NCBI RefSeq assembly: GCF_000392435.1
Contig: NC_021219.1
Span: 360,001 to 392,000, forward strand
Direction: 5' to 3'
Origin: Candidatus Saccharimonas aalborgensis
Lineage (GTDB): Bacteria; Patescibacteriota; Saccharimonadia; Saccharimonadales; Saccharimonadaceae
Length of the DNA: 32,000 nt
Below the pieces are notes generated by a model. It saw nothing but the letters and a program-made list of their open reading frames with translations. It ran no database searches and was not told where the DNA came from. This document shows positions 1-32,000 of the stretch, piece after piece (position 1 is the stretch's first letter; each line of letters opens with the position of its first letter). The translations under genes and the position numbers were made by a program.

Positions 1-602
<602 letters not shown>

Positions 603-612
603 TTATATCTCA

Positions 613-641
613 ATCATAGTAAGTTAGCACTCTCATGTCAA
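613..641 (-). promoter_or_regulatory. Putative sigma70-type promoter for dnaK
   Basis: On the minus strand, TTGACA (641..636) is followed by a 17-nt spacer and TATGAT (618..613). The -35 box sits in the spacer of the perfect CIRCE copy. Confidence 0.5.
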
Positions 642-650
642 GAGTGCTAA
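624..650. promoter_or_regulatory. CIRCE operator (HrcA binding site), perfect consensus copy
   Basis: TTAGCACTC-tcatgtcaa-GAGTGCTAA, an exact match to the 9-N9-9 CIRCE inverted repeat. Confidence 0.9.
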
Positions 651-684
651 CATTGTGTTATTAACATCATTTTAGCTAAAGCTA

Positions 685-1140
685 TCACTGACGCGTGACT
701 TTTACCATGGCGGGTCGGATGACACTATCTGCCAGCATATACCCAGCCTGAAGTTCAGCCGCGATAACTTCGTTCTCACCCTCTGCTTCATCAAACTGCA
801 CTGCTTGATGAAAATGAGGGTTGAACTGCACACCGGGCGCAGCGTCTATGCGGGTAACACCCAGCTCCGCGAGAGTTGCACTGAGCTGCTTTGCCAGACC
901 AACTACTCCCTGAACCCACTGGTTTTCAGAAAGCTCGCCTGGTGCATGCGAAATTGCCCGTTCAATCGTGTCAATAATGGGAAGGAGCTTGAGAACCATT
1001 TTCTCTTCCCCTCGCTCCATCATCTGCTGCTTCTCCATTTCGGCGCGTTTACGATAATTTTCAAAATCAGCGCGGGTACGCTGCAAGTCTCTCGTTAACT
1101 CAAGCAAATGATCTATCTCGTCAGTTTGCTTTTTTTTCAT
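685..1140 (-). CDS. grpE: Nucleotide exchange factor GrpE
   Basis: 151 aa. It has an N-terminal coiled coil (LQRTRADFENYRKRAEMEK, the typical GrpE ADFxNYRKR motif) and a C-terminal beta domain (GYMLADSVIRPAMVKV). RBS is aaaggag. It sits between hrcA and dnaK. Confidence 0.92.
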   Translation of the reverse strand: MKKKQTDEIDHLLELTRDLQRTRADFENYRKRAEMEKQQMMERGEEKMVLKLLPIIDTIERAISHAPGELSENQWVQGVVGLAKQLSATLAELGVTRIDAAPGVQFNPHFHQAVQFDEAEGENEVIAAELQAGYMLADSVIRPAMVKVTRQ

Positions 1141-1375
1141 TAGTTATCTCCTTTGCTTTGGCCAGTGTGTCGTGTTTGTGCTTGCCTTGTTGTGTACGAT
1201 GCGCATAAAAATAATACGTCAACGAGCCACTCACGCCAAATATCCCAAACATGATGCAAAAAATAACAAACGAGCGAACGTCACCACCGGTGATATCGAC
1301 GGAATACTTCAGTAGTAAACCGCCCGAAACAATAGCTACCACAAAACTCACAAGATAAAAATGATAACGACTCAT
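1121..1375 (-). CDS. Small hypothetical membrane protein (84 aa, two predicted TM helices) embedded in the heat-shock operon
   Basis: Start is the ATG at 1375, preceded by a strong GGAGGAGG RBS that lies within the hrcA 3' end. The protein has two hydrophobic stretches (FYLVSFVVAIVSGGLLL and FVIFCIMFGIFGVSGSL). It overlaps the grpE start by 20 nt. I recognised no family. Confidence 0.5.
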   Translation of the reverse strand: MSRYHFYLVSFVVAIVSGGLLLKYSVDITGGDVRSFVIFCIMFGIFGVSGSLTYYFYAHRTQQGKHKHDTLAKAKEITNEKKAN

Positions 1376-1379
1376 TTTT

Positions 1380-2096
1380 TTATAATACCTCCTCCAGCAT
1401 TGCACCAGTTCGCTTCACGAGCTGCATGGTACGTGCATAGTTTTGCCTAGTCGGGCCAATAACACCGATATAGCTACGATCGCTATAGGGGGATCGAAAC
1501 TTACTAATAATCAATGTCGCGCCGCTTGTCTTACCAATTGGGTTCTCGCTCCCGATGAAAACATTTAGTGGCTGGTTGGGTGAAGCCTCTCGAAGCCAGG
1601 GCTCGATATTATCGAGCAAGCTTGCGATCTTCTGCACATGTCCCCCAACCAAAAACTCCGGCTGACTGAAGAGATTACTGATACCGTTCATGTACAGCTC
1701 ACTACCTATCGTTGCAAATCCTAAGTTCCCCGTAAGTTCCACTAGACTATCAACTGCACTGCGAATAGCCCTGTCGCTATGAGCAATCTGAGCGGTGACG
1801 TGGGCCTCAATCGCTCGTGTACTACGATCAATTCCGCTAGGCAACTCTGACATCTGTGCATCAGTGATGCTGTTAACATAAAGACGATAGCCCCTATCGG
1901 TCGGGATACGTCCCGCACTAGTATGCGGCGCCGTGATGAGCCCGAGATCTTCAAGCCGTGCCATTTCAGATCGAATAGTTGCGCTGCTGACTCCAAAGAG
2001 TTTCGCCAGCGTCACACTACCTACCGGCACCGCTATCTCAGCATACTGCTCAATAATCGCCCCAAGTATCGCTTTTTGTCGTTCAGTGAGACTCAT
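1380..2096 (-). CDS. hrcA: Heat-inducible transcription repressor HrcA (short form, 238 aa)
   Basis: The N-terminal wHTH (LTERQKAILGAIIEQYAEIAVPVGSVTLAKLFGVSSATIRSEMARLEDLGLITAPHTSAGRIPTDRGYRLYV) and the C-terminal IGVIGPTRQNYARTM motif are both typical of HrcA. I chose the ATG at 2096 because the upstream GTG at 2123 would overlap the CIRCE site. Confidence 0.88.
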   Translation of the reverse strand: MSLTERQKAILGAIIEQYAEIAVPVGSVTLAKLFGVSSATIRSEMARLEDLGLITAPHTSAGRIPTDRGYRLYVNSITDAQMSELPSGIDRSTRAIEAHVTAQIAHSDRAIRSAVDSLVELTGNLGFATIGSELYMNGISNLFSQPEFLVGGHVQKIASLLDNIEPWLREASPNQPLNVFIGSENPIGKTSGATLIISKFRSPYSDRSYIGVIGPTRQNYARTMQLVKRTGAMLEEVL

Positions 2097-2116
2097 TACA
2101 AACAGTATAGCAAGAT

Positions 2117-2143
2117 CTAGCACTCGAAGTCAATGAGTGCCAA
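2117..2143. promoter_or_regulatory. CIRCE-like operator upstream of hrcA, overlapping its putative promoter
   Basis: CTAGCACTC-gaagtcaat-GAGTGCCAA, with one mismatch per arm against consensus. On the minus strand, TTGACT (2133..2128) sits in the spacer, followed by 18 nt and TATACT (2109..2104). Confidence 0.7.
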
Positions 2144-2215
2144 TAAACTTGATGGCGATTTTAAACTCAAGGAGTTATTGTTATTAGTCTGTATATACGC
2201 TATACTAAATCACCT

Positions 2216-2845
2216 ATGCAACAGGTTTCAGAAGCGGACCTCACCACCATCAAGGCGTGGCTCGGTGCAGGTTCTATTAATATATTTGGACGGCAATACG
2301 CCGGTAAAGATACGCAGTGTGAAAAACTTGCAGAGATTTTTGGCGGAGTGGTGCTAGGTGGAGGTGACATTCTCCGGCATGGCCAAACGCCACAGCACGT
2401 TCTCGATGCTATCAACTCAGGCGCGCTTTCTCCTACCGAGGAGTACAAAGCGATTGTCACACCATACCTTTCTCGGGATGAATTCGCCGGAAAACCACTC
2501 TTTCTGAGCAGCGTTGGACGCATGCAGGGCGAAGAGGAAGCTATTCTGGCTGCCACCGCACAAAGCGGACATGAGATTAAGGCAGTTATTTTCCTCGATA
2601 TTGATGAGTCAACCACCTGGAAACGTTTTCATGAGGCAAAAATTCACGGTACACGCGAAGATCGCACTGATGATGATGAGGAGGGTCTCAGGAAACGACT
2701 TGACCTCTATGAGAAGTTTACTATTCCTGTCATCAATAGGTATCGCGACTTAGGTCTGCTGATTCATATCGATGGCACTCCTAGTATTGAGCAAGTCGAT
2801 GCCGCCATCCTACGAGCACTCTTCGAGCGCGCCACAAACTCTTAG
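2216..2845 (+). CDS. Adenylate kinase-family nucleoside monophosphate kinase (paralog type)
   Basis: 209 aa. The P-loop FGRQYAGKDTQ corresponds to the Adk motif GxPGxGKGTQ. The NMP-binding-like GDILR and the overall length fit the Adk fold. The motifs are divergent, so the substrate is uncertain. Confidence 0.65.
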   Translation: MQQVSEADLTTIKAWLGAGSINIFGRQYAGKDTQCEKLAEIFGGVVLGGGDILRHGQTPQHVLDAINSGALSPTEEYKAIVTPYLSRDEFAGKPLFLSSVGRMQGEEEAILAATAQSGHEIKAVIFLDIDESTTWKRFHEAKIHGTREDRTDDDEEGLRKRLDLYEKFTIPVINRYRDLGLLIHIDGTPSIEQVDAAILRALFERATNS

Positions 2846-4629
2846 TCGCGTTTTAGCATCACCATAAAGGCCTCGCTTGGTATATCAACCTTCCCAAAGC
2901 GCTTCATACGTTTTTTGCCTCGTGCCTGTTTGGCGAGTAGCTTCTTTTTTCGACTTACATCACCGCCATAGAGGTATCCGGTCACGTCTTTGCGATACGC
3001 CCCCAGTGTTTCGCGTGCAATGAAGCGAGCGCCGATAGCTGCTTGCAGTGCAACTTCAAAGCTTTGACGAGGCACAACATCTTTTAGTTTTGCTACTATT
3101 TCCCTGCCAAGGGTCTGAGCCTCGCTGCGGTGTGCCATCACTGACAATGAGTCGACTATTTCTCCTGCAATGTAGAAATCAACGCGCACCAAGTCCTCTA
3201 CGCGATAATTGGCAAGTTCATAATTAAAACTGCCATAGCCACTAGTAACGCTTTTGAGCTGATCATAAAAATCAGTCAGGAGGTTTGCTAGTGGTGCCTC
3301 AAAACTAACAAGCGCTCTTTCGTCGATATAGCTCAGATTTGTTTGTCTACCACGTTTTGTCACTATTAGCTGGATGACCGTTCCTACAAACTCCTGTGGG
3401 ACGACAATCTCTCCCTTTATCCACGGCTCACGAATTTCACGAATCTTTGCAGGGTCTGGCAGACTACTAGCGCTCTTTATGTCAAGTTCTTCACCACTTG
3501 TCAGTGTTACCTGATAGTCGGTACTCGGATTTGTTACGACAAGATCCAGATCATATTCTCGCTCAAGACGCTCGCGGATGATATCCATATGAAGCAAGCC
3601 CAGAAACCCGATACGCACACCGTAGCCGAGAACCGGTGAATTCTCCGGCTCGAACTGAAGGGCACTATCACTCAGACTCAATTTCTCAATCGCGTCTTTG
3701 AGATCCTGATAGTCCTCGTTACTCACCGGGAAGAAGCCAGCGTAGACAAACGGTTTAACGTGTTTATATCCCGGCAGTGCAATAACTGTTTCGGGGAACT
3801 CTCGTTTTTCGATGACGATCGTATCCCCTACCCGTGCATCACGCGTTGTTTTGAGGTTAGTCACGATATAGCCGATTTGACCTGTAGAGAGCGTGCTATC
3901 TGCAACCATCGTCGGACTCAAGTGACCAACCTCCAGTGCTATGCCCTGCGCAGATGTACCAAGCATACTGATCTTATCGTTTTTTTGTATCTCGCCGTCA
4001 ACAACGCGTACGTATAAAATAACCCCTCTATAGTCATCGTAGTAACTATCAAAAATCAGCGCGCGAGTCCCAGTATCTACCGACCCTATCGGTGGTGGCA
4101 CACGATCTATTACCGCCCGCAACACTTGATCAACATTTTCACCGGTTTTGGCACTGATCTTGATAATATCTGATTCGTTGCAACCCAGCAGGTTTATCAC
4201 CTCCTTGGAAACTCGTGTCACGTCGGCCGCCGGCAAATCGACTTTATTGAGAACTGGTATAATAACCAGTTCTTGTTCGAGCGCAAGATAAACGTTTGCG
4301 AGCGTTTGCGCTTGTATTCCCTGACTTGCATCGACAACCAAAATTGCACCTTCACACGCCTGTAAACTCCGTGACACCTCGTAGCTAAAGTCGACGTGCC
4401 CTGGCGTATCGATCAGATTGAGATCATGCCCCTCCCACTTCATCCTAACGGGAGCAAGCTTGATCGTAATCCCTTTTTCGCGCTCGAGTTCCATACTATC
4501 GAGCAGCTGGCTCTTCATTTCGCGTTTGGTTACGGTGCTGGTAAGCTCCATCATGCGATCAGCAAGTGTGGACTTTCCATGGTCAATATGCGCAATGATA
4601 CAGAAATTACGAATGCTATCAGTATTCAT
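2842..4629 (-). CDS. lepA: Translation elongation factor 4 (LepA)
   Basis: 595 aa. GTPase motifs are present: IRNFCIIAHIDHGKSTLADR, DTPGHVDF, NKVDL. The C-terminal LepA-specific region (GGDVSRKKKLLAKQARGKKRMK) is also present. Confidence 0.96.
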   Translation of the reverse strand: MNTDSIRNFCIIAHIDHGKSTLADRMMELTSTVTKREMKSQLLDSMELEREKGITIKLAPVRMKWEGHDLNLIDTPGHVDFSYEVSRSLQACEGAILVVDASQGIQAQTLANVYLALEQELVIIPVLNKVDLPAADVTRVSKEVINLLGCNESDIIKISAKTGENVDQVLRAVIDRVPPPIGSVDTGTRALIFDSYYDDYRGVILYVRVVDGEIQKNDKISMLGTSAQGIALEVGHLSPTMVADSTLSTGQIGYIVTNLKTTRDARVGDTIVIEKREFPETVIALPGYKHVKPFVYAGFFPVSNEDYQDLKDAIEKLSLSDSALQFEPENSPVLGYGVRIGFLGLLHMDIIRERLEREYDLDLVVTNPSTDYQVTLTSGEELDIKSASSLPDPAKIREIREPWIKGEIVVPQEFVGTVIQLIVTKRGRQTNLSYIDERALVSFEAPLANLLTDFYDQLKSVTSGYGSFNYELANYRVEDLVRVDFYIAGEIVDSLSVMAHRSEAQTLGREIVAKLKDVVPRQSFEVALQAAIGARFIARETLGAYRKDVTGYLYGGDVSRKKKLLAKQARGKKRMKRFGKVDIPSEAFMVMLKRD

Positions 4630-6257
4630 TTCCTGCGTACCGAACCAAAGAAAATCTGTTGTAAACGCCGTACTACTGGATCGGCTTCAACCAAATGAAA
4701 CCATTTGCTTACCCATATATATATGCTAAAACTGACAAAAGCAATTATCATAAACTTTGGGAAGGTTGAGATAAAGTTTTGATCGTTATTGCGAAGTGGT
4801 AAGAGCGTGACGGTAAGGTAGGTTATAAGTGACATACTACCCGTCGCAATAGACATCTTACCCACCGCACCCACAAATGCACGCGTAAAAAACCCGGGCA
4901 TGCGCCGCCCAATGATACAAAATAAAATAACAACCTCAATAAGTGCCATAAGCGACTGTGCATATGCGAGACCATATACACCCCACCCAAATACTTGCGT
5001 AAATACGACGGCTAAGATAATGTTGAGACCAATCGAAAAAATTGACACGTAAAGTGGCGTCTTGGTGTCTTGCTGTGCATAAAACGCCCTAGCGGCAATG
5101 TGGTAAATTGTCCGAAACAAAATCGCCACAACGAGAACACCAAGCAAGCCTGATATCAGCGGAAAACCACCATTTTTGATAAAGTTGACGACGTACCCTC
5201 GAGCAAAAAAGGTGATTGCGGCAGTCGGCAGTGCTAACCATATGATGACACGCAGAATAGATCGCAGCTCTGACATAAAGAGGTCATTTCTGCCTTGGTT
5301 GAGACGTTCAGCCATTTTTGGAAACGCCGCGTTACTAATGGCAACACCAATGAGATTGACCGGCATAAGCGATAGTGCCGATGCCTGTTGATACGCACGG
5401 ATCGTTCCGTCAGCCATATGTGATGCAAGATTAGTCTCGACAAAGCCGTTGACATAATCAATCCCTTGGTCAAGCGATCGTGCTGGCAACAGTCTCAGTA
5501 CCTGACGAAACCCTTTGTTTTTCCAGCTGATCTTAAAGTGATAATCAAATCCAACCCCTAATAGACCAATGGCACTTACGACAAGCTGCATAATAGCTCC
5601 GAGTACAACTCCGAGCGCAACCCCCATGATTCCCCCCTCAAACACTTGATAGCCAAAGATGGTAATGCCATTCGTAAAGAACAGCGCACCGATAATAATT
5701 CCTATATTGTAAATAGTGGGTGCAAGCGCATAAAACATATAGCGTCCCACTGCTTGCTGCATGCTGGCAATCACCGTTGCAATCGCAAATAGGAAGGGGT
5801 TGACCGCGATCACGCGCATCATACTGACCGCCAGCGCATGGCCCGACTCATCGAGTCCTGGACTGATAATGTACACCAGCTGACTGGCAAATATCATAAT
5901 GAGAATACTCGCTACAAGAGTAATGAGGGCCATGAAGTTGATCATCGAGGAGCTCAACTCCCACGCAGATTTTTTGTTACCTGTATCAAGCCGCTGGTTA
6001 AACACTGGTATAAATGAAACGCCGAGCGCTCCGGAAACAAGGATGAAAAACATGAAGTCAGGAATAGTAAATGCAACAGTATAGGCGTCGATTCCTACGC
6101 GGTAACTATCGAGGTACAGCCCATTCAATAAACGATCACGGTAGAGACCAAGGAGTGACGAGAGGAGTGTTGAGCTTGCAAGCAAAATTGCAGCCCACTT
6201 TACAGACATTTTGCGATTGGCAAGATTGACCATTGAGCGCATTCGGTTTTGTGCCAT
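4626..6257 (-). CDS. murJ: Lipid II flippase MurJ/MviN family
   Basis: 543 aa polytopic membrane protein. The N-terminal region (SSLLGLYRDRLLNGLY...DAYTVAFTIPDFMFFILVSGALGVSFIPVF) matches the conserved MurJ N-terminus pattern. It overlaps lepA by 4 nt (ATGA). Confidence 0.82.
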   Translation of the reverse strand: MAQNRMRSMVNLANRKMSVKWAAILLASSTLLSSLLGLYRDRLLNGLYLDSYRVGIDAYTVAFTIPDFMFFILVSGALGVSFIPVFNQRLDTGNKKSAWELSSSMINFMALITLVASILIMIFASQLVYIISPGLDESGHALAVSMMRVIAVNPFLFAIATVIASMQQAVGRYMFYALAPTIYNIGIIIGALFFTNGITIFGYQVFEGGIMGVALGVVLGAIMQLVVSAIGLLGVGFDYHFKISWKNKGFRQVLRLLPARSLDQGIDYVNGFVETNLASHMADGTIRAYQQASALSLMPVNLIGVAISNAAFPKMAERLNQGRNDLFMSELRSILRVIIWLALPTAAITFFARGYVVNFIKNGGFPLISGLLGVLVVAILFRTIYHIAARAFYAQQDTKTPLYVSIFSIGLNIILAVVFTQVFGWGVYGLAYAQSLMALIEVVILFCIIGRRMPGFFTRAFVGAVGKMSIATGSMSLITYLTVTLLPLRNNDQNFISTFPKFMIIAFVSFSIYIWVSKWFHLVEADPVVRRLQQIFFGSVRRK

Positions 6258-6275
6258 AGGCCATCTTTCAAACTC

Positions 6276-8132
6276 CTAGTGGAGTTTTGCCTCCGCAGGC
6301 AACGTAGCATCTGCCATCAATTTGGTTGCCTCGTCTTCTTCCAATGTTTCAGATTCAATCAGCGCGTCTTTTAGTTTTTCAAGGATATCGCGATTAGTGC
6401 GAAGCACCGCCTCGGCACGGTGGCTTGCCTCCTTGATAAGTATTTCCACTTCACGATCGATTTGCTGGGCTGTCGCATCGCTATACGGACGTTCGTGAGT
6501 AATCTTATCAAACACCATGCCACCGGCGTCTTCATGAAAAACCTGGTCACGCAGTGTGGTCCCCATCCCTTGCTCGATCACCATGTCACGCGCAATCTCA
6601 GTCGCTTTGCGAAGATCGCTCCCCGCTCCGGTCGTCACACCATCAGCTCCATAAATAAGCTTTTCGGCAACCCGACCGCCCATAGCACGAGCGAGGATAT
6701 CCTTAAACTCATACACATTCGTATAGCTCTTGTCTTCTGGGGGTAGAAACCACGTCACTCCTCCGGTTCCACCACGCGGAATGATCGTCACTTTGTGGAC
6801 AGGGTCGCTATCCGGAAGCACATGCCCGACAATTGCATGACCGGCTTCATGATACGCGGTCATCTCTTTTTCTTGCTCGTTCATCACCTTTGCCTTGCGT
6901 TCAGGACCGATAGCAACCTTTTCAAACGCTTCAGTGAGGTCTTTGTTGCTAACACGTTTGGCATTGCGTCGTGCCGCAATAATCGCTGCCTCGTTGGCGA
7001 TGTTTGCCAAGTCCGCGCCCGAAGAACCCGCCGTCTTTGCTGCAAGTTTATCGAGGTTTACCGTATCGTCAGCGGGCTTATTTTTGAAATGCACCTTCAA
7101 GATAGCCTCGCGGTCTTTTCGCTCCGGCAAACTAATGGTTGTGCGGCGGTCAAAGCGACCAGGACGGAGAAGTGCCGGGTCGAGAACATCAGCACGGTTA
7201 GTGGCCGCCAAAACGATGACGTTCGTTCCTGTCTCAAACCCATCCATTTCGACGAGGATTTGATTGAGTGTTTGCTCACGCTCATCGTGACCACCGCCCA
7301 TGCCACTACCGCGTTTTCGTCCTACTGCATCAATTTCATCAATAAAGATGATCGAAGGAGCGTTCTTTTTGGCTTTTTGGAACAGATCGCGCACCCTGCT
7401 CGCACCAACACCGACAAACATTTCCACAAACTCACTTCCTGAGATACTAAAGAACGGTACATTCGCCTCACCCGCTACTGCACGCGCTAGCATTGTTTTT
7501 CCCGTTCCAGGGTTGCCTATCAGCAAAACTCCTTTTGGAATCTTGGCACCGAGACTCTCGTATTTCTTTGGGTGCTTCAAAAAATCAACCACTTCTTCCA
7601 AATCTTGCTTGGCATTGTCATTTCCAGCGATATCACTGAAGACAACTCGTTCTTTATCGAGACCGTATAGTTTTGCCTTACTCTTTCCAAAGCCCATGGC
7701 TTGGTTATTTTGGCCCTGTGCTTGACGCATCATGAACATAAAGAAGGCTGCAATCAAGATAATCGGCACGACAAGTGTCGCAATATTCCAAAGTGTATTA
7801 CCAGTCTCAGATGCAGGTGAATCACTGAGCGTCGTCTTGGTAGTATCGACTTTATTCTCCTTGATGAGCGTGCTGATACCACCAGTGAGATAGGATTTTT
7901 CGGTTGGCTTATCTTGCCCCTTCAGGGTGATTTGTAGTTCATTGCCCGAACCTTGGATTTTTGTAACATCACCATTATTTGCACGCCGAATCACGTCAGA
8001 TATATCAACATCTTTCATGCCGGTGTGTGGCGAAGTGATGGCCCAGACGGTCAATACGCCAAGGATCATGAGAGACCAAAAAAGTCCCAGCCGGACCAAA
8101 TTACTTACTTTACCTGTAGGGGGTTTTGCCAT
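6276..8132 (-). CDS. ftsH: ATP-dependent zinc metalloprotease FtsH
   Basis: 618 aa. Two N-terminal TM segments, AAA+ Walker A GNPGTGKT, Walker [13 protein letters not shown] region, and the zinc protease motif HEAGHAI. Confidence 0.97.
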
Positions 8133-8188
8133 GAATTAACTCATCCTTTTTACTGTCTGATTAAACTTATGTGAGTATCTCTGGTCAA

Positions 8189-9058
8189 TTATACTACCCG
8201 GACTTCAAAATATCGAGTCTTGCACACAATTTCCACCCCCTTTGCTACTTGGTGACATGATCCCGACCTGGCTGTCTTTACAAACAGAAGCGCGGCCTCA
8301 GCCTGCGGTCGTGTCGGTCTATAGCCGCTTAATCGCTCAACTACCGTTGCTATCAGCTCTCCTGCCGTAGCATTATCAAGTTGAATCATAAAATGACGTG
8401 ACGTGAGATCAGTTGTATGATAGCGCCTTTCCTCACTTTCAACGTCTTTCTTCAACTGAATCTGCTTTGCTCGCAAGCCCATCAGCGCAACTTTGTCCAG
8501 TTTTTTCCCCTGTGCCGCAAGCATACGACGAAGGCGATTTCTCTGGTAAATACTACTAGCGTTGGTTGAGTCCTCTACCCACTCTAATCGATGCTTGAGC
8601 GCATAGCGGTACAGCTGCGACTTTGAGAGTTCGATAAAAGGCCGCAAGATAGTAGGGCGATTCAATACTGCCAACCCCCTCCAGCCAGTGCCGCGCCATA
8701 GATTTAGTGCGATAGTCTCTATCGCATCATCTTGGTGGTGTGCCGTAACAATCGTTGCTTGATGGGTAGCGGCTTGTTGCAGTAGAAAATCATAGCGGGC
8801 ATTCCTCGCCTCCTCCTCGCTCGCGTTCGGACCGAGCGAAAGCTGAGTCGATACATACGGCAAGTGATATTGCTTAGCGAGCTCGCTTACAAAACGTTCA
8901 TCGGCTGCGCTGTCTGAACGTATTCCATGATCGACATGCGCAACAATCAGCGTTTCCGTCTGTCGCGCTACCATCATATGAAGCAGGCAAACGCTATCTA
9001 TACCACCGCTGATTGCCAACAAAAGCGGGGAAGTGATTGGCACGGCTGCAATCGCCAT
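8189..9058 (-). CDS. tilS: tRNA(Ile)-lysidine synthase TilS (short form, 289 aa)
   Basis: PP-loop motif SGGIDSVCLL near the N-terminus, and the conserved tilS-ftsH neighbourhood. It is shorter than the E. coli type, lacking the extra C-terminal domain. Confidence 0.85.
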   Translation of the reverse strand: MAIAAVPITSPLLLAISGGIDSVCLLHMMVARQTETLIVAHVDHGIRSDSAADERFVSELAKQYHLPYVSTQLSLGPNASEEEARNARYDFLLQQAATHQATIVTAHHQDDAIETIALNLWRGTGWRGLAVLNRPTILRPFIELSKSQLYRYALKHRLEWVEDSTNASSIYQRNRLRRMLAAQGKKLDKVALMGLRAKQIQLKKDVESEERRYHTTDLTSRHFMIQLDNATAGELIATVVERLSGYRPTRPQAEAALLFVKTARSGSCHQVAKGVEIVCKTRYFEVRVV

Positions 9059-9066
9059 ACATCCCC

Positions 9067-9648
9067 CTAGTAGGTATCGACTCTGAGTTCGAGGAGATCA
9101 ATCAGATCGCTAAGCCGAGTCGCGTAAAAGTAGCGTGCGACATCTTTGCTTTCAACCGTATAACTATTGTCACTTCCTGCCTCTTTTAGACGCTTATTGT
9201 AATCTTTAAGCGCGGGTACGAAGTGGCGTTCTTTATTTTTATAGAAATCAAAGGCCAACTTTGCATCCCGATCCTTCCACACAGTTAGTTTCTCTAACTC
9301 GGTAGTTTTGTCTTCAAGCTTCTGGATTGCTTTGTCAACTTTTGACTGATTGTCGCTATAGACTAGTTCATCGGTAGCGATAGTATTGATATCTTTTGCT
9401 ATATCTAGTGCTTTCTGATACTCAGCTTTCGATGGGCGGCTATTGAGCAACGCATAACTCACACCACCCGCAATCGCCAGCAACAGTACTAAACTGCCAG
9501 CAACGATACTGATAATGAGCTTTCTCCGTGAATAGCCCTTTTGTGGCTGTTCCCCTTTGGTTGTATTTACTTGTGGCAATACATCTTTACTTGCCGCTTG
9601 TTTCTTTTTAGCTGTCGGACGAGTTGACTTCACCGCACTATCATCCAT
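9067..9648 (-). CDS. Hypothetical membrane-anchored protein
   Basis: 193 aa. Basic/polar N-terminus, a single TM helix (LIISIVAGSLVLLLAIAGGVSYALL), then a helical K/E-rich ectodomain. No motif recognised. Confidence 0.5.
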   Translation of the reverse strand: MDDSAVKSTRPTAKKKQAASKDVLPQVNTTKGEQPQKGYSRRKLIISIVAGSLVLLLAIAGGVSYALLNSRPSKAEYQKALDIAKDINTIATDELVYSDNQSKVDKAIQKLEDKTTELEKLTVWKDRDAKLAFDFYKNKERHFVPALKDYNKRLKEAGSDNSYTVESKDVARYFYATRLSDLIDLLELRVDTY

Positions 9649-9776
9649 GGTAACTCCTTTTGCTTAGCATGATCATGTCGCTTCGCGCATCAGTATAGCA
9701 GAGTTAGGCATCCTTTTGCATACATATAGCAGCAAGTGCTACAATACAACCAGAAGTTCTAATGGAGGTTATTATC

Positions 9777-10454
9777 ATGAGTGAATCGACGAAACCACAG
9801 GGGCATATTACGCTCACCTATTTAGGTGCGGTCGTGTCTGTGCTATTGGCGCTCGCAGCATCAAGTAGTGTTATCGCAAGTCTCATGCTCATGTGGTCAA
9901 ACACGGGAATGGGGATGTACATGGCAGCACTAGGTTCATCATTGCTTATGGGAACCGACGTATTCACGGGCACCATTTCAAGTGCCGTTGCAGCCGGCGT
10001 CTTTGCATTCCTGGCTTTCTGGCTGTACAAAAAGACAACCAAAGACATTGCCTCGCAACCCGAGTACGTTCACCGAGCACCCTACGCATTTGTGACTAAT
10101 ACCTTTGTTGGTACCCTTGCGCTGATCGTTATCCTACTTGCGAGCAGCCTCGTATCTATCTTGATCTCTTCGCTGATGCTGATTGGTACGAGTGCCGACA
10201 TTGGTCAGATGTACCTGCAAAGATTTTTGCCACAGCTCATTGGACTTGGATTTGTTGGGTTTATTGGTTATTGCGCTTACAATATCTACCGCGGCAAAAA
10301 CATGAGCAAGCTCATGACGCTGGTTCTCATGGGTGTTGCCGGTGCGCTACTTGTCGCGACACTCATCACCGTTCCTATCAAGGCACATACTGGCTCAAGC
10401 AACTCTTCGTCGAGTAGCCGCAGCAGCAACTACAGTAGCCTTTACGACTACTAG
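9777..10454 (+). CDS. Hypothetical polytopic membrane protein with a Ser-rich C-terminal tail
   Basis: Start is the ATG at 9777, with GGAGG 9 nt upstream (the ORF-track start is 9762). About 5-6 hydrophobic segments. The tail is GSSNSSSSSRSSNYSSLYDY. Confidence 0.55.
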   Translation: MSESTKPQGHITLTYLGAVVSVLLALAASSSVIASLMLMWSNTGMGMYMAALGSSLLMGTDVFTGTISSAVAAGVFAFLAFWLYKKTTKDIASQPEYVHRAPYAFVTNTFVGTLALIVILLASSLVSILISSLMLIGTSADIGQMYLQRFLPQLIGLGFVGFIGYCAYNIYRGKNMSKLMTLVLMGVAGALLVATLITVPIKAHTGSSNSSSSSRSSNYSSLYDY

Positions 10455-10475
10455 TTGTTGGGAGACTCTCAAACC

Positions 10476-10505
10476 AATACGCCGCTATAACAAGTGCGGC
10501 GTATT
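10476..10505. terminator. Bidirectional hairpin terminator between convergent genes
   Basis: AATACGCCGC-tataacaagt-GCGGCGTATT, a perfect 10-bp stem, followed by TGTT on the plus strand. Confidence 0.6.
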
Positions 10506-10506
10506 G

Positions 10507-11685
10507 TTATAGTTGCTTAATCGCACGTTCAACGCTATCCCAGTAGCGAATTGTCGCCCTTGTACCGTCACTCCGTACCCACGCACGGCGTTTTGTGAAA
10601 GGATCATCTCCGTGTAGTTGATTATACGCTGTCTCAGTCAGACCAACTGTTACACCAGGCTTAAATATCATGCTCCGACCCGAGTGTGCCGGCGCTGCCA
10701 TGCCAAGTTGGCGGAGAAACGTATCGGATGTCCAACGATCGCCACCTTTTGCTGGGAAAAGTGCTGTCGCATGCGAGACGGCATATTCATACTGACCCTC
10801 CCCTTCATGAAGTCCATACGAGAATGGCCCTCCATGATAGTCCTCATGTGACGGATCGTACGCAAGTATATCGAATTCAATACCCTCTGCTGGTGTCACG
10901 CCACGCACATACAAGATACTCTCCTGCGAGTTTGTGACAGCAAATTCGGCAATCTGCCGAGGACGGGTGGGAAGCGCCTGGAGAAATACCGGCTCTGTCT
11001 CACCGTCATATGCACACTCTACGATATGAGCAACCGACGCATCAAACGGTGCCGCGCCCACCACTTGCTCATAGTACCCCATAAGTTCCTGGACCGGCGG
11101 ATCGTTCTCGCCTGTATACGAAGCAGGGCGATTGATCTCTCCTTCATCAACGACATAGAACTCTTGCTCATCCACTCTCCCGATATAGAATCGATCCTCC
11201 CGCCCATTATCCGGCACCAGGAAATAATTTGCACCTTTTGCTGCCTGCCAATACGACAAACTAGCATCTCGCAGTACTTCGGTATCAAAACCGTGTGATG
11301 ATTTACCGGTCAATAGCCGATGCCAAGTCGCCACGTGTCCGTAGTGTGCACCAGCCATCCTGGCAATCCTACGAAGTGTCCAATAGGTGCGGTCTGGGTC
11401 GTCGATTCCCTTTTGGACCGCCTCGATTTCCTCGCTATGCATTCCCTCGCTATCATACGACATGCCAAGTCCTGAATAATACAGCTCACCGGGATGTTCA
11501 GACCAAGCAAAGAATCGATCCCCACATGAAACGGCATCCTCATACGTATCGAAGATACGGGGGACACGAAACCCCAGTGCCGCCATAGCTTGACCAATTT
11601 CCTGCTTGGGGCGCATGGGATGACGGCCGAGATGCTCAATAATAGAGGGAACGCCAGGAGTAGACTCTGCGGGATATTGAATCAT
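10507..11685 (-). CDS. Hypothetical protein, 392 aa, last gene of the Y-family polymerase operon
   Basis: Long uninterrupted ORF starting 36 nt downstream of the polymerase gene on the same strand. I recognised no catalytic motif with confidence. The segment ...EPVFLQALPTRP... faintly recalls PEP-utiliser/ATP-grasp N-domains; this is weak. Confidence 0.55.
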   Translation of the reverse strand: MIQYPAESTPGVPSIIEHLGRHPMRPKQEIGQAMAALGFRVPRIFDTYEDAVSCGDRFFAWSEHPGELYYSGLGMSYDSEGMHSEEIEAVQKGIDDPDRTYWTLRRIARMAGAHYGHVATWHRLLTGKSSHGFDTEVLRDASLSYWQAAKGANYFLVPDNGREDRFYIGRVDEQEFYVVDEGEINRPASYTGENDPPVQELMGYYEQVVGAAPFDASVAHIVECAYDGETEPVFLQALPTRPRQIAEFAVTNSQESILYVRGVTPAEGIEFDILAYDPSHEDYHGGPFSYGLHEGEGQYEYAVSHATALFPAKGGDRWTSDTFLRQLGMAAPAHSGRSMIFKPGVTVGLTETAYNQLHGDDPFTKRRAWVRSDGTRATIRYWDSVERAIKQL

Positions 11686-11721
11686 TGTTTTACATATTAT
11701 AAATTATAATGGTTATTTTGT

Positions 11722-12999
11722 CTATAGATAACGCGTACTCCCAAAGGGTATCTTTTGTTTGACATAGATACCCGTCCCCAGGGTATCGGCACTGTGAATC
11801 GTACGCTCACCCCATCGATTGTTGACTTCATCGATCGCCCACGTTACCTGCTGTTCACGCACAAATTGATCGCCAAATAATACCAACTGACGATCTGCGC
11901 CATCATGAAGATGATAACAATGGACGCCGATTTCACGTATATCACCATTCGGCACGTGCTCAAAGAGTCGGCGTGCTATCTCCCAAATCGCTTGATTGGT
12001 ATAAAAGGGCAGGGGAGCGAGGTATGTTTCATGCCAATAATTCCCCCGTCTTCCCCAGCGGCCATTTGTGGCTTCTCCTGGTGTGCTGGCCGCGTAGAGT
12101 CGCGCATACACCCCTACTCCCCGCGCGCTTTTTCCCTGTGAGCGTAGCTTTGTTCCCACCGATTCGACGAGATGATGAAGTCTCTGGAGTACATCCGAGC
12201 GAGGCAGCTCTCGTCGTTCGATGACATACTGACGGCCGCAACTCTTCATATCGTACTGGACGTCGTCTACTTCCCAACCCCTCAACCGTTGATACCACCA
12301 ATCGCCGACAACGCTCTTAAAGGCAAGCCTGAGCGTTGCCCTATCGGCGTCGAGCATCTGGAGTGGCGTATAGATACCAACTGCGTTGAGACGATGTTCG
12401 TTGCGTGAGGCGATGCCCGTCAGGTCTTGAAGCGAGAGGTCTAGTAGGGTGGCCCTTAGATTTTCGTGAGTGATGATATCAAGCCCATCAGGTTTATGCA
12501 GACTAGCGGCTGTCTTTGCGAGGAATCGATTTGGGGCAATCCCGATATTACAGCGCATCGCTCTGCCTATTTCTTCACGTAATCGACGTTTAATCTCCTG
12601 CCCCACTTCTACCAAATTCCGCTCCCGTATCGAGGCAGGGGATTGGGCAAAATCAATCACACCCTCATCGATACTCTTCATCGTGAAGTGAGGGCTATAG
12701 TCGCTCATGATCGCCATTAGTTTGTGATAGACATAGCGATACTTCGGCGGATCACTTTCGATACCTACGAGTGTCGGGCACAGTTTTCTTGCATCGCGTA
12801 GCTTCATACCAAGTTTTACCCCCATCGCTTTTGCTTCGTAACTCGCGGTCACGATCGATGTCTGGTCGGTTGCTCGATTGACAATCCCCACCGGCCTACC
12901 GCGTAACTGTGGTCGAGCTTGTTGCTCAACAGTCGCAAAACAACTATTGAGATCGATATGCATCACAAGTGGACGCGCCGTATTACAGTCATTATTCAT
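11722..12999 (-). CDS. Y-family (UmuC/DinB-like) translesion DNA polymerase
   Basis: 425 aa. The N-terminus HIDLNSCFATVEQQARPQLRGRPVGIV...ASYEAKAMGVKLGM...SIDEGVIDF matches the Y-family palm motifs (DxN-type first motif as in UmuC, and SIDE as the catalytic acidic motif). Confidence 0.85.
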   Translation of the reverse strand: MNNDCNTARPLVMHIDLNSCFATVEQQARPQLRGRPVGIVNRATDQTSIVTASYEAKAMGVKLGMKLRDARKLCPTLVGIESDPPKYRYVYHKLMAIMSDYSPHFTMKSIDEGVIDFAQSPASIRERNLVEVGQEIKRRLREEIGRAMRCNIGIAPNRFLAKTAASLHKPDGLDIITHENLRATLLDLSLQDLTGIASRNEHRLNAVGIYTPLQMLDADRATLRLAFKSVVGDWWYQRLRGWEVDDVQYDMKSCGRQYVIERRELPRSDVLQRLHHLVESVGTKLRSQGKSARGVGVYARLYAASTPGEATNGRWGRRGNYWHETYLAPLPFYTNQAIWEIARRLFEHVPNGDIREIGVHCYHLHDGADRQLVLFGDQFVREQQVTWAIDEVNNRWGERTIHSADTLGTGIYVKQKIPFGSTRYL

Positions 13000-13258
13000 A
13001 GTGATCCGCCTCCCTTGTCAGCATCCAGGTGAGTCGCTCAGCGTCAAACTCTAGTCGGTAGTCACTCCCCCCGTCAGTCACTTCAAAAACATGAATCAAG
13101 CGCCTTCCCTTCATAACTGGGTGGCGAAGTCCGAGCTCGGTGACCGCGATCTCCTTGCCGTTTGAACGGCGTATCCGCCTTGGAACACACAAGTCCAGAC
13201 CATCAGCAAATGTCGCTATCACCTGAACGCGTTCATTGAGATAAAGTTCATCATTCAT
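12992..13258 (-). CDS. Small hypothetical protein (88 aa) translationally coupled to the Y-family polymerase
   Basis: Start is the ATG at 13258, preceded by AAGAGGAG 8 nt upstream (the ORF-track TTG start is 13354). Its stop overlaps the polymerase ATG within TATGAATAA, an 8-nt overlap. No motif recognised. Confidence 0.55.
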   Translation of the reverse strand: MNDELYLNERVQVIATFADGLDLCVPRRIRRSNGKEIAVTELGLRHPVMKGRRLIHVFEVTDGGSDYRLEFDAERLTWMLTREADHYE

Positions 13259-13392
13259 TTCACTAACTCCTCTTAGTTGCACATAAGAGAAACGATCTAC
13301 TGAAATGTGTTGCCCGTTTTCCCCGCCCGTTTCTAGCGACGTATCCGAAGACAACTGATGATCCAGTGGTGAGGGACGCTTACCAAAGAGGC

Positions 13393-13419
13393 AGTGAGTA
13401 TCACCCGGAGATACTCACT
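13393..13419. promoter_or_regulatory. Perfect 10-bp inverted repeat; candidate operator or 5' stem-loop for the polymerase operon
   Basis: AGTGAGTATC-acccgga-GATACTCACT. On the minus strand it directly follows a TATAAT/TATATA box (ggtatataatAGTGAG...). Confidence 0.4.
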
Positions 13420-13495
13420 ATTATATACCATACTGTCGCCGCTATTAATGCTATACTTGAATACACAGCTAACGGGCGGGAGATGAGAGGAACGA

Positions 13496-14476
13496 ATGCG
13501 AACTCGTGCCGAACGACTTACCACAGCCATAGAAGGCAGTTGGTCGCTAGAAACTACTAGTACCCCTGATACATGGTATGATGATGTCCCTACCAGGGGA
13601 CAGTGCGTTCCCACATCGCTCGTGATCCAAGACTACCTTGGTGGCGACATCGAGCGCCTCAGAACACTTTATGCGGGAGCTTCCGAAACCCACTACCGCA
13701 ATCGTATTGATGGCAACGTACTAGACTTAACGCGCAGCCAATACCCCCCAGAGCAGTCATTTGAACAAGCGCCGGTTGATGGTGATACCAGAGAATACGT
13801 TTTTGCGAACCCAGCAACTCGTGCCCGGTACCAACTACTGACGACGCGGGTTCAACGCCTGATGTACCTCCAGAGTATGGCAGAACACCCCGAAGATTCG
13901 GCTAAGCCGGTCGCTCTATTTGACCTAGACGGTGTCATCCTCGACTTTGATGCCCGTGTTGAGGCAGAGCTAAAGCGACATGGCATTACCGTACCACCAC
14001 GCTCAGACTTCTATATGACTAAGCGCCTTACCGACCCTGAGCATATTGCTCTCGTAAGAGACCTTCAGCACTCGAAAGGCTTTTTTGAATCACTGGAACC
14101 CATACCGGGTGCTATAGAAGCCTGGCACTTCGTGAGATCACTCGGTTTTCATGCTCGTATCTGTTCTGCGCCCATCTCTGGCAATCCGTGGAGTATTCGC
14201 GAAAAGCTAGTGACAGTTGAACGATACCTCGGCCCGCGTGCTGCCGATGAAGCATATATCGGCAAACGAAAATCGGAGTGTTCGGGAGTAATGCTTTTTG
14301 ATGATCGCCCTACGATAGCCGATGCCGCAAACGCCGATTGGCTTCATGCGCACTACACACAGGACTACAACCAGCATGTTGAAACACCTCTCCGAGTTCG
14401 TGATTGGACCGAACTCGACAAAGTAGCCGAATTTCTCGGTTGCGCCTTGAAACGCTCGCGCAGTGTTCATCTCTAG
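13496..14476 (+). CDS. Fusion protein: unknown N-terminal domain (possibly YunG-like) plus C-terminal HAD-type 5'(3')-deoxyribonucleotidase domain
   Basis: 326 aa. The C-terminal half has the HAD motif I FDLDGVILDF and a late LFDDRP acidic motif, as in the NT5C/YorS family. The N-terminal ~130 aa contain W..W....P.RGQCVPTSLVIQDYLGG...THYRNRIDGNVLDLTRSQY. Confidence 0.6.
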   Translation: MRTRAERLTTAIEGSWSLETTSTPDTWYDDVPTRGQCVPTSLVIQDYLGGDIERLRTLYAGASETHYRNRIDGNVLDLTRSQYPPEQSFEQAPVDGDTREYVFANPATRARYQLLTTRVQRLMYLQSMAEHPEDSAKPVALFDLDGVILDFDARVEAELKRHGITVPPRSDFYMTKRLTDPEHIALVRDLQHSKGFFESLEPIPGAIEAWHFVRSLGFHARICSAPISGNPWSIREKLVTVERYLGPRAADEAYIGKRKSECSGVMLFDDRPTIADAANADWLHAHYTQDYNQHVETPLRVRDWTELDKVAEFLGCALKRSRSVHL

Positions 14477-14513
14477 AAATTAGCACTCTCCTCTGCTATA
14501 ATTGGCTGCACTC

Positions 14514-14562
14514 GGCACTGTAGCTCAGTCGGTTAGAGCGTAGGACTCATAAGCCTGAGGTC
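14514..14562 (+). pseudogene. 5' half of a split tRNA(CAU) gene (acceptor 5' strand through anticodon arm); its last 17 nt are the attL core
   Basis: GGCACTG-TA-GCTC-AGTCGGTTA-GAGC-G-TAGGA-CTCATAA-GCCTG-AGGTC. An extended -10 box TGcTATAAT lies at 14494..14502. The downstream sequence has no T-arm and no acceptor 3' strand. Confidence 0.85.
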
Positions 14563-15756
14563 TTTGATTGGAACCCGACCCACTGTCGCACTGTTAATTT
14601 TGATATATTCCGCCAAGATTTTGTCGCCTGACGGCTTAATTTGACGGCTAGAAGCACTTTTTTCACTGATTTGAAGCTCATATTTTTGTAATGCTTCTGA
14701 CGTGTCGTTAATGTCGGCATGTTGATAAATCTGTAGGGTTGTTGAGATATGCGAATGACCCAAAATTGCCTGAACATCTCTGGGCGCAACGCACAGATTC
14801 TTGAGGTTTGTAGCTGCGGTGTGCCTTAAATGGTGGAGCGTAATAATCGGCAGACCCGCTTCTTTACTTATGCGCTTGAAAGACCTTCGTAAATTATTAG
14901 GGTCAACTGGAAGTCCGTTTGATGTCTTAAATATAAGGTCGGGCAGCGGTCCCGCAGTTGTGGACTTAAGATTGTTAAGCACAGCTAGAGTTGCGTCAAG
15001 TATAGGAAGATTGCGTTTTGAAGCACGTGTCTTTAACTCCACATAGCTATACGTGTGATTCGAGTAGTCTACTTGCCTCCTTACACGAATAATCTTGTTG
15101 GTGAAATCTATGTCAGACCATGATAAGCCTAACGCCTCACCCCTACGAAGCCCATAAAAGCCCATTAGAAAGTAAATTGGATAATACTGATGGTCAGAAG
15201 CAGCGCGTAAAAAGGCAGTTAACTCATCTACGCTCCATGGCTCGGCTTCTTTTGGTTTATACATCGGTATGGTAACAAGCCGTGCCACATTGCGCGATAT
15301 ACGCTCCTCCTTCGCAGCCCTCTGCAATACTGCGGAAAGAATACAGCGCATTTTCTGTACAGTGCGGTGCGATTGACCCGTCCTTAGCTGGTTGTCGATA
15401 AATGTCTGGACATCTGCCACACTCAACTTCGTGAGATACTTATTGCCAAGCCCTGGCTTTAGATAAATACGAACGAGCGACTCATAACCAGCTAAAGTAC
15501 TCCTACGAATCGAAGGTTGCACTACTAAAAGCCAATAATCCATATATGCACCAAGCCTTTCCTCCCTCGGATTTGCCTTGAGACCGCTATCATTCTTGTT
15601 GCGCATCTCCACTAAAATCGCCTCGGCATCTTTGCGTGTTGTGGCATAGCGTCTTATTCGCCTAATCCCTAGAGGCGTGTTTACGTAGCAAGCAGCTTCA
15701 TACCGACCTTCTTTACGCTTGTAGACCGTTCCTTCACCCCGACGTCGTCTGCTCAT
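14533..15756 (-). CDS. int: Tyrosine-type site-specific integrase
   Basis: 407 aa. Catalytic signature residues are visible: GLRRGEALGL (Arg), LHHLRHTAAT (HxxR), GHSHISTTLQIYQH (His...Tyr). The last 10 codons read through the att core into the host tRNA 5' half. Confidence 0.92.
   Translation of the reverse strand: MSRRRRGEGTVYKRKEGRYEAACYVNTPLGIRRIRRYATTRKDAEAILVEMRNKNDSGLKANPREERLGAYMDYWLLVVQPSIRRSTLAGYESLVRIYLKPGLGNKYLTKLSVADVQTFIDNQLRTGQSHRTVQKMRCILSAVLQRAAKEERISRNVARLVTIPMYKPKEAEPWSVDELTAFLRAASDHQYYPIYFLMGFYGLRRGEALGLSWSDIDFTNKIIRVRRQVDYSNHTYSYVELKTRASKRNLPILDATLAVLNNLKSTTAGPLPDLIFKTSNGLPVDPNNLRRSFKRISKEAGLPIITLHHLRHTAATNLKNLCVAPRDVQAILGHSHISTTLQIYQHADINDTSEALQKYELQISEKSASSRQIKPSGDKILAEYIKINSATVGRVPIKDLRLMSPTL
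14629..14650 (+). repeat. Two direct copies of the arm-type motif (TGACGGCTTA, TGACGGCTA) in the attL arm
   Basis: TGACGGCTTA at 14629..14638 and TGACGGCTA at 14642..14650, about 70-90 bp from the core. The same 10-mer recurs at 18989..18998. Confidence 0.6.
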
Positions 15757-15955
15757 ATTGCTTCCTTTTGCTCTGTTTTATAAAGTCCGTTAAGTCCTCG
15801 TATGCGATTAATCGTCTGCTGGCAATTGTTAGGGTTCTTAGTTCGTTGTGTCTCATCAGTTTGTAAATCATCCATCTACTCACCCTCAAGTACTCCGCAG
15901 CTTCTTCGACTGTGTACAAAGCTGGATGGTTCGGTTGCTCAGTTGCGCTACCCAT
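15734..15955 (-). CDS. xis: Excisionase / MerR-superfamily HTH DNA-binding protein
   Basis: YTVEEAAEYLRVSRWMIYKLMRHNELRTLTIASRRLIAYEDL is a typical excisionase-family HTH. It overlaps the int start by 23 nt. I chose the ATG at 15955 (RBS aaagga); an alternative ATG lies at 16036. Confidence 0.7.
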   Translation of the reverse strand: MGSATEQPNHPALYTVEEAAEYLRVSRWMIYKLMRHNELRTLTIASRRLIAYEDLTDFIKQSKRKQYEQTTSG

Positions 15956-16185
15956 GTCTAATCCTTTTCTGGCTTCTCGCCCAGCAGGCTGTTTACTGTT
16001 CAGTTTCAATAGGGTGGCTAGGTTACTGGACAACATTCAGCTTTAATTATATAATATTTTTCAATTAATCGAAACCCTTTTGTTCCCTGAGTCCTGTCTT
16101 TACCCGTATTAAACAGACTCTCACCATAGAGGTAATCTTTACTTTTAGAGATTATCTTTATATATAAGGGTTTTCTTTTTAAGGG

Positions 16186-16527
16186 TTACATGAACCCCAT
16201 ATCATCTGATTTTCGTGTAGGCTGTGTGTTCGAAGTAGAGTCATCCTCATCACTTAAACCTGTAGCTGATTTAACCGCTTCAATACATGCCTGACGTATC
16301 TCCTCCCATAGTGGAAACTGCATGTTGAACTCCACTGTGTACCTATACTTGCCGCGTCCCGCTCGACCGAGCAGAGGTGGATATACTGCCCAGTCTTGTT
16401 CACCGTTTGGCGGGAACACCATAAAGCCATTGATGTATATACCTATGTCAGGTATCAGCACCTTAACTCGATACCCAGCACCGACGGGCTTGTGAACTTC
16501 CGCTTCAACCTCAAATTCATTTTCCAT
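16186..16527 (-). CDS. Hypothetical protein, 113 aa, element cargo (weak SpoVG-like pattern)
   Basis: The pattern VKVLIPDIGIYINGFMVFPPNGEQDWAVYPP...YRYTVEF...EEIRQACIEAV loosely recalls the SpoVG beta-rich DNA/RNA-binding fold. The C-terminal tail is acidic/polar. The similarity is unverified. Confidence 0.45.
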   Translation of the reverse strand: MENEFEVEAEVHKPVGAGYRVKVLIPDIGIYINGFMVFPPNGEQDWAVYPPLLGRAGRGKYRYTVEFNMQFPLWEEIRQACIEAVKSATGLSDEDDSTSNTQPTRKSDDMGFM

Positions 16528-16687
16528 TTTTTCTTACATTCCGTTTTATGTGAGCGCTGCCTTGGTGGACGGTATTATATTGACCTTAGCAGCGCTGTTT
16601 CGAACCGTCGTGTGCCTAGAATAAGGAAAACAAGGGACGCATTGAACAGATGTACTAGAACAATACTAGATGTAAGGAGAGGCGATA

Positions 16688-17497
16688 CTACTTGATACTA
16701 TTTTCCTGTATCGTGGCGAGCTGTTTGAGTGTCAGTTGGGGTCGATTTTTGAGCGTGAAGGTCTTGGCTGTTATATCAGCAAAGGGGCTTAGTACGTTGC
16801 CTGAATGAAACGGGCTGTCATTACGGTAAATCTGGGTCAATTGTTTTCGTTCCGAGAAAGCGTCTGGCTTATTAAGCCATCGTCGTAAATCGTCAAATGT
16901 CGTAGGTTCATTAAAGTGTCGCTTAGCGTATATTAGCTCGATAATGTCTAGTGTTGAGCCTGTCGATAAGGTTTTGAGCGTATATGTTTTACCCTTGGCG
17001 CGGACAATCGGCGTTTGATTGACTATCTCTAAAGTCGCTGGTATTCCGTCGCCCTTGTAGTTAATGCCATGCTCCTCGCAAAACCCGATAAACTTGTCAT
17101 AGTCCACGTCATCAATAAACCGTATGTAATCGTATTCTCGATGAGCTTGATCGGTCTTGTCCCATTTATCGCCCCATGCACCGCGTCCCAGATTTTCCAT
17201 AGCCTCAAGCTGTTGGTCGCGGAAGTAGTTTGGCTTCGAGCCACTTTTTATAGCACCTACTTGTTTTAATGCCATGAGGGCTTTATCTTCTGCGGCAACA
17301 TTTGCCAGATTCTCGTCAGTGTTCAGGCTATCGTCCCAGTCAAAAATCCAGCGGTGTTCATTGTGTTCAAAATCCATACCAGAATGAATATCCCTGTATA
17401 GCTTTGTCGCAACAACATCTAACCAAAAACGAGCATTTTCATTCATCTTACGACTATTATCGTACATCTTACTTATATTCGGTAGCTTAACCGTCAT
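16688..17497 (-). CDS. Hypothetical protein, 269 aa, element cargo
   Basis: Clean ORF with coding-like composition. I recognised no motif, including no obvious replication, primase or toxin signature. Confidence 0.5.
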   Translation of the reverse strand: MTVKLPNISKMYDNSRKMNENARFWLDVVATKLYRDIHSGMDFEHNEHRWIFDWDDSLNTDENLANVAAEDKALMALKQVGAIKSGSKPNYFRDQQLEAMENLGRGAWGDKWDKTDQAHREYDYIRFIDDVDYDKFIGFCEEHGINYKGDGIPATLEIVNQTPIVRAKGKTYTLKTLSTGSTLDIIELIYAKRHFNEPTTFDDLRRWLNKPDAFSERKQLTQIYRNDSPFHSGNVLSPFADITAKTFTLKNRPQLTLKQLATIQENSIK

Positions 17498-17674
17498 CGT
17501 GGCGTGTTGAGAGGCGTTTTAAGAGGTTTTATCGGGCGAAACGGGTATTGGGGTCACTTTGACTGTTTAGTTGATTCTAGGGGTATGTTTTTCGAGAAAA
17601 TAACCTTATAATTGACCCCAGATAGCTTCGCTATTCCGATCTAGAGCCACCGCAAGGAAGGTATGGTCATCAAA

Positions 17675-17718
17675 ACTACGTCAATGTTAATCCGATCATC
17701 GGTAACTATTGACGTAGT
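17675..17718 (+). repeat. Long near-perfect hairpin in the element's central intergenic region
   Basis: ACTACGTCAAT-GTTA-at-CCGAT-c-ATCGG-TAAC-t-ATTGACGTAGT. The 11-bp outer arms are perfect, with nested GTTA/TAAC and CCGAT/ATCGG pairs. Confidence 0.55.
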
Positions 17719-17811
17719 CGCAACTCGAAAGGGTTGTGGGGCGAAAGCTCAGCCGGTGGTCGGTTTTAGTTTCCATCGGTTTTAACACGCAAAAGGAGCG
17801 TAGAGAACCCA

Positions 17812-18420
17812 ATGAGAAACAAGAAAACTATCGAGCAACGAACGGGACAAGAGTTAAGTGTAAAAAGACAGAAGCGTCAGCATCGACCGATGGGTATCGG
17901 CGGTGCGCTATTTTTGATTTTAGTAATTTTCTGTGGGATCGGAATAATTAGTGCCATGATTGCAAATTCGCCTGCACAGAAAAACTCGAAAGCCGTCAAG
18001 CAATCGTCGAAGATTGGTCAGGTATCGAGTGATGCTGGTTTTAACTTCGTAGTGAATTCTTTTAAGTGTGGCGAAAAACAAATAGGTTTCGACAATGGCG
18101 TATTACATTACTCTACAGATGCACAGGGTCAGTTCTGTCGCCTCAACATTACCGTAACTAATGCTGGCAATAACTCAAACAGTATTCGCCCGTATAACCA
18201 ATACATCTTCAACGACAAGGGACAGCGCTACGATTATGACCCTGCTGGAACAGGTCGTGCAGCACAGTACGAACTCGGCGACCCGTTTAGCGATGACATT
18301 AACCCTGGCAATAGTATTACGGGCGACATCGTCTTTGATGTGCCTGTGAATGTAACGCCTATTACAGCCGAACTACACGGTGATAAGGATAGTTCAGGCA
18401 TACGAGTAAATCTACAGTAG
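17812..18420 (+). CDS. Membrane-anchored DUF4352-like surface protein, element cargo
   Basis: 202 aa. N-terminal basic region plus a TM helix (GGALFLILVIFCGIGIISAMI). The ectodomain pattern GQFCRLNITVTNAGNNSNSI...GNSITGDIVFDVP is typical of the DUF4352 Ig-like fold; assignment is from memory. Confidence 0.6.
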   Translation: MRNKKTIEQRTGQELSVKRQKRQHRPMGIGGALFLILVIFCGIGIISAMIANSPAQKNSKAVKQSSKIGQVSSDAGFNFVVNSFKCGEKQIGFDNGVLHYSTDAQGQFCRLNITVTNAGNNSNSIRPYNQYIFNDKGQRYDYDPAGTGRAAQYELGDPFSDDINPGNSITGDIVFDVPVNVTPITAELHGDKDSSGIRVNLQ

Positions 18421-18740
18421 TGTCTCGAAATCCCCAAAGCCACATTAGTGCAACTGACATCGACAAAGGTGCGCAAGATATTAAGATGTTTCTTTGGGAG
18501 AAGTACGATCCCAATGACGACCTTATATACCCGATAATTGCCGACTGGGACGACCTGCTGGCGCGGACAATCGACAAGGCGAGCTACAGCTCACTTTCCC
18601 GCGATGAAGTCCTCAGTATTCTGTTTGGACTGATTCATCGCAATCGGGTTGTTGAAGGTCTGTGGTGGTCGATGTTTGAGCGTGGTGTAATACAAAAGCT
18701 GCTACATCAATTACAGACTCTAGATACTGATAGATACTGA
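18420..18740 (+). CDS. Hypothetical small cytoplasmic protein, element cargo
   Basis: Its GTG start overlaps the upstream stop (TAGTG); an alternative ATG lies at 18486. No TM segment and no known motif. Confidence 0.4.
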   Translation: MSRNPQSHISATDIDKGAQDIKMFLWEKYDPNDDLIYPIIADWDDLLARTIDKASYSSLSRDEVLSILFGLIHRNRVVEGLWWSMFERGVIQKLLHQLQTLDTDRY

Positions 18741-18890
18741 AATACTCGGTTTTTGCTCCGTTTAAAGGTACTGATATCGTTCAGGTTTATTCGAGTAAAT
18801 ACGAGTAGTATATTAAGTCCTCATAGCTGACGACAATAGCACAGGCTACAGTAGCCAACAGGGACAAATCATGCTATATTAGCTTAGCAT

Positions 18891-18967
18891 GGCAGCGTAG
18901 CTCAGTTGGTTAGAGCGCGAGACTCATAAGCTCGAGGTCACAGGATCATTCCCTGTCGCTGCTACCA
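18891..18967 (+). tRNA. Element-borne complete tRNA, anticodon CAU (Met or lysidine-Ile2 type), genomically encoded CCA, non-canonical T-loop
   Basis: GGCAGCG-TA-GCTC-AGTTGGTTA-GAGC-G-CGAGA-CTCATAA-GCTCG-AGGTC-ACAGG-ATCATTC-CCTGT-CGCTGCT-A-CCA (77 nt). All stems pair except A31/G39 and the G1-U72 wobble. An extended -10 box TGcTATATT lies at 18872..18880. Confidence 0.8.
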
Positions 18968-18988
18968 TTTTGATTTTAGTGAATAGAT

Positions 18989-19039
18989 TGACGGCTTAAA
19001 AAGACGGCTATAGCGCCAATCATAAGCCGTCTATAGCGC
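18989..19039. repeat. Cluster of arm-type motifs in the attR arm
   Basis: TGACGGCTTA at 18989..18998, GACGGCTA at 19003..19010, and the inverted TAAGCCGTC at 19023..19031. In addition, the direct repeat CTATAGCGC occurs at 19008..19016 and 19031..19039. Confidence 0.6.
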
Positions 19040-19096
19040 ACTTGTGCAAGCCTGTACGTCTGGGCAAAGTCTCCAATATTAGCGTCAATTGCAAGC

Positions 19097-19141
19097 CTCA
19101 TAAGCCTAAGGTCACTAGTTCGATCCTAGTCAGTGCTACCA
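19097..19141 (+). pseudogene. 3' half of the split tRNA(CAU) gene (attR core, T-arm, acceptor 3' strand, CCA)
   Basis: CTCATAA-GCCTA-AGGTC-ACTAG-TTCGATC-CTAGT-CAGTGCT-A-CCA. CAGTGCT pairs with GGCACTG at 14514..14520. The T-loop TTCGATC is canonical. Confidence 0.85.
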
Positions 19142-19180
19142 CAGAAAAACGACCACACTCAGGTGGTCGTTTTTCTGTGG
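19139..19180. terminator. Bidirectional hairpin terminator (18-bp perfect stem)
   Basis: CCACAGAAAAACGACCAC-actcag-GTGGTCGTTTTTCTGTGG. It starts at the tRNA CCA and also lies 20 nt past the stop of the convergent 19200..19598 gene. Confidence 0.7.
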
Positions 19181-19199
19181 TAGGGCGGTAGGTCCTAGT

Positions 19200-19598
19200 T
19201 TAGCTACTTACTGGCTTACTTATAGTAAAGAGTTTTGCAATACCCCAGGCGATCAATGCATAGACGACCATTGCTACCAAACTTGCGCTATCAAGCGCAT
19301 GCGACCCGTCAGCAGGGGTCAGGAATATACCCGTGAAGGGTGCTGAGAACACTCCAGAGAGTGCATACACAAATCCGACGAAACTTGATGATTGGCTCGC
19401 GCCAAGCAAAAAGAAGAGCACTCTGAGTGCCAAAAGTACAATGATAAATCCGGCGATATACCACATGACACGAGACATAACCACCGAGCTACTGGTTGTG
19501 GTTGAAGTTGCAACTGTTTGACGTTGGACAGAGGTGGCACCATCACGCACATTTGTCTCTCGAACTTCGGTTGTTTGTTGCTGATCATCTTGTAACAT
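19200..19598 (-). CDS. YggT-family-like small membrane protein
   Basis: 132 aa. Polar N-terminus, then VMWYIAGFIIVLLALRVLFFLL...FVYALSGVFSAPFTGIF...LDSASLVAMVVYALIAWGI, which matches the YggT repeat pattern from memory. Confidence 0.5.
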   Translation of the reverse strand: MLQDDQQQTTEVRETNVRDGATSVQRQTVATSTTTSSSVVMSRVMWYIAGFIIVLLALRVLFFLLGASQSSSFVGFVYALSGVFSAPFTGIFLTPADGSHALDSASLVAMVVYALIAWGIAKLFTISKPVSS

Positions 19599-19979
19599 AC
19601 TGTTCTCTCCGTTTACACGTTTCTTGTTTCAGTATGCGAGATACGACAGGATAGCCGGTATGATAATTTTCACGATTTCGCTTTATTCCAAAACGATGTC
19701 GGCTAGTCGCTCGTCATGATGCGACTCCACAAATGTCCGCAGCTCCTCGCTGCTCCGCTGACGGCTCCAAGTGGCAAGGCCAAAGACGTCGCCTGTGCCG
19801 ACAGATTCTTGATCGATTGTGTTCATGGTGTTTGTTGCGCCTTTTTGTTATGTGTTGTCTTATAGGTTTAATATAGCACAAAATTAACAAAAAAGCAATA
19901 GCATTTTGCTGATTTTTTGACCTCATTGACACGCTTATGGTATAAATGGTCTTGAGAGGAATCTTATTTATACACAAAC

Positions 19980-20702
19980 ATGGATACTTACACTTCATTC
20001 GCCATCATAGCGCTCGCGGCGTTGATTCACGCAAGTTTCCAACTAAGCGTTAGTATGCTTACACTACTAGGTGGTCACAGTCTCAGTCGCAACGTATCAC
20101 GGCGGCGTCTCCTGCATCTCAGTAGTAGCTTTGTCGTGGGTACTCTGGTCATGACAACGTTACTGCTAATTATGGCAAGCTATGTCTCGGGTACCTTCGC
20201 AAGACACGGCATGTCACCTTTTGCCTGGTCAATCGTGTCTGGACTAATGATGGGGCTTGGCGTCGCAGTATGGCTATTTTATTATCGACCCGGGCAAGGC
20301 ACTGCGCTTTGGATTCCAAGAGGAATGTCGCGTTTTTTGTCCGATCGTACAAAAACAACGACTTCGGGAACAGAAGCATTTAGTCTGGGGCTGGTGAGTG
20401 GTATTTCTGAGCTCGTCTTTATAGCGGCGTCCCTCGTAGGAGCAGCGTTCGCTATCATTACACTCCCTAGCTCGTTCCAGCTACTGGGCGTTGCGCTGTA
20501 TGTTCTCATCAGTATTGCTCCCCTTGTGACAGTCTACTCATTGATTAGCAGTGGCACTCAGATAAGCCGTATTCAGCGCTGGCGCGAATCAAATAAACAG
20601 TTTTTGCAATATGCCGCCGGAAGTGGACTACTCATACTAGGGTTCTTTACCTTCGTCAACGAAGCGATCGCGGCGAGCGTCATCCTGCGGGGAGGGTTAT
20701 GA
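19980..20702 (+). CDS. Hypothetical polytopic membrane protein (about 6 TM)
   Basis: 240 aa and hydrophobic throughout, with no Cys and no recognised transporter signature. A candidate promoter is TTGACC (19917..19922), 18 nt, TGgTATAAA (19938..19946). The stop overlaps the next gene (ATGA). Confidence 0.6.
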   Translation: MDTYTSFAIIALAALIHASFQLSVSMLTLLGGHSLSRNVSRRRLLHLSSSFVVGTLVMTTLLLIMASYVSGTFARHGMSPFAWSIVSGLMMGLGVAVWLFYYRPGQGTALWIPRGMSRFLSDRTKTTTSGTEAFSLGLVSGISELVFIAASLVGAAFAIITLPSSFQLLGVALYVLISIAPLVTVYSLISSGTQISRIQRWRESNKQFLQYAAGSGLLILGFFTFVNEAIAASVILRGGL

Positions 20703-20989
20703 TGGTAGTAGTGACGGATGTTATAAAACAGTACCATCGCCGCCGCTCTTCGCAACCGTATGACCCAGAGAAACTAGCTGCAAGTATTTATGCTACCTGC
20801 CTCAGCCTCCATACGCCCGCGAGACAGGCCGAGCTAACTGCCAAACAGGTAAGTGACAACGTCTCGCTATGGCTTCAGGACAAGGCAGAAGTGACCAGCG
20901 AAGACCTTCGCCAGCGGGCGGCAAGCGCATTAAACGCACTGCATCCTGAAGCAGCATATTTATATCGACACCATAACGTTATCATGTAG
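20699..20989 (+). CDS. Stand-alone ATP-cone domain protein
   Basis: 96 aa. VIKQYHRRRSSQPYDPEKLAASIYATCLSL...TSEDLRQRAASAL follows the ATP-cone pattern (V.KrdGr...fd.eKi..si..a), as in NrdR and the RNR N-terminal domains. Confidence 0.55.
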   Translation: MMVVVTDVIKQYHRRRSSQPYDPEKLAASIYATCLSLHTPARQAELTAKQVSDNVSLWLQDKAEVTSEDLRQRAASALNALHPEAAYLYRHHNVIM

Positions 20990-21000
20990 AGGAGAGCACC

Positions 21001-22380
21001 GTGCCACGAAAATCACAGTTTGACTACGATCTCATTGTCATCGGCAGCGGCGCAGCGGGAAGCGCTGCAGCAACCATTGCCTCACGCGAGGGGAAACGGG
21101 TCGCAATCATCGAGGCCGATACGCTCGGTGGTGACTCGCCCAACTGGAGTGACGTCCCCATAAAAGCGCTGCTCCATGCTGCACAGCTCTATGATGAAGC
21201 CCGCCATGGAGCCCGCTTTGGTCTGCGATCTGCTACGCTCGGATACAATTACCCGTCACTTCGCGCCTGGAAAGAGCTCGCAGTAAAACGCACAGGCGCT
21301 AGTGGCAATCGAAAATTTTATGAATCTCAAGGCATTGACGTTTATCTCGGTGTAGCTCGTTTCCTTACCCCCAATGAGGTGTCAGTTAATCGCAAACATC
21401 TTTCGTCTGCGCATTTTTTGATTGCCACCGGTTCGCAGTGGACTCTGCCGGATATACAAGGCCTCCCCGAGGCGGGCTACCTAACACCACGAACCATTCT
21501 GGAATCACTTCGCCCGCCCAAAAGCCTCTATATCGTTGGCGCCGGTACAGTTGGTGTAGAAATCGCTCAGTTGATGGCGACATTTGGTACAAAAGTCTAC
21601 TTAGCAGAGGTTGCAAGCCGAATCCTACCAGATGAAGACGAAGAGGTAGGGGAGTTGATGTCGCGCTTACTAGAAGAACAAAAAGGTGTTACTTCCCTCA
21701 CCCACACTCGCACTCTTTCCGTGGTAAAAGACGGTCTTGGAAAGCGGGTCGTGTACTCGCGTGGTGGCATCGAAAAATCAGTTCGTGTCGATGAAGTTCT
21801 CGTGGCAGTCGGTCGTACTCCAGTCGTCGATATAGGTCTCGAGAATGCACACGTCGAATATACCGCCAAAGGTATAGAGGTGAATGAGTTCTTGCAGACG
21901 ACAGCCAAACATATTTACGCAGCGGGCGACGTGCTCGGGTATAACCGTCCGACACACAGCGCACTTCTCGAAAGTCGTGTCGTAGCACACAACGTTGTGT
22001 TAAAAAACAAGATTTCCCCTGACTATACTGCAACTCCCCGACTCACTTTTTCCTATCCAGGTGTTGCATCTGTCGGTCTTACCGAGGATGACTGTCTGAG
22101 ACGAGATCTCCGAATCGAAAAAACAATCGCTCCACTCACTATCGTCGCCCGGAGCAATACTAGTGACTTTCGTGATGGGTTCGTCAAAGTTATCACTGAC
22201 AAGCGCGGAGTGGTGCTTGGCGGAACTGTGGTTGCGCCGCACGCAGCAGAGATCATCCACGAGCTCACGCTGGCCGTCAAATATGAATTAACTGCTCACC
22301 AAGTTGCCGATACCCCGCACGCATTCTTGAGTTGGAGCGAAGCAGTGCGAGTCGCCTGCGGAAAGTTAGCAAAAAACTAA
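21001..22380 (+). CDS. Class-I pyridine nucleotide-disulfide oxidoreductase fold (Lpd/GR-like) lacking the redox-active cysteines
   Basis: 459 aa with a GTG start after GGAGAG. FAD motif is VIGSGAAGSAAA, NAD motif is IVGAGTVGVEIAQ, and the second FAD motif is AAGDV. The canonical GGTCxNxGCxPSK is replaced by GGDSPNWSDVPIK, and HAHPTLSE by PHAFLSWSE. Confidence 0.8.
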   Translation: MPRKSQFDYDLIVIGSGAAGSAAATIASREGKRVAIIEADTLGGDSPNWSDVPIKALLHAAQLYDEARHGARFGLRSATLGYNYPSLRAWKELAVKRTGASGNRKFYESQGIDVYLGVARFLTPNEVSVNRKHLSSAHFLIATGSQWTLPDIQGLPEAGYLTPRTILESLRPPKSLYIVGAGTVGVEIAQLMATFGTKVYLAEVASRILPDEDEEVGELMSRLLEEQKGVTSLTHTRTLSVVKDGLGKRVVYSRGGIEKSVRVDEVLVAVGRTPVVDIGLENAHVEYTAKGIEVNEFLQTTAKHIYAAGDVLGYNRPTHSALLESRVVAHNVVLKNKISPDYTATPRLTFSYPGVASVGLTEDDCLRRDLRIEKTIAPLTIVARSNTSDFRDGFVKVITDKRGVVLGGTVVAPHAAEIIHELTLAVKYELTAHQVADTPHAFLSWSEAVRVACGKLAKN

Positions 22381-22409
22381 CTTTATCATACCAATACGTA
22401 TTCTCATAA

Positions 22410-22438
22410 GGAAAACTCGTTAACAAACGAGTTTTTCC
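22410..22438. terminator. Hairpin terminator after the flavoprotein gene
   Basis: GGAAAACTCGTT-aaca-AACGAGTTTTTCC, a 12-bp stem with one extra T and a T-run. Confidence 0.7.
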
Positions 22439-22439
22439 C

Positions 22440-22458
22440 TGGTTGCGGGGGCAGGATT
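22440..22458 (-). repeat. 19-bp duplicate of the 3' end of the initiator tRNA gene (att-like scar)
   Basis: TGGTTGCGGGGGCAGGATT is identical to 22634..22652, which is the T-loop-to-CCA segment of the tRNA on the minus strand. The two sequences diverge immediately on both sides. Confidence 0.7.
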
Positions 22459-22632
22459 ATCGGCTAAAGCCTCTTCCGCTTGCTTATTCTGGCAGAATCA
22501 AGCTCTTCTATAATTGCACTGCGCTACACGAAGCAGCGACTACGCACGCTTTGCGTGCTGTCACAGAACCAAATCCCGTCGCCGCAAGGCCTAAAGAAAA
22601 ATACCCTACCCATGAGGGGTACGGCATTTTTC

Positions 22633-22711
<79 letters not shown>

Positions 22712-22739
22712 GCACATTCATCATCCTAACAGATGTAGC

Positions 22740-23180
22740 CTAGTTTTGCAAGCGAGCAGCTGAGCCGCCGAACAGGAATAGCATCCATTGCTCAAAATTT
22801 GTGAGTGTGCGAGTAGTAGCTGTTGGTGATTTCTCGGTAATGTTTGTTGCCTTCGCGGCAGCACTGTTGGGCGGCAATAGTAGTACCTTTTCTCCGGGCG
22901 CAGCCAAGCCTAGCCGTTCGCGAGCAGCTAGCTCCTTGTATTCATCACTTGCGTAGTAGTTTTTTTGGAGCTGCATAGTATCGACTTCAAGCTGGGTCAA
23001 TGCAAGTTTGCGCTCACGGGCATCAACTTCTTTCTGCAGGGCATAGTTACGTTGCATCGTCGTAATAGAACCCCACACCCAACCCGACACAACAATTGCC
23101 CCAATCAGTATCACAACGGTATTGAGCGTCGTATAACGCTTCAATCGATATATAACCTTTCTGAGTGTTTGGTCTGTCAT
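22740..23180 (-). CDS. Septum formation initiator family protein (FtsB/DivIC-like)
   Basis: 146 aa. N-terminal TM helix, a coiled coil (ALQKEVDARERKLALTQLEVDTMQLQ), and the conserved tail YASDEYKELAARERLGLAAPGEKVLLLP. Confidence 0.65.
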   Translation of the reverse strand: MTDQTLRKVIYRLKRYTTLNTVVILIGAIVVSGWVWGSITTMQRNYALQKEVDARERKLALTQLEVDTMQLQKNYYASDEYKELAARERLGLAAPGEKVLLLPPNSAAAKATNITEKSPTATTRTLTNFEQWMLFLFGGSAARLQN

Positions 23181-23241
23181 CTTACTGTTCGTATTATATC
23201 CTAGCGGCGAGCAAGTGCGCTATAATGGACAGTATAGCCTC

Positions 23242-23317
23242 GGGGGTGTAGCTCAGGGGTTAGAGCAGCGGGCTCATAACCTGTTGGTCGATGGTTCGAT
23301 CCCATCCACCCCCACCA
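23242..23317 (+). tRNA. tRNA with anticodon CAU (elongator Met or Ile2), encoded CCA
   Basis: GGGGGTG-TA-GCTC-AGGGGTTA-GAGC-A-GCGGG-CTCATAA-CCTGT-TGGTC-GATGG-TTCGATC-CCATC-CACCCCC-A-CCA (76 nt). A TATAAT box lies at 23221..23226. Confidence 0.88.
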
Positions 23318-23320
23318 ATC

Positions 23321-23353
23321 AAAAAACACCATGCTTTTTGGCTGGTGTTTTTT
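23321..23353. terminator. Bidirectional hairpin terminator
   Basis: AAAAAACACCA-tgctttttggc-TGGTGTTTTTT. It has an 11-bp stem flanked by an A-run and a T-run, and lies between the tRNA and the convergent 23370..23945 ORF. Confidence 0.75.
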
Positions 23354-23369
23354 GAGAGAAACATTATGG

Positions 23370-23945
23370 CTATTTTTGACGAACATCTGCACGTTGTGCC
23401 GAGATCTCATCTTTGCCTGTTTTTTGCTGAAGTGCCAGAAGTGTATGAAAGTTATTGCGCTGAGGCTTTTTATCTGGCCCATTGAACTGCCGTTTCATTG
23501 CAATGCGCGTCGGCGCCGATTCTGCACGAAGATCACGGGCTGTCAGTGTACCATTGGCAACAAGATAGTGTAAACCAGCTGCACGCGCAATATGCTCATC
23601 GGCTAATTGCGTGTGTACTAAGGCATTTTCAGCCGTCTGTGCTGGATACGGCGCCTTCCCTCCCCTGAGCCTTCCATCACGCATATGTGCTTGCGAAAGA
23701 TGAGATAACGCCCTATCAAGATGATAGGCTCGCTCAGCATGAGTCACAAATTCCTCACTTGGCACTGTGTCAATAAAACCCAGTGCTACTCCTTGTATTC
23801 CGAGACATTCTCGAGTTTCTGCGGAAAGAGCAAGCTCTCCCCCGTACGGTATACGAAGCGAGTCAGGAGTTGCGGTAGTATTCTTTTTGTCTGTGCGTAA
23901 ACGATTCACATAGAGAAATATAGCATAAACTTTATTATATGTCAA
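23370..23945 (-). CDS. Hypothetical protein (up to 191 aa; start uncertain)
   Basis: The ORF opens with TTG at 23945, but the first 30 nt also read as TTGACA-17 nt-TATATT, a good promoter. The true start may therefore be further in; there is no ATG before codon ~87. No motif recognised. Confidence 0.4.
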   Translation of the reverse strand: MTYNKVYAIFLYVNRLRTDKKNTTATPDSLRIPYGGELALSAETRECLGIQGVALGFIDTVPSEEFVTHAERAYHLDRALSHLSQAHMRDGRLRGGKAPYPAQTAENALVHTQLADEHIARAAGLHYLVANGTLTARDLRAESAPTRIAMKRQFNGPDKKPQRNNFHTLLALQQKTGKDEISAQRADVRQK

Positions 23946-23954
23946 TATATGTTT

Positions 23955-24452
23955 CTAATATTCAAATACTCGGACCGATATCCCTTTTTGTCGAGCGCGT
24001 TCGATCGAATAGGTAGTGCCCCTACTCTGCCCTAGCCGAAACGCGACGAGTTCATCGGCGCAGGAGACGATACGTCGATTTCGCGCATGAAAGGCTCTTG
24101 CATCTATCGTCTCGATATCCCCTGAGTAGAAGAGTGTGTCCAGAGTGTTGCTTGCGAGGCTATGCAACTGCCGTATGGTCTCCTCGGCATCATCGCTTTT
24201 ACATTTTCCCTCAAGCGCTCGCCGACGTAATTCGTCGCTGTATTTTTCAACAGAGCCAGGGAGAAATAGCTTTACACGGCTAATATCAATTCCTGCTTCC
24301 AGAGCCATCCGTACTGCATAGGTGTCAGTGCCAGTACCACCCCCCGATACGATACCATACCCATCGGCTACCTTCTGAGTCACATAACGCTTGATATCAC
24401 GACGCATCTCTGGCGTTACATAGCGAGAACCGACAACGGCCAGCCACTTCAT
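23955..24452 (-). CDS. DprA/SLOG-fold (DUF2493-like) protein, stand-alone Rossmann domain
   Basis: 165 aa. LAVVGSRYV...GYGIVSGGGTGTDTYAVRMALEAG...RNRRIVSCADELVAF...SRGTTYSIERARQKGISVRVF matches the GSR / SGGxxGxD / ...GT pattern of DprA-type SLOG domains. Confidence 0.55.
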   Translation of the reverse strand: MKWLAVVGSRYVTPEMRRDIKRYVTQKVADGYGIVSGGGTGTDTYAVRMALEAGIDISRVKLFLPGSVEKYSDELRRRALEGKCKSDDAEETIRQLHSLASNTLDTLFYSGDIETIDARAFHARNRRIVSCADELVAFRLGQSRGTTYSIERARQKGISVRVFEY

Positions 24453-24458
24453 TTCGTC

Positions 24459-25562
24459 TTATTCCCAGGTGAAAAATTTGATCGCGATGATGTAAGCGAT
24501 AAACATCCACGCGGCAATGAGACCGATCTCGGGCAAGAGACTTATTAGGCTTGCATTCTCGGTCATAATACGACGGAAGCCATCGATAACCGGTGTAAGC
24601 GGTACGTAGCTCGATACACCCTGAAGCCATTCGGGATACATGAAACGGGGGAAGAAGCTGCCCGAGAGAAACATCATCGGAAATGAAATGAGGTTAGCAA
24701 GCGGTGCCGCTTGGTCTTCATTTTTTGCAAGCGAGCCAATAAGCAAGCCAAAGCCGACTGTCATCGCGCCCGATAACAGTGCAAATAGCCAGAAACTCAT
24801 CCAGTCACCGCGCATATTGAACTTAAATACGAGAAGTCCCATGATAATGACGGTTGCTAAGCTAAGCATGGCAATCAAGATAAAGTGAATCGCGTTAGCA
24901 AGAATCAATTGTCCGGAGGTAAAGGGTGCGGCAAAGAGTCGTTTATATGAACCTCGCTGCTTTTGCTGAGGCATAGCATTTGCCAGGCCAAAAATACCCA
25001 TACTCATCAGGCTAAAGCCAAGCAAGCCCGAAAAAGTATAGTCAAAATTGTTGAGGCCGGCCGTGTCTGTTGCCTTTTCGCTCACCTTAAGCGCGGCATC
25101 TGGCCTGCCAAGTTTGCGGTTTATCTCATCAAGGATTTGCTGCATCACCGCACTAACTGTCTTGCCTGATTGGTCAGAACCTTTTTGATAGTAGACGTTC
25201 ATGGTGCCCGAGGGAACGCGAGCTTCATTTATCGCCCCGAAGCTCTCGGGGAGCTCAACGATACTATCAATTTCTCCACGACTCATTTTTTGCTTGGCGC
25301 TTTCGATGGTTGTTATATCTTTGTTTACTTTAAACGCACTGTTCTCGCCTACTGATGTTGTAAACTCCTTTGAGAAACTATTGTTCGCATGGTCGAGAAT
25401 CGCAATGCGAAAACTAACAGAGTCATTGTTAAAAATCACACCAAATATAAACAGAAATATGAGTGGGAAAAGAAAGGTGAAGAAGAGTGAGACTTTATCA
25501 CGCATAAACCGCTTCTGAAATGCAACAAAGAGACCAAAGACAGCTTGCATATATCGTTTCAT
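24459..25562 (-). CDS. ABC-2 type transporter permease
   Basis: Start is the ATG at 25562, 1 nt after the ATPase stop. One N-terminal TM, a large extracytoplasmic loop, then 5 C-terminal TM segments, which is the typical ABC-2 exporter layout. Confidence 0.75.
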   Translation of the reverse strand: MKRYMQAVFGLFVAFQKRFMRDKVSLFFTFLFPLIFLFIFGVIFNNDSVSFRIAILDHANNSFSKEFTTSVGENSAFKVNKDITTIESAKQKMSRGEIDSIVELPESFGAINEARVPSGTMNVYYQKGSDQSGKTVSAVMQQILDEINRKLGRPDAALKVSEKATDTAGLNNFDYTFSGLLGFSLMSMGIFGLANAMPQQKQRGSYKRLFAAPFTSGQLILANAIHFILIAMLSLATVIIMGLLVFKFNMRGDWMSFWLFALLSGAMTVGFGLLIGSLAKNEDQAAPLANLISFPMMFLSGSFFPRFMYPEWLQGVSSYVPLTPVIDGFRRIMTENASLISLLPEIGLIAAWMFIAYIIAIKFFTWE

Positions 25563-25563
25563 G

Positions 25564-26319
25564 TTATTCCCGTATATCCTTTCCAGTGAGATCGATAAAG
25601 ACGTCTTCGAGATTTGCCTGCTGGACAATCTGTTCCTTCTTAAAACCACGTCCCAGAAGTTTCTTAATCAAACCCTTTGGGGTATCTATCGTTATGATGT
25701 TACCCTCATCCATAATGGCAATACGATCACACAGAAGCTCTGCCTCATCCATATAGTGCGTCGTTAGTACCACGGTAATACCCCTACCCTTAATTGATTC
25801 GACCAGCTCCCAGAGATTTCGCCTTGCTTGCGGATCGAGGCCAGTCGTTGGCTCGTCAAGAAAGAGAACTTTTGGTTCATTCACAAGTGCAGCTGCGATA
25901 CTAAACCGCTGCTTTTGACCACCTGAGAGATTCTCGACGTACTCCTTTGCCTTATCGGTGAGCTGTACATCAGCAAGCAAAGCATCAACATCGGTGGTGA
26001 CCCCATAGAGGCCACAAAACATCTTGAGTTGTTCTCGTAATGTCAGTTTGTCAAAGAAACTTGTCGACTGTAGCTGGATGCCTATGATTTCCTTAACCTC
26101 GTCAGGATGTGCCGACACATCGATGTCGGCGACCGTTATGTTGCCACTATCAATTTCTCTCAATGCTTCGATCATCTCGAGAGTAGTTGTCTTACCGGCA
26201 CCGTTCGGGCCAAGTATGCCAAATATCTCTCCTTTTTTGACGTCAAAACTGATGGCGTTGACGACTGTCTTGTCCCCATACCGCTTGGTTAAGTTGTTCA
26301 CTGAAATAATATGATTCAT
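25564..26319 (-). CDS. ABC transporter ATP-binding protein
   Basis: Start is the ATG at 26319 (MNHIISVNNLTKRYG). Walker A GPNGAGKTT, signature LSGGQKQR, Walker B LFLDEPTTGLD, H-loop TTHYM. Confidence 0.93.
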   Translation of the reverse strand: MNHIISVNNLTKRYGDKTVVNAISFDVKKGEIFGILGPNGAGKTTTLEMIEALREIDSGNITVADIDVSAHPDEVKEIIGIQLQSTSFFDKLTLREQLKMFCGLYGVTTDVDALLADVQLTDKAKEYVENLSGGQKQRFSIAAALVNEPKVLFLDEPTTGLDPQARRNLWELVESIKGRGITVVLTTHYMDEAELLCDRIAIMDEGNIITIDTPKGLIKKLLGRGFKKEQIVQQANLEDVFIDLTGKDIRE

Positions 26320-26479
26320 TTTCTCAGTATAGCAGTAAGAGACACAAAAATACCTCGGTAGCGCATCCGACACGGAGAGCAACCGAGGTATTTTGGCACC
26401 TGTTTGTTTGTAACTCTAGTATATGGTGTTCATATAAAAAGCGCAAGCAATTTTATCCATGGATCTTTTCCACAGCAAA

Positions 26480-26504
26480 CCCCCGATCATCGATAGACCG
26501 GGGG
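26480..26504 (-). terminator. Hairpin terminator downstream of the 68-aa gene
   Basis: On the minus strand: CCCCCG-gtctatcgatgat-CGGGGG followed by TTTG. Confidence 0.55.
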
Positions 26505-26530
26505 CAAGTTATTCTTTTCTAGGATTGAGA

Positions 26531-26737
26531 CTATTTCTTCTTTGAAACAGTCAAGAAACCATTGCGTGGGTTCTCTTTAACAACGCGATCTGCGGGCAGA
26601 TCAACTGGAGTACCTTTTGCATTTTTCTCTACCTTCGCAAAGAAGTAGATGGTTTGTGGTTTACCACCGCGAAGAGTAACTTCCGTCTTGTGCAGGTAGT
26701 ATGTTACGCCCTTTGAATTCGTGTGCTTGTAAGCCAT
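26531..26737 (-). CDS. Small conserved-looking hypothetical protein (68 aa)
   Basis: MAYKHTNSKGVTYYLHKTEVTLRGGKPQTIYFFAKV... It has an RBS (aggaggtataactacATG) and its own terminator. Family not identified. Confidence 0.6.
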   Translation of the reverse strand: MAYKHTNSKGVTYYLHKTEVTLRGGKPQTIYFFAKVEKNAKGTPVDLPADRVVKENPRNGFLTVSKKK

Positions 26738-26830
26738 GTAGTTATACCTCCTATTAGCGTCTTACTCTAGTAGCTTAGCGCGTCTCGCCAACAGTGTCAA
26801 CACTTTTCACCCCTATTAGGGATGGATCGT

Positions 26831-27457
26831 TTATGCTTCCCTGTACCGTCTCTTGAGGAGAAGTCGTAGAAATATGATACCAGCTAATCTGAGTACAATC
26901 ACAATCAAGAGAGTAACTGCAAGCACTAGTGACCAACCGCCAAAATCGGGCGACCAAAGGGGAGACGAAAAATTGTACTTATACAGTGTAGGATTTGGCA
27001 ACGATACTTCTGGCAAGCCTGAGCTTGCAGGATGTTTGGCAAGTTCATTCATAAAACACTGCATATAGGCCGATGAATACCCGTGAAACTGCGGATGGCA
27101 CACCGCCTCTGCCTCAGCGTTGATCGTAGCACTTGCCGATGAAGCACGGGAGGCGGCATCGATGGCGGCTTTTGAGTCACGAGAGTACTGTTCTTGCAGA
27201 TAAAAATCACCCGTATCAGCGTTCATATGAGACGCTGCATATCGCTGTAAATCGTAAATCCGTGCTCTTATCTCGTTTGGATCACCAGTCCTGTCGGCAG
27301 CGAATACTGCCTCTCGCCGTTGAATCATGCCGACATTATTGAGTCTCAAGAATGACGCGACAAGGAATACAAATAAAAAGAGTGCGATGGCTAACTGCCA
27401 TGTTTTTATCATCTGTAGCTGTTTGACAGTCTTTCTGACTTGACGTGTATCAGACAT
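26831..27457 (-). CDS. Hypothetical bitopic membrane protein (TM at both termini)
   Basis: 208 aa. N-terminal TM is WQLAIALFLFVFLVASFL and C-terminal TM is WSLVLAVTLLIVIVLRLAGIIFL, with a soluble middle domain containing two Cys. Confidence 0.5.
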   Translation of the reverse strand: MSDTRQVRKTVKQLQMIKTWQLAIALFLFVFLVASFLRLNNVGMIQRREAVFAADRTGDPNEIRARIYDLQRYAASHMNADTGDFYLQEQYSRDSKAAIDAASRASSASATINAEAEAVCHPQFHGYSSAYMQCFMNELAKHPASSGLPEVSLPNPTLYKYNFSSPLWSPDFGGWSLVLAVTLLIVIVLRLAGIIFLRLLLKRRYREA

Positions 27458-27512
27458 GTAATTTTCCCACCTTGCACAGTATGCTCTCAGTATACCATGC
27501 GTCTAGACGATC

Positions 27513-28733
27513 TTACCGTGCAGAGCGCCACACGAACAGCATGATGAGTTCGTAGACGGCAGCAACTACAAACATACACTCCATACCGTGGCGATCACCA
27601 AGCCCAGACACAAATAGGGCAAACAACGTACTACCTAGTGCTGCGCCGAAATTGAGCATCATTTCGATATACATCAAGTAGGTGATGCGAAAGCCCGAGT
27701 CATCGGCCACGTCAAAGACTGCCCTAGTAAACGGCATTGCGTAGGCGCTCGTCGCAATCTCATTTGCAATATTCACCCCCATGACCGCTGAAGGAGAGGC
27801 TGTAAAGGGACGGAAGAGATGGATCATACTATTTGCGATGGTGCCCGCTGTGAGCAATATGCCACCTTTATGCCTATCGACAATCTGACCGAATGTCCAA
27901 GAGGCAACCAGTGAGATGAGAACGCCAAGAGAAGCAAGACTACCAAGCGTCGCATAAATCCCCTCCCCCATTCCCGAAAATATTACTGTGGTCGTAAACA
28001 ACAGCCACACTGTACCGCTAACGACAAAGTCAAAGCCGACCACAGTTTCTGCTATAAGTGTTGGCAGGGCGAGACGCCACGGGAAACCCGATAGTCGAAG
28101 CGTGGTGCGTGTTCGGGTCGGTTCAACTGATCGAAAGAGTGGAAAAGCAGCCAAGATAAACAGTACGCAAGCAACAATAATCGTAGCCTGAGGAGAATAA
28201 AGACTAGCAATAGTTCCACCAACCACTGGACTAATAATCTTGGCTGTTTTCTCCATGATCTGCATCGTACCGATTTCTTTGCCGGCGTGCTCGCTATGTT
28301 TTACCTTGCTGAAATCGATGGTATAGCAGAGATCATAAAGTGTTGCCGCCATCTGCTGGAAAAACCCAAACAATACGATGGCGACAATTGCTTGCTGAGA
28401 TGGCAAGACGGCGACAAGAGCAAAAGCAATCAGCGAAGGGATGCGTAATATATTCGCCAACAGAATACCATGCTTTGGTCCGAAATAAGCAGCATATTTG
28501 GCTGCAATAACTGCGAATGGAACCTTAAAGGCATACCATGCGGCATAAAACCACGCAATAAACTGAATGGAGTAACCTAACTTATAGAGGTAGACGGCAG
28601 CAAAGAGATTGACGATGTTGACAGCAAAGACCATGATGAGTCGCGACGTATACAGTTCTGCAATCTCATCAAATGAAACGCTGCGCCAATAGTGACGCGG
28701 CCTAAAGAAACGATGGATAAAACGCTGTAACAT
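27513..28733 (-). CDS. MFS-type transporter
   Basis: 406 aa with about 12 hydrophobic segments in a 6+6 arrangement and a central loop (RSVEPTRTRTTLR). Substrate unknown. Confidence 0.7.
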   Translation of the reverse strand: MLQRFIHRFFRPRHYWRSVSFDEIAELYTSRLIMVFAVNIVNLFAAVYLYKLGYSIQFIAWFYAAWYAFKVPFAVIAAKYAAYFGPKHGILLANILRIPSLIAFALVAVLPSQQAIVAIVLFGFFQQMAATLYDLCYTIDFSKVKHSEHAGKEIGTMQIMEKTAKIISPVVGGTIASLYSPQATIIVACVLFILAAFPLFRSVEPTRTRTTLRLSGFPWRLALPTLIAETVVGFDFVVSGTVWLLFTTTVIFSGMGEGIYATLGSLASLGVLISLVASWTFGQIVDRHKGGILLTAGTIANSMIHLFRPFTASPSAVMGVNIANEIATSAYAMPFTRAVFDVADDSGFRITYLMYIEMMLNFGAALGSTLFALFVSGLGDRHGMECMFVVAAVYELIMLFVWRSAR

Positions 28734-28800
28734 ATGGTCTGTTTATTTGATCAATGGTTGTCGTCAGTATATCACAATCAGCTCATGCTATACTACCTGC

Positions 28801-30060
28801 ATGAACATCTACTTTTCGGGCATCGGCGGCGTTGGGCTAGGACCGCTCGCAGAAATCGCTCGCGATGCTGGACATGGAGTATTCGGCTCGGACACGACCG
28901 AAAGTCTTACGACTGACGAATTGCTGCGTCAAAATATCCCATTTAGTACTGACCAATCTGGCGATTTCCTCACGCGGTGTCACGAACAAAAAAAGATTGA
29001 CTGGTTTGTCTATACGGCAGCGCTCGCTGATGACCACCCTGAGCTCATCATGGCCCGAAAGCTAGGTATCCCAATGAGCAAACGTGATGAGCTACTGACA
29101 CAAATCATAAAGGAAAAAAATCTCAAACTTATTGCAGTCGCGGGAACACACGGAAAAACGTCGACTACCGCATTGATGGTGTGGGTTTTGAACCAGCTAG
29201 GTGTCCCTATCAGCTATTCTGCCGGGAGCACGATTAGTTTTGGTCCAAGCGGGTTTTTTGATCCAGCGAGTTCCTATTTTGTCTACGAATGTGACGAGTA
29301 TGATCGAAACTTTTTGCACTTTCGCCCCTTCCTTACCCTGCTTACCTCTGTCGATTTCGATCATCCAGATACCTATCCCACCCAACGCGACTATGTAGAT
29401 GCCTTCTCGACATTTCTCGCTCAGTCGAATCAAGCTATCATGTGGCGGCGCGACACAGTTATCAATATTGTCCCGACTAAACGCTCCTGGATACTTGATG
29501 ACCGCGAAATTATTCCTTTTCAGGTGGCTGGCGAACACAACCGTGCAAACTCAACGCTCGTAGCGAAGGCCTGTGAGTTTTTGGGGCTAGGGGACGCTGA
29601 ACAGGTCAAAAGTGCTATAGAATCCTTCCCCGGCGCTTCCAGGCGATTTGAGAAACTGGCAGATAATCTCTATAGCGATTACGGCCACCACCCCGTCGAA
29701 GTTGCAGCGACACTCCAGCTTGCGAGAGAGCTTAACGATCACGTAGTGCTTGTCTATCAGCCGCATCAGAATACTCGCCAACATCAAGTGAGAAGCGGCT
29801 ATACCACTTGTATGCAGTTGGCAGAAACAATTTTCTGGCTCCCCACCTACCAATCGAGAGAAAATATGCTTCTCCCCATTCTCACTCCCGAGCAGCTCAC
29901 TGGGCGGCTCGTCAACCGAGGTGCTGTCCATTATGCTTCGCTTGATGAAACGTTATGGGGTCATATACAGCAGGCACGACAATTAAACAAACTCGTTCTT
30001 TGCATGGGAGCGGGCACTATCGATCACTGGGTGAGAGAGATGCTCGCTAGCTCTCCTTAA
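28801..30060 (+). CDS. murC: Mur ligase family, UDP-N-acetylmuramate--L-alanine ligase-like (MurC/Mpl type)
   Basis: Start is the ATG at 28801 (MNIYFSGIGGVGLGPLAEIARDAGHGVFGSD, the MurC N-terminal Rossmann motif). ATP site is VAGTHGKTSTTA. The central and C-terminal Mur ligase domains are present. At 419 aa it is somewhat short for MurC. Confidence 0.75.
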   Translation: MNIYFSGIGGVGLGPLAEIARDAGHGVFGSDTTESLTTDELLRQNIPFSTDQSGDFLTRCHEQKKIDWFVYTAALADDHPELIMARKLGIPMSKRDELLTQIIKEKNLKLIAVAGTHGKTSTTALMVWVLNQLGVPISYSAGSTISFGPSGFFDPASSYFVYECDEYDRNFLHFRPFLTLLTSVDFDHPDTYPTQRDYVDAFSTFLAQSNQAIMWRRDTVINIVPTKRSWILDDREIIPFQVAGEHNRANSTLVAKACEFLGLGDAEQVKSAIESFPGASRRFEKLADNLYSDYGHHPVEVAATLQLARELNDHVVLVYQPHQNTRQHQVRSGYTTCMQLAETIFWLPTYQSRENMLLPILTPEQLTGRLVNRGAVHYASLDETLWGHIQQARQLNKLVLCMGAGTIDHWVREMLASSP

Positions 30061-30860
30061 GTCGCCTGCTCAGTGAACTCCTCAAAAAAGAAATCATCAC
30101 CAAAAAACGCTCTTGTCACTATCTGTTCAACAGCCGGCGCTAGTGGAATCTGTGACATGGCAAGTGGTTCGATCCATTGTAAGTTGCTGGTTGCAACAAT
30201 GGCGTCAGTTTCGATACGGATAACGTGTAAAAGTATTTTTGATTCTACTATCTGTCTCTTTCCACCGTTAATCTTGATTAATTCACCTTCGACCATGTGA
30301 CCTCCGGGAGGTTCATCGCGATGTTCGTCAGTTTCTGCAAGTACCGTCACATAGCAATCACCAACATGTCGCAAAACATGCGGGTCAAATCTAAAAGAAT
30401 CATAACAAATACGACGCGCCGCTAACTCAATAGAATAGTCATCCGCTAAGATGTCTCCCGACGGCAACTCCCACCGATTGATACCTGGCTGTATATCACG
30501 TTTGCGAACAAGAAGCTTCCCGTAGCCATCTTGTATAATAAACGCCGCCTTGGTGATAGCCCTTGCAGATAATTCAGGATGATTTTGACTTGCTCGGAAA
30601 ATATAGCCACATCCTTTTTGAGTCAAATAGTACGTATTTCTGTTTTTTCTTATAAAATCGTTTTCGACGAGAACTTTCAGATGATACGTAAAGAGATTGG
30701 TAGCAACTTTTTGAGGTTTCATATCTATAAAGTGAGCTGATTCGTGCGTCGATAAGTACGTAACAATATAGTGTTGAATAGGGTGTTTTGGAGAGACTAA
30801 CTTACTCATAGATTGACTCAAAATTATTTCATTACTAATTTTTATCATACGTAAACACAC
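30057..30860 (-). CDS. Winged-HTH plus degenerate Nudix-fold domain; putative ligand-sensing regulator
   Basis: N-terminal wHTH: VATNLFTYHLKVLVENDFIRKNRNTYYLTQKG. The C-terminal Nudix-like box GDILADDYSIELAARRICYDSF has RE changed to RR and EE changed to YD, so the catalytic glutamates are missing. Confidence 0.55.
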   Translation of the reverse strand: MCLRMIKISNEIILSQSMSKLVSPKHPIQHYIVTYLSTHESAHFIDMKPQKVATNLFTYHLKVLVENDFIRKNRNTYYLTQKGCGYIFRASQNHPELSARAITKAAFIIQDGYGKLLVRKRDIQPGINRWELPSGDILADDYSIELAARRICYDSFRFDPHVLRHVGDCYVTVLAETDEHRDEPPGGHMVEGELIKINGGKRQIVESKILLHVIRIETDAIVATSNLQWIEPLAMSQIPLAPAVEQIVTRAFFGDDFFFEEFTEQAT

Positions 30861-30904
30861 TCATTTTGAAAAGCATTTGATAGAAATATACGGAATAACT
30901 GCTC

Positions 30905-31465
30905 CTAGCGAGCTATTTTTTCGGTACTAAAGTGCCCCGCCGGTACTGGTTCCCATGCGGTCAAAAACTCATCGAAGGCCTTTAGGTGGGTCGTGCGAAT
31001 ATTTGAAAAAACTTGTGAGTCAGAGAGCTGTTCAATCTCGCTACGAGATAGCCAGCGAATGTCTTGTGATTCATCTGCGGCCAACGGAAGTGTTGGCTCC
31101 GAATGTGTCGTAAAAAGATATACCGTATCGGTGTGCCAATGATCTGGAGTATTTGCGTTCATATGTGTATCTAGGAAAAACGGTTGCGGATGAATGGTGA
31201 TGTCATCGATCCCTTCCTGATGTATTCTTAGCGGTGGCTGGAGGACATACAGATCCTTAATATCATAGCCAGCTTCCTCTGCAATCTCATGAATAACTGC
31301 ATCCCATGGTGATTCATCCAGCTCAACATGACCACCGACACAAATGAGTGTGGCAAGTTTTTTGTGCATATGCAGGAGAGCCTTTGGCTCCTTGCCATCG
31401 ACTCGAATGATATGTGCGGCGACTGTCATGTCATGCTGACCAGGATTGGTATGTATATGGGCCAT
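30905..31465 (-). CDS. Nudix hydrolase
   Basis: Near-canonical Nudix box GHVELDESPWDAVIHEIAEEAGY (Gx5Ex7[R>H]EUxEExGU). I chose the ATG at 31465; the ORF-track GTG start is at 31483. Confidence 0.8.
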   Translation of the reverse strand: MAHIHTNPGQHDMTVAAHIIRVDGKEPKALLHMHKKLATLICVGGHVELDESPWDAVIHEIAEEAGYDIKDLYVLQPPLRIHQEGIDDITIHPQPFFLDTHMNANTPDHWHTDTVYLFTTHSEPTLPLAADESQDIRWLSRSEIEQLSDSQVFSNIRTTHLKAFDEFLTAWEPVPAGHFSTEKIAR

Positions 31466-31469
31466 ATAG

Positions 31470-32000
31470 CTATTGTACCTCACCGTGTACCAACCTAGCG
31501 GAGAGATAGTGCACCTTTCTTCCCTCTCCCAGCCAGCGCTGCTCGTAGGTTGTCATAGTATAAGCATCGTCGTCGGACAATGAAGCATGAAGATCATTAG
31601 TTTCAGTAACAATACGCCAACCATTGTCAACGAGCTGCTGCTTACTCCATTCGAAAAACTCTTGATTGTCATGCTTAAGATGGAGTAGGCCCGTCGGGAT
31701 GAGAAGCCGTTGGTAGCATTTCAGAAATGTGGCGTGCGTAAGTCGACGCCCCTCACTACGTTTTTTTGGAAATGGATCAGGGAAGGTTATCCATAACTCC
31801 CTCACGCTGTGTGCATTCAGTAGGTCGCCGATTTGATCAGCTCTCGCACGAATGAAACTGACGTTTGGGATGTTATTTTCGAGTGCATAGTACGCGCCTT
31901 TTTGAAGTCGATCACCCTTGACATCAATTGCAATTACTCTTGCCCTAGGATGGCGACGAGCAATTTGCGCACTAAACAGTCCGGTACCTGCACCCACCTC
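31470..32000 (-). CDS. trmB: tRNA (guanine46-N7)-methyltransferase TrmB; its N-terminus lies beyond the right window edge
   Basis: SAM motif (E)VGAGTGLFSAQIARRHP, followed by ITFPDPFPKKRSEGRRL, the TrmB signature FPDPWxKxRHxKRR-like. Confidence 0.85.
   Translation of the reverse strand, partial: EVGAGTGLFSAQIARRHPRARVIAIDVKGDRLQKGAYYALENNIPNVSFIRARADQIGDLLNAHSVRELWITFPDPFPKKRSEGRRLTHATFLKCYQRLLIPTGLLHLKHDNQEFFEWSKQQLVDNGWRIVTETNDLHASLSDDDAYTMTTYEQRWLGEGRKVHYLSARLVHGEVQ

Follow-up and report, generated by a model that had tools for sequence, protein, structure and literature searches.

A small site-specific element of Candidatus Saccharimonas aalborgensis with probable tRNA-dependent integration

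Genomic islands that target tRNA genes canonically carry the displaced fragment of the gene in attP, so that integration restores an intact tRNA (Islander, PMC4383910). A second arrangement, tRNA-dependent lysogeny, was described by Guerrero-Bustamante and Hatfull for phage Fionnbharth K4, the Cluster L phages, Gaia and the Gordonia CQ2/DL phages, with experimental support in mycobacteriophages and with the Lactobacillus johnsonii prophage Lj965 as a likely further case (mBio 2024; PMC10865867). The common core in these systems is short (~10 bp), and there is therefore no functional tRNA at attL or attR (PMC10865867). In a third group, myxophage Mx8 (IntP/IntX) and the SSV-type archaeal integrases, the integrase gene extends across attP (PMC6070905, PMC4383910).

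The window analysed here is a stretch of 32,000 nucleotides from Ca. Saccharimonas aalborgensis, and all coordinates refer to it. We consider it probable, at roughly four chances in five, that it contains a site-specific integrative element with tRNA-dependent integration. The first-pass annotation had set the arrangement against the normal behaviour of tyrosine-integrase elements that target tRNA genes. It is not unprecedented: it matches that of the actinobacteriophages (PMC10865867), with a lambda-like tyrosine integrase that has an arm-binding domain, pairs of arm-type sites flanking the core, an attB within a tRNA gene, a common core in the 8-17 bp range, an attL at which no tRNA is rebuilt, an element tRNA with the same anticodon and its own promoter, near relatives in the integrase family that rebuild the tRNA and show no extra copy in their visible part, and a host with a small tRNA repertoire. 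The arrangement is thus of a known kind, and its novelty lies in the phylum (within the Candidate Phyla Radiation, CPR), in the target, and in the small size of an element without obvious phage character. The host belongs to the Saccharibacteria (CPR/Patescibacteria) rather than the Actinobacteria, identity of the integrase to phamily members such as Ximenita, BritBrat and PFR1 is no more than 27-30%, and the target, an elongator tRNA-Met(CAU), is not among the tRNA-dependent cases in Table 2 of PMC10865867. Unlike those phages, the element is 4.5 kb long and has no phage genes; its tRNA cassette lies inside the P arm of attP beside attR rather than elsewhere in the genome, and its int ORF crosses the core.

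The split tRNA-Met gene and its empty site

Two halves of a single tRNA-Met(CAU) gene, at 14514-14562 and 19097-19141, are separated by an insert of 4,551 bp, measured core to core. The features of the two junctions are as follows.

14474..14502, plus strand: promoter-like site of the host tRNA-Met, TAGAAA-17-TATAAT with an upstream TG; the same sequence precedes the intact gene in L001 (see below)
14514..14545, plus strand: 5' part of the host tRNA-Met(CAU), with acceptor 5' strand GGCACTG, D arm and 5' strand of the anticodon stem; the L001 flank is 97% identical
14546..14562, plus strand: attL core CTCATAAGCCTGAGGTC, comprising anticodon loop, 3' anticodon stem and variable loop, with the crossover within 14546-14556
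14563..14590, plus strand: remnant of a tRNA 3' half, no longer functional, on the P' side of attP and equal in length to a real T-arm, acceptor and NCCA
19097..19113, plus strand: attR core CTCATAAGCCTAAGGTC
19114..19141, plus strand: 3' part of the host tRNA-Met, with T arm, acceptor 3' strand CAGTGCT and ACCA
19136..19183, plus strand: terminator hairpin of the host tRNA, with a perfect 21-bp stem, kept after attR; the same hairpin occurs in L001

When 14514-14562 was joined in silico to 19114-19141, ARAGORN reported a 77-nt tRNA-Met(CAU), and it reported no tRNA at attL (14480-14640) or attR (19040-19170); the Rfam tRNA model gave 26.2 bits at attL and 19.5 bits at attR, both under the gathering score of 29 bits. 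The uninterrupted gene, exactly as predicted, is present at 2914-2990 of contig JBAQIS010000011.1 from L001, a metagenome-assembled genome of Ca. Saccharimonas aalborgensis, whose flanks are 97.0% identical to the window up to 14562 and 96.0% identical from 19097, and in which the 17-bp core occurs once rather than twice. The earlier claims that these are two halves of one gene and that none is rebuilt at attL therefore hold, and the empty attB that the annotation proposed seeking in a related genome exists. A search for a circular or attP form of the element found none, and the presence or absence of the insert between genomes 97% identical points to recent mobility. The promoter-like site at 14474..14502 now serves the orphaned 5' half only.

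Position 14557 is G in attL and A in attB, the G being element-derived, which places strand exchange inside CTCATAAGCCT, the anticodon loop plus 4 nt. The core is 11 bp when exact, or 17 bp with one mismatch, and on either side of CTCATAAGCCT lie imperfect inverted repeats resembling the anticodon stem. A crossover placed in the anticodon loop, with the stem supplying the symmetric core sites, is reportedly a known class of sublocation, from 2002 work by Williams.

The order of parts is otherwise that of canonical tRNA islands and prophages, namely tRNA, int, xis, cargo and then a direct repeat formed by the displaced 3' fragment of the tRNA; what differs is that the attP fragment has decayed and the restoration rule is broken. 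The annotation had seen no T-arm after the attL core. No functional tRNA is present there, but the 28 nt that follow are recognisable as T-arm and acceptor sequence that has decayed but still aligns in register with a real tRNA (GATTGGAACCC vs GGTTCGAACCC), the vestigial 3' half aligning with real ones at z of 1.4-4.3. On the opposite strand the same segment encodes the tail of the integrase, and the homologous position is a complete tRNA 3' half in three restoring relatives (L096, L097 and L098).

Integrase, excisionase and cargo

14533..15756, minus strand: tyrosine integrase, 407 aa, with Phage_integrase and SAM-like domains; 100% identical to P0001 (Ca. Saccharimonas aalborgensis)
15734..16036, minus strand: excisionase with an HTH_17 / TIGR01764 domain, adjoining int in 12/12 related loci
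14629..14651, plus strand: predicted arm-type integrase-binding repeat pair of the P' arm (TGACGGCTTAATTTGACGGCTAG), kept in all related elements
18989..19034, no strand assigned: predicted arm-type integrase-binding repeats of the P arm, two direct copies and one inverted
16186..16527, minus strand: ORF of 113 aa, common to L082, L085, L097, L098 and L182
16688..17497, minus strand: ORF of 269 aa (252 aa if read from its annotated start), found in Saccharibacteria only
17638..17750, plus strand: LOOT RNA (Rfam RF03000) that precedes the DUF4352 gene, with a terminator-like hairpin after the RNA
17812..18420, plus strand: DUF4352 protein, cargo
18420..18740, plus strand: ORF of 106 aa with a weak DUF6508 match, common to L082, L085 and L087

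The int ORF crosses the attL core and ends inside the 5' half of the host tRNA, with its stop codon at 14533-14535, 11 nt past the left edge of the core. Since the attP core lies within the ORF, integration gives int a new 3' end: the reconstructed attP form encodes 443 aa, the last 40 residues of which are swapped for four to yield the 407-aa protein, and only a C-terminal extension past the catalytic domain is affected. Reconstructed attP versions stay open for a further 37-53 codons in seven elements, and the extension shows a weak coding signal, with 25% of differing codon pairs synonymous, compared with 20% and 12% for the alternative frames. In this the element resembles Mx8 and the SSV integrases, for which, however, PMC6070905 and PMC4383910 describe no replacement tRNA gene. 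GACGGCT arm-type sites occur in pairs on both arms.

No virion, terminase or lysis genes and no recognisable replication or transfer genes were found in the 4.5-kb element, phage and IMG/VR collections gave no match above 33%, and a confident structure model of the 269-aa ORF product matched no fold; a relative, L090, does have terminase genes. The element works like the phage systems, but its gene content does not mark it as a phage, and so lysogeny is not the established mode here.

The element-borne tRNA and related elements

18852..18880, plus strand: promoter-like site of the element tRNA, TAGCCA-17-TATATT with TG
18891..18967, plus strand: complete element-borne tRNA-Met(CAU), 77 nt (ARAGORN; Rfam 60.2 bits)

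Both programs agree with the first-pass annotation that the element holds a full tRNA(CAU) near its right end; the gene ends 129 bp before attR, inside the P arm. It also has its own promoter-like site, as had been proposed, and this is kept in 6/7 element tRNA cassettes. G2:C71, C3:G70 and A73 are the same in this tRNA and in the host gene, and the two pairs are invariant in 14/14 Met genes examined. The G1-U72 and A31/G39 positions, which had been picked out as odd features of the two copies, are indeed common to both, but they are also present in all 14 host and element genes examined and are therefore lineage-wide. The T-loop of the window's element tRNA, ATCATTC, is atypical (A54/T58, not T54/A58; relatives have TTCAAGT or TTCAAGC), and its Rfam score is the lowest of the set, the others lying at 65-69 bits. 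As had been proposed from the one pair of genes, the differences are compensated: among the element tRNAs seven stem pairs carry compensatory changes and none is broken, which exceeds 500/500 shuffles. The element tRNAs are nearer to one another than to the tRNA of their own hosts.

Nine elements with a related integrase (51-79% identity), from a range of hosts and assemblies, share an unrepaired attL, and reading through attL gave no tRNA in 9/9 Met-type elements examined, the exceptions being the canonical L097 and L098. A complete tRNA-Met lies just inside attR, 123-756 nt before it, in 7/7 elements whose right end is visible (the window element, L082, L087, L094, L100, L101 and L182); L085, L090 and L092, which have a broken attL and right ends out of view, stand outside this count. 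The host tRNA can be reconstructed from attL and attR in six of the seven, an insertion sequence (IS) having destroyed attL in L182. Among the restoring relatives L097 and L098 rebuild Met and L096 rebuilds Arg-TCT, and none shows a tRNA of its own in the visible part (2-10 kb). A non-restoring, Met-type tail is present in 37/85 integrase clusters. To judge by these sequences, a broken attL and an element tRNA co-occur throughout the integrase family. The general statement that an int/xis element integrates in the tRNA-Met anticodon loop, leaves the gene unrepaired and carries a complete cognate tRNA is supported for this family in Saccharibacteria.

An accessory role for the element tRNA, in codon supply or escape from tRNA-cleaving defences, with another elongator tRNA-Met elsewhere so that the split costs nothing, seems to us unlikely. 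The window does contain two further CAU tRNAs (22634-22711 and 23242-23317), but these look like an initiator and a tRNA-Ile2; we take one to be the initiator from C1/A72 and A11:U24, and the other to be the tRNA-Ile2. The Ile2-like gene lacks the G2:C71/C3:G70 pairs, and tilS is at 8189-9058. Accessory roles are often seen for phage tRNAs (PMC10865867), but Saccharibacteria have near-minimal tRNA sets, a related member having 46 in all (PMC6031116). The pairing of a broken attL with a same-anticodon tRNA-Met in all seven elements with both ends visible, and the lack of such a tRNA in the visible part of the restoring relatives, also argue against such a role.

Still less probable is that the element is a dead remnant whose attL tRNA was rebuilt at first and decayed later as redundant, a local accident rather than a property of attP. 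Its small size, the lack of recognisable replication, transfer or virion genes and the visible decay after the core would all suit a remnant, yet the decayed segment belongs to the element's side of the crossover, within an int ORF that is intact, as are xis, the two cores and the arm sites. The same state recurs in nine elements of different hosts and in 37 integrase clusters, and many non-restoring integrases share a tail sequence (for example GSSRLIQA.N.RLMSP), so the unrepaired state is inherited with attP. The recent mobility suggested by the comparison with L001 also counts against a remnant.

A split tRNA, transcribed as separate halves and assembled in trans as in Nanoarchaeum, is in our view exceedingly improbable. 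Each half has plausible transcription signals, a promoter for the 5' half and, for the 3' half, a retained terminator and the element tRNA promoter upstream of it, and the predicted RNA duplex between the flanks (-34.6 vs -25.4 +/- 4.1 kcal/mol when shuffled) is somewhat stronger than expected; that duplex, however, is a 9-bp match of the opposed arm-type repeats, ~65 nt from either half, with no adjacent zipper. The complete tRNA of the element would make trans assembly unnecessary, and bacteria are not known to have the archaeal splicing endonuclease.

Stabilization, host range and utility

By the sequence evidence, the lambda-like integrase recombines a short core in attP with the host tRNA-Met(CAU) gene at its anticodon loop; as attP has no usable tRNA 3' half, the host gene stays split, its 5' half at attL and its 3' half at attR. 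Under the preferred reading of tRNA-dependent integration, the element tRNA would supply the missing function, and a whole tRNA on board would spare the element a match to the host acceptor stem. The ancestor probably rebuilt the tRNA, and acquisition of a complete tRNA gene may have left the attP 3' half free to decay. For the host to depend on the element, the split gene needs to be the sole elongator tRNA-Met of the 1.01-Mb genome.

The further proposal of an addiction-like stabilization did not stand up and is weak on sequence grounds. A precise Int/Xis excision would bring the host gene back: recombination of attL with attR would regenerate the intact gene as seen in L001, so that precise loss of the element should be harmless. 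The harmful case would be loss of the element tRNA alone while the element stays integrated, and the host would be trapped only by imprecise loss or by a destroyed attL as in L182.

It is possible, though we hold it only tentatively, that the portable tRNA-Met cassette serves to widen host range and drives the turnover of tRNA genes among Saccharibacteria. A restoring element would have to match the host acceptor stem, which varies (the acceptor 5' strands of nine hosts are of five kinds, GGCACTG, GGCGGCG, GGCAGGG, GGCGATG and GGCAGCG), whereas an element with a whole tRNA on board would need only the invariant anticodon loop and could therefore enter any lineage. If so, damage to attL, as by the IS in L182, would permanently replace the host tRNA-Met with a horizontally acquired one.

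The authors of the 2024 study asked how common tRNA-dependent lysogeny is beyond actinobacteriophages (PMC10865867). The same solution appears to exist in the Candidate Phyla Radiation, where the integrase clusters concerned number at least 37 and the elements span 4.5 to >10 kb, with a putatively essential, single-purpose tRNA as the target in genomes of ~1 Mb. Island finders that search for an intact tRNA together with a fragment will overlook such elements or place their ends wrongly, and annotated tRNA-Met genes of Saccharibacteria may be element-borne rather than ancestral. The occurrence of restoring and non-restoring relatives side by side offers a natural series on how dependence evolves. 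The int-xis-attP-tRNA module is also a ready design for integration vectors in Saccharibacteria, for which few genetic tools are available, although by analogy with mycobacterial plasmids such a vector would need to include the tRNA.

The interrupted tRNA-Met gene and its empty site

The host gene for a tRNA-Met(CAU) is present in the window as two separated parts. The 5' part (14514-14562) comprises the acceptor strand GGCACTG, a D arm, an anticodon stem and the loop CTCATAA, followed by GCCTGAGGTC; at 19097-19141 a second copy of CTCATAAGCCTAAGGTC leads into a T arm of canonical form, after which come the acceptor strand CAGTGCT and ACCA. ARAGORN identifies three tRNA genes in the window, each with anticodon CAU (18891-18967, plus strand; 22634-22711, minus strand; 23242-23317, plus strand), and calls none at 14514 or at 19097. 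When the two parts are joined in silico they form a 77-nt tRNA-Met(CAU) that ARAGORN accepts, and neither single junction, attL or attR, is accepted. Against a threshold of 29 bits for the Rfam tRNA model, the internal tRNA reaches 60.2 bits, and the scores at attL (26.2 bits) and attR (19.5 bits) fall short.

The empty site was sought with the host 5' half as query against a species-representative genome collection, and the sole contig returned was JBAQIS010000011.1 (L001), from a metagenome-assembled genome named Candidatus Saccharimonas aalborgensis. It contains the intact tRNA exactly as predicted (2914-2990), with a matching terminator hairpin after it. Its alignment with the left flank of the insert spans 2,838 bp up to window position 14562 (97.0% identity), and that with the right flank spans 808 bp from window position 19097 onward (96.0% identity). 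The window has two copies of the 17-bp core and this contig one. The single core and the aligned flanks show that the 4,551 bp between the two window cores are an insertion into a once-intact tRNA gene, and the internal tRNA is therefore part of the insert. The first-pass annotation had proposed that an insert splits one tRNA(CAU) gene, that attL is not rebuilt as a tRNA and that the element carries a tRNA(CAU) of its own, and had suggested looking for the empty attB in related genomes; each proposal is borne out. At window 14557 attL has G and attB has A, so that strand exchange is confined to CTCATAAGCCT, the anticodon loop plus four bases. Assembly of the host tRNA in trans from its split halves was considered and rejected.

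The two other CAU tRNA genes lie at 22634-23317, about 3.5 kb from the split tRNA-Met: an initiator-like gene with a C1/A72 mismatch and an Ile2-like gene, with the DivIC gene (22740-23180) between them, a trio also present in the related-integrase locus L182. We tentatively take 23242-23317 to be tRNA-Ile2 and 22634-22711 the initiator, from identity features and the presence of tilS (8189-9058). All CAU tRNA genes of the window (split Met, element copy, initiator-like and Ile2-like) fall within about 9 kb.

Gene content and attachment site of the element

Features of the element (window coordinates)
14533-15756, minus strand: tyrosine integrase, 100% identical to a Candidatus Saccharimonas aalborgensis protein
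15734-16036, minus strand: excisionase
16186-16527, minus strand: ORF
16688-17497, minus strand: ORF269
17638-17750, plus strand: LOOT RNA (Rfam RF03000)
17812-18420, plus strand: DUF4352 protein
18420-18740, plus strand: 106-aa ORF
18891-18967, plus strand: tRNA-Met gene, with promoter-like TAGCCA-17-TG-TATATT upstream

The 13 homologues of ORF269 are all from Saccharibacteria; its AlphaFold model is confident (pLDDT 81), a fold search of PDB and BFVD returned nothing at E <= 0.001, and there was no match in Pfam, PHROGs, NCBIfam or PADLOC. LOOT RNA also occurs in other members of the same element clade (L082, 7842-7964; L085, 7909-8029; L087, 7544-7664; all minus strand), always in a divergent intergenic region directly before the gene that opens the attR-bound operon, and in the window a terminator-like hairpin lies downstream of it; the RNA may act as a leader or as an sRNA of the element. 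Megablast of the element region against phage genomes gave no match, no IMG/VR match to the integrase alignment exceeded 33% identity, and a search of viral contigs for the P-arm and core pattern of a free or circular form gave 0 matches.

The reconstructed attP junction reads ...GCGTCAATTGCAAGC/CTCATAAGCCTGAGGTC/TTTGATTGG... and its core is flanked by paired TGACGGCT(T/A)A repeats, located at 14629-14651 towards int and at 18989-19034 towards the tRNA, in the layout expected of arm-type integrase-binding sites. When the attL-proximal region is aligned with the sequence that follows the element tRNA, these repeats are all that the two share. In the reconstructed attP the bases bordering the 7-nt loop, CAAGC and GCCTG, are imperfect inverted repeats of each other, in keeping with core-type sites.

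The int ORF crosses the core and stops within the host tRNA 5' half, ending ...DLRLM-SPTL-stop. The integrated (prophage) form is 407 aa long and the attP form would be 443 aa, reading on for 40 codons into the P arm; the window attP ORF was rebuilt from 14533-14700 (minus strand) with 18975-19096. In all seven reconstructed attP sites (window, L082, L087, L094, L100, L101 and L182) the ORF extends 37-53 codons past the core without a stop and closes right after the P-arm repeats. The attP-form tail is conserved as ...RYR(R/Q)xLIGA(I/V)AVxxSRQ, resembling the tails of actinobacterial homologues, ...LLGAAAVMFSRQ, and its coding signal is weak, with 25% of differing codon pairs synonymous versus 20% and 12% in the other frames. 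Much as in Mx8, the C-terminus of the integrase is predicted to be altered on integration, its tail being swapped for four host-tRNA codons. Within 14474-14600 of the window the host tRNA promoter at attL is intact, with no terminator-like site downstream; antisense transcripts from it would reach the 3' end of int, as would those from the element tRNA promoter in the free form, and such transcription could dampen int expression.

Related integrases and the element-borne tRNA

A protein search gave over 80 clusters of integrases with 48-79% identity; the nearest relatives outside Saccharibacteria are actinobacterial (44-48% identity), and a metagenome scan with the integrase alignment gave one close relative among the matches listed. 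DNA contexts were fetched through exact-protein look-ups. The C-terminal tails of these integrases are tRNA genes translated antisense, in frame with the anticodon, so that the residue there names the target tRNA: across the tails of P0001-P0120 (P0001 being the window integrase) M denotes Met and R Arg, with K, F and others in distant actinobacterial homologues. The tail residue thus offers a fast prediction of the integration target from protein sequence alone. The tail ...RLMSP(T/V/A)L-stop lacks the T-arm signature in 37 clusters, marking tRNA-Met targets that are not rebuilt, and has it in two; a further 13 clusters read through a complete tRNA-Arg, and 14 stop within a T-loop.

Nine Met-type elements (window, L082, L085, L087, L090, L092, L094, L100 and L101) have a broken attL, in which the host 5' half and core run into non-tRNA sequence and ARAGORN finds no tRNA. 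The right end is in view for the window element, L082, L087, L094, L100, L101 and L182 (it lies beyond 10 kb for L085, L090 and L092), and in all seven an attR consisting of the core and a host 3' half is preceded, at a distance of 123-756 nt, by a complete tRNA-Met(CAU). In six of the seven the host halves at attL and attR pair with each other and ARAGORN accepts the rebuilt host tRNA, the exception being L182, where attL has been destroyed by an insertion sequence (IS). These elements are 4.6, 7.3, 10.7, 10.1, 6.3 and 9.0 kb in size, and their insertion locus is syntenic across hosts, beside tilS-ftsH-murJ-lepA. The restoring relatives have a complete tRNA at attL (Met in L097 and L098, Arg-TCT in L096), and no tRNA of their own was found within the visible 2-10 kb of element. 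The combination of a broken attL with an element tRNA is a family trait.

In L182 the anticodon loop of attL is the exact site of a DDE_Tnp_1 insertion sequence (6700-7700); the complete element tRNA-Met and attR are retained. Integrase P0065, which by its divergent tail was a candidate attP form, actually reflects an IS insertion at attL. In L094 a 184-bp segment of core, element tRNA 3' half and P arm is duplicated in tandem (1100-1510, minus strand), after the element tRNA and ahead of the true attR; unequal recombination of core-like sequence in the element tRNA with the real core would give such a product.

Of the 21 stem pairs, 7 are changed on both sides among the five distinct element tRNAs and none is broken, values above those of 500/500 shuffles and all slid controls. 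A31/G39 are unpaired in every tRNA-Met of the lineage. Element tRNAs are closer to each other (60-77 of 77 positions matched) than to the tRNA of their own host (59-69 of 77); those of L082 and L100 are identical despite differing integrases and hosts. An upstream block, ...TAGCCAACAGGGGCGAATCATGCTATATT..., which includes the promoter-like hexamers, is conserved in six of seven element tRNAs and is also similar to chromosomal tRNA-Met promoters in some hosts. G2:C71, C3:G70 and A73, which are acceptor identity elements for E. coli MetRS, are conserved in every host and element copy. A caveat for the window element tRNA is its T-loop, ATCATTC, in which positions 54/58 read A/T in place of T/A; the loop is TTCAAGT or TTCAAGC in its relatives. 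The anticodon stem is (C/T)GAGA/GCTC(G/A) in five of six distinct element tRNAs, versus GCCTG/GCCTA in the attP/attB cores, a difference that coincides with the presumed core-type binding site and might keep the integrase off the element's own tRNA. Two elements, L094 and L182, have a tRNA stem closer to the core; the tandem duplication is in L094.

In restoring relatives the T arm, acceptor strand and ACCA take up the 28 nt past the core, and (G/C)TGTTAAT separates them from the arm sites. Non-restoring elements retain the 28-nt space, several still with a terminal ACCA and then CTGTTAAT; 1-3 of the 5 T-stem positions are paired, the acceptor strand is mismatched in most, and in-register identity to real 3' halves exceeds that of shuffled sequences (z 1.4-4.3). 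The least decayed are L100 and L101, and in the window Rfam aligns GAUUGGAACCC to the T-loop consensus. The segment after the attL core is a decayed tRNA 3' half. In the simplest history a restoring ancestor would have gained a whole tRNA gene, after which the redundant fragment would have decayed. Met-type and Arg-type integrases are interleaved in a neighbour-joining tree, so the number and direction of switches are not fixed by it, and the vestigial 3' half may derive from either tRNA-Arg or tRNA-Met.

Likeness to tRNA-dependent lysogeny, and possible host dependence

As a general rule a tRNA fragment in attP restores the target (PMC4383910). An exception, tRNA-dependent lysogeny, was described in actinobacteriophages in 2024: common cores are 8-17 bp, attL lacks a rebuilt tRNA, the phage supplies a cognate tRNA from its own promoter, and integration is lethal once that tRNA is lost (PMC10865867). 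One integrase phamily holds both restoring and non-restoring phages, Lj965 of Lactobacillus johnsonii is a likely further case, and a survey beyond actinobacteriophages was called for (PMC10865867). Full-text literature searches gave no account of tRNA-dependent lysogeny from Saccharibacteria or any other CPR bacteria. The integrase shares only 27-30% identity with the actinophage phamily members Ximenita, BritBrat and PFR1. The window element shows the three sequence-level features of tRNA-dependent lysogeny. We therefore describe it as a probable counterpart in a new phylum, not demonstrably a phage, in which the two functional features (a target that is essential and present once, and a need for the element tRNA) may hold as well.

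The first-pass annotation had further proposed an addiction-like stabilization of the element. This part is weak, as a crossover of attL with attR would regenerate the gene in the uninterrupted form that L001 has, and orderly loss of the element thus costs the host nothing. Dependence would last only as long as integration, becoming permanent only after damage to attL or attR. L182 is such a case: with its core destroyed by the DDE transposase IS, precise excision is lost and the host tRNA-Met gene is permanently replaced. Acceptor-stem 5' strands are of five kinds among nine hosts; a restoring element would have to match that of its host, and one with a complete tRNA would need only a conserved anticodon loop. 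We infer that freedom from matching the host acceptor stem is a more plausible benefit to these elements than addiction.
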